Shown in pieces: positions 1 through 64,000 of a stretch of DNA of 64,000 nucleotides. Under the pieces are notes generated by a model. It was not told the origin of the DNA. It saw nothing but the letters and a program-made list of their open reading frames with translations, and ran no database searches. Origin of the DNA: Mizuhopecten yessoensis (taxonomy: Eukaryota); assembly GCF_002113885.1 (NCBI RefSeq), contig NW_018404017.1:1352281-1416280 (forward strand). The letters run 5' to 3'. Positions within the stretch are counted from its first letter, which is position 1, and each line of letters starts with the position of its first letter. The translations under genes were made by a program, and so were the position numbers.

Positions 1-623
1 CCATGTGGGCAATACACAATACAATATGGAAAGGATCCGATGGACTAAACAAGTCTCACAAACTTGTGTTCCGCTTCACCATATATTCCACGTCCGCTAA
101 TCATGGATATATACCCCACCGCAGAAGGGTCTAGCACCGATGTGCTGAGAACGGTCTAGCACCGATGTGCTATAATGCAGGCCTCCGGCTCCGCAGATGA
201 CCTGAGGACTGCTGCCTCACTGACGAATGACGTCAGTACAACTATGAGTTGTCTGCCCTTGTAGAACTGACCCACTGTGTGTAGCACCAGTTGTCTGCCC
301 TTGTGGAACTGACCCAATGTGTGTCGCGCCAGTTGTCTCGTCCACCTACCAACCCGTTCATGGAAATCACATCTCAGGTGTTATGTGTCTGAAGTCCGGG
401 TGGTTTTTTATGGCACATTGACATACACGTCCATCTTGGACAGATCGGCTCTCGTGTAGTCCTTTGACCACTATCGGACGCTCTCGCAAACACATACTCA
501 CCTCGAAGCGGGAATATTTAAAAACCGAGATTCATACAAATAAGTATAAAACAATATACATCATCAATACTAACATAAATATATATATATACAACATTCC
601 TTTACCAATATGCGATCGTGACA
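1..623 (-). mobile_element. Putative LTR or LTR-retrotransposon end inserted into a LINE (runs off the window start)
   Basis: The minus strand begins TGTCACGATCG at 623, a TG-type LTR terminus. LINE coding sequence resumes immediately after 623. Short internal tandem duplications occur at 128-171 and ~248-337. The other end and TSD are outside the window. Confidence 0.4.
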
Positions 624-1742
624 CACATATTCCAAATTCAAACACAAGAACAACTGATGTCTTTAAGTTTTTAGGAAATAGGTAAACTAATATTATTCTC
701 TGTCAGTTGAGAAATGAGGCCAGTAACCTAAATAATGACCGTCAGAAAGATTATCTTACTGAGTCCTCTGCATGTTCTTGTGGTTCTAGATTTGAAACAG
801 CATCTCATTACTTCCATGATTGTATCAAATACACTGAAGATCGTATTCTACTTTTTCAGAATATATTCCATGAAACTCACAACCATTTATCATTGGATGT
901 CATGCTAAATGGTTGTGAGAGAAGTGATGAAAATGAAAATAAACATATTCTCCTATCTATATCCAATTACATTCTAAGTTCTAGAAGATTCAGGACATTT
1001 AACTTCGATTTTGAATGAAATTTTACATTTTATTTATTGACACTTTATTTATTTATTTACATTTTATTTGTTCCCAATGTAATTCTTCTGATTTCCAGAA
1101 ATGGTACATGAATATTAATATTAATATTTCCTATTTGTCTTCATTGTTTATTTTTAAATATTGTTAGTGAGGGGGGCTGGGGTTCAGAAGACCAGTTATA
1201 CTATTTTATTAAAAAATATTGGGAAACAACTACATAATTAAGAATATAAAGCTTTACAACATGTTAATTATATATCTAACCTGTGTTTAATATGCAAAAA
1301 TTAAACTATTTGGTGGGATTGAATTTCCAAACTCATCAGTGGATGGCCTTGTGGGATACAGTGGACTTTTTGGCCTGTATCTGTTGGGTGCGGTAATTTA
1401 ATCCCATCAAATGTTTATACATGCAGCTCCATCAACAAATTATTTTTCTTTTCTCTTCATAATATGTATATACCAGTATATATTTTATATGTCTTTTCAA
1501 TATCAAAATAAAAGGTTAGAATTCAAACCATTAGATTCAATTATAATAAAAATGAGTATTAGTAGTTGTTTCCCCTAATTTGATTATTAATTTGATAATA
1601 CCAACTTGTTTATATGTGTTTGTATGTGTTCTATGTCTATGCTTGTACCACTGTCTGTTACTATGTTTGGAAAGGGCTTAAATAGGCTATGCCTGCTGCC
1701 CAATCCATTTGTCCTTTGACAATAAAATTTATTGAAATTGAA
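624..1742 (+). mobile_element. CR1/L2-group LINE copy 1: ORF2 C-terminus, 3' UTR and tail
   Basis: Translates TTDVFKFLGNR*TNIILCQLRNEASNLN..CSCGSRFETASHYFHDC, a Cys/His C-terminal motif of CR1/L2 ORF2. The 3' end has an AGGC-TAT-GCCT stem-loop, AATAAA at 1721 and a GAAATT-type tail, homologous to 6303-6390. Confidence 0.8.
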
Positions 1743-3080
1743 AAAGGTTGTTTTACAGTCTGGCCTAGCCTCTGTCTGTTCCTTATATCAAACACATGTT
1801 GTTTTACAGTCTTACCGAGCCTCTGTCTGTTCCTTATATCAAACACAGGTTGTTTTACAGCCAGGCCAAACCTCTGTCTGTTCCTTACATCAAACAAAGG
1901 TTGTTTTACAGTCTGGCCGAGCCTCTGTCTGTTCCTTATATCAAACAAAGGTTGTTTTACAGTCTGGCCTAGCCTCTGTCTGTTCCTTATATCAAACAAA
2001 TGTTGTTTTACAGTCTGATCTAGCCCCTGTTTGTTCCTTATATCAAACAAAGGTTATAACTAACAATCGATGTTTTACAACCTTGCCTAGCTCCGTTCGT
2101 CTATATAACAACTAACAAAGATTGTTTTACAGTTTGGCCTAGCCTCTGCCTGTTCCTTATATCAAACACAGGTTGTTTTACAATCTGGCCTGACTCTGTC
2201 TATTCCTTATATTAAACACATGTTGTTTTACAGTCTGGCCTAGCCTCTGTCTGTTCCTTATATTAAACACAGGTTGTTTTACAGTCTGGCCTATCCTCTG
2301 TCTGTTACTTATATCAAACACCATGTTGTTTTACAGTCTTACCGAGCCTCTGTCTGTTCCTTATATCAAACACAGGTTGTTTTACAGCCTGGCCAAGCCT
2401 CTTCCTGTTCCTTATATCAAACACATGTTGTTGTACAGTCTGACCGAGCCTCTGTCTGTTCCTTATATCAAACAAAGGTTGTTTTACAGTCTGGCCTAGC
2501 CTCTGTTTGATCCTTATATCAAACAAAGGTTGTTTTACAGTCTGGCCTAGCCTCTGCCTGTTTCTTATATCAAGCACATGTTGTTTTACAGTCTGACCGA
2601 GCCTCTGTCTGTTCCTTATATCAAACAAAGGTTGTTTTATAGTCTGGCCTAGCTTCTGTTTGTTCCTTATATCAAACAAAGGTTGTTTTACAGTCTGACA
2701 TAGTCTCTGTCTGTTTCTTATATCAAACAAAGGTTGTTTTACAGTCTGGCCTAGCCTATGTCTGTTCCTTATATCAAACACAGGTTGTTTTACAGTCTGG
2801 CCTAGGCTCTGTCTATTCCTTATTTCAAACATTTTCTTTTATAGTATGGCCTAGGCTCTGTCTTTTCCTTATATCAAACAATTGTGTTTTACAGTCTGGC
2901 ATAGGCTCTTTCTATTCCTTATATAAAACAAAGGTTGTTTCACAGTCTGTTCCTTATATCAAACAAAGATTGTTTTACAGTCTGGCCTAGTCTCTGTCTG
3001 TTCCTTATATCAAACAAATGTTGTTTTACAGTCTGGTCTAGACTCTGTTTGTTCCTTATGTCAAACAAAGGTTGTTTTAC
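1743..3080. repeat. 51-bp satellite, type A (GGTTGTTTTACAGTCTGGCCTAGCCTCTGTCTGTTCCTTATATCAAACAAA), ~26 monomers
   Basis: Directly visible tandem array with a 51-bp period. One type-B monomer is embedded at ~2055-2120. Confidence 0.97.
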
Positions 3081-4059
3081 CTAATACTGAACTAATAATT
3101 TCATGTTACTCTGAAAATCTTTATAGGCTGGATAGAAAAACTGGTCCTGGTGGTGGGGTTTTAATCTATCACAAAAATAACATTTTCACCAAAAGACGAC
3201 ATGATCTTGAACATGATGAAGTTGAAATGATATGGGTGGAAATTCACATTGAGTCGCACAGGTTTCTTCTGGCTTGTCTATATAGACCAAAATCACCAGT
3301 TAGATATTGGGAAATTTTAGATTCAGTCATTGAAAAAGCTGTGAACACTGACTTAGATATAGTGATTACTGGTGATATTAATATCAATATGTTAAATAGT
3401 CAACCCCATTCGCACCTTGATAGACTAATAACAAAATTTAATCTTTCTAATTTTATCACAGACCTCACCCTTATCACTCCAACTTCATCAACTTCAATTG
3501 ATTTTGTCTTTTCCAACAACAGAAATATAGTTAAAAATGCATCTGTGCTTCCTCCTATATGTAGTGACCATTCTCTGATACAATTTAACATTTCCTATGC
3601 AGTTTTTAAAAAACAAACCTATCGAAAGAAAATTCTTATTTATCAAGATGCAGATTATGATCAGATGAATAGATGTATTTTAGAAAAAGATTGGGAAAAC
3701 CTTATCAATATACATGATACAAATGAATTTAACAATATTTTATGTGATACAATAAAGCACTTAATTAATGAATCTATACCCACTAAGCATGTAACAATTA
3801 GACCAAATGATAAAAAATGGATGACTAATGCTATTAGACTACATATAAGACAACGAAATAGGGCTCATAGGAAAGCAAAATCTAGTAATTCGGCTTTTCA
3901 CTGGGAAAATTATAGAAAAAAAAGAAATGAATCCATTAGTAGAATATGTGATGCCAAGAAAAAGTATGTTGAAAATTTACAAAAATCATTAAATGACAAA
4001 ACTATTTCCCCTAACAAGTGGTGGAAAATTGCACGAAATGTCCTTAATATAAACAACAA
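3081..4059 (+). pseudogene. CR1/L2-group LINE ORF2 fragment: APE endonuclease and linker, RT core missing
   Basis: Open frame from 3083 carries APE motifs YRLDR..GGGVLIY, LYRP, TGDININM, SIDFVF and SDH, then the KKWMTNAI..R.RNRAHRKA linker typical of CR1/L2. It fuses abruptly to satellite at ~4060. Confidence 0.9.
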
Positions 4060-5127
4060 CTGGCCTAGCCTCTGTCTTTTCCTTATATTAAAAACATGTT
4101 GTTTTACAGTCTTGCCTAGCCTCTGTCTGTTCCTTACATCAAACAAAGGTTGTTTTACACGTTTACGTAGAGGGACATCAGATGATAAATTATACAAGGA
4201 ATTTGGTTGGGAAACTTTGAGCTGCAGAAGAAATAAACATAAACTAATTTTAATGTATCATGTAACAATTAGACCACATGATAAAAAATGGATGACTAAT
4301 GCTATTTGACTACATATAAGACAACGAAATAGGGCTCATAGGAAAGCAAAATCTAGTAATTCGGCTTTTCACTGGGAAAATTATAGAAAAAAAAAGAAAT
4401 GAATCCATTAGTAGAATATGTGATGCCAAGAAAAAGTATGTTGAAAATTTACAAAAATCATTAAATGACAAAACTATTTCCCCTAACAAGTGGTGGAAAA
4501 TTGCACGAAATGTCCTTAATATAAACAACAACTGGCCTAGCCTCTGTCTTTTCCTTATATTAAACACATGTTGTTTTACAGTCTTACCGAGCCTCTGTCT
4601 GTTCCTTATATTAAACACATGTTGTTTTACAGTCTGACCGAGCCTCTGTCTGTTCCTTATATTAAACACATGTTGTTTTACAGTCTTACCGAGCCTCTGT
4701 CTGTTCCTTACATCAAACAAAGGTTGTTTTACAGTCTGGCCTAGGCTCTGTATGTTCCTTATATCAAACGCATGTTGTTGTACAGTCTGACCGAGCCTCT
4801 GTCTGTTCCTTACATCAAACAAAGGTTGTTTTACACGTTTACGTAGAGGGACATCACATGATAAATTATACACTGTTCCTTATATCAAACGCATGTTGTT
4901 GTACAGTCTGACCGAGCCTCTGTCTGTTCCTTATATTAAACACAGGTTGTTTTACAGCCTGGCCAAGCCTCTTCCTGTTCCTTATATCAAACGCATGTTG
5001 TTGTACAGTCTGACCGAGCCTCTGTCTGTTCCTTACATCAAACAAAGGTTGTTTTACACGTTTACGTAGAGGGACATCACATGATAAATTATACACTGTT
5101 CCTTATATCAAACAAAGGTTGTTTTAC
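4060..5127. repeat. Scrambled tandem duplications of LINE pieces and type-A satellite
   Basis: 3788-4258 is re-copied from 4259. The junction TTTTAC|ACGTTTACGTAGAGGGACATC recurs at 4159, 4835, 5058 and 5128. Confidence 0.85.
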
Positions 5128-6390
5128 ACGTTTACGTAGAGGGACATCACATGATAAATTATACAAGGAATTTGGTTGGGAAACTTTGAGCTGCAGAAGA
5201 AATAAACATAAACTAATTTTAATGTATAGAATAATGAATAATGAAACCCCAGATTACCTAAGAGAAAGTATTCAACCATATATTCATGATGAAACCCTTG
5301 ACAGATATCCCCTCCGAACAAACAGATTATTTGATCCCCCTTTATGTCGTACTTTAAAATATGTTGAAAGTTTTTTTCCGTCCATGCTAAAAGAAATGAA
5401 TAGACTTGCCCCAGATATTACTAACATCCAATCTACCGCACAGTTAAAAAGGTTACTAACTACAAAGCAATATATGAAATCTGAAACAAGTGATGTTTTT
5501 AAATACTTTGGCAATCGTGATGTAAACATTATACTTTGCCAATTAAGAAATAATGCTAGTAATCTAAATTATGATCGTTATAAAGATCACTTAATTGAAT
5601 CTCCAATGTGTGAGTGTAACGGATCTTTCGAAACTGCTGCACATTATTTTTCTGAATATAATCAATATAATAATATTCGCCAGACTCTCCAACAGAGTTN
5701 CTTTGATAATTACTAATTTAGCTGTTATATATACCTATTGAATGAAATTGGCTCTGGGCAGCTTAGATGGGTTTTTTTCTTTCTTTTTTTTGTGTGTTTT
5801 TGTGTTGTTGTTGTTTTTTTTTGTTTTTTTTTCTGTTTTCTTCTTCTTTAAGCTTACATCAAGATATGGAGTAACTCCTTTCAATTTAATTAAAGAATTA
5901 CTACATTACTTACAGGAGTTGGTGTAGCCCTACTTACAAATTATATATCTATTTGCTGAAATTGGCTTTTGATCCTTAACAGTGTGTGATGGCTAGTGTG
6001 TTATACATATGGACTGTATGGTCTGTATCTGTTGAGGGAATAAATCCAATATCACCAAATGTTTATACTCAACAGTTTACCTTATATGAATACCAGTAAC
6101 TCATTGTCTAATACTTGATGCTATTCACTGAAGATAATAGTCTAGTAAATATCTCAAATTTAATATCCCTAGTGAAAGGGTTACTATATCTCAAGAATAT
6201 TGAACAAGTCTGTTTACATCAAGGAGTTACTTCCCCTTATCCCAAACATCATATCAATGTACAAATATATGTCTGTGTTTTTTACCACCTGTTGTCACTT
6301 TAAGAAGAGGACTTAGATAGGCTATGCCTGATGTCTGATCCTATTGACTATTGCTTATATTGTCAATAAAATTTGTTGAAATTGAAATTG
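5128..6390 (+). mobile_element. 5'-truncated CR1/L2-group LINE copy 2 with TSD
   Basis: Translates RLRRGTSHDKLYKEFGWETLSCRR..TPDYL..IILCQLRNNASNLN..CECNGSFETAAHYF. It has the 3' stem-loop, AATAAA at 6365 and a (GAAATT)2 tail. AAAGGTTGTTTTAC flanks it on both sides (5114-5127 and 6391-6404). Confidence 0.85.
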
Positions 6391-7240
6391 AAAGGTTGTT
6401 TTACAGTCTGGCCTAGCCTCTGTCTGTTCCTTACATCAGATTGTTTTACACCCTGGCTTAGATCTGTTTGCCTACATTACAACTAATAAAGGTTGTTTTA
6501 CATCCTGGCTTAGCACCGCTCGTCTACATGACACATAACAATGGCTAATTTTCACCCTGGGTTAGCTCCGTTCGTCTACATTACAACTAACAAGATTGTT
6601 TTACACCCTGGCTTAGCTCCGTTGGTCTACATTACAACTAACAAAGATTGTTTTACACCCTGGCTTAGCTCCGTTCGTCTACATTACATCTAACAAAGAT
6701 TGTTTTACACCCTGGCTTAGCTCCTTTGGTCTACATTACAACTAACAAAGATTGTTTTACACCCTGGCTTAGCTCCGTTTGTCTACATTACAACTAACAA
6801 AGGTTGTTTTACACCCTGGCCTAGCGTCTGTTGCGTTTACATTATAACTAACAATCGATGTTTTACAACCTTGCCTGGCTCCGTTCGTATATATAACAAC
6901 TAACAAAGATTGTTTTACACCCTGGCTAATCTCTGTTTCGTCTACATTACAACTAACAATGGTTGTGTTACTCCTTGGCTTAGCTCCGTAGGTCTACATT
7001 ACAGCTGATAAAGGTTGTTTTACACTCTGGCTGAGCTCCGTTCGTCTACATGACAAATACCAATGGTTGTTTTACACCCTGGCGTAGCTCCATTGGTCTA
7101 TATTACAACTAATAAAGGTTGTTTTACACCCTGACCTGGCGTCTGTTTCGTTTACATTGTAATTAGCAATCGATGTTTTACAACCTTGCCTAGCTCCGTT
7201 GGTCTCCATTACAACTAACAAAGTTTGTTTTACAACATAG
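6391..7240. repeat. 52-bp satellite, type B (GATTGTTTTACACCCTGGCTTAGCTCCGTTCGTCTACATTACAACTAACAAA), preceded by one type-A unit
   Basis: Tandem array with a 52-bp period (e.g. 6601 vs 6653). Shares the TTGTTTTACA...TGGC.TAGC core with type A. Confidence 0.93.
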
Positions 7241-9267
7241 CTAATTGACTCGTGCTATCATAGTTAGATTGATGGCATGTTTTTCTTTCCTTAGTCATAT
7301 TTATAATTCAGTGTTTTGAATTCACGAACGATGAATTGTATTCAGAATCAGTTTTGTTGTTGGTTTGTTTATTACAATGGATATTGTTTCATTTAGTACG
7401 TACTAATACACGTATCTAAATAAACACGTGGTACAAATCGTTTTATTGTCCAACAATGGCAGTGGTAAAGTGCTCTGCCTAACTTCTGTTTTCCTGAAGA
7501 AACAAGCATGAAAGCTCTCGTGAGATCTAGCCAGCCTGTTACACACCAATGAACTATATCACTACCTAACTGTATGTATCCTGCAGTCAGTTTGTTTTGC
7601 ATCTTACCTTACAGTTGATCGATACGACGCCCCCAGTTATATTGAATATAAATTCATACGAATAATTCAGTCATTGTATGATCTTATGGTAATAACATAT
7701 CGCAAATATGTGGTTCAGAAATAATTGTTAATCCTTGGCTAATGACAAAATAACACAGGGACACACAATGCCCTGGATACGTGACATTTACATCAGGTTA
7801 CAACGGGACATTGATGTTATAGTATCGTTTAACGACAATTTTCATCTTGCCGTATATTTAATTTGTCTGTTCTTAGTATATACTTTGTCACAATACTGTT
7901 GTTATTCCCAAATAGTGCAAAATATTGTATCCTTTATTAAAAAAAGATTGAAAGAAAAGTTTTTTTAATTATCAAAACTTTAATAACATTTAATTTTGCC
8001 TTTTTACATTAAATATTCGGGGGACAGCGCGTCTTTCTCCGTCACATCTTCTATCGGGAGAATCTTTTAACGTTGTCGAGATTGTTGTCACCACATTCAA
8101 ATAAAGTGCATGACTTATGTGCATGATGTGCGTGACATCTGAAAAGAAATAGTGAGTTTATAATCAATTGGCATTAAACTGTTCACGTCATTGCAAAACT
8201 AATCACTCAGTATATAGAAACATTTTGCATTGATTTGTCAATTCATGTTAATATAAAGTAGAATTAAACAACAAATTGCAAGTACTCTAGAATCTGCGGG
8301 GAAAGACGTTGACAGTTTTAGACGCGTTCTTTTGATTTGTTTATAAAACGTAAACTCCACGAAAGTAATTACTTACCTTCAGTAGTTGATATTCACGTGT
8401 CTCTTATCTGGTTACCTTTATAATCAGATTGCTGCTGATTGTAGAAATGTCCAGTGACCATTGTCCAATTAAAAATCGCGCAATTTATGATACGTGTTAT
8501 TTAATTGTTTTGTTCCCGGTCATGACACATTTCTAAATTATCTTTTAAATCTCTACGACACAACCGATGTCAAAACAAATAGCTGACATCTCTGCAAAAT
8601 AACTGATGAGAATAAAGCACTCCTAACGATTCATCATTACATCAAGTTATTATGTATTGGTTTATTATATCAATGTTAGGAATGTGAACCTTTAAAAATG
8701 TAATGTGTAAAAAACAGGTTCAGATTACAGGATATTCATCTCAGACTCAGTTATTGATATTATTTCTTTAATTGCAAATACATATATAAATAAATGAACG
8801 AAAACAACCTAACTAACAATAATGACATATTTTTTTTTATAAATATCATGTCCCGATGATTTTTAAACGTCTCAAATCTGTCGTGCGTTTAGGTACAAGA
8901 ATGCAATTTTTAACTGTATTTTCAAAAACACCACGGTAGTGTCGAAAAATTAATAAACTGGACAATATTTTGTTAGTTTAAAAATATTTCATTGTTATAT
9001 CTTTAAAAATTTCATAATAAGCATATTTATCACATACCTGTTGAATCTTGTTATAGTACTACAAGCAATTTTCAGACCATGGAATACAACGTTCTGTATT
9101 GCACATGTGCAATACGGAATGTTGTATTTACCTACTAGCCGGAACTACTTTTTATGGGAATCCCCTTGTCATTGCGAACTGAAACATTCCCGGCATTTGC
9201 TAAAAATATCAAAGTTTATAAAATCTTTGTATCGATCTCTACCAAATACGGAAGGTATGTGATAAAA

Positions 9268-9382
9268 GCAAGACCACACACTTGTGTTTTTCTAACGAAT
9301 CAGAAAGCACGAGTTTATTGCGCGGACGAATATATTCACGAGCGCGCGGTGATTCGTTAATAACACAAGTGTGTGGTCTTGC
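9268..9382. mobile_element. Hairpin/palindromic non-autonomous element core
   Basis: GCAAGACCACACACTTGTGTT..TAACGAATCA pairs with TGATTCGTTA..AACACAAGTGTGTGGTCTTGC. Confidence 0.6.
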
Positions 9383-10194
9383 ATATGCACTAGACCATTA
9401 TTTGACACTGCATAGGTGTATTGCAGAAGTGAGGTACTGTGTTTGAAGAATATAGTCGATATCTCCAAGTCGGACAGGATAAAGTGATAATAGTCATTCA
9501 GATAAAGATTGCTCCTACATGTAACTATGTGCACATGTAAGTAAAGCAAAAAATGTCAGTATTCCTCTTTTTCCATATTAGAACAAAAATCGGTGATCGA
9601 TGTCAATAGCGATACTTTACTATAGTGTTCCCGTCGAACTAACATAGCAAAGAAATATCATCTTTAATCTTTAAAAAATGTGATATTCTTTAGTGATACT
9701 GTATGTTAATGTTTAGTTATAGCTTTAAAGGTCCTTTTCATTTTAAACATTGTTATAATATCATTAACGGATACTGTATATGCGTACTTCGAGCTTAATG
9801 TGACAGTAGAGTATGATAATGTTCAATTTTACATTAACATTTAACACAGATTTTTCTATTAAGTATCTATATATACATAAAAGTAAACAACGAGTGTTAA
9901 TATGTTGCGTGCATTAGAACAATGTAAACACGGGGTATATCTTTCATGAACACCTTGCCTTATTGAAGTGTTTCCGTCAAACAACTAAGCAAAACTTCAA
10001 ATATTTTAAATCTTTAAAATTTCCATGTGAAACTTATATATTGACACTGTATGTTAAAATAAACACTTACCGCTGTACATGTAGAAATTCTTTGCTGACC
10101 ATGTATATAGATAAACCTGGGCAATTATTGATCTATTATAAAACATAATGTTTATGGAGTACAATTTGCGACACCATTCAAACCACTCACACTA

Positions 10195-10340
10195 TATATG
10201 TATATATATATACATTGTAGGCAGAAATATGTTCAACCCATCATTGATGTATATATATATATATTGTAGGCAGAAATATGTTCAACCTATCATTGATGTA
10301 TATATATATATATTGTAGGCAGAAATATGTTCAACCCATC
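10195..10340. repeat. ~50-bp minisatellite x3
   Basis: (TA)n-TTGTAGGCAGAAATATGTTCAACCYATC repeated three times. Confidence 0.9.
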
Positions 10341-11200
10341 TTGTGGTGATGTATAAAATACTCTTAAACAGAAGATCGAAAATTACATTCCGGGACAATT
10401 TTGTCCATTCAAGCTCTTAATGAGAAATGACTGGTCTTTCTTAAGACCTAAATAATAAAATTAAAATAAAGATAATCTGGCTGAAGAGTCTTCTGAATTG
10501 GCGATAACTATTTGATGTTGTATATATCTTTACAAATTATTTGTAATAAAAAGGTTCTTAGCAACAGCGCAATATGCTTTCGAAATACCTCAAGCAGCGG
10601 TCGTTTTTGATGTACATTTTAATAAATTAATAGAACTAAAATCATAAAATAGCGAGAATATGAAGAAAGGAAACACGTATTGACATTTGTTTTTGTTTGT
10701 TTTGTATATGCCGTTAGCACCACAATGTAACAGTTTTCACGTATTTCGGACTCATCTTCCATCATATATTGTGTAGACTACAGTGACAAGGGGAACAGTG
10801 CCTACACAACCCTTTACATGTATAAACTAACCATGTTATAGTTGTTTACTACAACAGATCATTTATGCAAAAACTAACGTTAAACATTGAAAATACTTCC
10901 ATTACCAAGACCCGTGTTTTCTTGACGCATACCATGCGATAAGACATTGTTTTGATTTGTAGAGCCAAGCTATAAGTTGACAGACGTTTGAAAAATATTT
11001 GAAAACATATTAAATAGGTAATGTTAATCTTCAAAAATATTTAAAAATACATTTTAAATAAGAAATTCGCATCATGTAACATACTTTACAATACATCAAA
11101 TAGGTAATTTGATCGTGAATTTTTTGACAATATGTTAACAATCATGTTATCCTCAACGCTGTCATAACGTTTTCTCATTAAAACATAATTGATCCCTTAC

Positions 11201-11391
11201 CTGAATTTCGATCCGTCCATATTGAAGCGAAGCTTCCAACTCCCACCGAATCTTTGACGCTGTGTCGCCGTATACAATACACAGTGATATCCCGATATAT
11301 GGTCTTGTGTTTGTAATTGATCTAGAAGTACCACATACTCGTAGGCACTGTTCCGTTGTATGGTTTATCGGCTGATTGTTATATGTTAGTA
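11201..11391 (-). CDS. Candidate isolated coding exon (Cys-containing, product unknown)
   Basis: Minus-strand acceptor CTTTTGCAG| and donor CAG|GTAAGG bound a 191-bp segment. It is open in one frame: LTYNNQPINHTTEQCLRVCGTSRSITNTRPYIGISLCIVYGDTASKIRWELEASLQYGRIEIQ. Confidence 0.3.
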
Positions 11392-12550
11392 CTGCAAAAG
11401 CGTAGGTAGCGTTCCGTAGTACGAATATTTAGTCACTTAGTACCTAAAACACATTAGTAGTAGTGCCCCGGTTTTTAATTTCACGATTAACTTTCCCTAC
11501 GGTAATAATTACCAAACACGGTGTACAGGTCCATGTTAATGGTTTTCCAAGTACCTAAAACTCATAAGTAATGTACTAGTTCATGGTTTGATGACTGACT
11601 GTAAGTTTCAGCAACTGTACGTAAATACCACATACAAATAGGCACTGTAGAGTTAAACTAGTTTTTTAATTACGCGTAAGAATACCCCAGAGATATCGTT
11701 TGATTACTGACAATGGTCTCAAATCGTCAATATTCTAACAGATGGTTCCCGACACATAACGTTTGACGTGTGTGACTTGTCTCTAACTCCCCAATCTGCA
11801 TATGAATAACCCGTAATGATGGATGATTTGACTGATATTCAGTTCTTTATACACATTCCGATATATGCTTAAATTTGCTGATAGTCTCTCTACCTTATCA
11901 CAGCGCTGATTTGCTGGAACCATTTACGATGCATTGCGCACTTGCCTACGCTTATAAGGGTTGCAATACATGTATGTGTTCATCGATTATTATTCCGACG
12001 ATATGTTGCATTATTTTGACATGTGTTACTATGTTGGTTTATTGGGACGTTTTTTTTTAGACTTTATCATGGTTCCACTCATCTCGGAATCGTCGCTTAT
12101 TTTACACGTTCGAGATTTTCCCGTGAAACACTAAGCATGATTTTCCCTGCAACCTGTCACTTCAAGGGACTTTCAGATAGCACGATAGATGAAAGATAAT
12201 TTTATTGAAAAAAAGAAGATATATTGTCACGATGGGGACACAAATGATGATTTCGTATAACTATTCTTTTCGAACAGAACATATTAGTCCTATTACGGGA
12301 TAAAAATATATATACCCTATCCTTAGGGCATATAAAAGCAACGTCCTACCTAGATAAAGATAAACTCTCTGCATAAAACAGTGTACGGTCAAGAATTTCT
12401 GAAATATCAGCCCTCGCTTTGAAATTTCTTTATCCTGTAGGTGGTGATATTATCAGTCACACTATGGTACATCCCATCAGTATGGAAATTATTGAGGATA
12501 TCTATGTACTTTTATGTCTTAATTGGTTATATGTATAGATTATTACACTT

Positions 12551-12689
12551 TATTTTCAGGGTTTGTCGTAAGAACAATTTTCTCATCGCGAGCACATGGA
12601 TAAAAACGAGAGGCCAACACAGGTGGACTCGAGATTTTATCGGCGTGTGAGCGATGAGAAAATTGTTCGAACGACAAACACTGAAAATA
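12551..12689. mobile_element. Hairpin/palindromic element core (~60-bp arms)
   Basis: TATTTTCAGGGTTTGTCGTAAGAACAATTTTCTCATCGC pairs with GCGATGAGAAAATTGTTCGAACGACAAACACTGAAAATA. Confidence 0.65.
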
Positions 12690-14829
12690 CTGTACGATAA
12701 ATTATTTATTATCTATATTCTACTACCTTACATATTTATCTATTTAAAATACTCAACTCAACACCATGTTTTCCAAATGACTTCTAAGCTCAATGGTCAA
12801 TGATCGCCTTTGACAAAAGTAAACAAATAGAAGTTGTGCGTGGCAGAATACAATGAACCTTAAAACTACGAAGACAAATATTTTGAAAACAATCCTATCG
12901 TCATTGACTTTTCCATATGTGCATTTACACCTGAAATGGTGTTGTTATTCTCACAATAGTTTTCCGTAAATTTGTATTGATAGGTTTATGACTATTTTCT
13001 TACGCGAATGACTTTTGTTTGGCCAAAACTTAAATCGTTTCATTTCATAGAATTATGTCTTGACACGTGATCGTTAATGTGACATCCTCTGAGAGAGCGG
13101 GTCAATACATGAGTTAGTAGAACTTGAAAATCTGAGCCCCCCCCCCCCGATTTATTTACTCTTAGTTAAGGTGTACAAAGTTCGTGTAACTCAATCTAAA
13201 TGTAGGTCTATGTATCCTACTTAGACTGCAAGTCATTGTTCCTTATCGATAAGGAAATGTTTTAAGGACACAGAAATTTTGAATTTAGTAAACACTTATA
13301 AACAATCCTCCCGTCTCTAGACAAACATTTTAATCTGAGTATCTGTATCAAGGTATATCAAACGAGGGTCGATTCCTGGCCAATTGGATGAGCTTGGTTA
13401 TATTTTAATGTAACAATTACTCGGTTTGGAGTTTTGTGCTTGATCGAGTAGAGTTATATGCAAATGGTTGATTCCATTGCGACTTATAAAACGACCACCT
13501 TGAGATTATAAATAAGATAAGCAGGTTTTACAATATCGTTTAAATCACAGCTCGACAGGTTCTTTTTATAGAAATCATTGATTTTGTTAATTGACTTGCA
13601 GGGTTTTAAGCACTGAATATACTTTACTTCAAATACAATATATCTATTGCTGCCACTGTGTTGAGCCATTTTTCAAAAGGGCCACTCTTAGGGTAGATAT
13701 AATCATTTTTGGTTATTTTAGAAACCTTCACACGTTAAAATGTTAGATGCTATGATCCCATCAGATTTTATAGGCCAGTACGACAATTCGGAATCTTTAT
13801 TATTTAAAAACAGATACAAAACTATTGGACATATGCATATTGTGTATAGTAACTGACATTCCTGGGGTCACTTTATCTCCCCAAACCACGATAGGTTTCC
13901 TCACTCTCGACTCATAATCCTGCTAAATGTAGGTGCACGCTTTTGTAATATCTTAGTAAATAATACCCTGGACGTGATTAGATTGGTAAACCTTTAATTG
14001 CGACGTTAGTAACAGTGTTTTGGCACGTAATGTTCAATCAGGATGCAATTAATCGTGGAAATTATTTTCCTGTATCAGAATAGATATATTCTATTTCAAA
14101 GGAAACCTGTGTGTTATCCAGATAAAATGTTGTTGGTGAACAAACTCCCCAAACCTGTGATGGTTATCATGTTTATTTTTTCTCATTAGTTAATTTGTGA
14201 ATTATACCAGCCACTTGAAACCTCGTGTCTTAGTACAATTTGAAAATTAACTAACTTGAGGAAGAGTGAAATGATAACAAGTATCATTAGTGGAAAACCT
14301 ATGTGCTTTGTTGTTACTTATTACTAAGGAAGCAGTACTACTATATCGTATACACAATCTTAGCAACTTTGTATCTGCTAGAATAACTATACATTGAGGG
14401 TATCATTTACAATAGCTTCTACTAATATAAATTCCTTCGTTATTATTTCGTGGCACCAATAACGTTCGTCATGAAATATCGGGAACGTAAGATAATGGAA
14501 ATATGATTTTTCTTCTTTGAGTTTCATTTACTGCCTAAAAAGCCTATGCACATTTATTTTGAAACTTTTAATGTGGCTTATGCGTGTGATTTTGATACAC
14601 ATGAGATTAACATGTTTGTTAAGGGACTGTCCATATACTATTCAGAAGTTTCCATCGGGATAGTATCCCTAGTTGAAGCTTAAAGACTCGTCACATCAAA
14701 GTGTTACTTTCTACAGTGAAAGTATTAAACGCGTCGCAACGTTTTGTATTGTACAGCGATGTGACATTGTTTTTTTATGTCACTCGACCCGGAACGTTTC
14801 GCCTATCGACAGGGAGCGTATACACACAG

Positions 14830-15925
14830 CATCAAATAGGTTACAGGTAGGATGTAGATCTAGCCCTCTCCCCTGTTATGTTAGTATCGGGTCATTCAGA
14901 TGACTAAGCTGGTGTTCCCCTCGTCTCTAATCATGTTCTGAGTTTTCTTGATTTTGATTGCCTTTTTGATTTGCCCCATTTTGTATGTTGTTCCCTTGAA
15001 ACTATCTGGGCATTGTCCCAATCGACGATGTGATTTTGGGTATTAGCGTGATCTGTTAATGCCGATTTATTGTACTGTTTAGCGGATGCTTTGCGAGTGG
15101 ATCTGGTAAAACTGGTGTTGCCCATATTCTCTACGTCCTTTTGATGTTTCTTCAGACGTGTACCAAATTTCCTCTGAGTTACTCCTATAGATGACCGCTG
15201 ACAATTGTTGCATGGAATTTGATATACGACTGCCGTGCTGTCTAAAATGTCTGTCTTTTTTTGGGGTACACCAGTAACTATCTGAGTGTTGATAATGGTC
15301 TCATTGGAGTGCTGAAATGGAGATTCCTCATCACCGGGGCAAACGCATTAGATGTTCCCTTCACGTAGGGTATTTTGACCAAGCATTTGCATTTGGTTTG
15401 ACTTTCATTTCTTTTCTCTGTCTCAGTTTTCTACTTCCTTTCTTTTACAGCTCTTTTCACCTTGTTTATTACCCAGTCGCCCTTTATGTGCTGTTCTTAC
15501 CCGTATCTATCAACCTGCTCTGTAATGACGTCGTGCATCTGTCAATGAGTGTACGTTCGACCCCAAGCTTTTGATGTAGTGAATGGTGCGAATTAAAAGC
15601 CAAATATTGACCAGTGTGTGTCGGTTTGCGGTTCACTTATAGTTTGATGGTGCCGTTATCTTTGCGGATGATGAGCGTGTCCAGGAATGGTATGGTTCCC
15701 TCATTTTCCTCCTAGGTAAATTTAATGGAATTTGCTTTGTCCGCTTGAGTAAGATAATCTGCTAGGTCTTGCACTACTCCCTTTTTGACTAATTTTGGGA
15801 TGCCATCTACGAATTTTTTCCAAAGTTTGGGACCGTATTCTATGGATGTCGATCTAATGCCGGTCTAATCTAGGTGTTTCATGATCAGATTCGTGACTAT
15901 AGGTGGCACAGGACTTCCCAAAACT
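14830..15925 (-). pseudogene. Decayed Penelope-like retroelement (RT C-terminal half and GIY-YIG endonuclease)
   Basis: Minus strand gives RT motifs GSPVPPIVTNLIM, IKFT*EENEGTIPFLDTLI and VNRKPTHTGQYLAFNSHH. GIY-YIG motifs follow: VVYQIPCNNC..IG.TQRKFGTRLKKH and KSALTDHA..NHIVDWDNAQIVSRE. Many stops and frameshifts. Confidence 0.88.
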
Positions 15926-17109
15926 TCTTTCAAAACATGAACAGTCGGTCTTGAAATGTTGTGACACGTTTAATACGTGCATTGTTTGTGTAAAAAGTAA
16001 AACGATGATATCACATAACTTTAATGTCAACGTAACCTGAAGGTATGATCGATATTCATCAGAAAATGTTTGATACCAAACGTTCCCTTCTTTGTACGAT
16101 AAATGTTATGGGTCCACCATTATATGTCTAGATCATTTTTGTCATGTTCTCAAACACAAATGTGCACTAATGAGTGCAATTACAACGTCGCTATCAATAT
16201 CGCACAGAGAAAGAGGAAATGGAAACATGCAGTTGACTTTAGCACTGGCCAGTAGTCTTTATTAACCGGCATATCTCGAACCTTGCATAATGCATCACGG
16301 AAAGTGTGGTGCTGGCAGCGTGCCTGATACTATCAAATAAATTACCACACTTAAATGACATAACGTTAATGCTTAGACAAGGTCGTGTACTGTTACTTCG
16401 AAGAAAACCGGTTTTTGATTTTTCAATTCAAAGTCGTATCTGTTTAAGGATGTACATAACACGAACGGATCTGGTAGATTGTTACACGTTGTCTGTTACG
16501 TCGGGGGGACGTAGTTAAGGTTTGCTAAGCCCTGTTAGGTTCTCTAAGGTCGCAGTATTCAGATGAAGGTTGTGGCCATGGGTGATATTTTTGTTAAATG
16601 GCTAACCCCTGTATGATGATATGTAAAAAAATATAAAAAATATAAAACTACTAAAATTGGTATAAGCATGATGAAGTGGGCTATGTGAGCTTCACATTTG
16701 TTTGGTTCGAGAATAAAATTTTGGCCATAATCCGAAAGGGTGCCTACACATGAAAAGCTAACTTTACAGGAGGTAAAATTTTGACAACAGCACACGACAC
16801 AAAATTGCAAAAAATCAAGTTTTACAACTTTACTGGGACCCAGATAATTCTGCAACCAGGTAGGTAATCTATAATTTCAGACAGAACTTAGGAAAGAAAA
16901 TACTAGTTGCGGGGGTCAAATTTTGGGTCAAAAATAGCAATTTTTGGCATTTTTTGGTAATTTTTGATGTGGTAACCATCATTTTCCCACAAATGACATA
17001 CATAGGAAAAAGAGGTTTATACACTTCTCAGTACTTTATATGATTTGTAAATGTAATGCAGTTTACAAATATATATGTGTTTTGTAGGGTAAATCCCCTG
17101 TGTTTACAT

Positions 17110-19650
17110 TTCCAAATGATGTTAAGAACTACATTGTAAATACAGCATTCGAAAAAATATTAAAAGAAGATGAAAGCATCACATGTGATGGATTGATAAC
17201 AGCCAAAGAGAAATATTAACAGCAATAAAAAATATAAAACCCAATAAATCTCCAGGTAAAGATGTTTTTTTTTAACAAATTCACAAAGACAGGGGGCACT
17301 CTTCTTATTATATAATAAAGATGACCCTCTTGACTTACAAAACTGGCGTCCTATCACATTACTCAGCGTAGACTACAATATATTAGCACGATGCTTAGCG
17401 GAGAGGATCAAACCAATACCCCCCAAAAACTATTAATACGACCAAAACGGCTTCATGAAAGGTCAATGTAGATACATAGGTTATAACATCCGACAAATTC
17501 AAGACATAATTGATAATGCAGAAAAATTTAAAATAAATGGAGCAATATTATTTTTAGACTTCGCTAAAGCTTTCGATACCGTAGAGCGGGAATTCATTTT
17601 TAAAACAATGGCAAAATTTGGCTTCAATAACTCAGTTATAAATAGGATAAAAACATTATATAATGAAATAACCTGTGTTATTAACAATAATGGATGGATC
17701 TCTGATCCAATCAAAATATCACGTGGTATATGACAGGGTTGTCCTGGATCCGCATTATTGTTTGTTATGGCAGCTGAAGTAATGGCTATAAGAATCAGAA
17801 GCAATCAAAACGTACAAGGAATAGCAATACAAAATCAGCTAAACATACCATACAAAATATTACAACTAGCCGATGACACAACACTGTTCTTAAAGACAAA
17901 ACATGATATTACTAAATCACTAAATATACAAGAAACATTCGGAACCTACTCTGGTCTAATATTGAAAAGGGAAAAGTCAAAAGGACTCCTAATAGGTTAT
18001 CAGACACAAATCAACGACAATTTTGAAGGAATCGCATGGACTGATATAACAATCAAAGCACTAGGAGTTCACTTTGGACTAAATAAGCAACAAACACTAC
18101 ACTTAAATTGGAAAAATAACCTGGATAAAGTTAAAAAACTAATAACAATTGGAAAATGAGAAAACTTACTATAATAGGGAAAATACAAATAGTAAAAGCA
18201 CTGCTATTACCACAATTAACAAACCTAATATCTGTACTATATGAACCTCAAAACATAATAAAATAATTTGAAAAGTTACTATATAATTTCATATTGGAAG
18301 GAAAGCGAGAAAAGGTAAAAAGAAATACAGTAATCAGACCTTACACTAAAGGCGGGCTCAACCCAATATAAGATCACATGTTGATACATTAAGAATAAGC
18401 TGGCTGAAAAACTGTTATCAGAGGAAGCAGCATTATGGAAAATTATCCCAATGCTACAACTAAACACTTTCGGCAAAAATATACTTACATGTAAAACGAA
18501 TCTAGACAACTTAAAAAATCTCCCAAAACGTGAAAAGCTATCTCTTTCTATTATGAAATCATAGCAACATGGATCAAACTGCGAGAACAAAACCAAGAAC
18601 CAAAACACTATAACACCATGTTAGCTCAAATTATATGGGGGAATAGACATATAAAGATGAAAGGTAAAACCATTTTTTTTTTTTTTTAAATGGATAGAAT
18701 CAGACATTGTAAATATCAAGGATCTATTACAACACAATGTAGAAATAAATGATAGAAAAATATATGAAAAATTAACAAATAAAACTAATTGGCTATCAGA
18801 ACTATCCATAGTAAAAAAACAATACCAAAAACTTTGCTAACAAAAATTAAAGAAAGTAATGTTAACATGCATAACTTTAAAGTTAAAATTGAAAGAAATC
18901 CGGTCATCAAAATCCCAAAACTAGGAACAGTAACCATTAAAAACTGTAATAATCAAACAACCTGCAAACACTTAGTCAAAATGCGTTCTGAAAATCCAAT
19001 CGCTAGAATATAATGGGAGAACAAGTTCAATAAAACAAATGGCTATTTAAAATATACAAATGATTTTGTCTTTCACTACTTAAAAAACAATAAGCTGAAA
19101 GAATATAAATGGAAATTACAAAACAAAATCCTTACATCAAAGCAATGGGAAATAATTGAACAATAGAATGTTATGATTTTTTTTCATAAAATGCAAATAT
19201 TTACAAAATTTTCACTAGACAATAAGATTTTTTTTGGAAAAAACTAGGATATAAAAAAGATATGTTAACTCTAAAAAACTTAGCAATTGGATAAAAATAG
19301 AATACCCAAAATATAATGAAATAAATCACCTTTTAACAATCATTGGCTTATAACAAAAGTTATTATGTCAGTTAGGCAAAAACAGAACAAGGAAATGTAA
19401 CATATATATTCAAACAATATCTACAAATGACAGTAGATGTCAACAAATACCAAAACAATCAATGCAAAACATGCAAAGATATTCTTGATCTTCTGTAGGA
19501 TGCCCGCCACGGGCTATGCTGATGCATTTTTTCAATCTTCGTCAACTGTAACTTCCGTAGAAGACATCTTACACGCATACTAGTGTATGTAAATCCAACA
19601 AAACTGTAAAAAGACTATCCTGTATCATCTGTAAATAAATGAGAAAAAGA
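17110..19650 (+). pseudogene. 5'-truncated, decayed L1/Tx1-clade LINE (RT domain to 3' end)
   Basis: Motifs NKSPGKD, NWRPITLLSVDYNILA, QNGF, FLDFAKAFDTVE, RGI*QGCPGSALLF, QLADDTTLFL and KALGVHF, followed by NLTIIGKIQIVK. AATAAA and a short A-rich tail lie at ~19633-19650. Confidence 0.92.
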
Positions 19651-20029
19651 AATTTAATCAATGTGACAAAATATGAACATGATCACATGGAAAAGTCAAC
19701 CTATTTAAAACAAATTAGATCATAATCAACTATTTACTTAACATAATATACAGGATACAACATATGACCTGAGCAGACCTCGTCGGTAGGGGGCCCCCAA
19801 CCCTTGAAAAAAAACCAGGTCAAGCTTCTATATAGACTAACCAAGTGAATGTGTATACACACGTGTTGTATGTACATTATTATTTTACAAATATTTTTTG
19901 TATCAAAAAAATAAATAAATGAATGGACATAGGTGAATCAATGTGACAAAATACATACCGGAGACAATACAATTGTTCATAGTCTAAGTANAGACTAGCC
20001 ATGTGTGTGTGTACACACGCGTACCTGTG

Positions 20030-20830
20030 TTTTATGCTATACATCACGATCATCCGATCACGACTGTAGCTATGTTTTTGGATAAAGATACATAAAAAAC
20101 AACAAAGAATAAAATATGTCCAGTAAATGTCATTTTATTAAATGACGAATAACATGGCAGACATGGATAACAACAATGTCAACAATGTTGCATAAACATA
20201 TTTACAAACATAAACAATATCTTAAATATATATCAAAAAGGTGGAGCACAAGAATACACCACGCCATGCGCCAATTAAAAATATCCAACTATTGTTACCA
20301 AACAATGCTGGCCTAGAATGTGAAGCTAAAATTTGCATGGGTGGGATGATGGGACAAAGAAATTCCGAGCAATTCTTTCACTTTGTAAATTTAATGTTGA
20401 TATCACATGATGGTAATCTGGGTATCTGATTGGCTGATTACCTTGACATAATTAGTATGGTTGTACTCGAATTACTTCGAATCGTATGACCCTGAATCTT
20501 TCAGCTTCACATCTTACAAGTAATTATATAGACGATTAAAACATATAATATTCCGATGAACAACATAAATGTATTTATTGGCCTAAGATGTATTTATGCT
20601 ATAAATCTCCATCACGATCATCCGATCACGACTGAAGCTATTTTTTTGGATAAATATACATCAAGAACGACAAAGAATATAATATGTCCAGTCAATGTCA
20701 TTTTATTAAATGACGAATAACATGGCAGACATGGATAACAACAATGTCAACCATGTTGCATAAACATATTTACAAACATAAACAATATCTTAAATATATA
20801 TCAAAAAGGTGGAGCACGAGAATACGCCAC
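20030..20830. repeat. ~235-bp direct repeat pair (20030-20262 and 20595-20830)
   Basis: Near-identical blocks CATCACGATCATCCGATCACGACT...AAAAAGGTGGAGCAC. GACCTGAGCAGACCTCGYCGGTAGGG is also repeated at ~19766 and ~21129. Confidence 0.9.
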
Positions 20831-21429
20831 AGGACTGGAATGATGTTAACTAACATCGCTCCAGTCTAGCGCCAACATATAGTGTAAAAGTAAAGATTAT
20901 TTTTTTTATAAATATTTGTATTTCTTATCATTTTACAAATACGATGTCGAGTGTGAACAAATACATCTAATATAAGATGATCGATACGTTTAGGCCAACA
21001 TGTACACTAACCAGGACAATATGACTTATCATCTAATCGATACTGTTTACTGTTATATCAACAAGAACACGATGCATGTGGCCTTGTGTATAACAATTAA
21101 CTAAAATATATAACATATCGCACGATAGGACCTGAGCAGACCTCGCCGGTAGGGANTCTTACCACGTGCATGTGTATCCCAGCTGACAAAAATGTAACGC
21201 CTATTTCAAACATTTTGACAGGAAATATTTCGACCATCCATATTTGTGTTTCTCAACTCCATCTCGAAAAACTAGGGCAAATTTGTTTTTTTAATTTACA
21301 ATTTACACGCATATCATAGAAAGTACGAAAAGAGAGCAAAACCATATGTTCTGGAAAGATACGTTTCTTCTGTGTCTTGGACAAAGCCGTCAAGTAAATA
21401 TTTGCCATACCTAATGATGTTATACCATC

Positions 21430-21900
21430 TCAAAGGGAGAGCCGGTTGGGAGACTCTAGATCAATAAGGCAGAGTAAATAGTAATAATAAGGGCGAACAT
21501 CACATTGGAACAATAGCGTATTCGTTAACCTGTATTACTTGAAACCCTTTGATGTCTGTTCGTATCATTCAACATCTGTAAGGCAATTGTAATATTCCGA
21601 GCAAGATTATGATCGAATGAATAGCGTCATGTAAACACTGCACATTCGAACACCGTTAGAGAGGATAACAGGGGTGCTAATCGGGAAAGGTTATTTGTGT
21701 TTGTATCTGGAACATGCACCAACACAATGTCTGATTTGTTCATGCTATCACTCTTTAGAAAACAATATGGGAATACTTTACAAAATGGTCTAGTATGTTC
21801 CGATGTACTTGCTATTTCAAACACTATTGGTTGCAGATTGATTAACCAAAAATGTTAATTGCTTATTGTAATATATTTTACAATTGATCGATAAATTGAT
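21430..21900 (+). pseudogene. Highly decayed CR1/L2-like 3' fragment
   Basis: GWETLDQ motif at ~21446 (compare GWETLS in copy 2) and a faint Cys motif further downstream. Confidence 0.3.
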
Positions 21901-22910
21901 TGACAAATGAAATTTCCATTTAAACATCTATTTAACGAGTTTCGAACATGTCAAAGCGAGAGTCAGATCAGTGTATTTAAATAGGAAATCAGAGGCCTTT
22001 TCTTTTATCATTGATTGGGATGTTTTGCTTTTTATTTTTCTATAATAATAGGCAAGAATTCAATATTTACAAAAGGACTGCATGTCGCATTTTCTAAAAA
22101 TTGTATTGATGTGGAATTTCTTGGATTTGACCTAGATTTACATAGCAAGTGTCGTCGAAGAAGTAGAAGGTGCTTACCAGTCCGGAACACCCAGTATAAT
22201 TTTTGATGTACTTTTTTATGTGGATTTCATGTCAGAGTTTCTTTTGTTCATATAATACCCTTGTTTTTTCCGATTTTTAATTTCCAATTACACCTTTTTT
22301 CAGCACCTAATATCTTTGGAAGGATACATTATCAAATAGGAAATTATAAACGTGATATTGGTTCCGGGCATGGCAATTTTACTCATTCAGGTGATACCGG
22401 CTTCATAGCTGCTTGTCGTATATCTAATATATCTACAGCTTATATAGCATTGATCTTCAATCAATTATTACGGACCATGGCATCGGTATGAAGTATTGAG
22501 CAAACATTGAGGAGTGTCGCCCAAATATCAACGATTTACACACTTGTATCTCACGTTCCTCAAACTTAAATTCCACTGTCATTCACATGAGCCTGTATCA
22601 TACTGTCCATCAACTATATCAACAAAATCAGACAATGTTTGTTTAATGTAAGCAAATACACTTTGTTTAAATGTTCACAGTAAGTAGGAAGTGTCATGTC
22701 ACAATTTTGCTCGTAACAAATCTCCATGGTCGTGTGGTCCAGTCATCAATAACTCCAATATTTAAGCTGACAGTGCAAGTTAAAAAGATCTCAATTAAAA
22801 AAAAGGTTTTGAAATCTTCCCCGTCTCTTCCGACTATAGATTCTAAGGAAGTGCCGACATTTTAGTTTGTTCTTTTTTGGTAACGAGTATGGGTCTCGCT
22901 GGGTATAGAA

Positions 22911-25348
22911 GAGGGGGCGGACAGGGGGGTCACTAGTTCCCGGTTCCCGCCCCCCTAACTCTCGATTCCCGCCCCCTTATCCATATCTCCCGCCCCGATG
23001 TTGTTTACTCAACTGGTTCTGTTCCACTGTATTTCCGGTCATCGGATAGCTTCCGCTAGTAGGACCGTCCTCATGATTTTATCCTTTATGTACTTTGAGG
23101 GTTTGCGCAATATTAAAAATCGTTTTTTAAAATGTCTGTATATTAACGCTGTTCTGGCAATATTATGGCTCGTTAAAAACTGTAAAAACACGGTAACGTA
23201 ATACGATAGTGATATATAGTGGATATAGTCCATGCCTGTAGTATATGGATTAGCGAGTTGACCCCACTAAATCCGAGGCCGTATCTACTTTCCTTTGTAA
23301 TATAATATTTATCACTGTCGCTTTCATCATAAAGACGGTAAAAACACTAATCGTCTAGTAGGTATATTAGATGTCTATGTTTGATTAGCGAGATGACCCC
23401 ACTAAATCCTAGACTCAGTTCATATACTTCCTTTTTTTAGAAACACCATAACTTCGAAGCGTAGTATAATATGCCTTATTATTGGATTAGCGAGATGACC
23501 CCACTAGGTTCAGTTAACTGCCGGTCCTTTCTCTGACCAAGTCAATGCTACACAATATGACATTTAATGGCCTACCACTTGTTTTAATGTTTCTCGTTTG
23601 TGGCATTTAGAAATAGAAATAATCAGTCATTCGCTTGGGAGCAGTCACATTTCTCCCCCGTTTTGTTCGTGTGGTGAACAATGTCCTCTCCTCTTCCTGG
23701 TGTAGTGCATGTACCTCCTCATTTATGGTTGTTGCTTCTATGCCAGCAGTTAGTCTGTTGTAGGTCTCCTCACCTAGAGTAATAGTGTCATTGTTAATGA
23801 AGTAGTCGGATGGGGCAAGTATGTCTACTACACAATGTGATGGTATGTGTGCTTGTTTAGTTTGAACGAATATAAGGTCATGGTCTTCCTCATATATTCC
23901 AAGGCGGTAAGCATTTGCGGAGGACAGCACTTGCGATTTCACAGCACCCAGTTGAAGATTTACAGCCCCATCCACATCAAGAACAAGGATGTCACCCACG
24001 TCGAACGAAGACTTTTCTCCTGAGTGTGTAGGTTCCGTAACGACAACGTTACTGTTGTCCACAAGTTCAACTGGGTCGCCGTCAACTTAAGTGTGGATCC
24101 TGACACTGTCTCCTTCGCGTACAGATTCAGCGGAAGTGTCCCCGCATTGTATTTTGTTGTGTCCGCACGAACACTTCTCTGTCGAACACCTTTCCCAAAT
24201 GTCTCTCGGAACAGAAGCAGCACTTTGATTTTATCCTGCGATAGCTTGATATACTTCAGGAACCCTGTTGGCGTTGCATACTGCTTATGTTTTTTTGACG
24301 TGAAGTAGTGGTACCCACACAAGGTCTGCTTCTTGATCACCTCTGTTACTGCCTTTGTAAAGTCCGTGGCACAGTCTCAAACAGTCGGCGTCTCTGTCCT
24401 CAGCCTGAGCACACTATGCAAGTGTTCGTTTACCAATGTCAACATTGCGTTTGTGTCCATTTGAAACGAAGAGTTAACCCCAGCAACGACAGACTTTAAA
24501 TCCGAGAGCATCTCGTGCAACATCCGTATTGACTTGACAGTCTTTGATGCAGGTACTCCATGTGGACCTTGCAATGTGTTTGTCCGTATTTCTAACAGCT
24601 GTTTGGCCTCCTGTGCCATGGACAGTAGGGAACGTTCAACTACCCTCAAGTCGTCGATAGCTACTCCCAGAACTGTATTGGTGCCCGACTATGTTGGGGC
24701 AACGGGCCTGCATGCTTTAGATCATATACTTTAATTTAACGTAGTGTGGAGGTCGGCTTTGCCTGCTGTTATCAGATTGGACGCGTACGTCCATGCCTGG
24801 TGGTTCTCCACCACAACCATTCTCTTCACATCTCGTTCAAAAAGGGATAATTCCATCTCAACTTTTGAACACCTCGTTTGAGGCAACGTTCACCAAACCG
24901 ATGCTCCTTTTTAAGTTCCCTGAGGACATCAGAAAACTCGCTGTCGGTGCGATGAGTCACATAAATATAGTAATTGTCCAGGGCAACATCATTTCCTTTT
25001 TTGAAAATGTATACCCCCGCGCTAACAACTTTATCAGCCATGTTGTTGTTGCCAAAGTCGAAGGTCGCCAAAATTGCCGAAGATTTCCGAATGCACGTTT
25101 AGACCTAATAATTGGTCGCGAATCGGACTTGATTTACGGAAGGAGCATTGACATTCTATTTTTTACATTAATAACGTAATATAAGCGTGTTGGTTGCTTT
25201 TAGCACATAATTTTGTTTAAGTATGCTTCTGATTCTCCCGCCCCCGTACGTCCCACCTCCCGCCCCCCTAACTCCCGGTTCCCTCCCCCCTAGCTCCCGT
25301 GTCCCGCCCCCTTATTCCCGGTCTCCCACCCCCCCTGTCCGCCCCCTC
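22911..25348 (-). mobile_element. 2438-bp TIR DNA transposon with 6-bp TSD (ATAGAA), internally deleted, superfamily unassigned
   Basis: 19-bp perfect TIR GAGGGGGCGGACAGGGGGG at 22911-22929, with its complement ending at 25348. ATAGAA lies at 22905-22910 and 25349-25354. Subterminal TCCCGCCCC repeats occur at both ends, with a decayed internal ORF. Confidence 0.9.
23607..25041 (-). pseudogene. Decayed putative transposase of the 22911-25348 element (N-terminal piece joined to ~350-aa C-terminal part)
   Basis: AACATGG start at 25041 (MADKVVSAGVYIF..). ORFs 24377-24649 and 23960-24340 are in one frame, split by a single TGA: QGPHGVPASKT..LTLVNEHLHSVLR..TPTV*DCATDF..CGYHYFTS..FGKGVRQRSVRADTTKYNAGTLPLNLY. 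One frameshift leads to the basic tail TRTKRGRNVTAPKRMTDYFYF*. Confidence 0.7.
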
Positions 25349-26120
25349 ATAGAAAGTGCAGCTTATATTAAACAATATGTATCATCAGTCATATCGAAAA
25401 GATAAGCAAGCAAGAATAAGTCTGGCATGAAATATGATTTATATAGGCAGAATTGAGGAGGATTAATTTGGAAACTGGGAATGATCTTATATCCAAGATG
25501 TGAAACACCAATATAATATTACATTGATAAAACATAATAAAAAAAGAGAGCAAGAACTTAACATAGGTGTCATGAAGTATTGAGCATTTTGAAATGTAAA
25601 ACTTATTTTAACTTAAAATCGATGATACTATATGAACAGTTTAAAGCGCTGAATCAGTAGTAAGTACATGCATTACAAATGATAAGACGGTATACGGGAG
25701 ATAACTCTTCCATAGTAATGGTGTTTGGGGGTAAATTTTAAGATATGTTTGGACAACAAACAGAGTCTATGGAAGAGTTGTCTATCACATAATTATGTGA
25801 TTTTGCCTGCCGATCATCTTAACATGGGTGTAAAACAGCGCATACTCCTCATCATACGGGAATAATGATAGATATCCTGAAGATAAAAGTATTCTCTCAT
25901 TTTCCTGTGTGTAAGATGGAGCTGTCCAGGGTAAGAATGGGGTAAGAAAATGTCTATCTTACATCCCCTTTCATATGACTTAACGGCACGAATTTGGAAA
26001 ACTCCGATATCGTAATGTAAAAAAAGGCGACGTGATGAAATTAAAACCGTTTTCTGTACGATATATTTACCTTGCACGTTAGAAAGTTGGGATTAATTTT
26101 CTGTACAAACTTGCTAATAC

Positions 26121-26155
26121 CAGAGACGTATAATACATGTATTTATACGTCTCTG
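26121..26155. mobile_element. 35-bp palindromic micro-MITE with 7-bp TSD, P-element-like termini
   Basis: CTAATAC|CAGAGACGTATAA-TACATGTAT-TTATACGTCTCTG|CTAATAC: 13-bp perfect TIR with CA..TG ends. Confidence 0.75.
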
Positions 26156-26327
26156 CTAATACGTTGTATGCTCAATCTCGCTGACAGATTTTTTTCGTCA
26201 AAAAAGCTCAGGGGAGAAATGATATTTTCAAACTGGTAGCCAGTCCAATTTCATTTTCATGGTTTCTGAGCTCATTCCTGTAGGTGGAAAGAGAGAAAAA
26301 TATTCCTTGAAGCCTGGAGGTGTGGGT

Positions 26328-27200
26328 TAGGGAAAATTTACCTTCGGGATTTTTAAATATGGCAAAAACCCTCGGCATAGCCTCCGGTTTTAACAAAATT
26401 GAACATCCGATGTTTGAATTTCCCTATCCTTCATCCCTGGGCATGAACGAGTCTTTAGTGATGTGACGACGATAGTGGTTTATTGACAATCAGTTATTAC
26501 AATCATTAGAACAATACCATAGTTGCCAAAAATGTACGTCAAACTGTCAAATATGACCTAGTAGATGTATACCACACCGTACTCGGACAGGTAGCTGACA
26601 CGGACCTCCATCCATCCATGGCACTATATTTACAAAGCACTGATAATTTAATAAAAACAAAACAACAGTTAGGTTCCACAGTGTATTTCTGAAATAGCTT
26701 CAGAATATTTACATTAATGCAGGCATGTACAACATGTTGTTTGATACTCATACAGACATTTCTGAATATTGGGTGAAACAGCATCGCTCAAAGCAGAAAT
26801 TGACTTAAGAATAAGATTTCCCTGGCTAGTTCGTGACGGAGGTGATTCTAACAGAGAACCACACAAACAGGCAGGAGTGCTGTATCATCAAAGGGGTCAA
26901 AATTAATGGCATAATTGCTATTTGTTATGAAAGCCAATAGCCTGTTAGTAGGAGCAAAATTCTAAGATTGGGAGTATTTTGTATTATATAGATTCTACAT
27001 TAAAAAGAGTGGACCAAGGCACTGTCACACCCTAAAAATGTAGTATTTATTTTATTATACCGACAATCTATAATTAACAAAGTTTTAAAGTATATAATAC
27101 ATACATCTGACGGTACGCTGCGTGCTTTTAAAGTCCCTATCCCTCAAAAGTTGATCCAACTCACCCAAATTGATATCTGCATATCTTGCCATTTTTTTCT
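26328..27200 (-). mobile_element. Possible Crypton-derived non-autonomous element
   Basis: Imperfect hairpin at 26328-26426 with a CCTCGGCATAGCCTC loop. Minus-strand MARYADINLGELDQLLRDRDFKSTQRTV (~27110-27192) resembles, from memory, N-termini of animal Crypton/DUF3504 proteins. Confidence 0.35.
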
Positions 27201-29384
27201 TCATCGAGCAGATGGCCGATTGTTTATCCGACCTCAGACCACAATAACACTTCCGGGTCGTTGTACACGAATGTAGTGCATAAGGACATGTCAGGTCAGT
27301 TACTAAATATTGTTCCTTTCTGTTGCATGACAGATTTGTACATTTTTTTACATGGAATTGTTCAACAATATATATTGTAATGATTCGATTTTTTTTGACA
27401 CAGTTTTCATATTTGTTTTTGCAGCAGGACAATGAGTGATTAGGCTTGCGCAGTGATATTTTCGAGGTACTTTCGAGCTCACTGTAGGTTCAATTTAAAT
27501 AGACCTACAATATGAAATAGGAACTAGACCCTGCGCAAAATTTTAAAATATCTTATTTTTTCCTTCGGTAGTAACATATAGAAGAAGTACCTGTGGTCTG
27601 ATGCCATCCCCTCCTGACCACCACATGAATGAAGCGCTTGGAAATCTCATTCATCTCAGCGTTTCATCATAGTAATTACTATCGGCGAGTAATACACAAG
27701 TACGGTGTCTGGGACCTACATGGCGCGCGATGAATCGCAATGCAAAAAAAACATGGCGGCTGAAACGAATCGTTTGCGTATCTTCTTTGCGCGGTCACTA
27801 TTTTGCACTGTAAACACCACACTGTCGTCCGTATAATAGGGCGGTTGGAAGGACCCTTCCATTGACTAATGTTAAACCGAATATGACAGTGTGAAATGAA
27901 CAATTTATCTCGACCAATCAGATTACAGAATTTTCACCATAATAACAAAAATATGTTATACATCCGGGACCTTAAATATGGAAAGCATATTCATTGTGAT
28001 ATGGCGGGCGATGTTTTTAAAATGCTCATAAGTATACCTTGTTGATTCGTTGTTGCTTTCCAAGTTATCCTGCTATCTTGGTTCTCGGTGTGAGGGTGCA
28101 ACATTACCTGGATTTGAGATAGACTTTCACGGCCTGTGTCGTCGATGGAGTAGAAGACACTTCCGGACGCCACACCTGGTCTTATGCACCTTTTCATAAA
28201 ATGAAAAATGTCAATTCTTTCTCGCAGTATATTCTATTATACTGTTCCTGTATTACACCAGAAACGATTTTCTTTAAGTGAAGACATATGTCCATGTGTG
28301 TCTGTGCTATAAATTGTTTCAGCGTAAACCACACGGTCATAATAACCATCGAACGGGTGAATCAGATATACTATTATTGATTTGAAGTTTCTCAACCATA
28401 GCTAATTCAATATAATTGTTTTAAAGGCATATCAATATGCATTGGTATACAACATTTTTTTTATTAAAAGAGAAAACGTGTTCAATGATTCTTAGAGTTG
28501 TTCCCCTTCGTCCTTCCTTGATATTGCCTTTTTAGCGTTCTAGAGACCAGAAATTGTTTGCTGCTGTAACAAAAACAAAACAAGTGATCTTCTGTTTAAG
28601 AAAACGACAGTTTTGCTTTAAAGATGAGCTGTATTTTACCTACCACATATCTACATACATATATACCAGTTGTATAAACAAGTATTTTCCACCTGACTAC
28701 AGAGATAGATACAAAATAGTGTACTATTTGTATACACGATCTGGCACTATCTATCTTCAACGGTAACTACTTAACTCTCACAGGTAGCTACTGTCTGTAT
28801 TTTATGTAGTATCTAACAAGATCATTTATGTGCAGATGGCTATCAACTGAAAACGTAGAAACATGTAAAACAACACGCATATCTATGAATAAAGGATAAT
28901 ATAGCATTGCCAACAATACCTCAGCATGAGCTCAAAAACGACACAACTATGACAATAAGAAATATCTACACGGAGTCTATTTTAAAAGCGCAAGGATAAT
29001 AAGGCCATGAGTTCCGGAAGAGTAAACGTCTTCATAGGCGACACCAGTCATGTTAATATATATCAAGGAAGAGACAACAACGCCAAGCACACTTATTAGC
29101 ACAAACATTTACATTAAATAAAGTAAACATATGTTATTGTATTTTTGATTCGTCCTTTATTTGCCACTTAACGTGCAAACGGACGTCTAAACATATTTGA
29201 ATATCTACGTACTATACACGGACATAGTCAAATAAGTCATTCCATCAATTCCTGCAATTATAACCTTAAGTCTATATTTATTTACAACTATCGCAACCAC
29301 ATACTTTCATATCATACGCAACTAGTAAATCATAACCTTTTCTCTGTGGGTTCGGAGAAATAACTGACTTTCTGATCCGACTTC

Positions 29385-29475
29385 ATACTATTGTAAGAGG
29401 CGACTATTGTGTGGTCCTCCCTAGGCATCCGCTTTATATTACGTAAGCTGTTGCTAGGACGTTAAACTACAAACA
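29385..29475 (+). mobile_element. SINE 3' fragment (Nin-domain-like)
   Basis: TGTAAGAGGCGACTA motif and a TGTTGCTAGGACGTTAAAC-ACAAAC type tail. Confidence 0.3.
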
Positions 29476-30331
29476 TCAATTTTCAAAACCTCCAGGATTC
29501 TTAAAAAATACAACTTTATCAATAAACATCCACTTTTAGTTATGAGTTTAACACGTTTCACCATTTGTTATGCTAAATAGCAAAGTTGTGTCATGCATAT
29601 TGAAGGTTATAAAACAAAGCATCACACTATGTTCTGTCTGCCAAGCTATGTCCGAATATGTTATTGAAATAGCAAAAGCTATCCATATGTATCTGCCGCC
29701 GGACAACATAGTTTCAAACCCTCGCTTCGCTACTCATAACTGTTTATATAAAATCAATGTCCAAAATGTTCATACAAGGTATCTTTACACATTGGTATGG
29801 TGACACGAAACAGAACATTTATATCCTACCTATCAAAGCATGGTTTGCTATACTAAAGAAAACCAGTTTACAACAGACAGAAAAATGGTCATTTTTTCTG
29901 TGGTGGATTTATATACATTGTAATAGTTCATAACTCAACACCAAATGTAAATAAGGTGAACAAGAGCTTCCAAAATATATTCGTTTTGTAAACTGAGAGT
30001 GTACGCTGCCTGAAGATACAATATAGTTGAGTGTTACAGTATTAGTCTTGAAGCGGTTGATTCTTTGGTAATTGCATTGTTCAATAAATGATCCATAGCA
30101 TAGACTTGCTTTAGTTATTTCTGTGGGATTTGGAAGTAAGAGTAGTTTTGATTGGCTAGTGAAAGAAGGCAGTTCATTAGATGGCTCTTTGACTCTGGCA
30201 GTCGAAGTGGAAAGAACACCTCTACAACGGTAAACAGTGACTAAGCTGAATAAATGGGCCTGTAGCTGTAATCCTTTATAGTTCATGGTCAAAATAAATT
30301 GTATTACTGGTTAGTGTGCATAGTCACAGAG

Positions 30332-30796
30332 TGTCACAGTACAGGGTGACGTACTGTTGATAGATACAGATTGACAGCTACCAAGACACAGGTTTTACCA
30401 AGACTTCAGGGTTTACCAAGGCATAGGTTCCATAGTCTAGGGTGACTTGGTCAAAAGGCAGTCGCGGTAAAGGGTGACATGGTCAAGGTGTGTCGCAGTA
30501 AAGGGTGACATGGTCAAGGTGTGTCGCAGTAAGGGCCATATACTGTGAAACAGTGTTAAGTTGGCCTTTTGACTATATAAGTGTTAGAGGTATATTGTAA
30601 TAAATGTAAAATATCTACCGAGTGTAGTTTAAGCAGTAGTGATTTGAGGCAATAGTTATTGGAATCATTAGGTAATAGTTATTTGAGTCAGATATACGGA
30701 CATTATTTTTTATATATTGTCGGTATTTATTTGTTACAACAATTACTGGGTCCAAGATAGAACTTGGTAACGAACTGTAGGCACACATCCGTTACA
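30332..30796 (+). mobile_element. Putative solo LTR (Gypsy/BEL-like)
   Basis: TGTCAC...GTTACA termini, an internal 31-bp tandem repeat (AAAGGGTGACATGGTCAAGGTGTGTCGCAGT) and TATATAA at ~30574. No clean TSD is visible. Confidence 0.45.
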
Positions 30797-32564
30797 GTGT
30801 ACAGAAATTGAGGAAAGATTGAGACCACCCCGATGAGCTATTCCCCGAGGCTTCAGATTCCCTTTCTCCAACCCCGAGAGTCGGATAACAAGACACGTCG
30901 AATCATGTCACGTGTTTAACAGAATTGACACACTGTGTCAAATTAAGGAGGTTTTATATGTTTTACTTTCGATCACATTATAAGGCTTCAGACGATCAGA
31001 TAATAAACATTAAATTTTGCGAGACCACATGTAGCGACACAAGTCCACATGGACTAGGGTCGCGATCACCCGCATGGAAAACGTGAGAAAAACATAGAAC
31101 ACTTAAAGTCACGTTGAAAAGGTAATACGCTGTGAACTCGTAATATCGGATTTTATTGCTGTCTTTCTTCTGGCAGCACGTGGGGTGGATTGGTGTTTGA
31201 GTTTACACCTATGTTATTGCGATTTATATACAATTGAATCAGACCAAATGATTTAAAAACATACAAATATCTTCAGAATTATCATCATAAAATAAAACAT
31301 TATATGTCACGTGTTTTTCATGATTCGTCGCATGACCATAGATGTGGGAAGGACATAGGACCCCAACACACGAATATATTACCTCCTATGTATCAGATTG
31401 CATCATTGTGATAGAAGGAGACATTTTTGAGATGTAAATTGGAAACACTTAGAATACGCTTCAATGTCAATGTTTGCCTGTCTCATTGCCCTATCACACA
31501 CACGCGACTGAATTAACAAAATTGCCTCTTATTATAACAAGCCACGACATACGTCACACATTGGAATTCCTTCGACGCAGTATTTTGACACTTCTCCTGG
31601 AACTTTTATCTTCTCCCATTTCCATTAGAAATACATTAAATGAAGACAAATATGTAAACAATCGCATTCTTAAGATCATTCTTACAAAAAAAAATCTCGA
31701 TATGACAATGATATGTCGACCACTTTGCTCAGTTTGTAAGGTGTGTTATCATTGCTTAGGCTGGCATTCTTACTGAAAATGAAATAAAAAGAAGGATTCC
31801 AGTAGGAAAAGTATCAGTATTAATGCTTGTACATGGGTTCGCATGCCGCAGGAGAGGGAACGGGTAAACAAGAAGAGATCAGATTTCCATCACATGATAT
31901 AAGGGTCGTCGTTTTCACTAAACTCACTTAATAGTTATTAACAAATACTAACCTTATACCCCCGCCGATAGCTGAACACGTATAACTTATCCACCCACAG
32001 CGTCATAGATATATCCTTGTTTTGTTCCGTTTTATTTTGTTTGCATGTTGTTGTTGTTTTTTTTTTGTTTTTTTTTTCACCCTCGTTTTTCGATGTAACC
32101 ATGTACCGCTTTGTGCTTGTGCAATAATTTCATGAATTCGATTTGCAACTTTTGGCATCGTTATAAATTGATTATAGCATTTGATTATTTTTAATGTAGA
32201 AAACGTGTAGCTTAGCCGCTGATAAATCCTAAAATTTCCAACTGAAACTTTTCAGATATATAATACAATTAAGTCATGCAAAAGCGTTCTAACCTTCTGA
32301 CTATACGAATTTAATTTACAATGCACGATTTGTAAACGACCCCTGTGAGTTTTAAAGGAACAGGTTTATGTGTACTTGAAAAGGACAGGGGACTGTAGCA
32401 TGATCATAGCCTTCCCTATAAAACAAATACATGTAGGAGCACGTTAAAGTTTCAACGAACTCTAAATGCTACTGAGAGTTTGTGATGTTTGACTAATCAG
32501 AAAAAACAGGGATATCAGGAATGAAATTTAACCTTTTCCAAAAGTGACGTGCGGTGATAGCAGG

Positions 32565-32900
32565 CCTTAAAGTCTGTCTGTTACAGCCTTACAGGAGCTT
32601 ACAACAAAGCCACAGTATGCATGCTGTTATCAGCACAGACGCCAGAAGCAACCAGGAGACACTTAAGCCCTTTGTTGTTAAGGGGACAAAGTCAGGTGAC
32701 TGTCGGGTTATGGTGTAGCTCGCCTACGGAACGCGTATGGACGTATCCACAATGACCCACTATGAAAGCAGATATCCCTAGAGCTCATTCAACCAAGTCT
32801 TGACCGAGGAGACTGAAGCAGGCCTAAACACGACGAGAAATTCTCTATATTTAAACCAGGATTGCTTATAAATAGGACCACTTTGCCAAACAAGTAGAGA
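32565..32900 (+). pseudogene. Possible decayed DIRS-type tyrosine recombinase C-terminus
   Basis: Frameshifted VTALQE..LLSAQTP..PRAHSTKS..EAGL..EIL..(TT)FAK resembles the DIRS AHSTR..G..I..W..TF..Y motif. Confidence 0.35.
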
Positions 32901-35900
32901 AGTTACATAAGATAGGGGCTTTGAATTTCCGGTAACCCATTGTTTAAATAGAGACTGGTACCCCCCTTAGAGTAAGTGAGTTAACAAATAACATTGGCAG
33001 TAGAGTTATTTTTGAATGGACTGGTAGACATCTCGCATCATGTAGATATATGACGGATTGTCCGAGTGGTTAAAGTGTTTCCTGAACGAAAATAGCAATG
33101 AATATCGTTACTTCCAGTGAATGGGACACTTTTTAGCTGTGAGGTCACAAGTTCAACGACTGTAGTAGCCACCAGGGAAGGAACAGGCGAGAGCGAGACC
33201 AGCCACACAGAGCCAGACTGCGAACTAACATGCGTTTTGAGGAATCAGATTATGCTGAAAATGACATTATATGTTGATGGCATCCAGCCATATTAAATTT
33301 GCCAGGACTTTCAGACAGTGGGCTGATTGAAAACTTCACTGAAGAATCGGAAAAGACCAGTATCTGAGCAGAAATGAGAATTTTACCCAATAAAAGAAAA
33401 TGAGGGAAATTAAACAACAATGCTTTCTATGTTGTTGATCAACAATATTTTACTCTTTACATTTAGCTGGGAAGTCAGTTTGCAACACTTCCTTTACTCT
33501 ACAGTGATATTGTTTTCCATCTTGTCGTCGACGTTGCACGACGCCATTCCGCGACCTGTTTCTGTGACTGATTATTTCTATTGCTAAGCTATATATCTTG
33601 GTACCGCTACGGTCCAAAAATAGGGTCATGTATCAGTAGAAAAATGTCTACAAAATGCATTTCTACGTTTGTTACTGCAAGAATATGTATGGGATACTAT
33701 AAATAGACACTCTTATATACCGTATAATCTCTAATTGACGACATAGTGTCTTCCTTATGCTAGGTCGTCGAATAAACAGCATAATACCAAGAAGCAGTTA
33801 CACTTATGTTTGTTTGCAAAACTTGTATGTGTTCGCGGAATTTTATTTATCTCTAGAATAAAATTCAATTTGTAGATTGAAAATAAACTTTGTTTTCCTT
33901 TATATAATAGACATAGATCATCTCGATCCACTCCCGTCATCGCCTACTTAGGTGTGAACATTGTGAATAGGTAATTACACTATGCACACCTGTATCAAAC
34001 GCTGACAGCAGGAGGCCGGAAACACAAAGAGGTGTCAGTAGGTGGGCAAGGGGTTAGATTTCGTAGATTATGTGTCTTCCAATTTTCCATTTAAAAGCAA
34101 TGTCCTCAGGCTAGATAAAAGGGACATGAATAAGGCTCAACCTCAAGATAATTATGCATTAATAAAATGCATAAGCAGAGTCACAGATTGTGATGCATGT
34201 TATGAAAGCCACAATAAACACATGCATCTGATCAGACATGAACGAGCTGATTTATCAGATGAGTGAAATGAACAAGTTCTTTTTCTGCAAGATTCTTAAT
34301 ATTGGTGTGTGTAATTATTTTATTTTTATCTTTAAAAAAAAAACGCAGTCATACAGACATTCATTTCATATCCATGAGGTTGTCGTAAGCCACTTCCACA
34401 CACATATCGTGTTGATTGGCTGGTTATTTTAGGGGGAAAATGGCTGCGCTTCAAAGCATTCACACCACGGGTTATGGCACGTGGCTGACGTCACCCTCAT
34501 GAAAAGTTATGAAACTCGGAAATGGCATGTGTTTTGGGGGGAAACGGAGATCATGTCTGCGGAAGGAGAACATCTTACGTGCATATAAGAGGGTTTACAA
34601 AAAAACATAGGTAGGGTTAACGTTATGTACTGTAAAGCGCTTTAGAGTTGCTTATTTTAGCTAGATAGGGCGCTTAACGAATGTTGTATGTTTGTTAATG
34701 TATGATTCGAGAGAGTGCCGTGTTTTTCTCCTGCTTTAGTAATTGTTATACAAACTTTATATTGCTTTGACCCGCCTGCTTATGTAATATGACATATTAT
34801 AGAAAAAATACAGAACCAAACTAGAATGCATTTATAACTGAACCGTGGTTACTATCAGTTATCTGTATAATGTACAATTTTCATTATGCAATGTTTCAAC
34901 AAAATTAGGCACTATTTATATCTGATGGTCAGATACATACGGCAGTAAGGAAGAGCATTAAGGCAACGAAGAAACCAAATATCTGTATTATTGTGTGTTT
35001 GAGTAACTCGAACCTCAAGTTATATGTACATGTACTAACACGAAAAAGCAGACTTCTACCCTTTACATTGGTTTGTTTAATACTGGTACTTCTCCTCTTG
35101 TCTGTCTTTCTTTCCGTCTGTCTGTCTGTCTTTCTGTCTTTCTTTCTGTCCATTTACCTGTCTTTATTTCCACTATGCTTTGTTTTCTTGTTTCTCTGAT
35201 ATGATTTTCCTACCTTTCTTATTTAACATTACAAAAAAATAAAATACCACTTACAAAAAGAGCATTATTAATTAGTATGAAAGTATGTGTGAAAATGGAA
35301 TTCATTATGTATAATGAAATGTATATGTTATTGTAATGTGAATAATACTTTGAAAATAAACAAATAAAAAATAAATAAAAAATAAAACCACGAAAAACGA
35401 GAAAAAAAAATTTCTACATGCTCTTCTGAAGAATTATGTATTGGTGTAAATTAGCTATAGAGGAAAATCTATGTATCTTTATTGATATAATCAAAAGACG
35501 CTTCATCAAATATTTTTTTTTTTATCCATAGGTTAAATCCTGAAAAGGTGCTAATCTGATAAGGCAATGTCCAACACAGTTTGTTTAATTTGCCAACATT
35601 TGTGTCTTACCGCGCTCTGTTTACCCTGTCACTGACGTTATTCCTAGGATGTTGTTATTAGTTAGGGGTATTTTTACGCTTAGTCCCTATCATTGGTTTA
35701 TTTTTCAAATTTGTTATATCTGAGAGTGTAAAGATAAATTGACCCATAGAAAACGTCTCTATTTGTTCCTCAAAAGTTTAGACTTACATGAACGTGTTTG
35801 TGTATATAAGTAGGAGGGTTTATTTATGCCAGTCACTGAATTATAATGAATAAGACTCCAATGCACATCAAGGCGATAATGAGCCAATAGGGCTAATACG

Positions 35901-37329
35901 TGTGTATAATTATAGTGGGGTATTACCATATGTTGGTTGATATTTTTTCCACTGCCTTGCCTTTATCAGACATCATTATGGAAGCAAACTAAATAACTAC
36001 ACGAGTCAATACCCATTGAATTGAATGTCTGTCTATCTGTGATCAGGGTATGCCTTTGGTACTGCAGTAGCGATGATAAATCTGTAAAGATAAGGTGTGT
36101 AGGCTTGACAAGAGGATTCTGGCGGAGATTATGTTACATAAAACTAGAACGATACATCACGTCGACGTGTCTTGTCAATTAGATGAAATACATATTTGTG
36201 GTGATCTAGGCTCACACCGGTGATAAATCAAACCTTGATTTTCTTACTATCCTGTAAAACATATAAGAAAGAAGTTATGAAAGCATCTGTTCTTTCAGCT
36301 ATCGGCGATGTGTTTGGCGATAAAACAGATTCGAACTTAAGGTAAACGCGAATGTGTAAATGCACCTGTTTTGCTGCGTGACTTCATGGATGTGTCCGCG
36401 GCTATTTTCACGAGAATGTGTTCTTATTATCTTGTTCGTTTTTTTACAAGCCTGCATGCGTTCCCCATGTTATCATTCTGTTAAAATGCAACTACATGTA
36501 TAATTATCCCGTATTTTAAATGTAGTTTACTCCTTTATTCAGAAAGTAAAGAAGACCATCTATTCGCGAATGCAACAATATCTACGTGTTTTAAAACACA
36601 CAATATTCACCAGAAATATTTTTTTTAGAAAATACATGTGTAACCACTTTTTGTGTGACCGTTCGTTGTTAATTGAAAGCGCAGCATATTTTAACTTACA
36701 GTCATAATTTGATACAAGCGCACGTTCATCACCATCAAATTCAGGGGGGAACAATAGTCACAATTAAAATAGGTCCGATCTACTGCAGATATGTTGAAGT
36801 TTTCGTTTTTGTAATTTTATTAGGAACTCCAAGTCTTTAGAACAAAACCTTATTTACCGCATTAATTCTACCTTACTGATAATACGTCACCATTTTAGAA
36901 CACATCGGGTGTGAACTCCAGCTCAACCATCCTAACCATATTGTTATCATCAAAATGCCAAACATTTGTTATTACTCATCTTCAAAGACATGTAATTCTT
37001 CACTGATAACCAACCCGAGAAGGAACGTAATTGAAAAATTGCAACATAAAGAAAACCAGTTGAGTGAAGTATTTATTTTCAGAAATGTGTCCGGGCACGA
37101 ATATTCTCCCGCGTCATTCATACTCTATGGAACTATTACCAGAAGATGGAGTGGTGACATGTCTGTACTGGAAGCTAATCACAGATTCCCGAAAGAAGAC
37201 ACACAGCACGGCTCCAAGTATCATAAATGATAGCAGGGAAATGAAAGGTGAACGACAATGTAATCGAATCAGGTATGACTCTTGACTACGTAATTCAGAT
37301 TTGTCTTTAAGGGCAGCCAATGATTAATG

Positions 37330-37422
37330 AGGCGGGGTGTAGGAAACGGAGGTGTGATTCGCCGGAAATGATGCCTGAGGAGGGGTGTAGGAAACGGAGG
37401 TGTGATTCGCCGGAAATGATGC
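37330..37422. repeat. Tandem duplication of ~49 bp
   Basis: GGGGTGTAGGAAACGGAGGTGTGATTCGCCGGAAATGATGCC occurs twice. Confidence 0.9.
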
Positions 37423-37926
37423 CACGTGTCGTTAGTTGACATTTGCTGTCTAATCGCACAGAAAAATGGAGTCTGACGTTGCGTTGGTAGTACTACGATG
37501 TTAATATGGAAACAGTTAAAAAGAAACTGCAATTTCAAGCAAGTTGTATTGGAGTCAAAGAAGTGTTAGGTTCTGCATGAGTGTATAGATACATTCATGT
37601 AAATCAAGCAATTTCAAGCTCCATCTTTACATCAACGACGGTCAAACAGACCACAGACCGCATATCAGGCTTTCTCTAACCCTGGACAGCTTCATCCGCA
37701 CTCTCACCGGTGTGAGATATTTTTAGTCATATCCTAGGGGTGAGACGGGGGGATTCCCCTATTCATAACAATGGTATGACGTCACTTCAATAAAAAAATT
37801 ACGCCAATTCAACAATCCATCAACGTCACGTCAATCCTGAATTTAGCAGGTAACGTTTTCATTACATTGTGTATATTATACACAATGGGAGAACAGGGTA
37901 AGAGAAAAAACATAAGTTGACCCCTT

Positions 37927-38455
37927 GGGGAATCGCGATCGTCGGGGGAAAATGTTTAAGTTGCCAAACACGATGCTTTGTCGAATGTTTGGCAACTACA
38001 GAATCTTCCCCCTCGGATCGAGATTCCCCTATCTCACCAACAAGGGAGTGAGAGATTATATTATTCGCCCACCATTCACAAGTGGGTCTCCCATTTTAGC
38101 CGGGCAAGACCAGCTTGTCATCCCCTAGGGAGAGAAAGCCTAGTGCCGATTAGCACGTGTTCAAATGTGACGTCATTTAAATGTGTCACTGGTAATTGTG
38201 ACGTCATAAAAAGTCAATCACGATATTTATAACCCACATGTGTGTTTGTTTACAAACAGAAAACTGTCGGTGGTGTGTGACTGAAATGATAGGATGGGAG
38301 AAAAATAATCATTTCCTACCTTGAGGGTGTAAATCCCAACCCTCGGGTTAATTTGTTTGTTTGTCTTATCCTCGGCAGAGTCTCAAGTTAGACAAAAACA
38401 AAACACCGCTCGGATTGGAGATTTCTCTGTCACACTCTCAAGGTAGGGGGTGATT
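37927..38455. mobile_element. Two adjacent hairpin element cores (37927-38029 and 38307-38455)
   Basis: GGGGAATCGCGATC..GTTGCCAAACA pairs with TGTTTGGCAAC..GATCGAGATTCCCC. AATCATTTCCTACCTTGAGGGTGT pairs with ACACTCTCAAGGTAGGGGGTGATT. Confidence 0.6.
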
Positions 38456-39810
38456 CTATTAATCCTAATCGGCCACACACAAAGCTGTTTTAAAGCTACA
38501 GTCACACTCTTTATGAGCATTATTCAACCCCCAACAGCGAAAAACAACATTTTTGTCGATGATGGATTCAGATGATGTTCGAAATTTTCTTTTTAAATAG
38601 AGTGGCATAATTTTGTCCTCGGTGGTGAATATCGTAGGTCGACATCATTTCACAGAGATGTCGGATGTGGCATCGACTTGCAACTCATAAACCCAATTCC
38701 TCTTGCCGATATACGAAACAAATAAAATGCAGAATGGTTAGTAAACTTTAATGGTACTAGTATAATCTGTAAATCATAAATTGATAGTATGTTGGGAAAT
38801 GATATTGTGTCTGCTCTTGTTCTGTGTTTCATAAATAGGTCGCAAGTGTTAGCACTTTTTGTAAACCTGTTATAGCACATCGTACATTGAAAGGTATTTT
38901 TGTTCATACTTAACCTATCTCCCATTGTGTATATAAAGTAAACTTTATCGCTCAAGCGCGTCACTTAAAAGAAAAGACGTTTCGACGGTTTATTGAGCTG
39001 TTATAAGTGTGTACATGTGACATATAGGACCGTTAACTACTGAATGTTACATAACGCATAGGTAAATGTCAAGGTCACCATTCAAACTTATGTTGTTGTC
39101 CTGAATGTCGTCCTGATATATATTGAAGTACTAATTACACCGCGACACCGGGTCACATGGTAGTTAAACGAAACATGGACCCCATGAGTATGATTCCTAG
39201 ACAGCAGCTGAATAAAAAAAAAACATTCACATCCACAGTGCTACGCCTTTATGGACAAAACAAAACATTTCCAAGACAATGTGTATCTTCCAATTAAACC
39301 CTTTCGCTGGCAAAGCTATTATCTGTAAAAGACAACATTTTTTGATCACACTACTATGCTTACTTCAATGTGTCGGCACGGTTTCAGTAATGACAGCATG
39401 TGTTTTGATCAAGGTGACGAGTGGCACTCCAATTTAAAAACAAAAACGTCTGGCTTTTTAATCGACCGTTACAATGACCAATCATTTCACAGTGCTCTCT
39501 AACGTGTGACGTTAACTTATAATTACAAAAATTACCAGAGATAGCGTGTACTTTTACGACAAATGGATCTAAGTATACATATGTCAGCGCCTTATTTAGC
39601 TATTTGAATCACTGCATATCATACCAACAATTAACAAACACCGTTTAAATTCATACGTCAGCTTATATTGCACAATGGCATTGTACCGGTACATCGTGTT
39701 TAATCACATATCAACGGCTAATAAAAGAAGATAAAATTACAAACGCAAAACTTTTGTTCATATTTAAACGTGTTTAGAATTTTGCTTTTTTGTCGTTGGG
39801 TTAAATTTAA

Positions 39811-39914
39811 GGGATAGTACGTTGTTTTGAGTGGCTATACTGGCGATTAGAACATGAAATTTGGGTTTGAACTCGAGACCGATAGTATAGACACGAAAAA
39901 CAACGTACTATCCC
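39811..39914. mobile_element. Hairpin element core
   Basis: GGGATAGTACGTTGTTTT..CTATACT pairs with AGTATAG..AAAACAACGTACTATCCC. Confidence 0.6.
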
Positions 39915-40647
39915 CATTCTAACACACCTTAACAAATATACTACGCTAATATGTTTAGAAACATTGTATTTCCTTGTACAAAAGTACGTAGTAAAATACT
40001 TTGTGACCTGAACTGGCGACGTGTCAATCTGCAGCGGACTGACCAATCGGAAATAAGCTTTCAAAAGTCGGTCATTTGGCCCCGCCCATACTGGCGAGCG
40101 CTCGATCTGTATGTTGACGAGGCGGAATATTTGGATTGTTCGTGAACGTCCTGTTACCGAAGTTTATACGACACATTTGGATTGATATTGACCAAGTTCT
40201 TACATTTCCATGTCAGTATGCATACCAATCTGTGCTTATCGACAAAATCGGCGATTATTTGTATAGATTTGTAAAGAGTTTTGTGTAAATGCATACGACA
40301 CATGTGACATGTTTCATTTGATTTGGGATCTAAATATATGCCTTCATTCGGATGGAATGAACGTTTCAGTAATAAATGGAGGTAAGACCAAGGAATGAGT
40401 ACTTTTTAATTCATTCAACAAATACATTTCATCGGTCGTTTACTCTCTGTTCTGTTGCCTGCTAGCCTTATCAGTGGGATTTCGCTAAGAGGCGAGCTTG
40501 ACGCCATATTGTTTTGGTTTGAAACGGGGCGTGACTTAAGTGCGATGGGAGGAGCTTAACACGATTGATCATGATTCTATCGCAGATTAGAACATGGTCC
40601 GTATCCAATCAAAACACGCGTTCCAACCGAATCGTGTTAGAATAAAC

Positions 40648-40806
40648 ATTGAACTGTGTTTGTATGGTATTTATGATATATTTGAATGACACAGCTTTGC
40701 AAGCAAACATCATAATACATGTTTAAGCAGAGCGCCCAATATGTTGTTTGCTTGCAAAGCTGTGTCATTCAAATAGATAATAAAAAACATACAAAAACAG
40801 TTCAAT
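40648..40806. mobile_element. Hairpin element core (~60-bp arms)
   Basis: ATTGAACTG..TATTTGAATGACACAGCTTTGCAAGCAAACA pairs with TGTTTGCTTGCAAAGCTGTGTCATTCAAATA..CAGTTCAAT. Confidence 0.7.
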
Positions 40807-41369
40807 ACTTATATTTACGTTTTCCCTGCCGTTTATGTTCTTTTTCAACTTAAAATTTATATCTAAAATTTAAAATTCCCGCCTTATCGACAGTTCACAC
40901 AAACTCATTCAATAGCTTGAACAGCGTGTGGTCGCATGCTGATTGGCAAACAAAGTAGTACTTTGAAATTTTGACAAACACTTCATTTTATTCAACGATT
41001 CAATATCAATACAATGTCTATAGGGTGATTTAAGTTTATCAATAGAAATCTGAGCTGAAAGTAAGATTTTAAATTGTTTGGATTTTTCCCCGGAACAAAT
41101 TTCGCGCATGCATAAATACAGTGTACACCGTAATCCGACCTTGCCCTCCACGAGGGAGTTATTTTTGGAAGTTGAATGAGCAGTGAGGAAAATTCGAATT
41201 TGTGAAGAATCCAGACGTGAATTTATTTGTTAATTGTATGGGAACCTGACTACAGTCGGTAGATTCTATAACAGCCCTAGTATTTGACATGTTGTCAGAA
41301 ACTGGGGTAACCGTGACTGATAGACGCGTGATACTGATAGCGTTTGAAGTGAGTGATCTTGCGACAGAG

Positions 41370-41480
41370 CACAGGGGTTAGTTACAAATGTCTGAAATAC
41401 ACATGTTTATGTGTGCTGTGACTCATATCAGTAGGTCTATAACATATGCGTATTTCAGACATTTGTAATGAACCCCTGTG
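41370..41480. mobile_element. 111-bp MITE-like palindrome with CAC..GTG ends
   Basis: CACAGGGGTTAGTTACAAATGTCTGAAATAC pairs with GTATTTCAGACATTTGTAATGAACCCCTGTG. No clear TSD. Confidence 0.65.
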
Positions 41481-43390
41481 GATCAATGCAGTATAATAGG
41501 CGATATTTCTGATAAATTGAATAAGTGTTGAAATTATTTCCATTACCGGCATTGGTTATTTCAACCGATGTGCATTTTGTACGATATTGCAGACCTTGGT
41601 CTCGTGATTGTTGTTATAAAAGTATTTTTTAATATTTTCTTTCCTTTTAAACAATTACAATTACATTGTCATGTCTCATGATGCCAAGTGATATTTCAGC
41701 AGCGTCATGTTTGTTTACATTGGATATTGTAGTTCCTGTCGGTGTTGTATTTATACGCTAGTTATGTCTCGTGGTGCATGGTATTTAATGTCCCATCAAC
41801 GACACAGCTTTCAAATAGCCTATATAGTGGCAATGCCATGCAAATGTAAATATAGGATTAACAACCAGACAAGATAACACACATACGGCGGATACATGTG
41901 AGCTCCACGTAAATATAACGAATGTGTCGTAATGAATGTACTTTAAGTAAAGTGTAAATTACATTAAAAATCGATTATGTTCCTATATTTACATTTCCAC
42001 TACAAGTTCCTCTTAAAGCATTACCGTAAGAAATTTCGTTCATAGGGCTATGAACACATTTTGATCAGCGTCATTTCCAAGATTATCCTGCCGTCTCGAA
42101 TAATATTAGACAACAGCTAGTAGCAAACGTTTTGATGAAGTAATGCTGTACCAGGAATCTCGTTTGCACCAACGACATAAACACATTAATATCGGTAGTA
42201 TAAGGGAGTAATTGTAACAAGGTCAATTTTAAGTAAAAGATATAAGGATTGAACGTCTTGTTTTCAATGTTCATTCCAGTATGAACGCAGGGCTTCATGG
42301 GATATGTATGTAACCGATTTGTGTCCATACCATCAAGAAATCGACAAAAATGCCGTTCAATCTTTATTTACAGATATATTCCTCCTCCTTTTAAAAGGAG
42401 AACAAATACACACAAGCTAGTTGTGTGCCTATATGATAGGTGTTCACACGTATAGGTGTTCTGTTTGTTACGATCCGATTTTCAAGAGGTTCATGGATAT
42501 TTATCTTGCACATCTTTGCTTTTATCAAAGGTGGTTTGATTATTTAAGACTCGCTACATATAATCATGTTCTTTGGAATTGTATCAGTAATATTCCAACA
42601 CGGAGTATACACCAAATTCACTCTTAGTTTCTAGGTTTATATCAGATGTAGAGATCGATAGCAATATGTAACTTGTTATAAAATTAAAAGTAGTTGATGA
42701 TTATCAGATTATAGTTAGCTTTCGTGTTTGTTCAGAATGACTTAATATCATCCGTAAATTTGACCTGAAAGAATCGATACCAGCCTCGGGTTTACTCCGT
42801 ACATTGTGATATCATTGACATTTTCAAATAATTAGAAATGATTGAATGATAGCTTATAGTATAAAATAATTTCTTGTTGTGCATTGAGCGAAACTTTGTT
42901 AGTGAGTCAATCTATTTCAGCTCTGCAACAACATATTACTGCAACGACCTACTTAAGGTAGACTAATGTATTCTAAATTAATTCGAAACCTTGCATCTGT
43001 GATTTCTCCAGCAATAGCATTACACACGGAATTGGAGACATATGCTTCAGTGGACAGCTAATTCTGATGCGCCGGTTCTATAATTACACGGCGGGAAGTA
43101 TCGAGACCTGACCACATGGAAAGCCTATGACATCACGCGTACGACATACGCTTTGGACTACAGCTTTGGCACCTGCATTTCTATGATTATTGGGGAGTTT
43201 AATCGCCTTTTCAGGTCTAGTGTCAAACACACCAACAACATGCAATCTATCTAGTACAGGAATGGAGACAAACACATTGGTAAGTTATAACCTGACTACA
43301 AGGCACCAACATTATATCCCTCCCAAATATGATATATTTGTGTGTAAACCAAATCAATGGATTCAAATTGTATAACGTGTTACAAAGTTT

Positions 43391-43722
43391 GGAGGCACGG
43401 TAGTCTTGTGGTAGGACGCCGGGCTTGTGACCAAAGGGTTGCGGGTTCGAGGCGCGGCACGGCACCGTTTTGTTTCTATGAGCAAAATTGTTTACTCAGC
43501 TTGTTCCAGTCAACTCAGCTGTAAATGAGTACGTGGTTGGGCAGTGCTAGACATGTTGAATGCTAGCTGTTAGCAAGGGAGTTGAGAAAAATATTGGCTA
43601 CCTGAAACGGCCCTATAACCACAGATAATAATTTGTGAACCGCTTTGAGACGACCTACGAACTAGGTTGTGATAAAACGGTATATAGGAACCTCGAATTA
43701 TTATTATCATTAATATTATTAT
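43391..43722 (+). mobile_element. Full-length tRNA-derived SINE with conserved central domain and L2-type tail
   Basis: A-box TAGTCTTGTGG and B-box GGTTCGA. Central TGAGCAA..TCAACTCAGCTGTAAATGAGTAC (CORE-like). 3' TGTGAACCGCTTTGAG..AAAACGGTATATA followed by an (ATT)n tail. Confidence 0.8.
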
Positions 43723-44189
43723 CAAGTTCGCGTCGTTTATAAATGTCAAAAATGCAATAATGGTCGTACAGTACTGTTCCAATACTGAACTTAAATATTC
43801 AGAATAGTTTGAAGATGCAACTGTTTGTTGAGGAAGCCTGGCTGTGAATATGAATTGGGATATGCCTAAACATGTACACACTTTAATCAAATTCACCGAT
43901 GTTTTTCTTTCCATGTCTTTAACCAGCAAACTGCTGTTTTTGCCGTTTCAAGTTTTTTAATTGACTGTCTATATAACTACTCTGTTACTTTTTTACGGCT
44001 TCATTACATGCAATAGCTTGTCGAAAATTCGTTTTACTAATGCAAATGTGTTAATATAGGACCTACATGTAATTATATATATAAAAAAAAAAACGAAAAC
44101 CTTTTTTCTTTAATGACTAGGAGCATGTTTGCATTTTGTTTTGCATTCTTGACCGTCCATATTCCCCACTTGACATTTAGTTGTTTTCG

Positions 44190-44515
44190 TTCCCAAGCTG
44201 GGATATACCAAAGTCCTTAAAGAGCGCTTGCGTTTCCCTGCTTCACCTTCAGAATTTCGGGTAAGGGCACAATCATTGGTGTGGACAACGTGTGGGAAAC
44301 TATGCTGGTTGCCTTCGGTATTGTGTTTCAGTGATGTAGCGCTATAGATTCGGCATCAGATCCGCGCTTTCGCAAAGAAGCAAAATATCCCATTTAGCAC
44401 ACATACACATATACACGAATACATTACGAATACATTACGAATACATTACGAATACATTACACACATAGAAGCACTCCCTCCTAACAGGACGTTACACTCT
44501 TAAATCCAAACAAAC
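44190..44515 (+). mobile_element. Decayed bivalve-type SINE (same family as 45972-46315), containing (GAATACATTAC)x4
   Basis: TTTCAGTGA.GTAGC.CTATA core is shared with the reverse complement of ~46130-46150. 3' end reads GGACGTT..TAAA.CCAAACAAAC. Confidence 0.5.
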
Positions 44516-44884
44516 ACTTAATGTCCACATGTCGCCTTATTTGTTCATTTTCGTCATACAAACTTAGGAAAACCCATATCTGACCTGTCCAAGTACTTTG
44601 TCAGATGCATTTAAATGGATCTTGCACGATGTTAATGTCCAGGTACATGTACAAAGTGGTTTTGTTTACCTGTATACGGGATTGTGTTGTAATTTTACAT
44701 GTGTCGATTAAGTTTGTTTAAAAACACAGAAAACACAATTTCTAAATATAAGAATGCATAGACAGAAAGATAAGCTTATAGATGTTGCTAGAATATAGAA
44801 ACATACGTAAATATCAAGTTTATATGTTTAAACACGAAACCGTATAAATTGTTAAGGCATTCCTCAATTTACACCAACCACGAT

Positions 44885-45035
44885 TGTTATTGCACAACGT
44901 CCGTCCATCGTGCGCACAAATGTGCGCAAGCAATGATCGTCCATCTTTTTATCGTTCGCCCATCGTGCACACATCGTTCACACACCGTGCACACATCGTG
45001 CGCACATTGCACATCGTGTAACGTTGTGCGATCCC
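44885..45035. repeat. Degenerate CACACATCGTG-type short-repeat cluster, possible DNA-transposon subterminal region
   Basis: Repeated CATCGTGC / CACACATCGT / CACACCGTG units. Confidence 0.5.
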
Positions 45036-45971
45036 ACAACTGTACAAAGAGCAACAGATATGAGCTGGAGAAATTGTCAAAACGCTAGCTTCGTAGAATG
45101 TTTTTTGTCCTTACAGGTTTGAGTCACGAACGAGTTCCAATGTCTGATAGCATAAGAAAGTCTGACATTTAGTGAAATATTATACTGTACCAACCTACCT
45201 AGATGCACTCACCCAGCGTAAATTTGGACTGAACGCGCGTTTGTACGACAGGGATTGAAGCAATACTAATTAGCACAAACAGTTCAATTGTACCTAACCA
45301 ATGGTCAAGTTATATTTAAATACAAGACTGTAGAGCGAGCACCAAGAATCCGGAAAAATCCGATCATACAGATGACTCATTAAGACAATGAAGTGGCAGA
45401 ATTGGATAGTTGATAAAAACGGGAATTACAATGAGGAATGGATCAATTAATCAATTGACGAAAATAAAGAATTGGGCCAAAAGGGTAATGTGTCACTCAT
45501 TCAGAACAAATGGTAGTGTCGTCTTCCACTGCTTTCTCTCACAATGATATAATCTGTTCCGTGAGCAGCTCAATTGTCTCTGTTTGATATCTAAACTTAG
45601 AAGGATATAATGCCTAGTGTCTAGAATAAATCCTGATTCACAGTAAGGACAACTGGTACACTTCAATTAAAGTAATGACCACCTCAAGGAACCGTGGGGG
45701 GTAGTCTACAATGTACCTACGGAATGTCAGGAACGATGGCCGCGTCAAATTGGCTACTGTTTCACGTTAGAAGTGAGACTTTAGAAAAACGCATTGTCAA
45801 CTTCAAGATTTATAAAACAATTGCTAAAATACCAAGATAGGATGTGTTCTCCATCATTTCTAAAGTATCGATTCATAACAATTATCATTTTGATTATGAT
45901 TTTTGAGTAATGGCCAGGGAAGTACTCTATGACTTGTTACAATATTCATATTAGGAAATAACTATGTTCGC

Positions 45972-46315
45972 TGGTTTGTTGTACAGGGTTTAACCTCCTT
46001 TCAACAACTAAGGTTATTTACGGACGTGTCTCCATGTTTAATGCGAATGCTTGCACTTGTCAATGTGTGCTGCAGGCGGCATGTTGGTGTATTTGCCGCC
46101 TTGTAAAAGAACGAATCTGATGTCGATCTTATAGTGCTACGTCACTGAAATACTATGCCAAAGACACGAACCAAAGCATTCCGCATGATAACATTACACT
46201 GACAATGGGTGAACCCGTTGTTGCCATTTTCCTAAATGCTGAACGTTAAGCATGGAAAAGCAACTTCCAATTTAAGGTCTTCGGGATGTCCTGGCCTGGG
46301 GATAGAACCCATTGC
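45972..46315 (-). mobile_element. tRNA-derived SINE (Meta-SINE-like)
   Basis: Minus strand reads GGGTTCTATCCCCAGGCCAGGACATCCCGAAGACC-TTAAATTGGAAGTTGC (B-box region), then TTTCAGTGACGTAGCACTATAA, ending GTTAAACCC..ACAAAC. Confidence 0.65.
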
Positions 46316-46559
46316 CTTCATCACCTGATTGAACGTTCAGCATTCAAACCAAAAGTGCGATGTTGCTTCGCAAGGCGCCAAGAAAATAAGATGAGGTTAA
46401 CAAGTAGAGGGTAATATATAGATCCCAAATTTTGCAAAAATTACAGATCTATTTTAGTCACTTTTGTGTCCCCAAGTTAAGGGTACAAAAACAAACCCCC
46501 ATTCTACAGGCGTTACCACAAATGTTGATGATTTGTGTTGAGACTTTCGTAGAGAAAAC

Positions 46560-47340
46560 AGGGGAGTAGCAATTCTTGTTAAGAGGTGAAAAGATATAAT
46601 ATTGCCCGGTGAGAGGAGGGAAAGTACATGAACTTGTAATATTGTTCATTACAGAGAATGAAAGGGTAAACTTATTTTTAATTAGGTTCTACTTTATTAA
46701 GGGATTAATCAATAAATGGACATTTTATCTTTATCTCTATAAACGATGTAAAATGTAATTGCACAGAAAAAGGATTGTAAAGAGATATCATCATTGCGTG
46801 TTAAAGGGAGAAAAAATGAGAAAGTTTTGCCTATTAAATGGGGAAAAAAGAGATATTCTTACATTTTCAAGGGAGTGAAAGAAGATGTCATTACATGTTT
46901 AAGGACGAAAAGAATATATTGTTATCTATTACAAGGAGAAAGGAGAAAGCATTGCATGTTAAAGTGGTAAAGAGAATTATTGGTAACAATATATTGTTAC
47001 CAAATAAAGAGAGAAGAGAGGGGAAATATTATTACAGTTTTATGGGAGAAATGGGATATTTATGCCTGTTAAAGGGAGAGAAATGTAGTGCTATTGCCTA
47101 TTATAGAGAGAGTAGATATTGTTTACTGTTAAATGGACAGAAATAAGATAATGTCGCTTTTTCAAAGGAGGAATGGATATATTGTTGCCTTTTAAATGGA
47201 GAGATATGTAATTTTACCTATTTAAGAGATGGCAGATTTTGTTAACTGCTACATTGTAAAGGGACAGAAAAATGATAATGTTTTTTTTTAAGGAGAAATA
47301 GAGATAAACTAGCCTGTTAAATGTATTAAGGGAGTAAAAA
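46560..47340. repeat. Degenerate purine-rich minisatellite (TTGCCTGTTAAAGGGAGAAA core)
   Basis: The core recurs about every 35-45 bp with high divergence. Confidence 0.6.
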
Positions 47341-48124
47341 TGTAAATGCATGGCGTGTCGGCATAGATTGTATCAGTTTTAAATAACACAGTCATGTAGA
47401 TGTGTATGATTATGCAGATATCTCATTCTAATAACCTTATTCGTTAAAAATCAACTGCTCATGGCTTGGATACATGGGATAATTCCCTGCCGAGTAAGGT
47501 AATACTTTTTTCACCAGAAAATGACTAAAAATAGATTATATCACATCCCTCAGTTTTCTCTACGATTCACTTGGCAGTTTTTCATTGACAGCTACAATAA
47601 TGGACCCATGTGTTTAGATGCTCTCTCGACTGATAAATGAGGACAGATTCACTATATGCCACATGTCCACCGGACAGCTGATAGAAAAGAGCAGACAATT
47701 CTTCAATTGTGTTTGTCTGAGGAGCGTTAGACAAAAATAACAAAATCATTGATGACGCCAACGAAACAAGACAGGAACATTGCAAACATCCATCCTTCTT
47801 TCAGGACGTCTGATTATTCTAAAGTGCTGCGGACGTAAACGAAAACCATTCGATGAAACTAAGGTATACAATGAACATATGAACAGGTAGATCGTAACGG
47901 TAGGCTTCGATTCAGACAGATTAAAGGTATATCACATTGTAGAACTAAAACCTAGAGTAGTGTCAACGACACTACAAAGTATGCTAATAAGCACAATGAA
48001 GCATGTCATTGACAATGTTATATTCCCTATGAATACATGATGGACGACATAATTCATCAATCTATATCATGTTACCATGTGTTTGTTTTCTTATGTATTT
48101 TGTTTTCGTCAGCATTCAACACTT

Positions 48125-49690
48125 ATCATAGAAATCGTGATATGCAGAGAAAACTCGTGTGTATCTAATCACACGAGACATTAAAACACCGTATACGGAG
48201 AGAGTAAAGGCGTTACTATATAAAAAAAAAGTAAAGGTGACGATCGAAAAATCAAAATCGCAACGCTTGTTGTCATACGGGTCAAAATAAAAAATGAAGG
48301 AATCGTCAAGGTTGTTGTTCCCAGTCCTTACATTCCGCTACAAGTTGAAGCATTACCAATCAGCAAAGGGATGGCCTCAGATTCCTGTGGATGTGGTATG
48401 TGTTAAAGATCGTTACTCTTAGCTCAAATAAGATTTTGTTAAACAGTAATTCAACTTTTCTCATGATTTCATGATTGGCCATTATGATTTTTTTGTATAT
48501 GCTACAGGATGGTTTTTCACTATAAATGAGTATTAACCTTCACTTCTTTTAGAGGAACAAGAGTATGGTATCTGACAGGACAGACTGTCCAGATTGATGA
48601 TATAACCTTGATGAATTGGTACTAAAATATCGTTAAGAAATTTTGATAAATGAGTGTGTAGTAAGCGGGCGACACGTTATTATATAACGGTTTGAATGGA
48701 AATTCGGCTCTCGAATACCACATAAACTGCGACATGCAAACACCGTAATGGAAGCAGGTATGCACTATCAAAATAGGGAAAATTATCGATCGGAAAGTAA
48801 AATTTATACTAGTAAGTATTAAGGATATACGTTTCTGATGTTTAATTTACATTTTGATCTCGAGTAACGGGTTTATATAAGATAATACAATGCCTTTTGA
48901 TTGGTAATTTTTTACATTTTTTTTTCAAAAAAAGGCCTTTTTGGAAACGTGTTTTTTTTGCGTTTCTTGAAAAGTGTTACCCTGTAATAGGTGAACAATA
49001 GAAAAAAATAATAACGGGACAAAAACAGTACACTGACCCGGACTTTTTGTGGCTGTTTGAGATAGAAAAGCACCCTAATTGAACATTAAATAAATTTTCA
49101 TATTACGCGTTTAATCTGCAAAAGTAGGGAGGGGGGGGGGGGATCTAATTAGAAAATGAGGGTTAAGAGTAACCTTAATTGTTTTCCTGAGTTAAAAGAA
49201 AATGTGTCAGAAATGTTACTTTCTTTATTTAGAAGAAAATACTATTTTCATCAATTCTGCAATTATTTATTCATTTCTACATTTATGTAGTAACGCAATA
49301 AGAAGTAATTGTATGAATTTGTCCCGCATACTACCAAAACAAATAAATATCAAGTGAAGATCGATGAACGAAGCTGGAGATGAAGAGCCTGTCGCGTCCT
49401 TCATTCAAGGTTCGGAACGGGGTATATACGATCGATATGGCCAATTCGTCGTCAAATGTGAAAATGAATAAATATGCTAGGTCTTTGCTACCTGTCCTGA
49501 TAAGCCCATCAATAAATTCATCTTCATATCGGCCTGCAGATGGACACAGTTTGTTCCCATAGGATTGCCCACAGTCTGCTGGAAAATGTTGCCACAGAAT
49601 TCACAAAAATGTTGGCAACCAGACACTCAATAATTCCCTTAATGTCATCCTCAGGGTATTACATTTGTTGTGCTCTTCACAAAAAATGCT
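48125..49690 (-). pseudogene. Second decayed Penelope-like RT, split by a ~1-kb insertion
   Basis: 49360-49690 gives NIFV..IFQQTVGNPMGTNC..YEDEFI..DRIYP..KDAT.SSSPASF. 48125-48280 gives the next collinear motifs YD.KRCDFDFSIV..YGVLMSRVIRYTRV..YHDF. Confidence 0.75.
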
Positions 49691-50615
49691 CCTAGATAAT
49701 TGACAATCATGCATTTCCTTTAAAAGAAACCTCTCATACCTAGGAAACGAAGTCGTCAATTTCACAATTTCCGGTTGGTTTGAGGTGATGTAGTGCAAAG
49801 GAACACAAAGGCAACGGTTTTGATAGAGTAAACACTTTTGAGAAGTGGCCTTTCAAGATTCAGCAATACATTATCTGTATGGTTTCGATAAGTATGCATT
49901 ATGTACTACGGTTGGGCGAGATTTAACCGCAGTAATTATCATCTAATGACGTTGATTAGTATTGGTGTTACTTCTTGTGAAACTAGCAACAAGTATGTCT
50001 TTTCTTAATTGGCTGTCTTGTTGATCTCAGCATGTTATGTTTTGGCGCTTGAACATATAATTTAAAATTGCAGAAGCTGATCATGAACAACTGAAGTGTT
50101 AGTAATTGTGTTGTGTGTTAATTGTTGTTAGTACATACCGCTCCATTATCTGTTATAAGAAACATCAATATAGCTGAAGCATTCTTTGGTCACAGTGTGT
50201 CGGATGTCAAACCATTGTGTCCATAAATACTTGCTGTGGGGTTATGCGTTTGTTCTGGCCTTGCTTTGATATGTAATCAATGTAAACTTAGGGTAGCTCG
50301 TAGGGATCGAAATAGTGAGTTGTTAAATAGCAATACGGATGTTTACTACAATGATCTAGGAATCTAGGTCATAAGAGACGTAATCATTAATCAAGTTAGT
50401 TCATGACGCGAGTTGATGATGCCGCCAGTCTATTTTGATACCAAATAGGTAATGGATCGGAAACCTAATTGCCAAACAGTCGAACAGAAAATTACATGGT
50501 ACATAAAAAAAGCAAAATTAAAAGCACTGTTTATTCCTACACAAGAAAACGATAAGAGCTCAAAACATTGATATTAAAAATAATATCAAAGTAAATCAAC
50601 ATAATCGCTCCTCCA

Positions 50616-50618
<3 letters not shown>

Positions 50619-50683
<65 letters not shown>
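50619..50683. repeat. (CT)n microsatellite
   Basis: About 32 CT units. Confidence 0.98.
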
Positions 50684-50686
<3 letters not shown>

Positions 50687-53376
50687 CTGTAACCATGATA
50701 TATATCAGACATCAATATGTCTTTCTTCTAGCTACCCAAGTGAATATTAACTAGAAGTAAGCTGTGCCACAGCTAGGTACTACACATTGGGTAAGCCTAA
50801 CAGGTTGCGGTTGAACAATGAATTAAGCTAATTAAAATAGAACAAGGATAAGGCGATACTACTTAAAGCTAGAATGAACGTATTGTGACATAGGAACCGC
50901 ACACCTGTTTATAGACGAATTAACCCGAGCTGTAATGATCACTTATAATTAAAAATATACGACAATTGTTTCATTTATAATTCATAAGTGGTACTGAACG
51001 TTAAAAGAAACGGATGTAAATCATATACAGATTTACAGAAACAGGGAGCAGGTTCTTATCAAAACCTTTTATACAATTGTTTAAGTGTTTTAATGCAGAT
51101 AGGTTCCTTTTAATCTAGTGAGCAAATATTAGCTACAGGAAGACGGACAAGAACAGAAACTGATGATTTACCAATAGTATCACCTTCATGGACCAAGTAA
51201 TATGAACTAATCATAGGAGATTTATAGGTTCGATATGTAAAGTAAACATCTACTCCACCATATGGTCGTTTCCTCCATTAAGGACGGATCATTAACACTT
51301 TTATTCCGTTTTATTATACCACGTGGCTCAAACTCACTGTCCACTAAATAGCCTTCAGGATCATTATTGTCTATGACCTGGAATTAATCGAAAACGAGAA
51401 TACGATTCAAATTTAAAAAAAGAAGAAGAAGACTTTTTATCAATTGTAGAATGGTTTAATGTGCTGATAAGTAACAGATTAATGTAACACACCAAGGTGA
51501 TTTCATTATTTAAAAAAAATGTTTATAGATACAGTATGCCAAAGATGAATTACACGATTTCGTCCTTATTGGACTAATCGGTGGTGCTGGGGGCAACAAA
51601 GCTTAGAATCCATATTTTTCTGAACTACTGAAGAAACAGACCAATTTTCAATGTCTAAAAAATAAAACACCAATACGAGATTACCAGGCAAATACTATGG
51701 TGCTAAACGGATTCATGACGAAACACGTGCTCTTTATGACAATCAACATTGATAATGCAGAAAACATCACTCGTCGCTAAACATATAACTTACAGATTGC
51801 AGGCCACTTACTATGTTTCTGTTTTAGTCTGAGCCTCTAAGAAACCTCAAAATTTTATATGATAATTACTATAAAAACATTAATCCTCGTCTCTAATTAT
51901 TGACCAGGCGGTCAATCTGTATGCTGCTGATAATCCAAGGCCAGACTTGTTTTTTAATTTCCGTTGTTACAAGTCAATGTCTCGCGGTCAGACTTTTGTC
52001 CTTGTCATTGCTCAGCTATTTAGTTATTGAGTTGTCTGTTAACTGTAGTCCATGCCATGCAGCCAGACCGCTTAGTTGCCCTCTTTTGATATCAACTGCT
52101 TACCTTCTTTACACAGTAATGCATAGCTGTCGTTATATATACGTGACAAATATTGCTGACACGTCTAAGACAGTCTATAAGAGATATGTGTATTCAGATG
52201 TAACGTACCAATCATACACTTGTAATAGGATATCGATTAAATAAAAGTAATTAATCCTACGCGATACAAAGAAACCTTAAGGATACTATCACAAGTCTTA
52301 TTTAAGTATTTGCCGCCCACACGGGTGTCTGATTGTATAACGTAGACGACGTATCAGCGCCACGACCCAAGGGACACAGGTTATGCAGTGCGGAGCCCCG
52401 GGGACTCCCTAGTTGATGAGGAATATGACGATCAGACAATCTAAAACACTATTAGTTTACAACGTACGTGATGTAAACGATTCCTGGTAATAGATTGAGA
52501 CGATTACAAGGTGTGAACACGACACACGATGGCGATATATAACCGTTGGATATCTGTATCCGTGTTGTGTAATTGTCGCGCGGCATCTTAAATCTTTATC
52601 CGGAATGTGTCCAACCGACATATTTTAATACGTCACTTCCGTCTGGATTGTAACAATCAAAGATGTAGACATTTCAGTGAAGTGGATAAATGTGTTATGC
52701 GGTTAAGAACAATACTTTTATTTTCTGAAATCGAGAAACATAATACAATACGGCAAAGTGTGTAGGTATACAGGAAGTGGTGATAAAATATCAATGTAGT
52801 ATTTATTGAATTCAGAACATATTTATAAAAAAAAAATCATTTTGGCCACGGCTGTAAGTCGTGTTCTTTTCCGAAGATTAAGAGTAAAAATTGGTGAAAG
52901 TGATATTTAACAGGCTGACGTTCATTTCAAGGACAAACCTGTTTTGGTGGTTTCAGTTAAAACAGATAAGACCATTAACCATGGAATAATCACTCGAAAT
53001 ACAAAATAGGAAAACACTTGTTAAAAAACGCATTTCGGTACAAGAAGCCAAACGAAGTAAAATCTTTTTTACGATATGGCCAACTCGCCTATTTGGACTG
53101 AACAGTAGTGTTAAAAGTAAGCAGAAACAAAATTGCACAGCATAATAACGCTGGCTATATGGCGCTTTATATCTCAGAATCTCACTGTCGGTTTGCATTA
53201 AGCATCGTACAAATTTAACTACACACCACTACTACATCTATTGAGCCTTGACCATTGTTTTTATCGTAAGTCTTTTTCCAGATTTCTCTGTTTTGAAACA
53301 CATAGCAAAATCTAAATGTTGATTTGTTTCAATACTTACTCCATGTTAACCTTGACTAGTGATAAACATCACCAAT

Positions 53377-53451
53377 CCCAATGCTCTCGTTAACCATCAC
53401 GCTTCCCAATGCTCTCGTTAAACATCACGCTTCCCAATGCTCTCGTTAAAC
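53377..53451. repeat. 28-bp minisatellite x2.7
   Basis: CCCAATGCTCTCGTTAAACATCACGCTT repeated. Confidence 0.9.
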
Positions 53452-55064
53452 GTCGTGAGCTTTGAAGTGGGACGACGATAAGTGTAAGGCGGACGCTCGC
53501 GGGCGGGGAATCTTCCAATCATCTGTTAGTTAATGGAAGAACTGTGTTTTGTGCAGTAAATACATGTTATTGAAGGTATGCAAGTCTTAATGTTTCACCA
53601 TTGAGATGATTTCAATTACACTAACAGAACATGCTTTAGAAGAAATTTCGTAGGGGACTTATTGTTATGCTACGCAATGTATGTTTCCTTGGTAATCCTC
53701 CATTGCTAATACCATGATATTTAGTCACGTTAAGTCAATCTTCCATAGCAGAAAAACACTTTCACATTTTGTTCATATTCTAATGACATTCCTTAAAGGA
53801 TTAAACAAAATAAATAGAAATATTTTAAAACGAATAACGCTATTTATCTAAATATCGTTATAACTAAAGTAGTATCTTAGTGTGCCATAAATGAGAGATA
53901 ACCCAACTTTACTTTGCAATTGTCAATTAGATGTAATTACACTTTCGAAAGTCGAGTTTTATTGACCACATAGCATGGATCTTTTCCCTTAAATAGACTT
54001 AAAAAAAAAAAAAAAAAAAGGAGATCTTTTCATAAAGGAAACGGTAGAATGATATCATAACAAAAGATTTTACTCCTTAATAGCTTTAGAGCTATTATGT
54101 TGTTTCTTTGAAAACACTATTTAAACGTATAATTCTTTCAACAAGAAGTGTACCATGTTCATGAAGTGATTCACCATGTGACAATCTTTGTTATCATGAT
54201 AGTTTAAAGCTACCAATCACTCCTCTGTGTAATCTTACTCTCGCAGGAACGGTTCTAAAGACAATTATTACAGCGCACTTATAAATATATGCGTCATCAT
54301 TTTCTCATTCTTTCCACGTATAAAAGGTTCTGCACCGCAGCTGACAGAACTGCCGAACACACCATGGTGCCATAACAACTACGAACACAGATTTTAACAT
54401 GTCTGTATCCTGCACGTACTCTTACAATCATACATATTCAAAATCCACAATTTGCATGCAAAACGTTCGGAATTGTGTTTTGACAAATTGGTTTCCAATT
54501 TGGTGCCTCCGAGGAGGGTTAAAAACATGGTCGAATGAATGTGTATACCAATGGCTGTCAAGACTCTCGCTCATCTGTTATCTGTTCAACAGACAGGGCA
54601 ATCTATCTTCCACTTAAACACAAGGGGAAGAGAAATAATGATCAACCTGCTATCGGCTTTACGATCTAGACTAAACAGCACAAAACAGTGGAATGGTATC
54701 AAATATTAATGACAAGGAAATCCCTTCAAGCTTACACGAGAATATAACATATTCTGCAATAACAAAGGTTGTATTACATTGTACTGGGTTCCAAGAGATC
54801 TGCTCAAAGTAACTTACAACAAACTCAACGAGAAATTATTCCTGGTCGATTCGAGTCAAGGTTACAAGAGTCAACTTAGGTCGAAGCTACGAGAGTCGAT
54901 CCATCACAGAGTTACTAGCGGTGTACTCAATTTGAGGTTACTAAGGGCCATCTAAAACTAAGAACTCAAACCGAAAATGCTAGCCGTAAACTCAAACGAT
55001 GGTACTAGAAGTCAACTCCATAAGAGGATACAAGAGATCGTTCTAATACGAGGATGCAAGGTAT

Positions 55065-55500
55065 TTAACTTATACGAAGGTATTATAAGTTAACCTTATA
55101 CGAGGGTACTAGAAGTTAACCTTAATCAAGGATACAAGCCGTTAACCTTATACGAGGATACTAGAAGTTAATCTTATACGAGGGTACTAGAAGTTAACCT
55201 TATACGATGGTACTAGAAGTTAACCTTATACGAGGATACTAGAAGTTAACCTTATACGAGGATACTAGAAGTTAACCTTATCCGAGGGTACTACAAGTTA
55301 ACCTTATACGAGAATACTAGAAGTTAACCTTATACGAGGGTACTATATGTTAACCTTATACGATGATACTAGAAGTTAACCTTTTACGAGGGTACTAGAA
55401 GTAGACCGTATACGATGGTAAACTAATTTAGCTTAATAGGAGGATACAAGTTGTTGACCGTATACGAGGGTACTAGAAGTTAACTTCATAGGAGGATACA
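55065..55500. repeat. 26-bp minisatellite (GTTAACCTTATACGAGGRTACTAGAA), ~16 copies with a degenerate upstream extension
   Basis: 26-bp period (55141 vs 55167). Decayed units extend back to ~54850. Confidence 0.95.
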
Positions 55501-56072
55501 AGACGAGTAGTAGGGTATTTATGTTGTGCGCTTACGTGGTATTACTCAATATATATTCACTGGGGACATAACATAATACAGGTGTATCTGTTCAAACAGA
55601 TATGTCGTTTTTACACTCCTACAGTGATTCATAACAGTTTTATGTATATTTAGCTGTGATTAAAGATTGGTTTGTAGTCTGTGTTATATTCAATTTGAAT
55701 TAATATTGTTTATATAGCGCAATCAAAAGAATATCGTTTGATGTTGATAAATGTTCCTAAGCGATCAAACAGCTACCTCTGTGTGATATATGGAGAAATT
55801 TTAACCTGGCTGATGTATCATATTTCGACTCATTTCATTATAAAGATATATTTGATACAATAACAATATAATATAAAATAGCCATAGAAGGTATTCTCCA
55901 GAGGAGGACAATGTATCTGTTCAGACGAGGAATCGTCAGTCACAAAGCTATAGGGACACAACCTCAATGGCTTCTTCGTTAACATAAAACAAATGTATCA
56001 AATGAGTAAGCTTCGGAATCTTTAAACGGTAGATAATTATAAAAAAAGAAGAATGACATACGTTACCGAGCA

Positions 56073-56587
56073 GCTGATCAACTGTAAGTATTGGTCGTAG
56101 TAGGTGATTTCCTTGGCTGATCTACTGTAAGTATCGGTCGAAGTAGGTGATTTCCTTGGCTGATCTACTGTAAGTAACGGTCGTAGTAGGTGATTTCCTT
56201 GGCTGATCTACTGTAAATAACGGTCGTAGTAGGTGATTTCCTTGGCTGATCTACTTTAAGTATCGGTCGTAGTGAGTGATTTACTTGGCTGATCTACTGT
56301 AAGTATCGGTCGAAGTAGGTGATTTCCTTGGCTGATCTACTGTAAGTATCGGTCGAAGTAGGTGATTTCCTTGCCTGATCTACTGTAAGTATCGGTCGTA
56401 GTAGGTGATTTCCTCGGCTGATCTACTGTAAGTATCGGTCGTAGCGGGTGATTTCCTTGGCTGATCTACTGTAAGTATCGGTCGTAGTAGGTGATTTCCT
56501 TGGCTGATCTACTGTAAGTATCGGTTGTAGTAGGTGATTTCCTTGGCTGATTTACTGTAAGTATCGGTCGTAGTAGGTGATTTCCTT
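56073..56587. repeat. 43-bp minisatellite (CTACTGTAAGTATCGGTCGTAGTAGGTGATTTCCTTGGCTGAT), ~12 copies
   Basis: 43-bp period, near-identical units, no spacers. Confidence 0.97.
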
Positions 56588-59500
56588 CAAAATTAACATT
56601 CCCTACCAAAAACAAATTTACATAAATAGTATTACCTGTTTGGTGTGTCAAGAGCGAGACAGCTGTGTTACATTGCCTATACTCCTGGCTATTTTACACC
56701 TAGAGGTAGTAACTTCAACAATATTAAATGGAACTCAATGTGTGAAATCCCTTTCCCTCTCTAAATAGCTTTTATGTTTTATCAGATCGAATTTGTTATA
56801 TAGGTCTCTATCAATATGGTCTAGCGATGATGCTTTGTTGTCAATTAGGTTAATTGCACTACGCATACTGTTGTACTTTACCAGGAGAAAGTAGTAAAAC
56901 TCGATTGCTACCAAAGCTATGACTCTTTTGTAAGCCCATACGTGTATTTTCTCACTGTTCTAAATAAGGCGCTGTGAATAAATTCTTTTACCAAATAACT
57001 AACATATTACAAACTATTGATGTTTTGTATTTTAAAATAATAAATTAAATTTAAGAAAATTTGCTTTAAATTGTCAACATTTTACCATAGGTTATATTTC
57101 TTATAGTTTCCAATTAATTTTCATAAAGTTTGATTTAGTTTTCTTAGATCACGTTGATAATATTATATATCAAATAGTTTATTTATATACATTGAAAGTA
57201 GTCAAAGACATTTTCATTCAACCATTTCGTTAAGCAAAACGAGCAACTGTATTCTTGGCCGATTAAATCGGAGCCTTATAATAGGTATGGCGTTTTGACT
57301 GACAGGTAATTGCCAGGATGTTGTACGTTTTATACTAAAATAGAAAGACATGCTTTGACTTGATATTTTCTAATGAAACTTGCTTGGATAGATGCTTGAA
57401 TGTACGGCGGGGTCGATACGTTGATCCCTTTCTGTTGACGTTCGGTGAACAATATGCTCCTGTCTATTCGCTCTCACAAGCATACCGATAACAGGATAAT
57501 ATATTTGATGCGTTTAAAATTTCCTGACAGCATAATAAACGCTTGCCTTATATGAATCCCTCTAGAGGAAAGACATGAATTCCAAATTAATTCAATTGGT
57601 AGAGACCTTCACATTTCAGCCTGTCTAAATCGATTTTTAAGATTTTAAATTATCTTTTCTGTCAACAACATCAGTTGCGAGAGGTGTTTATTCCAAGCTT
57701 GATAAAGATGAAGTTCTATACATATATATATAGCTATTGGAAAAATTGGTAGAGCAAAGTAATGGGGATGAAAAAATCGCCTTGAAGCGACCATACTAAT
57801 AACGACTGACTTTGGAGCAATTTACGATAACGGATCATGGTATCCACAATGACAAAGTGAAAGAACAAAAAGGATTATGTCATTTATAGTATTATTAGCT
57901 GAACATATTCAAAATAATCAACTCAAACAAGGTTGCTAATTAGATATGAATCGCTATGAATTAGCAGCGCCTGAATTAGCTACATAGAGCACGTAGCTGG
58001 ATGACATCATCAAGATGAAAAATCATTGCCATCAGAAGGCACTGTTATAACGAAACGCCTACATCTTGGTAGCCGATGGACCCTAAAGATAGGTAAGTCT
58101 ATTAAATTAAACTGTTCTTTATTACCTACCTTTTACAGCAAAGAAACATTTCGATGAAGAGTACAGACAACCTTTTTATGGTCACCATGATGGTCTCATT
58201 TAGCTGTATCAAAAGGCGTAGTTTTTTTGTGTTATTTAGTGTGCCTTGTTGGTTCGTGCAATGAGGACGTAGCATAGTTTTGAGTTGAACGGGTGCCATC
58301 GATAGAGCAGAAGCTGCTAACTCTTGTAGAACACCTTGTATATTTAAATTGTACATTTCCAATGGTCCCAATGTCAATCGTTCACTGTTGTTATATGTTT
58401 GCCTAGTTTGATATATATTTTAGTGGGTTTCGCTGACACATCTGTAATATCTTGGTGTTTTCATCGATACAAATACGTATGTATGGATAACATGTCCTCA
58501 GTTCATATTAATCACAACCTGGGCATGTTGTGTTCTTGTCTAGACGGATATTTATATTGACAAAACATCAGCTGTCACCAAAAAGGGATTTCAGAGGAAC
58601 GGCTGGCTCTTGCGTCATTGGTTGGTGTCTAGCAAGTTGTTTTCTTATTTATATTATATTCTCGCAAATATTACACTAGCTCCTTGCCTGATTCTGCGTT
58701 ATCCTGACTAATAACGTTAGCACGTGTAAGCCATAACTATATGGTTCTGCCCTAACAAAGGCACATGTACAGGTGTAGATAAAGCTTTAACCATTGTTCC
58801 CGTCTTATTGCGCTCTAAGCTAGAACATCTTTGTGAGTACCCGTTTCAACTTTGTTATCCGAGACTAGCACATACCATTTAATATTTTGACAGTTTTTGG
58901 CAAAACAAATGTTTGTATTCGTGTGACTCTAAATAGTTGCTGACATATCTGTTGTTTTTTGCGTTTATTTGTTAATCATTTTGTGTCATGGGAGTGGTGA
59001 TATTAAGGTATTTATCGGCTAGGAGATTTGGAGTCGTAAATTGTGATCATAATCTAAGAAGGTCAAGGGTAAACAAATTGTCTTTTTTATGTTCTTATTC
59101 ACAAGTTTAAACGAACATCAAATTTGAATAAACAGATCAACACAGTGTGTTCCGCATAGAGCATACTTTAGATAGGGATTTTTTTAGCGTTTCATTTTTT
59201 TACAAATGAAATTGACCAAAGAAGAAAATGAACGCCGCTGCCCGAAAACTGATAATAATCTAGTCAATGAAGCAAACGCTGAATTCGCTGTCCCATCATT
59301 ACCCCGCTTACAAACCTATAACAGGAACACAAACATTAACAACTTCTAGTCCGACATTAATTCGGCGAGGTCGGGGGAGGTCGGATAGCATAGTGTAGCG
59401 TCTGCTAGTGCGCTGCAAATGCTCGAATGTCTTACATTGCTTGTACACCTGCAACACTCACCTGTATCTCAGGTAAAGCACGTGCGCCTCGCGCTACGTC

Positions 59501-61138
59501 ATATGTACCCTACAAATACACCACACGTCACCCTAACCAATACAACACAGCGACGACCGTCACAGTGATAAATACAATTTATCTCTCTGTATGGCGTGTC
59601 AAGTTAATTAACAACATTTAGAGACAATATTGATCCAAAAATGTTTTAAATACATTTCATATTTTAAATGTGGTTAGTTGAATGTGGCTGCAGATTGTTT
59701 GCGGTCTTCTCCATATCCCCTAGATAGCAGGCACGGAAGAAAAACCCTGGTTCTACAGAATGCCCCACGTTAGCCGCCTTTTGTGACATACTGGCGGCGG
59801 GATGCCACAGGTATATTCTTGAGTTCTTCAATATCTCCGTAAGAGAAGACAAGGAGGCAGCCACCTCCGATTCTGCAGTGGGGCCATTGTGGTTTACTAG
59901 ACTGGTCGACTATAAATGTTTTATGGTAGGAATTCGGTAGAAGATGATCTAGAACGGTTTACATGAAATACTAATTCTGATGTACCCTTTTGCATTGTAT
60001 ATATTTTTAACAATGTTTCGGAAACCTCAAGTCTTGCACATGGTTCTGTATTTCCCTTTTTTTCCACTTAAATGCCTCTGATTTGTCCAAAAAGGACGAA
60101 ATGGTCATAAGGTAGGGTGCAGATCAATTTAACTCCGCTGTTTGGATCGACTTTATAAATGAAGTATGTGCCTCCTTACTACAAGGATCATTGTAAAAGC
60201 AGTTTTTAATATGTATTAGTTGCAAAAATAATCGAGCTAACTTATGACATGGACTATAACTTCCGGAGTGTCGTTAGAGTTCAATAATCTGTCTTTAAGC
60301 ATGTGTTGAAGATTAATATAATTCCAATTTGCATTAAATCAGCCTTTTCTGAACATTATTGACACACTGACACATTAGTTCCCATAAATCCTCACTTTCA
60401 CACTGACGTGTCGTACAAAATCAATTATTCGTGGGTCATTTTTAATAATTTTCCTTTGCAAACTTTATACTTCCTCGTTATAGATGATGAGAAGTGTTAA
60501 AAGCTGACTCATTGAGAAATGAAGTTTGGGTTTGCGTGTATTGGTATCAATTCTGCCAACATTATAGACAAGATATCTAAAAGGATTGCAACTACGTCAG
60601 GTTTATGTTACAAATAGCGACAATCTAAGAAAGTTAAAAAGGTAAGCTTACTGAATCTCAAATCGTGAAAATAGGTGTAATCTTACTGTGCCTCAGATCT
60701 TTTATAAACGTTTAAGTTCCGCGTGTCTCAGATTGCTACCTGCTACAGTGATTGACACACAGTGGGGTCGTCAGGATGTCGTACTCATTAAATGTTTAGT
60801 GCAGAATAAAACACTACACATAAACTATAGTTCGTGATAATTCATCTGCAAGAACCAACACTCCGTGAAACATTTAATCGTTATATTAAATAAGGAACAA
60901 CATATTTACGAATACGGCTTGTCAATGCAGAAAACCAAACTAAGTTATCAATCTATTGCACGATATGGCGATTTCGTCCATTAGGGAATGGCATAGGTAC
61001 TAAAGGTTACGAAGCTGCTGAACTCATGCATGATTGTAAAGTTAACACAAACCCGGGATCCGGATCTGAAATTTGTACAACTACTCACTTCAAAGAATGA
61101 TTTCCTGGATTAAGCGAAAACATCTTAAAGCTAAACAT

Positions 61139-61139
<1 letters not shown>

Positions 61140-61173
<34 letters not shown>
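61140..61173. repeat. (TG)n microsatellite
   Basis: About 16 TG units. Confidence 0.97.
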
Positions 61174-61174
<1 letters not shown>

Positions 61175-62500
61175 AAAGGGACCTAAGAATTTTCGTATAA
61201 GCAATACACTGCTTGAACGAAATTCTCAGGACACATTCATTATACTTATATAAAAATGGATGCTGGTTTATCACAGTTGTTTACAAAAATACCAGGAACG
61301 ATTGCGATTATTCCATAAAAGAGCTATATTGCCTTTGCAACCAGCCAATATATTTCTCAACTCCCTGGAGAGCATACAGCCGGAGCTGCCATTTCGACGC
61401 TAACAGCTACATGTAGCATTCAACAATTCTAGCACTACCCAACCACTAGTCCGACTTGTTCTGACGTTTTATCAACTTTTTTTTTTATATCGGTCTGTCG
61501 ATTAACGTCAGAACCCCGGCCCTCAATAATATGCGGGAAATAAGCGACCCGCGCCCGGGTCGCACTTCAACCTGATATTTTAGAAACAAATCGTCACTTT
61601 CACACACGTGTCGCACATGGATCGAAAGATCTATTCCTTATACACTAGGTGGTATCAATAACATGTTTCAAAGATCATTCCGAAAAGTATTTTCCAACGT
61701 TTTCTATACCAACCCATGATTTTAGTCACGTGGCATTAGAAGGTGGGGCTATCAAAAAACAAGAGTAAAACAGAGTTTGAAAAAATATGTTTTTAGTGAT
61801 TGTAATGGTTGTTTGAGGCATGCAATTTATATTCATCTTGTGCATAAAGAGTAATGTTCCCGCGTAGGATACGAGAGTACCGACATGTTCGACAAATATA
61901 TATACATATTAAAATTCCTCGCTACATGTGATCAAAATCGTTCACTCAGTCATATCTCGGCAAAGGGACCACTCGGTCTTGGAACGTTGCAAGACGTAGA
62001 ATACGTACATGAAGTAAAACTTTGATATTTCGCGTTATACAGTCGATTGCAACACTTGTAAATAGCAATTAATTAAGTGATACTTTTTCTTCTTTTTTTT
62101 TCATCAGGTAATGAGATGATTACTCCAACTGAGACGCTTGATGGTGAACCCATCACCGAAATCTTTACACATGCTTAACTTGAGTTATCACTCATAACTA
62201 GACCGAAATAGAAATTCCTTCTATTTACAGTATTTTTCTGCCAACACTCCATAGATATTTTAAACGATAATCTGATCAGCGAACACAAGCGTCATTTATT
62301 TTTTTTACAGTGGTATCGGTTAGATTAAAATAACAGAATACAGTTGACATAAGCCTTAGTTATTTCCGCCTACAGCTAATGTCCCTGGTGCCATTCAATT
62401 GTGTCTCAATTGCAGCAAATTTGCATATATCCAGCGACATGTGTTGCTGTCGACGTCATGGTAACCAGCCACGGTCTATAGAAAGGTAATGTGATTTTAC

Positions 62501-62719
62501 CTGAACAGGACGTCTCCAGGTTTCCTTTGGTCTTCCTCTCTTTCTTTTGCCTGGTGTTGTCCGTCTTATTGCTACCCTAGGTTTGGAGTCTGGGTACATT
62601 CTGGAGACGTGTCCAATCCACTTCCATCTCCTTCGCTTGACTTCTTGTTAAAGAGAAATGGTGTTTGTCCTCTGATACAACTCATCATTTGAGATGGTCC
62701 GTGGCCAGAAGATGCGCAG
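62501..62719 (-). pseudogene. RTE-clade LINE ORF C-terminal fragment
   Basis: LRIFWPRTISNDELYQRTNTISL*QEVKRRRWKWIGHVSRM..PRVA...PGKRKRGRPKETWRR, the RTE C-terminal signature. Confidence 0.85.
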
Positions 62720-64000
62720 TAAAATTGTATTAAATTGTAAATAAGAAGATATTTTTCTTCAGAATTATTTTTCTGCGGTTTAGCAAAGAAATTAAAAATA
62801 TTTTTTCTTTTATTTGAAAAATATATTTTCAACATATATTCAATAAACGGAATTAAGAATACAACCTTAATTTGCATTGTGATTTTGTTTAAACTTTTTG
62901 CAAAACGCATATTATGTTAAATATCAGCAATCATTCCATCGACTTTTTTGCGTATGACCTGCATTGCCAAACAAGGCTAGCTTGCTTTGTTCATTGTGTA
63001 TGCCTATTATGCAGCGTTTTATTCTACATGGTCGATCAAGGTGTAGTTACCAGCCGACGCCGTACGATCAGAGGGTCTCAAAGCTTTCAATATATTTGTT
63101 GCGCCATTAGAAAGTATTTACCGGACGTAGTGGGGCATAAGATAGGATTATCATTGTAAACAGATAGTGTATTGATCATGACAAGGCCAGCAGGTCAGGT
63201 TCCTCTCCTTTAAAAACGCGCTACAATAGGGCCTTTGTTATGGGAATGCAACTCTGTAGTTCAAGAAGGATTTCAAAAGTAATAGTATTAAGCTTTATAA
63301 AGACTTTGATCTGATTTTTTTTTATCTTTATAACATACAATAAACTTGTAATTTCGGTTTGAAATCTGGCTTAATCTCGAATGGTAAAGATTTAAACTTG
63401 TACAAAAAGCGAAAATTCTACGGATGAGAGTATTTATAAAGGACTGAAAACCATGGCAGGGGCCTGCATATGAATTAATACCTTTTTTGTCTGGAGAATA
63501 ACATATAAAAGATTATGTAAATGAAAACATATAAACCAGGTAAGCTAAACATTAATAACTCTTTCTTAGCGCTTTTCGTGAGGATAAAACTCCCATCATT
63601 TGTGAATGAACATTACATGTACGTATTGTAAATATCTCGGCATGTTTGTGTAAATAACAGGTGACGCGGTAGTGTAATGCATTAGCTTAGCGAAAGCTTG
63701 TGATAAATCTGCGTAACATTTCATAAATCAACAATAGCCCCGACATACTTGGATCAGAAAGCATGATTGACAATATCAGAATAAATAGAAATAAGCATGT
63801 TAAATGAAACATTGAAAATATTAAAGCCACCAATTCAGAGTTTTCTTGGAGCACAACTCAATTATTTGTCAGTGATATATGTGGAAATCGAATCTGAAAG
63901 CACAAAAAAACATAAATCTATTATACCATTTTAAGATAAAGAAAACAAAAGACTGCTATATCAACTGACAGTACACCAAATCAAGAGAAAAGACATAGCC

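Follow-up and report, generated by a model that had tools for sequence, protein, structure and literature searches.

P elements end in CA..TG. Members of the P superfamily carry a THAP domain. In P and the zebrafish element the subterminal repeats are inverted, according to the literature on these and other comparison systems (PMC10045372, PMC9587614, PMC7776569, PMC4455052, PMC5753468, PMC3698922, PMC10824691). Among known transposases, only that of P is described as having an insertion domain that binds GTP (PMC7776569), and P transposition involves a 17-nt staggered donor cleavage as well as a requirement for GTP. The GTP contacts given in one report are K385, F443, D444 and N447 (PMC10824691). 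Target site duplications (TSDs) are published as 8 bp for P and the zebrafish element and 7 bp for 1360 and Galileo.

We analysed 64,000 nucleotides of Mizuhopecten yessoensis DNA (NCBI RefSeq assembly GCF_002113885.1, contig NW_018404017.1, positions 1,352,281 to 1,416,280 of the forward strand), here called the window. An element spans 22911–25348 in window coordinates (2,438 bp), and we read it, with a probability of roughly 0.88, as an internally deleted form of a 7.2-kb transposon with GAG..CTC ends and a 6-bp TSD, whose transposase is a predicted relative of that of P with a propeller and a SAP motif. Its features, with terminal inverted repeats abbreviated as TIRs, are as follows.

22905–22910, no strand: left TSD, ATAGAA (flank duplication; the hexamer is single in uninterrupted paralogous sites)
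22911–22929, plus strand: 19-bp TIR starting GAG, at the 3′ end of the gene (repeat comparison and genome-wide 19-mer search)
22933–23002, plus strand: subterminal repeats, three copies of the core TCCCGCCCC with a period of about 22 bp (repeat-family analysis)
23248–23514, plus strand: 30-bp motif present three times, downstream of the gene (repeat-family analysis)
23607–24685, minus strand: what is left of the transposase gene at its 3′ side, including the C-terminal region, interrupted by one stop and by frameshifts (family profile 800–1010 and 1043–1160 of 1163)
24425–24427, minus strand: predicted codon of the third catalytic Glu
about 24558–24568, minus strand: GPxG motif in the 3′ remnant
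24686–24692, no strand: filler at the internal deletion joint (alignment to the long copy L031, of which 2042–6741 is absent)
24731–25041, minus strand: 5′ reading frame from the ATG at 25041, frameshifted in the window and open in L031
25236–25337, plus strand: subterminal repeats, five matches to the core at a spacing of about 22 bp, of which the last extends into the TIR
25330–25348, minus strand: 19-bp TIR closing CTC, at the 5′ end of the gene (repeat comparison and genome-wide 19-mer search)
25349–25354, no strand: right TSD, ATAGAA (flank duplication)

The perfect 19-bp TIR and the exact 6-bp duplication ATAGAA of the original prediction were both confirmed where it had placed them, and the two TIRs are 100% complementary over their 19 nt. 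Genome-wide searches were run on a gapped 988-Mb assembly, in which the exact 19-mer occurs seven times, each time at an element end, and the reversed TIR, as a control, 0 times. In each of the four copies assembled at both ends (that in the window, C5326, C76585 and C4063), exact duplication of the flanks extends to 6 bp and no further. These copies lie at different sites, each with its own AT-rich hexamer, and a 6-bp flank duplication has a chance of about 4e-4 per copy. The count leaves aside C5012, C5106, C1799, C3849 and C74955, where one end is missing or in a gap, together with a truncated copy on C249 and a nested MITE; the ends and TSDs are known from one species. Four TIR matches with one mismatch (L063–L066) lie inside another repeat and were dropped.

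The host sequence into which the window copy inserted is a high-copy repeat (one 22-mer of it has 72 exact matches in the assembly). Among the paralogues of this repeat that were fetched, the site is uninterrupted in 11/11 and most carry ATAAAA once; they agree with the right-side continuation of the window at 6–9 of 12 bases and with the element side at 3–5 of 12. Uninterrupted paralogues with a single hexamer thus support both the element boundaries and the length of the TSD. None of four DNA contig sets contained an unoccupied allele at the window site, which is uninformative because the left flank is high-copy repeat. Several other repeats were seen in the window. The host repeat at 22764–22907 reaches a contig depth in the thousands, another very high-copy repeat starts at 25892–25950, and a 221-bp direct duplication with 95% identity lies at 20042–20262 and 20610–20830. 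Long stop-free frames on both strands with repeated units (2317–5713) are probably a minisatellite.

Sola2 and Sola3 elements have GRG or GAG termini and make 4-bp or TTAA TSDs. The GAG..CTC ends follow this rule, as the original prediction had noted, and TTAA is contained in 2/4 TSDs; however, the TSD is 6 bp, the other two copies have no TTAA in it, and the lead is unsupported by either the protein or the TSD, so that we regard it as very improbable. The subterminal repeats run in the same orientation at either end, that is, they are direct and not inverted as in P. Their core motif has 8 forward and 0 reverse matches in the window copy and 12 forward and 0 reverse matches in L031, and they are likely candidates for transposase binding sites.

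The original prediction had also proposed a deletion derivative, with the deletion near 24700–24735, and a longer copy from which this could be judged was found on C5326 (L031; 7,243 bp, 92–97% identical to the window copy). The deletion stands and its placement does not: the window copy corresponds to L031 minus 4,700 bp, joined via a 7–8-bp filler at about 24685–24693, and distinct from this is a deletion of 8 bp at 24721. The missing segment held the first two catalytic Asp residues, a cysteine cluster, a DxxH motif, the propeller and the SAP motif, and for this reason neither the propeller with its SAP motif nor the cysteine cluster can be seen in the window copy. An identical deletion joint is found on contig C5012 and in the DNA run X1, so the deleted form was likely mobile after it arose. 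The remaining copies are 98–100% identical across their longest shared parts, which points to recent activity. The C76585 copy is 7.4 kb long and mainly N gap, and further copies enter gaps. No intact copy was found in the assembly, in which L031 has frameshifts and stops and the others span N gaps.

Further derivatives of the family were observed. The copy on C4063 (L033 6775–9283) has a 3′-type end at both termini, inverted around an N gap, and a 6-bp TSD still flanks it. Either a single type of end is enough, or the arrangement is an assembly artefact. A joint at window positions 24204–25119, present in 4/4 DNA contig sets, marks a second deletion derivative. On C249 (L037 299–366) there is a copy of about 70 bp with one true end, which stops in the subterminal repeat and has a 6–7-bp flank duplication. 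A MITE of about 140 bp is made from both ends (L019–L024, L026, L075, L076); its flank duplication agrees at 5 of 6 bases, and a run of G has been replaced by A. The MITE is probably a single insertion amplified by its host repeat, because it is nested in another repeat with identical flanks across loci.

The minus-strand frame that had been described, with one stop and frameshifts, is present in the window copy, and it had been called unassignable; once the long copy L031 is used it becomes assignable as predicted P-related. The window copy covers 800–1160 of the 1163 positions of the family profile, and L031 covers 3–1160 in several frames. Pfam searches with the fragments of the window copy itself gave nothing meaningful. 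The frame at 24731–25041, which is a possible candidate first exon, is uncovered by the probable-RNA contigs discussed below. A search with the L031 core returned 447 cluster representatives at E<=1e-3, and full-length proteins of this family have 1,000–1,400 aa, against 751 in P. The relatives that carry a name are uncharacterised proteins of Mytilus and Priapulus, in line with the marine-invertebrate proteins mentioned in the original prediction, while the majority are without a name. Related loci were absent from both JGI metagenome scans and from one viral-contig scan.

Conservation was read from a 75-sequence alignment, in the numbering of the relative P0008. The columns D115 (67/69), D279 (73/74), H315 (74/74), K318 (73/74) and E851 (33/33) are conserved, D367 is likewise nearly invariant, and ten Cys are each conserved in at least 63 of 71 rows. 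D115, D279 and E851 are predicted to form the triad of an RNase H D-D-E enzyme, with a DxxH motif. The helix NEHLHSVLR had been likened to the last catalytic Glu helix of P/THAP9-type enzymes, and the comparison fits, with Glu in 33/33 rows and TNP-like_RNaseH_C clusters as neighbours. AlphaFold2 models were built from the relatives P0008 and P0028 and not from the protein of the element itself, with a pLDDT of 85.6 at full length and 92.6 for the N-terminal half, which was folded alone because propellers crowded out other matches when the full model was used as query. The RNase H fold check that had been suggested led, with the N half of the relative, to P transposase of Drosophila: Foldseek gave only two matches at E<=1e-3, both of them this protein (E 1.9e-7), with a TM-score of only 0.44. 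A VIA comparison gave Z 10.0 over 258 residues at an rmsd of 4.3, and the next match had Z 6.3. Language-model neighbours in the Atlas were P-type RNase H clusters, at 0.92–0.94 for the N clusters and 0.96 for the C clusters, and the nearest clusters of the C-terminal part bear TNP-like_RNaseH_C. PF21787 (P-type RNase H) matched weakly in 3/20 and 5/18 proteins, with one match above the cut-off. A PDB sequence search with the core gave nothing meaningful, and PDB profile searches returned only propellers and SAP domains and did not find P transposase.

Other superfamilies were compared in the same way. Dada elements are not known to have TIRs. hAT, MuDR, Kolobok and Dada, none of which rose above background in the fold searches, share the DxxH signature as C/DxxH superfamilies, and the IS256-type ISCth4 reached Z 4.7. 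Some Kolobok lineages have, similarly, zinc fingers inside the catalytic domain (PMC9587614), and Kolobok makes a TTAA TSD, unlike the 6 bp of this element. Assignment to Kolobok was rejected on this difference in the TSD. IS3EU/GingerRoot and Polinton share a 6-bp TSD with the element, and IS3EU differs in its TA..TA ends and integrase-like enzyme (PMC10045372). Integrase cores matched the N-half model over 81–98 residues only (Z 5–6), and IS3EU/GingerRoot was rejected on this weak match and on the GAG..CTC ends.

Between DxxH and Glu, residues ~391–738 form a predicted NHL beta-propeller of about 350 aa, matching six-bladed structures. The modelled fold reaches a Z of about 26 against the NHL domains of SOQ1, NHLRC2 and TRIM71, and the profile match to SOQ1 has an E of 3e-25. 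It is present in 32/32 sequences that span DxxH to Glu, at 22–66% identity to the reference, and a SAP motif lies within it (above the Pfam cut-off in 3/20 proteins). Canonical P/THAP9-like long ORFs with PF21788 exist in the same genome (L096, L098), and L098, found via PF21788, is colinear with both halves of the protein. The N half aligns to L098 up to 585 and the C half from 592, in an alignment that is statistically weak, the C half especially; hhalign, run against a thin 6-sequence profile, assigns the N half a probability of 36% (E 4e-4) and the C half one of 1% (E 0.05). By this break at 585/592 the insert of about 350 aa comes to lie within a short insertion-domain loop, and the cluster of ten Cys (~60 aa) falls in an alignment gap within RNase H. 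The propeller is therefore predicted, from models and sequence alignment, to occupy the place of the GTP-binding insertion domain of P. RAG2 is a six-bladed propeller acting with the DDE enzyme RAG1, which bears an insertion domain. The likeness to RAG1-RAG2/Transib is one of functional analogy only, as the propeller here is NHL-type and in the same chain, and RAG1 and Transib matched the N-half model weakly (Z about 4.3).

The reading frame could instead stem from a host gene that was captured or domesticated, or from a fortuitous NHL-gene fusion, in which case the element would be non-autonomous and moved by an unrelated transposase. In its favour, the catalytic core is in just one assembled copy, the gene contains introns, and the element ends are known from one species and from none of the relatives. 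However, the entire gene is enclosed by the TIRs of a copy that has its TSD on both sides, the fold is that predicted for a transposase with a conserved D/D/E, and the propeller keeps the same position in all 32 spanning relatives however far they diverge from the reference. We consider a captured gene quite improbable.

Relatedness to P is the reading we prefer, and here the element shares with the P superfamily (6P5A/6PE2; P, 1360, Galileo and zebrafish and human THAP9) the predicted RNase H D-D-E core with DxxH. It differs in a TSD of 6 bp against 7–8 bp, in ends of GAG..CTC against CA..TG, in the cysteine cluster inside RNase H and in the NHL propeller with SAP within the insertion domain. 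The GTP-contact positions appear not to be kept in the family: the D444-like column has D in 4/36 and the N447-like column N in 3/36, in a hand registration on a weak alignment, and the column aligned to the Lys of the L098 MKV has D in 53/71 rows. The Pfam THAP domain was found in 0/38 family proteins, and PF21788 has nine matches elsewhere in the genome and none at the loci of the element. Among 17 long N-termini, near-duplicates and one unrelated protein included, the THAP pattern occurs in 0 and a C2-H-C finger in 3; introns in the genes probably leave many of the family's N-termini incomplete.

An ordinary, catalogued P-superfamily family, still using GTP, might tolerate a 6-bp TSD and extra domains as variation. 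The fold and feature neighbours are all P/THAP9-type, the helical insertion domain seems to survive in both its halves, and TSD size varies inside several superfamilies (PMC3698922); a Repbase or Dfam entry may exist beyond the full-text papers that were searched. Against it stand the TSD outside the published 7–8 bp, the lack of THAP and PF21788 in the proteins and loci searched, and full-text searches that found no paper with this architecture. We hold such a family to be unlikely, if still a serious contender. The lineage is instead predicted to be P-related, with a mode of action like that of P, and is not assigned to the P superfamily, since its TSD length, direct subterminal repeats and GAG..CTC ends depart from those of P.

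Contigs of two runs from different studies (X12 and X13), taken by guess as RNA, cover L031 from 4885 down to about 200–340, and one of these probable-RNA runs covers the gene as a single 4.6-kb piece. A 164-bp GT-AG intron is missing from the contigs, as is a second segment, and these joints are not listed for the DNA run X1. The contigs carry indels at the L031 frameshifts, most of which are absent from them. When L031 is given N at the eight listed indels, open pieces of 228, 478 and 625 codons result, and one stop and one frame switch persist; beyond those eight, the contigs differ from L031 in a further 8 indel rows and 55 substitution rows. An intact spliced copy is therefore likely to exist in other individuals, judging by the contig sequences. 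X20, the single run recorded as RNA, of which about 19% was read, had no reads on the coding region, and among the listed runs with matches none is recorded as RNA. One X12 contig (L031 194) passes the 3′ TIR into a flanking repeat absent beside the assembled ends; this repeat has 84 matches, 3/3 exact matches are uninterrupted, and its high copy number means that the locus cannot be fixed.

Transposase from an intact copy would bind the TIRs and the subterminal repeats of 22-bp period in trans. Excision would then proceed at the RNase H D-D-E site (D115/D279/E851 in P0008), following established DDE chemistry, and strand transfer to target phosphates 6 bp apart, followed by gap filling, would give the 6-bp TSD. 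The window copy is likely to have moved in this way by cut-and-paste in trans, and abortive gap repair after excision is the likely origin of its deletion and filler. More speculatively, the transposase may dispense with the GTP cofactor of P, and the propeller and SAP motif would be likely to aid the binding of target DNA or a host factor.

No paper describing this architecture was among those listed by the full-text literature searches. We tentatively suggest, at rather less than even odds, a widespread sister lineage of P that forms a group of its own, GTP-free, with the propeller and SAP motif as a single-chain counterpart of RAG2, direct end repeats and 6-bp TSDs, and both transcribed and mobile. 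The locus supplies defined ends and a TSD, and with them a copy that is nearly complete and signs that the gene is spliced and for the most part intact, so that the lineage can be classified and its activity put to the test. A relative of P with a propeller in the insertion domain, apparently without the GTP contacts, is a natural comparison for what that domain does, and the shorter TSD offers one for how target bending sets TSD length. The lineage would also account for a group of NHL/SAP proteins that invertebrate annotations list as ‘uncharacterized’.
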